Positions 1 to 22,108 of a DNA stretch of 22,108 bases are shown piece after piece (position 1 is the first letter of the stretch; each line of letters opens with the position of its first letter). The stretch comes from Gemmatales bacterium (lineage in GTDB: Bacteria; Planctomycetota; Planctomycetia; Gemmatales; Gemmataceae): positions 1 through 22,108 of the forward strand of contig JBBRPS010000052.1 in NCBI GenBank assembly GCA_038227745.1, given 5' to 3'. Under the pieces are notes generated by a model, which saw nothing but the letters and a program-made list of their open reading frames with translations, ran no database searches and had not been told where the DNA came from. The translations under genes were made by a program, and so were the position numbers.

Positions 1-38
1 GAAAAAAAGAAAGACAGAAAGCGGCGCCGAGCGCCGCA
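1..38 (-). terminator. Rho-independent terminator-like hairpin. GCGGCGC-CGA-GCGCCGC at 21-37; on the minus strand it is followed by TTTCTGTCTTTCTTTTTTTC (complement of 1-20).
   Basis: Seen in sequence: 7-bp GC stem with a 3-nt loop at 21-37, then an A-rich run on the + strand, which is a T-run on the - strand. It lies about 130 nt downstream of the stop of the minus-strand ATPase-SPFH gene. Confidence 0.5.
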
Positions 39-80
39 CTCCAAAGCGCCCGCTCCACCCGAACGCAAATCGCTCCGGCT

Positions 81-152
81 GCGAGCCTCGGGCGTCCCTC
101 TCCCGCCGCTCGCCCCCGCGCAGCGGGATCTGGCTCACCGCTCGCGGCGAAC
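81..152. repeat. Degenerate or partial copy of the palindromic repeat family. Bases 107-152 resemble, by eye, the loop and right arm of the element at 12918-12995; bases 81-106 are a weak match to its left arm.
   Basis: Seen in sequence. CGCTCGCCCCCGCGCAGCGGGATCTGGCTCACCGCTCGCGGCGAAC aligns with CGCTCGCCCCCCGCATAGCGGGATCTGACTCACCGCTCGCGGCTAAAC at 12949-12995. The upstream GCGAGC...CCCGC looks like a decayed left arm. Confidence 0.4.
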
Positions 153-167
153 CGGCGCCGCGGCCGA

Positions 168-3545
<3,378 letters not shown>

Positions 3546-3666
3546 GGCGGGGCCGTGGTGCGGGAGCGGGGCGGGCCGGGGGGCGCTGCAGCCGCGGCGC
3601 CGATAACTCAGGCTATGGGCGCCTCACGAGCAAGTCAAGCGCGGATCAACGGGCACTGCTCGGACC

Positions 3667-3710
3667 GGGCTTGCCGTTTCGCGCGCACCAGCGCGCGAAA
3701 CGGCAAGCCC
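3667..3710. promoter_or_regulatory. Perfect 20-bp-stem palindrome: GGGCTTGCCGTTTCGCGCGC-ACCA-GCGCGCGAAACGGCAAGCCC. It sits in the divergent intergenic region about 120 bp upstream of the ATPase start.
   Basis: Seen in sequence: 20/20 complementary bases with a 4-nt loop and no flanking T-run on either strand. Its position between divergent genes suggests an operator or a 5'-UTR structure. Confidence 0.4.
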
Positions 3711-3938
3711 CTTACCTCGTCCCCGCCTGAAACCCAGGCCGCCTCAGCACCTCGCGCGTCCTGCGTCAGCCGTGCCCCCGTCGCGAGTTCCCGCAGCCCA
3801 GCGCGGGCAGCCCTGCCCGTCGCGGCGTCCCAGAGGCAGACCTTGTTGTCGGTACAAAATCTCTTGCGGTTGCTGCCAGGGCGGCGCCTCCATAGCTTGC
3901 CGGGAGACCGACACCGCTCTCTCGGGCGCCGACCGCTC

Positions 3939-4586
3939 ATGCCGCTCTACCACCTCCTCCTCGACGCGGACGCCTTCCACGACCGCATCCGCCCCGCGCT
4001 CGCCGGCGCCTGGAAGGCGCGCAGCTTCGAGCCGTGCCGCGCTCTGTGCGCGGACCTGGTCCCCGCCGCGGAGGCGTTCGCCCGCCGCTACCACCTCGGC
4101 CCCGAGGAACCGCTGCTGCGGCAGGTCTTGACGGGACTCCCGTTCGACCGCGACTTCTGGCGCCACCTCGCCGGCGAAGCGCTGTGGTACAGCGCCGCCG
4201 AGATCCCCGAGTTCGAGACCGCCCCCGAAACGCTGTGCCGCCTCCTGGCCCCGGAGCGCCGCGCCGAAGAGGGCCGGGAGCGCGTGCGCTTCGCCCCCAT
4301 CGAGCAGATCCTCTTCGGCGGCCGCGACCTGGTGTTCGGCGGCGGCTTCTATCGTCCTGACGAGGCGGGTTACAACGATACGTCCGCTGTCGAGCGCCTG
4401 GCCGACTACCTCGATTCCCTCGACCCCGGACAATGGACGGCGGCGGACCTGGCGGGCCTGCAGGACGTCGCGGCAGAGGACCTCGGCGAGGAGCTGGAGT
4501 ACGTCCGCGACTGGTTCCCCGCCCTGCGCGACATGTACCGGGGGGCGCGGGCGCGGCGTCAGGTTGTCGTCTGCGAGCTGCTCTGA
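3939..4586 (+). CDS. Hypothetical protein, 216 aa, divergent from the ATPase-SPFH gene.
   Basis: This is the 3' part of the long + ORF 1332-4586. From the ATG at 3939 (MPLYHLLLDADAFHDR…) the composition is protein-like: mixed hydrophobic and acidic, not R/A/G-rich. Upstream of that it is antisense to the ATPase and has junk composition. The SD is weak and I recognise no domain. Confidence 0.5.
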   Translation: MPLYHLLLDADAFHDRIRPALAGAWKARSFEPCRALCADLVPAAEAFARRYHLGPEEPLLRQVLTGLPFDRDFWRHLAGEALWYSAAEIPEFETAPETLCRLLAPERRAEEGRERVRFAPIEQILFGGRDLVFGGGFYRPDEAGYNDTSAVERLADYLDSLDPGQWTAADLAGLQDVAAEDLGEELEYVRDWFPALRDMYRGARARRQVVVCELL

Positions 4587-4710
4587 CGTCTCTCCAGGTG
4601 AGCGCCCGGTGAGGGGTCGTTTATCGGTCCTCAAGCGGCGAATGTCCCGCCGCTCGCCGGGAGACGCCGCCGCCTTTCCGTATTCTCCTCATTTTTTAAT
4701 CTCTTTTTCC

Positions 4711-4739
4711 TTGTGACATGCGCAAGCCTCCATTAGAAT
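4711..4739 (+). promoter_or_regulatory. Sigma70-like promoter of the marR-efflux operon. The -35 is TTGTGA (4711-4716), the spacer is 17 nt, and the -10 is TAGAAT (4734-4739). An AT-rich UP-like tract (attttttaatctctttttcc) lies upstream.
   Basis: Seen in sequence. This is the only AT-rich patch in the neighbourhood and has canonical spacing. The predicted transcription start, around 4746, falls inside the dyad that follows. Confidence 0.5.
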
Positions 4740-4742
4740 CTC

Positions 4743-4767
4743 GTTAGCTAGTTGTTAGGACGCTAAC
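4743..4767. promoter_or_regulatory. Candidate MarR operator: inverted repeat GTTAGC-N13-GCTAAC, with an internal TAGCTA palindrome, overlapping the predicted +1.
   Basis: Seen in sequence, 18 bp upstream of the marR ATG. MarR-family regulators typically autoregulate through palindromes that overlap their own promoter (established knowledge). Confidence 0.4.
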
Positions 4768-4784
4768 TAAATGAGGCGTGTGCG

Positions 4785-5291
4785 ATGTCCCTGACCGATT
4801 CCCCGGCCCGGCCCAACGGCGGCGCCCGGCCGACCACCGAGAACGCTTTCCGCGAGCTGATCCGGACCTTCGGCCTGGTCGAGCGCGTGATGCACCCGCA
4901 CTTCGCCCGCTTCGGCATCACGCCATCGCAGTGGGGCGTGCTGCGCAACCTCCACCGGGCCGAACAGGAAGGTATCCCGTCCCTCCGCCTGACCGAGCTG
5001 AGCGAACGGCTGCTGATCCGCCCGCCCAGCGTCACCGGCCTGGTGGACCGCCTGGAGCGGGCCAGGCTCGTCACGCGCGACGGCTCGCCCACCGACCTGC
5101 GCGCCAAGCAGGTGGGCCTGACGAAGGCCGGACGCCGTCTCGTCGAGCGCGTCCTCGCCGTCCACGAGGGCCACGTCAACACGGTCCTCACCGGGCTCAA
5201 CCCCGAGGAGCAGCGCGAGCTGCACCGGCTGCTCGTGCTCTGGCGCAAACACCTGGAAGGCCTGCTCGACGGAACCGCGGACGCGGTCTGA
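4785..5291 (+). CDS. MarR-family transcriptional regulator (winged HTH), 168 aa.
   Basis: The translation has the typical MarR core (…FGITPSQWGVLRNLHRAEQEG…LTELSERLLIRPPSVTGLVDRLERARLVTR…DLRAKQVGLTKAGRRLVE…) at the typical length. It is followed by efflux genes. Confidence 0.9.
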   Translation: MSLTDSPARPNGGARPTTENAFRELIRTFGLVERVMHPHFARFGITPSQWGVLRNLHRAEQEGIPSLRLTELSERLLIRPPSVTGLVDRLERARLVTRDGSPTDLRAKQVGLTKAGRRLVERVLAVHEGHVNTVLTGLNPEEQRELHRLLVLWRKHLEGLLDGTADAV

Positions 5292-5314
5292 ACACGCCCG
5301 AGGAACTTTGACCC

Positions 5315-6706
5315 ATGAAACGCTTCATCCTTCTGCTGCTCCTGCTCGCCGCGGTCGCCGGCGGCGTCGGCTTCTGGTACTACCGGGCCAATGCCCAGCC
5401 GCACCGGGCCTACCGCACCGCCCCCGTAGAGCGCGGCGCCATCATGGCCGCCATCGGCGCCACCGGCACGATTATGCCGGAAGAGGTCATCGACGTCGGC
5501 GCCCAGGTGGCGGGCCGGATCGACCGCTTCGGCCCCGACCCGTCCACCGAGGCCGTCCGCCAGTCGCTGCTGCTGAGCAGCTCCTTCCCGGTCCAGGGCC
5601 TGCCGGTCGGCCTGGCGCTGCTCAAGTTCGTGCCGGCCCGGACCATCGACTACACCTCGCCCGTCAACGAGGGGACAGTGCTGGCCCAGCTGGACCCGAG
5701 CCTGTACCAGGCGCGCGTCGATACGGCCGTGGCCAACCTGCTCAAGGCCCGAGCGGACCTGGTGCAGATGCAAGCGAAGCAGCACCAGACCGAGCGCGAG
5801 TGGGAGCGGTCGCAGGGGCTGGCCGCCCGCAAAGCCATTGCCACCAGCGACTTCGACATCGCCCGCTCGGACTACGAGGCGGCGACCGCGAACATCCAGG
5901 TCGGCAGGGCCGCCATCGCCCAGACCCAGGCCGCCCTCGACGAGGCGCGGACCAACCTCGGCTACACCACGATCTCCTCGCCGGTCAAGGGCGTGATCAT
6001 CGACCGCCGCGTCAACGTCGGCCAGACCGTCGTCGCCAGCCTGAACGCCCCCAGCCTGTTCCTGATCGCCAAGGACCTCAAGCGCCTGCAGGTCTGGGCC
6101 AGCGTCAACGAGGCCGACATCGGCCAGATCCACCAGGGCCAGCCGGTGTACTTCACCGTGGACGCCCACCCCGGCGAGCGCTTCACGGGCTACGTCTCGC
6201 AGCTGCGCCTCAACGCGAGCATGACGCAGAACGTCGTGACCTACACCATCGTCGTCGCCACGGATAACTCGGATGCCAAACTGAAACCGTACCTGACGGC
6301 GAACCTGCAGTTCGTCATCGGCCAGCGCGAGACCACGCTGATCGTGCCCAGCGCCGCCCTCCGCTGGAACCCGCAGCAGCCCGACGAGATCGCCCCGGAC
6401 GCCCGGGAAGCCTACCCGAAGTCGAAACACGCGAAGCGGAGTGGGGGCGCGGCGAAGTCCCCGGCCCAGGGTGAGGGCGCGCACCAGAAGCGCGGCCGGG
6501 GCACCGTGTGGGTCGTGGACGGCGAGTACGTCCGCCCCATCCGCGTTCGCGTCGGCCTGACGGACGGCACCGCCTCGACGGAGGTGATCGCGGACGAGCT
6601 GACGGAGAACATGGAGGTCGTGGTCGGCGAGGCGCGGCGCGACAACGGCGGCGACAGCGCCAACCCGTTCACACCGACGCTCTTCGGCAAGAAGAAGAAG
6701 GACTGA
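5315..6706 (+). CDS. Efflux periplasmic adaptor (membrane fusion protein, HlyD/MacA-like), 463 aa.
   Basis: N-terminal signal anchor (MKRFILLLLLLAAVAGGVGFWYY), biotinyl-lipoyl-like and coiled-coil hairpin segments, and the membrane-proximal motif …YTTISSPVKGVIIDRRVNVGQ…. The RBS GAGGAA is 9 nt upstream of the ATG. Confidence 0.9.
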   Translation: MKRFILLLLLLAAVAGGVGFWYYRANAQPHRAYRTAPVERGAIMAAIGATGTIMPEEVIDVGAQVAGRIDRFGPDPSTEAVRQSLLLSSSFPVQGLPVGLALLKFVPARTIDYTSPVNEGTVLAQLDPSLYQARVDTAVANLLKARADLVQMQAKQHQTEREWERSQGLAARKAIATSDFDIARSDYEAATANIQVGRAAIAQTQAALDEARTNLGYTTISSPVKGVIIDRRVNVGQTVVASLNAPSLFLIAKDLKRLQVWASVNEADIGQIHQGQPVYFTVDAHPGERFTGYVSQLRLNASMTQNVVTYTIVVATDNSDAKLKPYLTANLQFVIGQRETTLIVPSAALRWNPQQPDEIAPDAREAYPKSKHAKRSGGAAKSPAQGEGAHQKRGRGTVWVVDGEYVRPIRVRVGLTDGTASTEVIADELTENMEVVVGEARRDNGGDSANPFTPTLFGKKKKD

Positions 6707-6711
6707 CGTCC

Positions 6712-6794
6712 CCGTTTAGCCGCGGTTCGGAGAACCGCGTGCTGCGCGACCTGGGATGCAGCCCGACGCGGTTCTGCGAACCGCGGCTAAACGT
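6712..6794. repeat. Palindromic extragenic repeat, composite copy: GTTTAGCCGCGGTTC-GGA-GAACCGCG, a 27-nt spacer, then CGCGGTTC-TGC-GAACCGCGGCTAAAC.
   Basis: Seen in sequence. The two arms are reverse complements and each arm contains its own hairpin. The termini match the elements at 12918-12995 and 14401-14437. It lies in the adaptor-to-ATPase intergenic spacer. Confidence 0.6.
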
Positions 6795-6818
6795 TCCAAC
6801 GCCCCGAAGGGGGGACTT

Positions 6819-7532
<714 letters not shown>

Positions 7533-7557
7533 GTACCGAGCAAGGAGTGAGATTGCG

Positions 7558-8940
7558 ATGAGAGCCTTCTACCGCACCACGCTGATGGCCTTCAAGGCGC
7601 TGCGGCGCAACATCATGCGCTCGGCGCTGACGACCCTCGGCATCGTCATCGGCGTGGCGGCCGTCATCGCCATGACCGAGATCGGCCAGGGCACCAACAC
7701 CGCCGTGCAGCGCACCATCAAGAGCATGGGCGCCGACAACCTGCTCATCCAGCCCGGCACCGCGTCCAGCGGCGGCGTCAGCTTCGGCAGCGGCTCGGTG
7801 TTCACGCTCACGCCGCAGGACAGCGACGCCATCCTCCGCGAGTGCCCCGCCGTCGCCGAGGTCGCCCCCATCGTCCGCGCCCGCACCCAGGTCGTCTACG
7901 GCAACCGCAACTGGGTGCCGGTGTACATCTACGGCACCACGCCGTCCTTCCTCAAGGTCCGCGACTGGGAGGACCTGGAGGAGGGCGAGGGGTTCACCGA
8001 CCAGGACGTGCGCAACGGCACCGCGGTCTGCGTCCTCGGCCAGACCATCGTGCGCGAGCTGTTCGCCGACGAGTCGGCGATCGGCAAGGAGGTCCGCGTC
8101 CAGAACGTGACCTTCCGCGTGGTCGGCGTGCTGAGCAAGAAGGGCGCCAACATGATGGGCGTCGATCAGGACGACATCCTGCTCGCCCCGTGGCGGACGA
8201 TCAAGTACCGCGTGTCGGGCACGTCGGCGAGTACGGCCAACCAGAGCGCCGCCGCCGCTACCACCGACCCCTCGCAGAAGGTCAACAGCCTCAGCGGCCT
8301 CTACCCCAACCAGGGGACGAGCCTGTACCAGACGCCAACGCCGACCCAGGTGGCCGACACGCCGCAGCCGATCCGCTTCACGAACGTCGATCAGATCCTC
8401 TGCAAGGCCGCCTCGACCAAGGAAATCGACCTGGCGATCAAGCAGATCACGGAACTGCTGCACGAGCGGCACCGCATCAAGACGGGGCAGCCCGACGACT
8501 TCAGCATCCGCAACATGACCGAGATGAGCAAGGCGCTGGGCTCGACGTCGCAGACGATGACGCGGTCGCTGCTGTTCGTGGCGCTGGTGTCGCTGGTGGT
8601 CGGCGGCGTGGGCATCATGAACATCATGCTCGTGTCGGTGACCGAGCGGACGCGCGAGATCGGCCTGCGCATGGCGGTCGGCGCCCGGGCGCGCGACATC
8701 CTGCGGCAGTTCTTGGTCGAGGCGGTGGTGCTGTGCATGATGGGCGGCCTGATCGGCATCCTGCTGGGGCGCGGCGTGGCGGTCCTGGTGCGGGTGTCGC
8801 TGGGCTGGCCGACGGAGATTTCGGTCCTGGCGATGGTCGGCGCGGTGGTGGTGTCGGCCGGCGTCGGCATGATCTTCGGCTACTACCCGGCGTGGAAGGC
8901 GTCGCGCCTCGACCCGATCGAGGCCCTGCGCTACGAGTGA
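7558..8940 (+). CDS. ABC transporter permease, MacB-like: four TM helices, a large periplasmic domain and a C-terminal FtsX domain; 460 aa.
   Basis: MRAFYRTTLMAFKALRRNIMRSALTTLGIVIGVAAVIAM… gives TM1, a ~250-aa periplasmic domain follows, and the C-terminus has three TM helices (…LFVALVSLVVGGVGIMNIMLVSVTERTREIGLRMAVGA…). The RBS is AGGAGTGAG. Confidence 0.9.
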   Translation: MRAFYRTTLMAFKALRRNIMRSALTTLGIVIGVAAVIAMTEIGQGTNTAVQRTIKSMGADNLLIQPGTASSGGVSFGSGSVFTLTPQDSDAILRECPAVAEVAPIVRARTQVVYGNRNWVPVYIYGTTPSFLKVRDWEDLEEGEGFTDQDVRNGTAVCVLGQTIVRELFADESAIGKEVRVQNVTFRVVGVLSKKGANMMGVDQDDILLAPWRTIKYRVSGTSASTANQSAAAATTDPSQKVNSLSGLYPNQGTSLYQTPTPTQVADTPQPIRFTNVDQILCKAASTKEIDLAIKQITELLHERHRIKTGQPDDFSIRNMTEMSKALGSTSQTMTRSLLFVALVSLVVGGVGIMNIMLVSVTERTREIGLRMAVGARARDILRQFLVEAVVLCMMGGLIGILLGRGVAVLVRVSLGWPTEISVLAMVGAVVVSAGVGMIFGYYPAWKASRLDPIEALRYE

Positions 8941-8994
8941 GGATGCCCCCGACCCAGGCTGCGTAGTTCCCGAGATGCCTTGCAGCCGGCGACA

Positions 8995-9897
8995 TCACTC
9001 CTGCGGCAGGACGGCCCGGAACTCTGCCCAGGAGGTGGCGGCAAGGGCGGCATCGAACCAGCCATCCAGGATCGCGAGGTCGTTGGTCCCTTCGATAGCC
9101 AGTCGGATCGGCTCAGGGACAGGGGCTCCCAGACGCGACTGGAGAACACGGAGCATGTCCGCCCGCCGCGCGCGCACCTCGCCCCTGGCTTCGATGCTCC
9201 TGGTGTATTGAGACTCTCTCACTTCCCAGCCCTCCAAATGACGCTGCCAGTTGACCTGTTGGGGAATCAGTTCTGCGAACACCAGGGCGAAGTAGCGGTA
9301 CGCCGCCCGCTTCTCCACGTCCGGCTCACCAGCCGCCAGCTGCTTCCAGCGCTCGATCATCTGGGGCTCCCCACCGCCACGCATGAGGACGACCCACGGC
9401 AGGATGCACAGGGCCAGTTCGCCCGACCCGATCCGCGCCAGCGTGTCCGCCGCGCTCTCGGCGGCCAGCCAGACCTCGATGGGCTTGACCAGCACGCCAG
9501 GGCTGCTCAGAGAGTGCGTCAGGAGCAACGGGCCGCGCCGGCTGGTCCCGGTCAGACGGAGGATCGCTCCGTAAACGGGACGGCCATCGTCCAGCACCCC
9601 GCGGACCTCGATCGCCAGCAGCAGTTCGTAGACGCCCAGTCGGGCCAGGTCATCCGGACGCGGTTCGGTTGCCACCTCCACGATCAGGTGCGCCGGCTTG
9701 CCGTCGGCCCGACGGCGCAGCACACAGACGACGTCATCGGTACGTTCGGGGCCGCCGGGCCAGGACGTTCGCCGGGTGTCGTCCCAGCCGGCAAAGTCCG
9801 CGGCCAGCGGCTCATCGGCAAAGCGCTCCAGCCACAGCGTCAGGCCGGCCCCGCTCACCTTGCACGCTTGACGCGCCGTCTCGTCGAACGTAGCCAT
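8995..9897 (-). CDS. Rpn/YhgA-like putative nuclease or transposase-family protein (PD-(D/E)xK-like) with a C-terminal DUF4351-like tail, 300 aa.
   Basis: The N-terminal core has the spacing …RTDDVVCVL…GKPAHLIVEVATEP…, compared from memory with the Rpn 'R-D…hllIEhQs' motif, but E-V-A replaces E-x-Q/K. The C-terminus, …EARGEVRARRADMLRVLQSRLGAPVPEPIRLAIEGTNDLAILDGWFDAALAATSWAEF, matches my memory of the DUF4351 pattern. I took the start at MATFDE (RBS GGGAGG 5 nt upstream) rather than the 9996 ORF start. Confidence 0.55.
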   Translation of the reverse strand: MATFDETARQACKVSGAGLTLWLERFADEPLAADFAGWDDTRRTSWPGGPERTDDVVCVLRRRADGKPAHLIVEVATEPRPDDLARLGVYELLLAIEVRGVLDDGRPVYGAILRLTGTSRRGPLLLTHSLSSPGVLVKPIEVWLAAESAADTLARIGSGELALCILPWVVLMRGGGEPQMIERWKQLAAGEPDVEKRAAYRYFALVFAELIPQQVNWQRHLEGWEVRESQYTRSIEARGEVRARRADMLRVLQSRLGAPVPEPIRLAIEGTNDLAILDGWFDAALAATSWAEFRAVLPQE

Positions 9898-10015
9898 GTT
9901 GGCCTCCCAGCCCAATTCTATCCTGGTGCGGCGCTCGAGCGGTAGGCCAACCCGCCCGCTGCGCAGGGCAACCCGGTGAGGTGAACCCGTTGCCAAGTTA
10001 TCCGCGGGCGGACGA

Positions 10016-10058
10016 CGAAAAAGCGCGGCGGAGGACAGACTTCTGTCCCCCGCCGCGC
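10016..10058 (-). terminator. Terminator-like hairpin: GCGCGGCGG(A)GGACAGA…TCTGTCC(C)CCGCCGCGC. On the minus strand it is followed by CTTTTTC.
   Basis: Seen in sequence: a stem of about 16 bp with a T-run on the minus strand. It sits in the 485-bp spacer between the secreted-protein gene and the Rpn-like gene, both on the minus strand. Confidence 0.45.
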
Positions 10059-10100
10059 TTCTGCTGCCTGCTCACGGCCGGCGCCGGTTCGTCTCGTTCC

Positions 10101-10170
10101 GCCGCCGCTGCTCATCCCGGCGGCGCTGCTCATCGGCCTGCCGGCGGCGCTGCTCGTCCTGACGGCGGCC
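10101..10170. repeat. Three imperfect tandem copies of a roughly 20-bp unit, GGCGGCGCTGCTC(A/G)TCC.
   Basis: Seen in sequence: gccgccgctgctcatcc / cggcggcgctgctcatcggcctg / ccggcggcgctgctcgtcctgacggcggcc. Confidence 0.4.
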
Positions 10171-10286
10171 CGATTCGTTGGAGGGGGGTGGGTGGAGAGG
10201 TGCGCGACGTATCGGCGCAAGAACAAGGCCTCAGAATCACTTTGAGAAAGGGATTCGTCGCAGCCCGGGAAGAAAAGGTGTCGGGC

Positions 10287-10352
10287 AAGAAAAGGCATCG
10301 GGAACTTTTGTCGCTATCAATTAGCGACAAAGGTTCCCGACGCCTTTTCTTC
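10287..10352 (-). terminator. Long hairpin: 30-bp stem (AAGAAAAGGCATCGGGAACTTTTGTCGCTA / TAGCGACAAAGGTTCCCGACGCCTTTTCTT) with a TCAATT loop. It lies 30 nt downstream of the stop of the minus-strand secreted-protein gene.
   Basis: Seen in sequence: 28/30 complementary bases (one G-U pair and one mismatch). On the minus strand it is followed by GCCCGACACCTTTTCTTCC. A related direct half-repeat, GAAAAGGTGTCGGGC, sits immediately upstream. It is likely a terminator or a 3' stability structure. Confidence 0.45.
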
Positions 10353-10381
10353 CGCGCGGGATCCCTCCCGGCGACGGCCGC

Positions 10382-11479
10382 CTACGTGGTTTGCGGGTTC
10401 GTGGCCGGCGTTGTGGTGAAGCTGAAGTTCACCGTTGCCGTCTGGACCGTGGTGGTGAGCTGCACGGTCTGCGACGACTGGTTGGTCGTGGTGTCGGTCG
10501 GCGGCACCGCGGTGACGGCGTACGCGGAGTACTGGCCGAAGTTGGTCGCCAGGTCGTTGAACGAGTAGTTGCCGTTCTGGTCCGTGTAGGTGAAGACCTC
10601 GTCGCCATCGAGCACGCCGTCGTGGTTGGCGTCGAGGAAAATCTGGACGCCCACCTGCGGGACCCCGTTGACGGTGACCGTCCCCTGGATGACGCCACTC
10701 GACGACGGCAGCTGGCTGGCGCCGGAGCTGGAGTTGGGGCCGGCGGCGGGCGCCCACTCCTCGAAGCCGCCGTTGCCCGCCAGGTTGACGCCGAACTTGG
10801 AGTACAGAGAGACGTACGGGTCGGTGCCGGTGAAGAGGGAGTCGGGCACGTACAGCAGCATGTCGCCCGAGCCGCTGCCGTGCGTCAGGCGGGCGTCGAG
10901 CTTGACCCAGTTGTCCACGCCGCCCGCGTCCAGGTCGTAGACCGGCGCCAGCCCCCCGAGCGTGTGGGCGCTGGCGTCGTAGCCCGACAGGTTCGGGGCG
11001 CCGCCGACGTACAGGCGCAGCTCATCGAGCGAGAGCAGGGGTTGCGAGCTCTTCTGGTTGATGTCGAGGAGGAAGACGCGGTAGAAGACGCCGCCGGCGT
11101 CCACCTTGGGCAGCTCATCGAGCTTCAGCGAGCGCGTGAAGGTCGGGCTCTTGTTCTCGTCGAACTGCAGGGGGCGGTTGTCGGTGTTGTAGCCCTGCTG
11201 GACGGTCTGCTTCGCGCCCTGCGCCTGCAGCCGGACGAAAGAATGGATCACGCCGGAGCCGGTGGGCTGGGTGGGGGTCTGGGCGAAGATCGCCCCGTTG
11301 ATGGAACCGCTGGCGCCCGCCGTGGTCAGGTCGAGCGGTGCGGCGCTCGGGACGGTCCGTTCCTCGAGGGATTCCAGCTGCAGTTGGGCCTTGGCGGGGG
11401 CCGGTTTCGTGCGCCGCGGGCGTTCGGACCGCAGCCAGCGCTTGAAAGACAACCAATCTTGCCAACGAGAGCCACTCAT
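10382..11479 (-). CDS. Secreted protein with a planctomycete-type N-terminal leader (…AKAQLQLESLEERTVPS…) and a C-terminal SdrD-B-like / Cna-B-type Ca-binding beta-sandwich domain, 365 aa.
   Basis: Start at MSGSRWQDWL (RBS GGAGGAACGGAG immediately upstream), not at the 11644 ORF start. The C-terminus reads GVIQGTVTVNGVPQVGVQIFLDANHDGVLDGDEVFTYTDQNGNYSFNDL, the DxNxDGxxD signature of SdrD B-like domains. The protein is Thr/Ser/Gly-rich and looks extracellular. Confidence 0.7.
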   Translation of the reverse strand: MSGSRWQDWLSFKRWLRSERPRRTKPAPAKAQLQLESLEERTVPSAAPLDLTTAGASGSINGAIFAQTPTQPTGSGVIHSFVRLQAQGAKQTVQQGYNTDNRPLQFDENKSPTFTRSLKLDELPKVDAGGVFYRVFLLDINQKSSQPLLSLDELRLYVGGAPNLSGYDASAHTLGGLAPVYDLDAGGVDNWVKLDARLTHGSGSGDMLLYVPDSLFTGTDPYVSLYSKFGVNLAGNGGFEEWAPAAGPNSSSGASQLPSSSGVIQGTVTVNGVPQVGVQIFLDANHDGVLDGDEVFTYTDQNGNYSFNDLATNFGQYSAYAVTAVPPTDTTTNQSSQTVQLTTTVQTATVNFSFTTTPATNPQTT

Positions 11480-11845
11480 CTCCGTTCCTCCGAAAAGAAC
11501 CGGGCGGGCGCACCCGACCCGGCGACCGTTAATCCCGGCAAGCCCGCGACGCACGCCGTTCCGCGCGGCGCGTCGCCACCTGGGCGACCGGGCTGTAGAA
11601 GACCTTTGGCAGGGCAGACCCGGCAGGATGGCGGACGATCCCAAATGATCGCACCGTGGTTTGCCGTCTCACCCGTGGGGGGCGGTGGCGCAGCTACCGC
11701 GCCGGTGCAGAGGCCGGTCACACGACCGGCCCGTTGAGGGGAGGGCAACGCCGCCGAACACATCCGGGGGAACCGGGAGGGAGTGGTCAGACAACCGCTT
11801 CGCAGGAAATATGGGAGAGGTTTGCCGCGTTGTCAAATCGGCGGC

Positions 11846-11872
11846 GCGAGAAAACGCCGTGGGGCGCCCGGC
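11846..11872 (-). terminator. GC-rich hairpin (CGCCG…GGGCGCCC…CGGCG) followed on the minus strand by TTTTCTCG. It lies just downstream of the pseudouridine synthase stop.
   Basis: Seen in sequence. The stem is short and nested and the T-run is modest. Confidence 0.3.
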
Positions 11873-11878
11873 GAACCG

Positions 11879-12895
11879 TTACGATTCGTCCTCCGCGTCG
11901 GCCCGGTGCCGGCGGCGCAACCGCTTCAACAGGGCGGCCATGTCGGGCGGCAGCGGCGCCGTCCACGACAGGTGCGCGCCGGTCACCGGGTGTTCCAGGC
12001 CGAGGCTGGCCGCGTGCAGCATCGGGCGGGCGGCGGCGCTGGCGTCGGGCAGTGGCCGGCCGTGCCGCGGCCGGTCGTAGACGCGCTCGCCGCACAGCGG
12101 CGTCCCCCGCTCGCCGAGGTGGATGCGTACCTGGTGCGTCCGTCCGGTCTCGAGCCGGCACTCCACGAGCGCGAAGTCGCCCAGGTCCTCGACGACGCGG
12201 ACGTGCGTCACCGCCCGCTGGCCCGCGCCCGGTTGGTCGGTGCTGCCGCGGCGGCCGTCGCCGCGGTCGGGGACGAGGTGCGACTCGATGCGCCCCGACT
12301 TCGGCCGGCCGCGCACCAGCGCGAGGTAACGCCGTTCGATCGTGTGCGCCCGGAACTGCTCGCCGAGTCGGCGCTCGGCCTCGGGGGTGCGCGCGAAGAC
12401 GACGAGGCCGCTCGTGTCCTTGTCGAGGCGGTGAACGGCGCGGACGCGGCCTTTCGTCTCCTTCTCCTGGGCGAGGAGTTCCGGCAGGAGATCTTGCAGT
12501 GTTTCGGGGAGGAAGCGGCGGCCGCGGGGGCCGAACTCGGCGGCCTCGTGGGCGTGGCGCATGGTGGTCAGGCCCGGCGGCTTGTCCACGACGACGAGGT
12601 GCGCGTCGGCGTGGCGGATCGCGGCGGCGCTCCGTTGTCCGTTGTCCGTTGTCCGTCGTGGGCGGGGGGCTTTTTTCTCCGTGGGGCGCGGCGCCTCGAC
12701 GATGTCCGCCTCGACGGCCTGGCCGGGGGACACGCGCCAGGACGGGTTGCGACAGAGGTTGCCCGCGAGGCGGACGCGGCACTGGCGGACGAGGTCGCGC
12801 GCGGCCGCGGCGGAGAGGTGGAGGTGGGCCTTGAGCAGCGCAGCGACCGTCCGCCCGGACTCTTTACGGGAGACAACGAAGCGCCGCGTGGCCAT
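11879..12895 (-). CDS. RluA-family 23S rRNA pseudouridine synthase (RluC/RluD-like) with an N-terminal S4 RNA-binding domain, 338 aa.
   Basis: The catalytic motif HRLDKDTSGLVVFART sits downstream of an S4-like N-terminus (RTVAALLKAHLHLSAAAARDLVRQCRVRLAGN), and …TGRTHQIRIHL is present. An unusual linker (…RRTTDNGQRS…) is encoded by a heptamer repeat. Confidence 0.85.
   Translation of the reverse strand: MATRRFVVSRKESGRTVAALLKAHLHLSAAAARDLVRQCRVRLAGNLCRNPSWRVSPGQAVEADIVEAPRPTEKKAPRPRRTTDNGQRSAAAIRHADAHLVVVDKPPGLTTMRHAHEAAEFGPRGRRFLPETLQDLLPELLAQEKETKGRVRAVHRLDKDTSGLVVFARTPEAERRLGEQFRAHTIERRYLALVRGRPKSGRIESHLVPDRGDGRRGSTDQPGAGQRAVTHVRVVEDLGDFALVECRLETGRTHQVRIHLGERGTPLCGERVYDRPRHGRPLPDASAAARPMLHAASLGLEHPVTGAHLSWTAPLPPDMAALLKRLRRRHRADAEDES
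12631..12658. repeat. Heptanucleotide microsatellite (TCCGTTG) x3 plus one imperfect copy (TCCGTCG), inside the pseudouridine synthase CDS.
   Basis: Seen in sequence: tccgttgtccgttgtccgttgtccgtcg. The unit length is 7, so it is not a multiple of 3. Confidence 0.7.
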
Positions 12896-12917
12896 CGGTT
12901 TGCTCGGGACGTTCCGA

Positions 12918-12995
12918 GTTTAGCCGCGAGCGGTGAGCCAGATCCCGCGCTCGCCCCCCGCATAGCGGGATCTGACTCACCGCTCGCGGCTAAAC
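12918..12995. repeat. Palindromic extragenic repeat, long form: GTTTAGCCGCGAGCGGTGAGCCAGATCCCGC, a 16-nt loop, then GCGGGATCTGACTCACCGCTCGCGGCTAAAC.
   Basis: Seen in sequence. The 31-nt arms are reverse complements with one mismatch. It abuts the stop codon of the 12996-14318 gene and lies 22 bp from the rluA-like start. Its termini are shared with the 6712 and 14401 elements. Confidence 0.6.
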
Positions 12996-14318
12996 TCAGG
13001 GCCTGGTGAAGAGGCTGTCTTCCAGGCGGTTGAAGTAGTGCGTCTCGGTCGTTTCCAGGTCCATGAACAGTTGCCCGTCGCGGTAGAGGCTGGAGCGCAT
13101 CGACAGGCGCAGGCCCTCGATGGCGAGGCGCCGCCAACCCTGCTTGAGGTAGGCGCCGCCGTCCTTGCCGAGCGCCGCCTCGGCGAACGCCCGCCGCTTG
13201 GCGTCGCGGTCCTTCAGCGCCTTGACGAGCACCGGATCCTGTTTGTCCGGGGCGCCGGCGACCGCGGCCAGGGCGCCCTTCACCTCGCGCGTCACCGTCT
13301 CGTCGGGCGCCCACGGCGCGTAATCCAGCAGCACCTCCGCCGCCCCCGCCGGGCGCCGCAGCGCCACCAGGCGCACCACCGACGCGGCCAGCGTTTGCTC
13401 CTGGTTGATGTGCTCCAGGCACTGCTCCGCCCGCCGCGCCACCTCGCGGTCCGCGTCGCGCAGCGCGTCGCGCAGCAGCGCCGCCGCCTTGACGCCCGCC
13501 GCCTTGAGCGCCGCCGTCGCCCGCTGCCGCACGCTGAACGACTTGTGCCCGAGCTTGATGACCAGGTCCTTGAGCCGGACCTGCTCCTTCTCGTCGGGCG
13601 TCTGCCGGCGCAGGAAGTCCAGCAGGGCCGGGCCGTCCACGGCGACCTTCGCCCCCTTGAGGATCTGCACGTCTACCTCGGCGGGGTCGAGCACGCGATA
13701 ATCGAGGTGGTAAACCTCCTGCAAGACCTCGCGGTTGAGGTTCGGGTCCATCACGCGGTTGGCCGACTTGGCGAGCAGGCCGGTCTCCCTGTCGAACCAG
13801 AGGGAGACGTCCGGCTTGCCTTCCTTCTGCACCTTCAGACCGTGGCACGCGGTGCCCTTGACCTGGCTCTCGCCAAGGGAGGTCAGGGTGTAGCCCTTGT
13901 CCTTGACGAGTGTGACGAGGCTGCAGACGCGGTCGGCGTAGGCGGACTTGCGGATGCGGTCGAGGAAGGCGGCGTCGAGGTCGTAGGTGACGCCGTCGTA
14001 GCTGATCCAGCCCTTGTCGTCGCCGACCATCACGAGGGTGCGCGTGGCGGACACGTCCTTGATGGTGCCGCGCAGGGTGATGCGGCGGCGGTTGCCGGTT
14101 TCGCTGAAGCTCTCGCCGGTGAAAGTGAAACCGTCGGTGTGGAAGGTGCCCTTGCTCTTGCGGTAGGCGGCGACCTTCAGGTTGAGCTTGTCCAGGCCGC
14201 CCATGGCCTTGATGGCCTTCTCGATGAGGGCGCGCGGCTCCGGCTGCTGGGCGCGGGCGGCGGTCCCCAGCCCAAGCAAGAGCGCGCCGGCCAGCACGGA
14301 CGACAGGAACTTGCCCAT
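12996..14318 (-). CDS. Secreted or periplasmic protein: signal peptide, an N-terminal domain I read (unverified) as LolA/RseB-like beta-sheet, and C-terminal HEAT / PBS-lyase-like repeats; 440 aa.
   Basis: The leader is MGKFLSSVLAGALLLGLGTAARAQ. The C-terminal half has repeated …LRDALRDADREVARRAEQCL… / …LVKALKDRDAKRRAFAEAAL… units. The RBS GGAGGG is 5 nt upstream of the ATG. Confidence 0.7.
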   Translation of the reverse strand: MGKFLSSVLAGALLLGLGTAARAQQPEPRALIEKAIKAMGGLDKLNLKVAAYRKSKGTFHTDGFTFTGESFSETGNRRRITLRGTIKDVSATRTLVMVGDDKGWISYDGVTYDLDAAFLDRIRKSAYADRVCSLVTLVKDKGYTLTSLGESQVKGTACHGLKVQKEGKPDVSLWFDRETGLLAKSANRVMDPNLNREVLQEVYHLDYRVLDPAEVDVQILKGAKVAVDGPALLDFLRRQTPDEKEQVRLKDLVIKLGHKSFSVRQRATAALKAAGVKAAALLRDALRDADREVARRAEQCLEHINQEQTLAASVVRLVALRRPAGAAEVLLDYAPWAPDETVTREVKGALAAVAGAPDKQDPVLVKALKDRDAKRRAFAEAALGKDGGAYLKQGWRRLAIEGLRLSMRSSLYRDGQLFMDLETTETHYFNRLEDSLFTRP

Positions 14319-14400
14319 GACAACCCTCCGAGGTGTGGAATCCCGAACCGCGGCCCTCAGAGGTTAGGGTAAAGCAGCGGGGGGACGGAGTCAACGAGTT

Positions 14401-14437
14401 CCGTTTAGCCGCGGTTCTGCGAACCGCGGCTAAACGG
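14401..14437. repeat. Palindromic extragenic repeat, minimal form: CC-GTTTAGCCGCGGTTC-TGC-GAACCGCGGCTAAAC-GG, a perfect 17-bp stem.
   Basis: Seen in sequence. It lies between the ftsK stop (14446) and the start of the upstream gene (14318). Confidence 0.65.
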
Positions 14438-14445
14438 GTCGGGCA

Positions 14446-16692
14446 TCAGCCGCTCTTCTTGACTTCCTCCCAGTGCTCCGGCGTGTACAGCACCTCGCGG
14501 GCGTTGCTGCCGTTGTACGGGCCGACGATGCTGTCCTCCGCCATGAAGTCGATGAAGCGTGCCGCCTTGCCGTAGCCGATCGCCATGGCCCGCTGCAGCA
14601 GCGACACACTGCCGCGCCCCTCGCGCACCACAATCTCCACCGCCTGCTCGTACAGCGGGTCGCGCTCGCGCAGCCGCTCCAGGAAACCGCCCTCGCCGGC
14701 CCCGGCGGTCCGCAGCTCCAGCAGCTCCTGCGCGTAGCACGGCTCGCACTCCAGGTGCTTCACCACGCGCGAGATCTCGCCGTCGCTGGCGTAGGTGCCC
14801 TGGGCCCGCACCAGCGAACTCGTCCCCGGCTGCAGGAACAGCATGTCGCCCTTGCCGAGCAGCTTGTCGGCGCCCATCTCGTCCAGCACCACGCGGCTGT
14901 CCGTCCGGCACGACACCTGGAAGCAGATGCGCGCCGGCAGGTTCGACTTGATCAGGCCCGTGATGACGTCCACCGTCGGCTTCTGCGTCGCCACGATCAG
15001 GTGAATCCCCGCGGCCCGCGACTTCTGCGCCAGGCGGATAATATGGCTCTCCATCTCGCGCTTCATCTGCATCATCAGGTCGCCGACCTCGTCCACGATC
15101 AGAACGATGTACGGCATCCGCTCGGGGATCTGGTCGCGCTCGTGATCGTCGGCGGGCCGGACGCGGCGCAGCACCTCCTCCTTGCCCAGCTCGTTGTACG
15201 CCGCGATGTTCCGCACCCGCGCCCGGCTGAGGAGGTCGTAGCGCTCCTCCATCTTGTCCACCGCCCACGACAGGATCGCCTCGGCCTTCTTGGCGTCGAG
15301 GACGACCGGGTGCATCAGGTGCGGCAGCTTGCCGAACTCGATCAGCTCGGTGCGCTTGGGGTCGATCAGGATCAGCTTCACCTGGTCGGGGCGGCGCGTC
15401 ATCAAAATGCTGAGGATGACCGCGTTGAGGCAGACCGACTTGCCGGTGCCGGTGCGGCCGGCGATGAGCAGGTGCGGCATCTCGGCGAGATCGTGGACGA
15501 GCGGCCGGCCCTCGGTGTCCTTGCCGAGGAAGAGGGGGATGCGGGCCTTGACCACCTTCTTACCGGCGCCGAGGATGACGTCCTTGAGGCGGACCTCGGC
15601 GCGGTGCTCGTTGGGCACCTCGACGCCGACGGTATTCTTGCCGGGGATCGGCGCGACGATGCGCACGCTCGGCACACACAGGTTCAGGGCGATGTCGTCG
15701 CCCAGGCCGGTGACCTTGTTGACGCGCAGGCCCGTCTCCAGGGCGATCTCGTACTGCGAGATGACCGGGCCGGTGTTGATGCCGACGACGCGGACGTTCA
15801 GACCGAAGTCGGTGAACGTCTTTTCCAGCAGGGCGGCCTGGTCGCGCAGGTGCTGGTCGTGCTCGTCGTAGGGAAAGGGAGCGGCGTCCTCCAGGAGCGA
15901 GAGCGGCGGCAGCTCGTAGTCGTCGAAGCTCGGCTCCTCGGACGCCGGGCCGGGGCGGACAATGCGTAACGGCGGCACCGCGGTCGGCTCGGGGCGCTTC
16001 TTGCCCGGCGTGGTCGGGGCGGGTGCCGCCGCCGACACGACGGAATGGCGGATCGGGATGGCCGCATCGTCCGGCGACGCCTCCTCGTCGGGCTCGCTCT
16101 CCGCGCCGGGCTCGTCCCGCGCGGGCTCGGGGCCGGCCTTCACGGCGGCGAGGCCGGCGAAAGCCCGCGCAGCCCAGCGGCAGGTCCGCCACAGCAGGCG
16201 GAGCGAGCGGACGAGGACGGCATCGGCGGCGAGGGCGAGGGCGAGCAGGGCGACGCCCGCGACGAGGAAGAAGCGGGCCGCCGGCTCGAAATGGTCCTCC
16301 AGCCAGGCGCCGACCCAGGCGCCGAGCGCGCCGCCGCTGCCGGCGAGGACGTCCGGGCCGAGGGCGTCGGCGATGACCGCGGCACAGGGCACGAGCAGCA
16401 GCCAGCCCGCGAGCCGCCGGGACCAGGTGAAAAGGCACTGGCGCAGGAAGAGCAGTAACACCAGCACGAACCAGGTCGCAAGCAGGGGGTAGACGGCGGC
16501 GCCGAGGGCGTCGTAGAGTGCCTCCGCCAGCCAGGCGCCGGGGGCGCCGAGAAGGTTGGTCGGCTCGGGCGGTGGGTAGAGCAGGGCGGCGGACGGCGCC
16601 TCCTGGGTGAGGACGCACACGGCGACGAGGAAGCCGGCGAGCAGCAGCCCCCAGGCGAGGAAATCGAGGTGCGCGCCGCGGCGGTCGGCCAT
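14446..16692 (-). CDS. ftsK: DNA translocase FtsK/SpoIIIE: N-terminal TM helices, linker, AAA+ motor and a C-terminal gamma winged-helix; about 749 aa.
   Basis: Motor motifs …LIAGRTGTGKSVCLNAVILSIL… (Walker A) and …VLIVDEVGDLMM… (Walker B). The gamma domain is …GSVSLLQRAMAIGYGKAARFIDFMAEDSIVGPYNGSNAREVL. I chose the start at MADRRGAHLDFLAWGLLL (GGAG 9 nt upstream) because the remaining ORF extension to 17205 is R/P-rich; the start is uncertain. Confidence 0.85.
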   Translation of the reverse strand: MADRRGAHLDFLAWGLLLAGFLVAVCVLTQEAPSAALLYPPPEPTNLLGAPGAWLAEALYDALGAAVYPLLATWFVLVLLLFLRQCLFTWSRRLAGWLLLVPCAAVIADALGPDVLAGSGGALGAWVGAWLEDHFEPAARFFLVAGVALLALALAADAVLVRSLRLLWRTCRWAARAFAGLAAVKAGPEPARDEPGAESEPDEEASPDDAAIPIRHSVVSAAAPAPTTPGKKRPEPTAVPPLRIVRPGPASEEPSFDDYELPPLSLLEDAAPFPYDEHDQHLRDQAALLEKTFTDFGLNVRVVGINTGPVISQYEIALETGLRVNKVTGLGDDIALNLCVPSVRIVAPIPGKNTVGVEVPNEHRAEVRLKDVILGAGKKVVKARIPLFLGKDTEGRPLVHDLAEMPHLLIAGRTGTGKSVCLNAVILSILMTRRPDQVKLILIDPKRTELIEFGKLPHLMHPVVLDAKKAEAILSWAVDKMEERYDLLSRARVRNIAAYNELGKEEVLRRVRPADDHERDQIPERMPYIVLIVDEVGDLMMQMKREMESHIIRLAQKSRAAGIHLIVATQKPTVDVITGLIKSNLPARICFQVSCRTDSRVVLDEMGADKLLGKGDMLFLQPGTSSLVRAQGTYASDGEISRVVKHLECEPCYAQELLELRTAGAGEGGFLERLRERDPLYEQAVEIVVREGRGSVSLLQRAMAIGYGKAARFIDFMAEDSIVGPYNGSNAREVLYTPEHWEEVKKSG

Positions 16693-17032
16693 GTCGGGAA
16701 CTCCGGGTGCGGTCTCCGAGGGGCAGCGCCTGGTAGGGCGCATCATGGGTCTATCATCGCCGAGGGCCGCCCCGATTCGCTGGGAAAACCGCGGAAACGG
16801 CGCCTCACGCAACGATGTCAAGGGGCACAACAAGCAGGATCGATATTCCCGGCATCGCGCTCTTCGAGGCGCTGCGCCAGCTGCATACGTGGTAAAGTCG
16901 GCGGGCGGGCGAAGCTGCGGGGCGGCCTCGGGGTGGACCCGGGCGCCGCGGGGACCGATGAAAGAGCGGGCGTGTTCGCGTGACTCGCCCAGGCTGTGCA
17001 TCTGTCCCCGCCCACGGAGGCCCCCAACCCGC

Positions 17033-17323
17033 ATGGACGTTGTATCCCTCCCGACGCTCGACGAGCTGCGCCGCCACGTCCTGCGGACGCTGTGCTCGAA
17101 GGACCACCTCGACCCCGCCCAGACGCCGCTGCTGCAGTCGATCGTGACGCGCCGCGGTCGGCCGTGTGGCCTGTTCTTCCAGGTGCAGGGGCCGCGCATG
17201 CTCAAGACGTACGCCGTCTGGGCCGGCGAGGAGAACCGCCTGCTCTTCTACGACTCGACCGGCGTGCGCTTCGCGGAGTGCCGCCTGAGCGAGGGGCCCG
17301 ACCCGCTCAAGCTGGCGGCGTGA
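17033..17323 (+). CDS. Hypothetical protein, 96 aa.
   Basis: MDVVSLPTLDELRRHVLRTLCSKDHLDPAQTPLLQSIVTRRGRPCGLFFQVQGPRMLK… has balanced composition, and the SD ACGGAGG is about 11 nt upstream. The upstream part of the 16607 ORF is Arg-rich junk. I recognise no family. It occupies the slot upstream of rpmF where yceD/DUF177 often sits, but it does not resemble YceD. Confidence 0.5.
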   Translation: MDVVSLPTLDELRRHVLRTLCSKDHLDPAQTPLLQSIVTRRGRPCGLFFQVQGPRMLKTYAVWAGEENRLLFYDSTGVRFAECRLSEGPDPLKLAA

Positions 17324-17391
17324 GCCCCTCCCCGCTCGCCTGTTTCACCGCCGCGGCACTGGCCGCTCGGGGGGGCGCCCGTTACCTTATC

Positions 17392-17421
17392 TTGACAGGG
17401 GTTAACCCCTCGGCCTACGAT
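17392..17421 (+). promoter_or_regulatory. Sigma70-like promoter of rpmF-plsX. The -35 is TTGACA (17392-17397), the spacer is 18 nt and the -10 is TACGAT (17416-17421). The spacer contains a perfect 12-bp palindrome, GGGGTTAACCCC (17398-17409).
   Basis: Seen in sequence: consensus -35, a TAnnnT -10, and a dyad that exactly fills the spacer, which is an operator-like arrangement. Confidence 0.45.
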
Positions 17422-17468
17422 GGCATGCTTTACCCATTTTGCTCCGCATAGCGAAGGCAGAAACGCTT

Positions 17469-17654
17469 ATGGCTGTTCCGAAGCGACGGACTTCCCGCTC
17501 CCGGCAGGGCATGCGGCGAAGCCACCAGCACCTGACCCCCAAGCAGGTCCAGTACTGCGGCCAGTGCAACGAACCCGTGCTGCCGCACCGCGTCTGCTCG
17601 AACTGCGGTTACTACCAGGGCCGTGAAGTCGTGGCCCCGGAACAGGAGAAGTGA
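17469..17654 (+). CDS. rpmF: 50S ribosomal protein L32, 61 aa.
   Basis: [23 protein letters not shown]…[25 protein letters not shown] is the canonical L32 N-terminus with the zinc-ribbon Cys pairs. The start is the internal ATG of the listed ORF, with an AAGG-type SD upstream. Confidence 0.95.
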
Positions 17655-17658
17655 TCCC

Positions 17659-18672
17659 ATGCAGATCGCGCTGGACGCGATGGGCGGCGACCACGCCCCC
17701 GGTCCGATCGTCGCCGGCGCCGTGCAGGCCGTCCAGGCCGACCCCGACCTGCGGGTCGTCCTGGTCGGCGACCGCGCGCAGATCGAACCGCTCCTGCCGG
17801 CCGACGCCCCGCGCGACCGCCTGGACCTCTTCCACTGCACCCAGGTCGTGACGATGGAGGAGGCCCCGGTCGTCGCCATGCGCAAGAAGCCGGACAACTC
17901 CATCAGCCGCTGCTGGGAGCTGCTGGCCGGCCGCAAGGTCGATGCCATCGTCAGCGCCGGCAACACCGGCGCCATGGTCGCCGGCGGCCTGCGCCTGCGC
18001 CTGTTCCTGAAGAACGTCCGCCGGCCCGGCATCGCCGCCGTCATGCCGACCCTGCGCGGCCCGTGCGTCCTCCTCGACGTCGGCGCCAACGTCAGCCCCA
18101 AGCCCGAACACCTGTACCAGTACGGCGTCATGGGCAGCATCTTCGCGAAGTACATCCTGCAGCGCGAGCGGCCGACGATCGGGCTGATGAACGTCGGCTC
18201 GGAGGAGCAGAAGGGCCACGACCTCGCCAAGGAGACGCACGCCCTGTTCAACGCCAGCCCGCTGCGCGAGCGCTTCATCGGCAACGTCGAGGGGCGCGAC
18301 ATCAACAAGGGCGTGTGCGACGTGATCGTCACCGATGGCTTCGTCGGTAACGTCGTCCTGAAGGTGTGCGAAGGCGTGTTCGACTTCGCGATGAAGATGA
18401 CCGCCAGGGAGTTGCTGACCGTCCTGAGCACCGAGCGCGAACAGGCGCAGCGGGCGCTGAAGGCGCTGGTGGACCGCTACGACTACGCCGAGCACGGCGG
18501 CGCCCCGCTGCTGGGCATTGATGGGATCGCGATCATCTGTCACGGCTCGTCGGGCGACCGGGCGATCAAGAACGCGCTCGCCGTCGCGGCCCGCTACGCC
18601 AACGCCCGTCTCAACGCCATGATCGTGCAGGAGTTGGAGTCGAGCCCGGCGACGGCAACTGGCGACGAGTAG
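17659..18672 (+). CDS. plsX: Phosphate acyltransferase PlsX, 337 aa.
   Basis: MQIALDAMGGDHAP…SAGNTGAMVAGG…LLDVGANV…GNVEGRDI…DGFVGNVVLK…ICHGSSGDRAIKNA carries the PlsX hallmarks. The RBS AGGAGAA is upstream, and the canonical rpmF-plsX linkage is present (established knowledge). Confidence 0.95.
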   Translation: MQIALDAMGGDHAPGPIVAGAVQAVQADPDLRVVLVGDRAQIEPLLPADAPRDRLDLFHCTQVVTMEEAPVVAMRKKPDNSISRCWELLAGRKVDAIVSAGNTGAMVAGGLRLRLFLKNVRRPGIAAVMPTLRGPCVLLDVGANVSPKPEHLYQYGVMGSIFAKYILQRERPTIGLMNVGSEEQKGHDLAKETHALFNASPLRERFIGNVEGRDINKGVCDVIVTDGFVGNVVLKVCEGVFDFAMKMTARELLTVLSTEREQAQRALKALVDRYDYAEHGGAPLLGIDGIAIICHGSSGDRAIKNALAVAARYANARLNAMIVQELESSPATATGDE

Positions 18673-18714
18673 AATCGTTGGCCTCCAGGTGTCCGTTGCC
18701 TTGTGGAGCGACTT

Positions 18715-19119
18715 ATGGTGACGCCCGTCGTACGCTACATGCTGCTTTGCGACGATGTGCGGCTCGATCAAGACAACCCAACCTGTACACACATCGACTG
18801 CTTGATGAGCAGTATTGTTTCTCAGGAGGAGCCGCCGTTTCCGCTCGTCCGAGAGCAGATTTGCATCTACCTGGTGCTGACCGAATGTTATGGGCAGGGC
18901 ACCGGACAAATACGAGTGGCTTACCTGGACGCGGAAAAAGAGCAGCCGCTGTTTGGGTCTGCCCCACACCGACTCGACTTTACTGGGCATTCGCCGTTAG
19001 AATTACTCGGCGTCGTCTTCCGGATCGAGGGAGGGCGTTTCCCTCGGGCAGGACAGTATGCGGTGCAGTTCTGGTACAATGATCAGAAAGTCGAAGAGCG
19101 CCCCCTTCGGCTCAGGTGA
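18715..19119 (+). CDS. Hypothetical protein, about 134 aa, in a locally low-GC segment (about 53-58% against about 70% in the flanks).
   Basis: The ORF is MVTPVVRYMLLCDDVRLDQDNPTCTHIDCLMSSIVSQEEPPFPLV…GQYAVQFWYNDQKVEERPLRL, with an alternative GTG start at 18703. It uses AT-rich codons (tta, tac, att) and occupies the position between plsX and fabD where fabH normally sits. I recognise no domain. Confidence 0.5.
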   Translation: MVTPVVRYMLLCDDVRLDQDNPTCTHIDCLMSSIVSQEEPPFPLVREQICIYLVLTECYGQGTGQIRVAYLDAEKEQPLFGSAPHRLDFTGHSPLELLGVVFRIEGGRFPRAGQYAVQFWYNDQKVEERPLRLR

Positions 19120-19356
19120 CACCCCATGAAAGGTCACTCAAACAAGAACGAGGGAGTCCGGGCCATCGCGGAGTTCCTGGACCAGGCGGTTCCCCTGGCC
19201 GACCCAGACGCTCCCCGCGCTGCCTCTCGTTCCACCAATGCGGGGGTTCACCTCCTCGCCGATTTCACCGACCCTGTGCAACCTCTTGGACTGTCAGAGC
19301 TGGGGAAAGAACAGCAATCGACCCTCCTGCAAGCACGCAACGGAAGCGGAGCGGCC

Positions 19357-20265
19357 ATGCCGAAGAGCGCCTTTCTCTTTCCCGGACAGGGAGCCCAGAC
19401 CGTGGGCATGGCGCAGCAACTCTGCGCCACGCTGTCGGCCGCGCGCCGCCTGTTCGACGAGGCGTCGGCGATCCTCGGCTACAACCTCCTTGAAGTGTGC
19501 AAGAAAGGTCCTGTCGAGCGCCTCAACTCGACCGCCGTCAGTCAGCCCGCCATCTTCGTCGCCAGCCTTGCGGCCCTCGAAAGTCTCCGCGCCAGCGACC
19601 CGTCCGCGGAGGCGAGCTGCGTCGCGACCGCTGGCCTGAGCCTGGGCGAGTATACCGCCCTCGTCTTCGCCGGCGCCTTGAGCTTCAGCGACGGCGTCCG
19701 CCTGGTGAAGCGCCGCGGCGAGGCGATGCAGGCTGCCGCCGACGCCTCCCCGAGCGCCATGGTCAGCGTCCTCGGCCTCGACCGCGACAAGGTCGGCGAG
19801 CTGTGCGCCCGGGCACGCTCCAAAGGACTCATCGAGGTCGCCAACCTCCTTTGCCCGGCGAACATCGTCGTTTCCGGCACGCAGGACGCCTGCGCCGAGG
19901 TCGAGCGGCTGGCCCCGGAGATGGGCGCCATGAAGACGATCCGCCTGGTCGTCGCGGGCGCGTTCCACACCGAGCTGATGAAGCCCGCGGACCAGTCGCT
20001 ACGGGAGGCGCTGGCTGACGTGGCGCTGCGGCCCCCACGCATCCCCGTCTGGTCGAACGTCGATGCCCAACCGCACACCAATCCCGAGGAGATCGGCACG
20101 CTGCTGGTGCGCCAGGTACTCCAGCCCGTGCAGTGGGAGCAGACGATGCGCAACCTCCTGGCGAGCGGCGTGGACCGCTTCTACGAGATCGGCCCCGGCC
20201 GCGTCCTCGCCGGCCTCCTCAAGCGCGTCGAGCGCAAGGCGAACTGCGTCAACATCGCGGCGTGA
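19357..20265 (+). CDS. fabD: Malonyl-CoA:ACP transacylase FabD, 302 aa, with the active site written GLSLGEY instead of the usual GHSLGEY.
   Basis: MPKSAFLFPGQGAQTVGM…QPAIFVASLAA…GLSLGEYTALVFAG…VAGAFHTELMKPA covers the GQGxQ motif, the GxSxG nucleophile and the catalytic His. The RBS GGAAGCGGAG is 6 nt upstream. The same frame is open back to an ATG at 19126 that has its own AGGTGA SD, so an N-terminal extension is possible. Confidence 0.85.
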   Translation: MPKSAFLFPGQGAQTVGMAQQLCATLSAARRLFDEASAILGYNLLEVCKKGPVERLNSTAVSQPAIFVASLAALESLRASDPSAEASCVATAGLSLGEYTALVFAGALSFSDGVRLVKRRGEAMQAAADASPSAMVSVLGLDRDKVGELCARARSKGLIEVANLLCPANIVVSGTQDACAEVERLAPEMGAMKTIRLVVAGAFHTELMKPADQSLREALADVALRPPRIPVWSNVDAQPHTNPEEIGTLLVRQVLQPVQWEQTMRNLLASGVDRFYEIGPGRVLAGLLKRVERKANCVNIAA

Positions 20266-20302
20266 AGGCGCCTGCCTTCCCCCGACCAACGGAGGTCGTC
20301 GC

Positions 20303-21106
20303 ATGCCGCCCCCAGCTGTCGAGTTCACCCAGGTCGTCAAGGACTACCCCACGGGCGTCCTGCGCAAGGCGGCGCTGCGCGCCGTGGACGCCGTTAGTTT
20401 CCGCGTCGAGGCGGGCGAGGTGTTCGGCCTGCTCGGCCCGAACCGCGCCGGCAAGACCACGCTCGTCAAGATGCTCCTGTCCCTGTGCAAACCGACGTCC
20501 GGCACCGTGACGCGCCTGGGGCAGCCCGGCAGCGACCGCAGCACGCTGGCCCGCGTCGGCTACGTTCACGAGAACCATGCTTTCCCGCGTTACCTGACCG
20601 CCACCGGCCTGCTCGAGTATTACGGCGCCCTCAGCCTCCTGCCCGAGCCGGAAGTCAAGGAGCGCATCCCGAAGCTGCTCGAGCGCGTCGGGTTGGCCGA
20701 CCGGGCGCGCGAGCCGATCGCGCGCTTCAGCAAGGGCATGGTGCAGCGCCTCGGCGTGGCCCAGGCGCTGATCAACGACCCCGAGCTGCTGGTGCTGGAC
20801 GAGCCGAGCGAGGGGCTGGACCTGACGGGCCGCCAGTTGATCCGCGACCTGGCCGCCGAGCAGCGGCAGCGCGGCCGGACGGTCGTGCTGGTCTCGCACG
20901 TCCTCGCCGAGGTGGAGCAGGTGTGCGACCGCGTGGCGGTGATCGTCGTCGGCCGTCTGGAGTACCTCGGCCCGCTGCCGGACCTGACGCGCGACCCGCA
21001 GACCGGGGCGCGGCGCCCGCTGGAGCAGTCGCTGCACGAGATCTACCAGCGTTCCCCGGCCGGCGGCGCCAAACCCCAGGTAACCCCCGAGAAAGTCAAG
21101 TCATGA
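20303..21106 (+). CDS. ABC transporter ATP-binding protein (ABC-2 / CcmA-type exporter ATPase), 267 aa.
   Basis: Walker A GPNRAGKTT, Walker B LLVLDEPSEGLD and H-loop VSHV are present. The signature motif is degenerate (FSKGMVQRLGVAQAL). The SD ACGGAGG is 7 nt upstream of the ATG. Confidence 0.85.
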   Translation: MPPPAVEFTQVVKDYPTGVLRKAALRAVDAVSFRVEAGEVFGLLGPNRAGKTTLVKMLLSLCKPTSGTVTRLGQPGSDRSTLARVGYVHENHAFPRYLTATGLLEYYGALSLLPEPEVKERIPKLLERVGLADRAREPIARFSKGMVQRLGVAQALINDPELLVLDEPSEGLDLTGRQLIRDLAAEQRQRGRTVVLVSHVLAEVEQVCDRVAVIVVGRLEYLGPLPDLTRDPQTGARRPLEQSLHEIYQRSPAGGAKPQVTPEKVKS

Positions 21107-22068
21107 CCGGCCCGCAGTTCATCTACGCGACGCGCTGGCTGATCCGCGACACGTTCCGCCAGGCGATGGCCACGTGGATCTTCTGGATCATGCTCGGCGT
21201 CAGCCTGCTGTGCATCGTGTTCTGCCTCGGCATCAGCGTCGAGGGCGGCCTGGACGCGCCGCGGCCGGGCGACACCGAGCGCTACACGAAGCAGGGCAAG
21301 CCGTTCACCGGGCAGAACCCGAACCCGGCGGTGATGAGCCTGATGTTCGGGGCGGTCCGCGTCGAGGTGCCGCGCGACCGCGCGACCGGCGTCCACATGC
21401 TGCAGGTGCTGCTGGCGACGTGGGTGGCGGGGTCGGCGGGGCTGCTGCTGACGCTGGTGTGGACGGCGGGCTTCCTGCCGGAGTTCCTGCAGCCGAGCGC
21501 CGCGTCGGTGCTGTTCGCCAAGCCGGTGCCGCGCTGGGCGCTGGTCGTGGGCAAGTACCTCGGCGTGGTGGCGTTCGTCGCCTTCCAGGTGTTCGTGTTC
21601 TTCGCCGGGACGTGGTTGGCGCTGGGCATCAAGACGGGGGTGTGGCAGTACGCCTACCTCGTCGGCATCCCGATCCTGGTGCTGCACTTCGCGGTGATCT
21701 ACAGCTTCTCGGTGCTGCTGGCGGTCTGCACGCGCAGCACGGTGGCGTGCATCTTCGGCTCGATCCTGTTCTGGCTGGTGTGCTGGGGCATCAACCTCGG
21801 CTGGTACTACACCGCTCACCTGCCGGGGATGTCGTCGCTGACCGGCTTCCTGGCGGGAGTGGGGTACTGGACGCTGCCCAAGCCGGCGGACATGGTGGGG
21901 CTGCTGGAGCAGACGCTGCAGACCGGCCAGCACTTCTCGGCGCTGTCGAGCTGGGACGTGGTGCAGAAGGCGGCAGTCATGTCGGAACTGTCGCTGTTGA
22001 CGTCGCTGCTGTTCGCGGTGGTGATCCTGGTGATTTCCGGGCGACAACTGGAAGCGACGGATTATTGA
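21103..22068 (+). CDS. ABC-2 family transporter permease, 321 aa, about six TM helices.
   Basis: The start is MTGPQFIYATRWL, with its ATG overlapping the upstream TGA (ATGA), which implies translational coupling with the ATPase. Multiple hydrophobic helices are visible (…WIFWIMLGVSLLCIVFCLGI…, …LLATWVAGSAGLLLTLVWTAGF…, …AFVAFQVFVFFAGTWLALGI…). Confidence 0.85.
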   Translation: MTGPQFIYATRWLIRDTFRQAMATWIFWIMLGVSLLCIVFCLGISVEGGLDAPRPGDTERYTKQGKPFTGQNPNPAVMSLMFGAVRVEVPRDRATGVHMLQVLLATWVAGSAGLLLTLVWTAGFLPEFLQPSAASVLFAKPVPRWALVVGKYLGVVAFVAFQVFVFFAGTWLALGIKTGVWQYAYLVGIPILVLHFAVIYSFSVLLAVCTRSTVACIFGSILFWLVCWGINLGWYYTAHLPGMSSLTGFLAGVGYWTLPKPADMVGLLEQTLQTGQHFSALSSWDVVQKAAVMSELSLLTSLLFAVVILVISGRQLEATDY

Positions 22069-22108
22069 AGGTTGTTATGGGGTCGGGGGACACAAGCCCG
22101 ACGCGCCA

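Follow-up and report, generated by a model that had tools for sequence, protein, structure and literature searches.

What kind of element are the palindromes that lie between the genes of this contig, and what spreads them? The window analysed here is the entire NCBI contig, 22,108 bp long with a G+C content of about 70%. The 11-mer GTTTAGCCGCG occurs at six sites in the window, while 0.46 are expected from shuffled sequences. These six sites are the two ends of three intact palindromes (6714-6792, 12918-12995 and 14403-14435), and the full pattern GTTTAGCCGCG…CGCGGCTAAAC has three matches in the window, with 0.00 expected. The hairpins that the three palindromes form as RNA are very stable on both strands: their folding energies are -63, -73 to -79 and -34 kcal/mol, and their z-scores lie between -6.4 and -11.7. 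A repeat finder gave the long form arms of 33 nt with 97% complementarity and the composite form arms of 28 nt with 96%, and it reported cross-matches between the copies at 6711 and 14410. A fourth copy is decayed. The copies in the window, none of which is assigned a strand, are:

77-153: decayed copy of the long form, right arm and centre conserved, left arm degraded
6712-6794: composite inverted dimer (palindrome 6714-6792), identified by its fold, the repeat finder and the pattern counts
6714-6739: left arm of the composite dimer, a GTTTAGC foot and the hairpin CGCGGTTC-GGA-GAACCGCG
6740-6766: centre of the composite dimer, unique, 27 nt
6767-6792: right arm of the composite dimer, the left-arm unit on the other strand, with the loop GCA
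12916-12997: long inverted dimer of a divergent subfamily (palindrome 12918-12995), 33-nt arms GTTTAGCCGCGAGCGGTGAGCCAGATCCCGC and complement, centre 16 nt
14401-14437: minimal 'double-foot' form (palindrome 14403-14435), the hairpin CGCGGTTC-TGC-GAACCGCG with a GTTTAGC foot on either side

These copies fall into two variant subfamilies. The first has the foot followed by a perfect 8-bp hairpin, CGCGGTTC-G(G/C)A-GAACCGCG, and forms a dimer at 6714 but a lone, double-footed hairpin at 14403. The dimer has a hairpin nested in each arm, as had been proposed, CGCGGTTC-GGA/TGC-GAACCGCG, at 6721-6739 and 6767-6785. The 33-mer of the double-foot form has an identical copy in another planctomycete MAG (locus L067) and a sister, CGCGGTCC-GAA-GGACCGCG, at locus L109. 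The second subfamily has a longer, divergent arm and is found at 12918 and 77-153. The earlier match by eye between the decayed copy and the right half of the long form was correct – 113-151 is 90% identical to 12955-12993 – and positions 123-145 repeat the left arm of the long form without any change. The foot of the decayed copy has two changes and now reads GGTTCGCCGCG, and its left half is mostly eroded. Because these two copies share an arm and have similar centres while their outer flanks are unrelated, they descend from one dimer, now at two loci, and not from a larger duplication. A segmental duplication was rejected as the origin of the window copies, since their flanks are unrelated, in agreement with the view that the copies are independent.

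The genes of the window are ordinary chromosomal or housekeeping genes. Those that bear on the repeats, with one terminator-like hairpin, are:

1-37, minus strand: intrinsic-terminator-like hairpin GCGGCGC-TCG-GCGCCGC with a T-rich tail (37 to 21), downstream of the decayed repeat
168-3545, minus strand: P-type ATPase fused to an SPFH domain
5315-6706: HlyD-family adaptor
6819-7532, plus strand: MacB-type ABC ATPase with its start as corrected from homology and the Pfam ABC domain
11879-12895, minus strand: RluD-like pseudouridine synthase
12996-14318, minus strand: HEAT-repeat protein
stop codon at 14446, minus strand: FtsK

The window also encodes a MarR regulator, the permease of the MacB-type ATPase, PlsX, an acyltransferase and a second ABC system.

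Every copy in the window is just 3' of a stop codon, either touching it or 7-16 nt away, as the original prediction had described. The composite dimer at 6714 begins 7 nt past the stop codon of the HlyD-family gene (6706) and precedes the start of the MacB-type ATPase gene (6819). The long dimer at 12918 abuts the stop codon of the HEAT-repeat gene (12996-12998) and is 22 nt upstream of the start of the RluD-like gene (12895), both neighbours being on the minus strand. The double-foot form at 14403 is 10 nt past the stop codon of ftsK, and the decayed copy is about 15 nt past that of the P-type ATPase gene (168), both of these genes also being on the minus strand. The longest ORF for the MacB-type ATPase starts at an ATG at 6756, inside the palindrome. 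Its homologues align only from residue 24 of this ORF, and from the ATG at 6819 it is 23 residues to the Pfam ABC domain. These two observations place the true start at the ATG at 6819 and make the 6756 start a 21-codon artefact read out of the palindrome, which is the misplaced start that had been suspected.

A role as terminators had also been proposed for these elements, and in its canonical form it is not supported. The hairpins have no T-tail, and at the decayed copy a T-tailed terminator (37 to 21) lies downstream of the repeat, so the repeat is not the terminator at that site. The composition of the flanks is flat except at positions -1 and -2, and a terminator scanner did not flag the elements; intrinsic terminators were therefore rejected as an identity.

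The distribution of the termini was determined with a scan of one genome per bacterial or archaeal species, in which two termini spaced 11-71 nt apart were required. Paired termini were found in at least 115 DNA stretches from at least 53 assemblies, each of a different species, and so the proposed family of extragenic palindromes with shared termini is real and has many copies beyond the window. Among the matches listed, 51 of the 53 assemblies are labelled Planctomycetota, from several families and at least two classes; the carriers include Gemmataceae/Gemmatales, Isosphaera, Singulisphaera, Planctomycetaceae, Pirellulales and Phycisphaerae, the last including Tepidisphaeraceae. The other two of the 53 listed are MAGs deposited under the labels Anaerolineales and Alphaproteobacteria. 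The sample behind the MAG labelled Alphaproteobacteria also yielded several planctomycete bins. Many blocks can occur in one genome – at least 15 come from CAWIEZ01 and at least 13 from CAVXNL01. These two, with CP050848.1 and OY969623.1, are among the carriers whose genomes are complete or nearly so. In a virus catalogue only two contigs had the paired termini, and planctomycete-type copies were not found in a plasmid collection. The same termini are present in independent assemblies from NCBI, JGI and the read archive (Logan), and an assembly artefact was rejected on that basis. One 1.5-kb contig from the read archive ends inside a palindrome on both sides, which suggests that the palindromes may break short-read assemblies.

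The presence of a repeat is not tied to the gene beside it, and relatives differ in whether they carry the family, which makes its distribution patchy. The closest named relatives of the FtsK of the window are labelled Gemmataceae and are 66-73% identical to it. Four contigs (49 kb in all) encode an FtsK with 73-76% identity, two of them (L201 and L202) the same protein from two assemblies, and no copy of the repeat was found anywhere on the four, including after ftsK. This absence argues that the repeats are not conserved cis-elements of particular genes, as far as these relatives can be compared. A metagenome search with the HEAT-repeat protein gave two short contigs with 30-34% identity. 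Two of the FtsK relatives that lack the repeat have other hairpins after ftsK.

Placement relative to genes was examined for 130 copies, from 115 loci and the window, with a crude gene caller based on G+C content by codon position. Tandem genes flank 67 of the copies, convergent genes 26 and divergent genes 12; a further 7 are inside a called ORF and 18 at the edge of a locus. The median distance past the upstream stop codon is 16 nt between tandem genes and 7 nt between convergent genes. About nine copies have a distance of -6, which would make the TAG of GTTTAG serve as the stop codon. Most of the copies inside called ORFs are near the 5' end of the call and look like the same start-extension artefact that was seen in the window.

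That the copies cluster so tightly behind stop codons might be due to selection for a function of the RNA and not to tolerance of insertions. In that account the elements are RNA structures that the host selects at the 3' ends of genes – terminators without a tail, barriers to 3' exonucleases, or hairpins that uncouple the genes of an operon – with a conserved planctomycete RNA-binding protein reading the GUUUAGCCGCG base of the stem, and any spread of the repeats is secondary. The short distances to stop codons, the scarcity of copies in divergent spacers and the copies that may supply the stop codon all agree with this, as does the stability of the RNA hairpins on both strands, and a symmetrical element would serve transcription in either direction. 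It is nonetheless unlikely. The hairpin has no T or U tail behind it, and beyond the copy at 77-153 there is a T-tailed terminator of the classical kind; in relatives with 73-76% identical FtsK, the element is missing after ftsK. No Rfam family accounts for the repeats either: Rfam 15 gave no hits in the window at the gathering thresholds, and an E-value search of six related loci gave only spurious matches to microRNA hairpins below threshold. The internal structure of the repeats also counts against selection for an RNA structure, in ways that follow from their anatomy.

The anatomy was worked out from 130 palindromes (the window and the 115 listed loci), 128 of which have no masked bases. 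The basic unit is one arm, not the long hairpin, and the long palindrome consists of two arms placed tail to tail. An arm is about 26-28 nt long. It begins with a foot, (Y)C-GTTTAGC, and continues, in most of the family, as CGC-GA, a stem of 2-3 bp with a G-N-A loop, and GA-GCG, so that tandem G·A mismatches flank the small stem. The foot is (Y)CGTTTAGC in all copies of the 130 palindromes, although identity over the 11 nt at both ends is partly imposed by the search pattern. In 86 of the 128 dimers both arms have the form GTTTAGC-CGCGA-[mini-hairpin]-GAGCG. The commonest mini-hairpins are CCC-GAA-GGG (44 arms), GC-TTTT-GC (16), CCC-GCA-GGG (11), GC-TTCT-GC (10), CGC-GCA-GCG (9) and GCC-GTA-GGC (8), and there are many further variants, mostly with a stem of 2-3 bp capped by a G-N-A loop.

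Folded with DNA energy parameters, a single arm forms its hairpin unaided and leaves the foot unpaired, as foot + (((..(((...)))..))). The mini-stem covaries: among 35 distinct 26-nt arms, 96.7% of its positions are paired, compared with 85.7% in shuffles, and none of 500 shuffles reached the observed value. When the partners are slid by 1-3 columns, pairing falls to 21-61%. Double changes are seen at two neighbouring pairs (CG 17 and GC 16 at one; CG 26, GC 3 and UA 2 at the next); the outer CGC/GCG pairs are fixed by the way the arms were chosen and hence uninformative for covariation. G-N-A triloops closed by a C-G pair, and tandem G·A pairs, stabilise DNA mini-hairpins, and their presence here fits a single-stranded DNA substrate.

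Several features indicate that a dimer is assembled from independent arms. Different mini-hairpins are present in the two arms of 34 of the 86 dimers, and some of these dimers, among them L042 (at 5066), L077 and L007, are evidently chimeras in which two subfamilies are combined. In such chimeric dimers the long stem is broken and both small hairpins are kept. Covariation within the small hairpin, together with chimeras that break the long stem, is a better fit to recognition of a single-stranded unit than to a long RNA stem, and G-N-A triloops, like tandem G·A pairs, are a typical feature of stable mini-hairpins of DNA.

Half copies also occur, and there is one tandem array of single arms with a period of 38 nt (L051). 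Most arms are nevertheless in dimers – 263 of 286 11-mers (92%) are in inverted pairs with the feet outward. The 33-nt double-foot form fits a dimer whose centre has been deleted. In 81 of 83 canonical dimers the centre is unique, and its length ranges from 0 to 33 nt. Simple copying of whole doublets would not predict centres that are nearly all unique. Unique centres between arms that are near-identical within a genome could have come about if a single arm is copied by fold-back, if a second unit inserts beside the first, or through repeated breakage and repair at the tip of the palindrome. Counted outward from the ends, position -1 is a C in 67% of cases and position -2 a T or C; no conservation is seen beyond these.

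The flanks bear directly on the proposal that the elements are of a REP or MITE type. The REP part of that description stands, as these are dispersed palindromes at the 3' ends of genes; the MITE part does not. As MITEs, the elements would have arisen by deletion from an insertion sequence of the DDE type, with terminal inverted repeats that start with GTTTAGCCGCG, and would be moved by cut and paste; the perfect terminal inverted repeats, the small size and the many dispersed copies are what such derivatives would have. However, there is no target-site duplication, and 115 of 128 copies have no shared flanking base at all. Arms of different subfamilies are found in one element, half copies and tandem arrays of single arms exist, the arm rather than the whole element is the unit, and no transposase ORF with these ends was seen in the fetched loci. 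This origin is very improbable.

The pairing of the 11-mers raises another alternative, in which they are sites for a DNA-binding host protein, such as a nucleoid or topology factor as at the BIMEs of E. coli, or a tag resembling a DNA uptake sequence, and selection acts on the 11-mer itself. The terminus does not vary over two classes of one phylum, in part because the search pattern imposed it, and the inverted pairs after genes are reminiscent of how the uptake sequences of Neisseria are arranged. But uptake sequences can also be found as single copies and within coding DNA, whereas 263 of the 286 11-mers are paired and almost none are inside genes. Conservation runs past the terminus through a structured, covarying hairpin, and the core of this hairpin is also found with a different foot in phage contigs of Acidobacteria type and in Legionella (below). 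A protein-binding site is thus quite unlikely to be the origin of the family.

The original prediction knew of no described family with these termini. This holds for the GTTTAGCCGCG form, as the exact 11-mer is absent from the relevant literature searched, but not for the hairpin core, which matches the class 3 REP-like sequences (PMC6006769). Quentin et al. 2018 (BMC Genomics 19:475, PMC6006769) defined a small 'class 3' of HUH-Y1 (TnpA_Y1) proteins, whose genes are mainly in Planctomycetes, Acidobacteria and Proteobacteria and are flanked by atypical hairpins with a CnGA foot, about 600 of them in Solibacter usitatus. The class 3 hairpins in their Table S1 include CCGAGCCGCGACCGTAAGGGAGCGGA (Legionella), CCGAGCCGCGACTGTCAAGGAGCGGTTG (Solibacter) and CACGAGCCGGAAGCGTGAGCGACGGGT (Planctomyces limnophilus). 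The arm core described here, AGCCGCGA…GAGCG, matches their published core, A-GCCGC-GA-stem-loop-stem-GA-GCG. The HUH-Y1 enzymes of class 3 are akin to IS200 transposases and to RAYTs, the kind of transposase that had been suggested to mobilise the repeats. They also report that double-foot REPs can come from a central deletion in an inverted dimer (PMC6006769), which agrees with the 33-nt form at 14403.

The class 3 core was found in 69 contigs of the virus catalogue, with 56-68% G+C. Some of these are clearly phage, with genes for terminase, portal and capsid proteins and with intergenic tandem arrays of the hairpin (L123). The upstream consensus of 123 copies of class 3 type from virus-catalogue contigs is Y-GTTT-C-N-GAGCCGCGA, and by this consensus the planctomycete foot, GTTT-AGCCGCGA, is the class 3 foot lacking 'CnG'. 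Canonical hairpins of class 3, frequently paired with their feet outward, share planctomycete loci with the GTTTAGC family, for example at L046 (608/643), L050 (72/114), L072 (7085/7115) and L095 (7921/7953), and also at L015, L041 and L115. Judged by these similarities and within the literature searched, the family looks like an unlisted branch of the class 3-type repeats.

A gene for the enzyme itself was sought near the repeats. No HUH-Y1 gene was found in about 1.55 Mb of fetched loci with HUH/Y motif patterns and a phmmer search with the TnpA of IS608; one match to the HUH pattern, in L065, was rejected as an out-of-frame artefact. When 749 neighbouring genes were clustered, the families recovered were all common ones in planctomycetes (ABC ATPase, DUF1501, DUF1559, FHA, kinases), and the genes between closely spaced copies encode an esterase and ThiS-like and ThiF-like proteins. 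Back-translated class 3 motifs had no hits in the virus catalogue at first and then four false positives in a helicase. A search of the PDB gave only enzymes of the IS200/IS605 type. In Legionella adelaidensis the neighbourhoods of the class 3 hairpins contain ordinary genes, with no transposase nearby. The hairpin-bearing 'plasmids' of this species look like fragments of the chromosome.

Taken together, we put a probability of roughly two in three on the reading that these elements are REP/REPIN-type repeats of the class 3 kind, presumably mobilised by a class 3 HUH-Y1 enzyme. By analogy with RAYT and REP and with IS200/IS608, such an enzyme, encoded elsewhere in the genome, would bind the arm hairpin in single-stranded DNA, and it would cut and rejoin at the foot so that units are copied to new intergenic sites. 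Insertions would be found mostly just 3' of stop codons, where they are tolerated. In transcripts, the long hairpin is also a probable barrier to 3' exonucleases or a means of uncoupling adjacent cistrons. The link to the enzyme is drawn from one paper (PMC6006769) and from similarity of DNA, and the HUH step is the weakest link of this account.

A wider proposal is that the hairpin module, GTTT…AGCCGCGA-stem-GNA loop-GAGCG, has been kept nearly invariant across Planctomycetota, phages of Acidobacteriota type and Legionella through a domesticated class 3 HUH enzyme, and that in planctomycetes the arm replicates rather than the doublet, dimers being rebuilt locally, for instance by fold-back copying or by repeated breakage and repair of the centre. 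We regard this as doubtful. If true, replication at the level of the arm would explain the near-identical arms of each genome around unique centres, and it would be a mode of propagation unlike that of the Pseudomonas REPINs.

The conserved 11-nt terminus (its identity imposed by the search pattern), the spread over at least two classes of one phylum and the near-obligatory feet-outward dimer are the notable features of the family. To our knowledge, nearly all REP families described so far, with their HUH enzymes, come from Proteobacteria, and the class 3 HUH enzymes are a barely studied branch for which we know of no biochemistry. A conserved and easily searched DNA partner across Planctomycetota is a concrete candidate substrate for these enzymes. 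Dimers with unique centres and chimeric arms allow the REPIN model to be tested, with either the doublet or the single arm as the replicating unit. For annotation, the repeats mislead gene callers, as with the ABC ATPase start that was extended into the repeat. Inside operons (HlyD/MacB and ftsK/HEAT/rluD), the copies are only a few bases away from stop codons and could there alter expression. The family should be useful for work on HUH enzymes, REPINs and planctomycete annotation; it would amount to a new principle only if propagation at the level of the arm holds.

Among known systems, intrinsic terminators share with these repeats a G+C-rich hairpin shortly past a stop codon; they differ in having a T-tract, and the stem of the repeat is conserved in sequence across species. 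The attC sites of integrons are also imperfect palindromes, of 50-130 nt, with ends containing AAC/GTT, that come after genes. The ends here are GTTTAGC…GCTAAAC, whereas those of attC are RYYYAAC…GTTRRRY, the stems here are perfect without extrahelical bases, and there is no integrase or cassette array. With the order of the core reversed and a housekeeping context, attC was rejected as an identity. CRISPR repeats were rejected as well, since the copies are isolated and not in arrays.

The likeness to the REP and REPIN families is closer. REPINs and RAYTs of Pseudomonas were reportedly described by Bertels and Rainey in 2011. Like the REPINs of Pseudomonas and the REPs and BIMEs of E. coli, the elements are short imperfect palindromes that form inverted doublets and a longer hairpin, are extragenic and concentrated at the 3' ends of genes, and have several subfamilies per genome. 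A REP is a repeated extragenic palindromic unit of 20-40 nt, and the arm here is 26-28 nt with most copies intergenic; as in a REPIN, two inverted units form a larger hairpin. The foot lacks the GT[AG]G tetranucleotide of REPs. Double-foot forms that arise by central deletion in a dimer are common to both (PMC3733652). In contrast to REPINs, which are thought to be copied whole, the spacer here is unique in almost every copy, and the planctomycete family is shared at the level of a phylum, not of a genus.

The class 3 REP-like sequences, the nearest of the published repeats, are the last comparison. Their foot, CnGA, is not that of the GTTTAGC family, which has GTTTA where class 3 has GTTTC-N-G-A, the GTTT and the final A being common to both. 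Loops here are mostly of 3 nt (GAA, GCA, GTA) rather than GTNA, and the GTTTAGC family consists nearly entirely of feet-outward inverted dimers. The window copies differ further in that they keep GCCGCG…CGCGGC, with G-C pairs replacing the G·A mismatches, while the family at large has the class 3 hairpin core and its fold with a weak, mismatched structure. Both have GTTT 5' of the unit, a high copy number and an intergenic location, and both are found in the same taxa – Planctomycetes, Acidobacteria and Legionella.

The HEAT-repeat gene of the window (12996–14318, minus strand) is flanked on both sides by palindromes of the GTTTAGC family of hairpin repeats, at 12918–12995 and 14403–14435. Its neighbours are ftsK on one side and an rluD-like gene on the other. 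In a relative whose FtsK (P0012) is 68% identical, a PseudoU_synth_2 gene comes directly after ftsK, 35 nt apart, so the HEAT-repeat gene may have been inserted, or lost in the relative. Only one other assembly was found with the HEAT-repeat gene, the 1465-bp Logan contig SRR19962015_40132, which corresponds to window 12966–14430. Both of its ends lie inside the two bracketing palindromes, which fits an assembly graph breaking at repeated or palindromic k-mers.

The longest ORF for the neighbouring ftsK (14446–17205, minus strand) encodes 919 aa, while the deposited protein has 748 aa and all relatives have about 750–780 aa; the first ca. 170 codons of the long ORF are probably untranslated. 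The site 3’ of ftsK attracts hairpins of other kinds as well. One relative, with an FtsK 75% identical (L203), has a different long palindrome of G and C runs there, CCCCTCCCC…GGGGAGGGG, followed by TTTT (8680–8790).

Elsewhere in the window, a large inverted repeat unrelated to the GTTTAGC family is found at 10282–10356, with arms of 35 nt that are 89% complementary and a lowered G+C content. It sits 26 nt beyond the stop of the minus-strand gene 10382–11644, with an A-rich run upstream and CCTTTTCTT downstream, and its inner portion (10298–10340) was flagged by a terminator scanner. The repeat appears to be a bidirectional intrinsic terminator. The stretch of about 1.4 kb at 8940–10380 is without a convincing gene. 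Its long ORFs had no Pfam match and failed the codon-position G+C filter:

8980–9945, plus strand, long ORF
8995–9996, minus strand, long ORF
9981–10568, plus strand, long ORF

At the start of the window, the ORF 168–3545 (minus strand, 1125 aa) is an unusual fusion in which a P-type (E1-E2) ATPase and HAD hydrolase domains are followed at the C-terminus by SPFH/Band 7.

Four planctomycete MAG loci that also contain the GTTTAGC family have canonical class 3 hairpins, of the form CnGA-GCCGCGACC-GTNA-GGGAGCGG, as inverted pairs with the feet outward – L046 (608/643), L050 (72/114), L072 (7085/7115) and L095 (7921/7953). In a further locus, L051, single right arms (…CGCGCTCGCCTTCGGCTCGCGGCTAAACGCAAAGTTCC…) form a tandem array with a period of 38 nt (1544–1700) that directly adjoins a complete dimer. 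A SAM riboswitch in the planctomycete MAG locus L008 (7294–7406, minus strand; 86 bits, E = 5e-19) is unrelated to the repeats.

Hairpins of the class 3 type are also found in records of Legionella adelaidensis NCTC12735, ‘plasmids’ 8, 9, 11 and 13 in PLSDB (L188–L190, L193–L195), where they are single and within intergenic spacers. The genes on these ‘plasmids’ include the atp operon, those for ribosomal proteins, mutS, an nrdA-type reductase subunit and tRNA genes, and the records look like chromosome fragments carrying a plasmid label.

In phage contigs that encode terminase, portal and major capsid proteins, the intergenic spacers contain hairpins of the class 3 type in tandem arrays (L123, at 1300–1760 and 4930–5160; likewise L161, L153, L158 and L175). 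The arrays have 3–5 units of 67–69 nt each, all on the same strand, and flank a block of about 3.3 kb on both sides. The resemblance of their spacing to CRISPR is superficial – the arrays consist of a REP unit and a linker, repeated.
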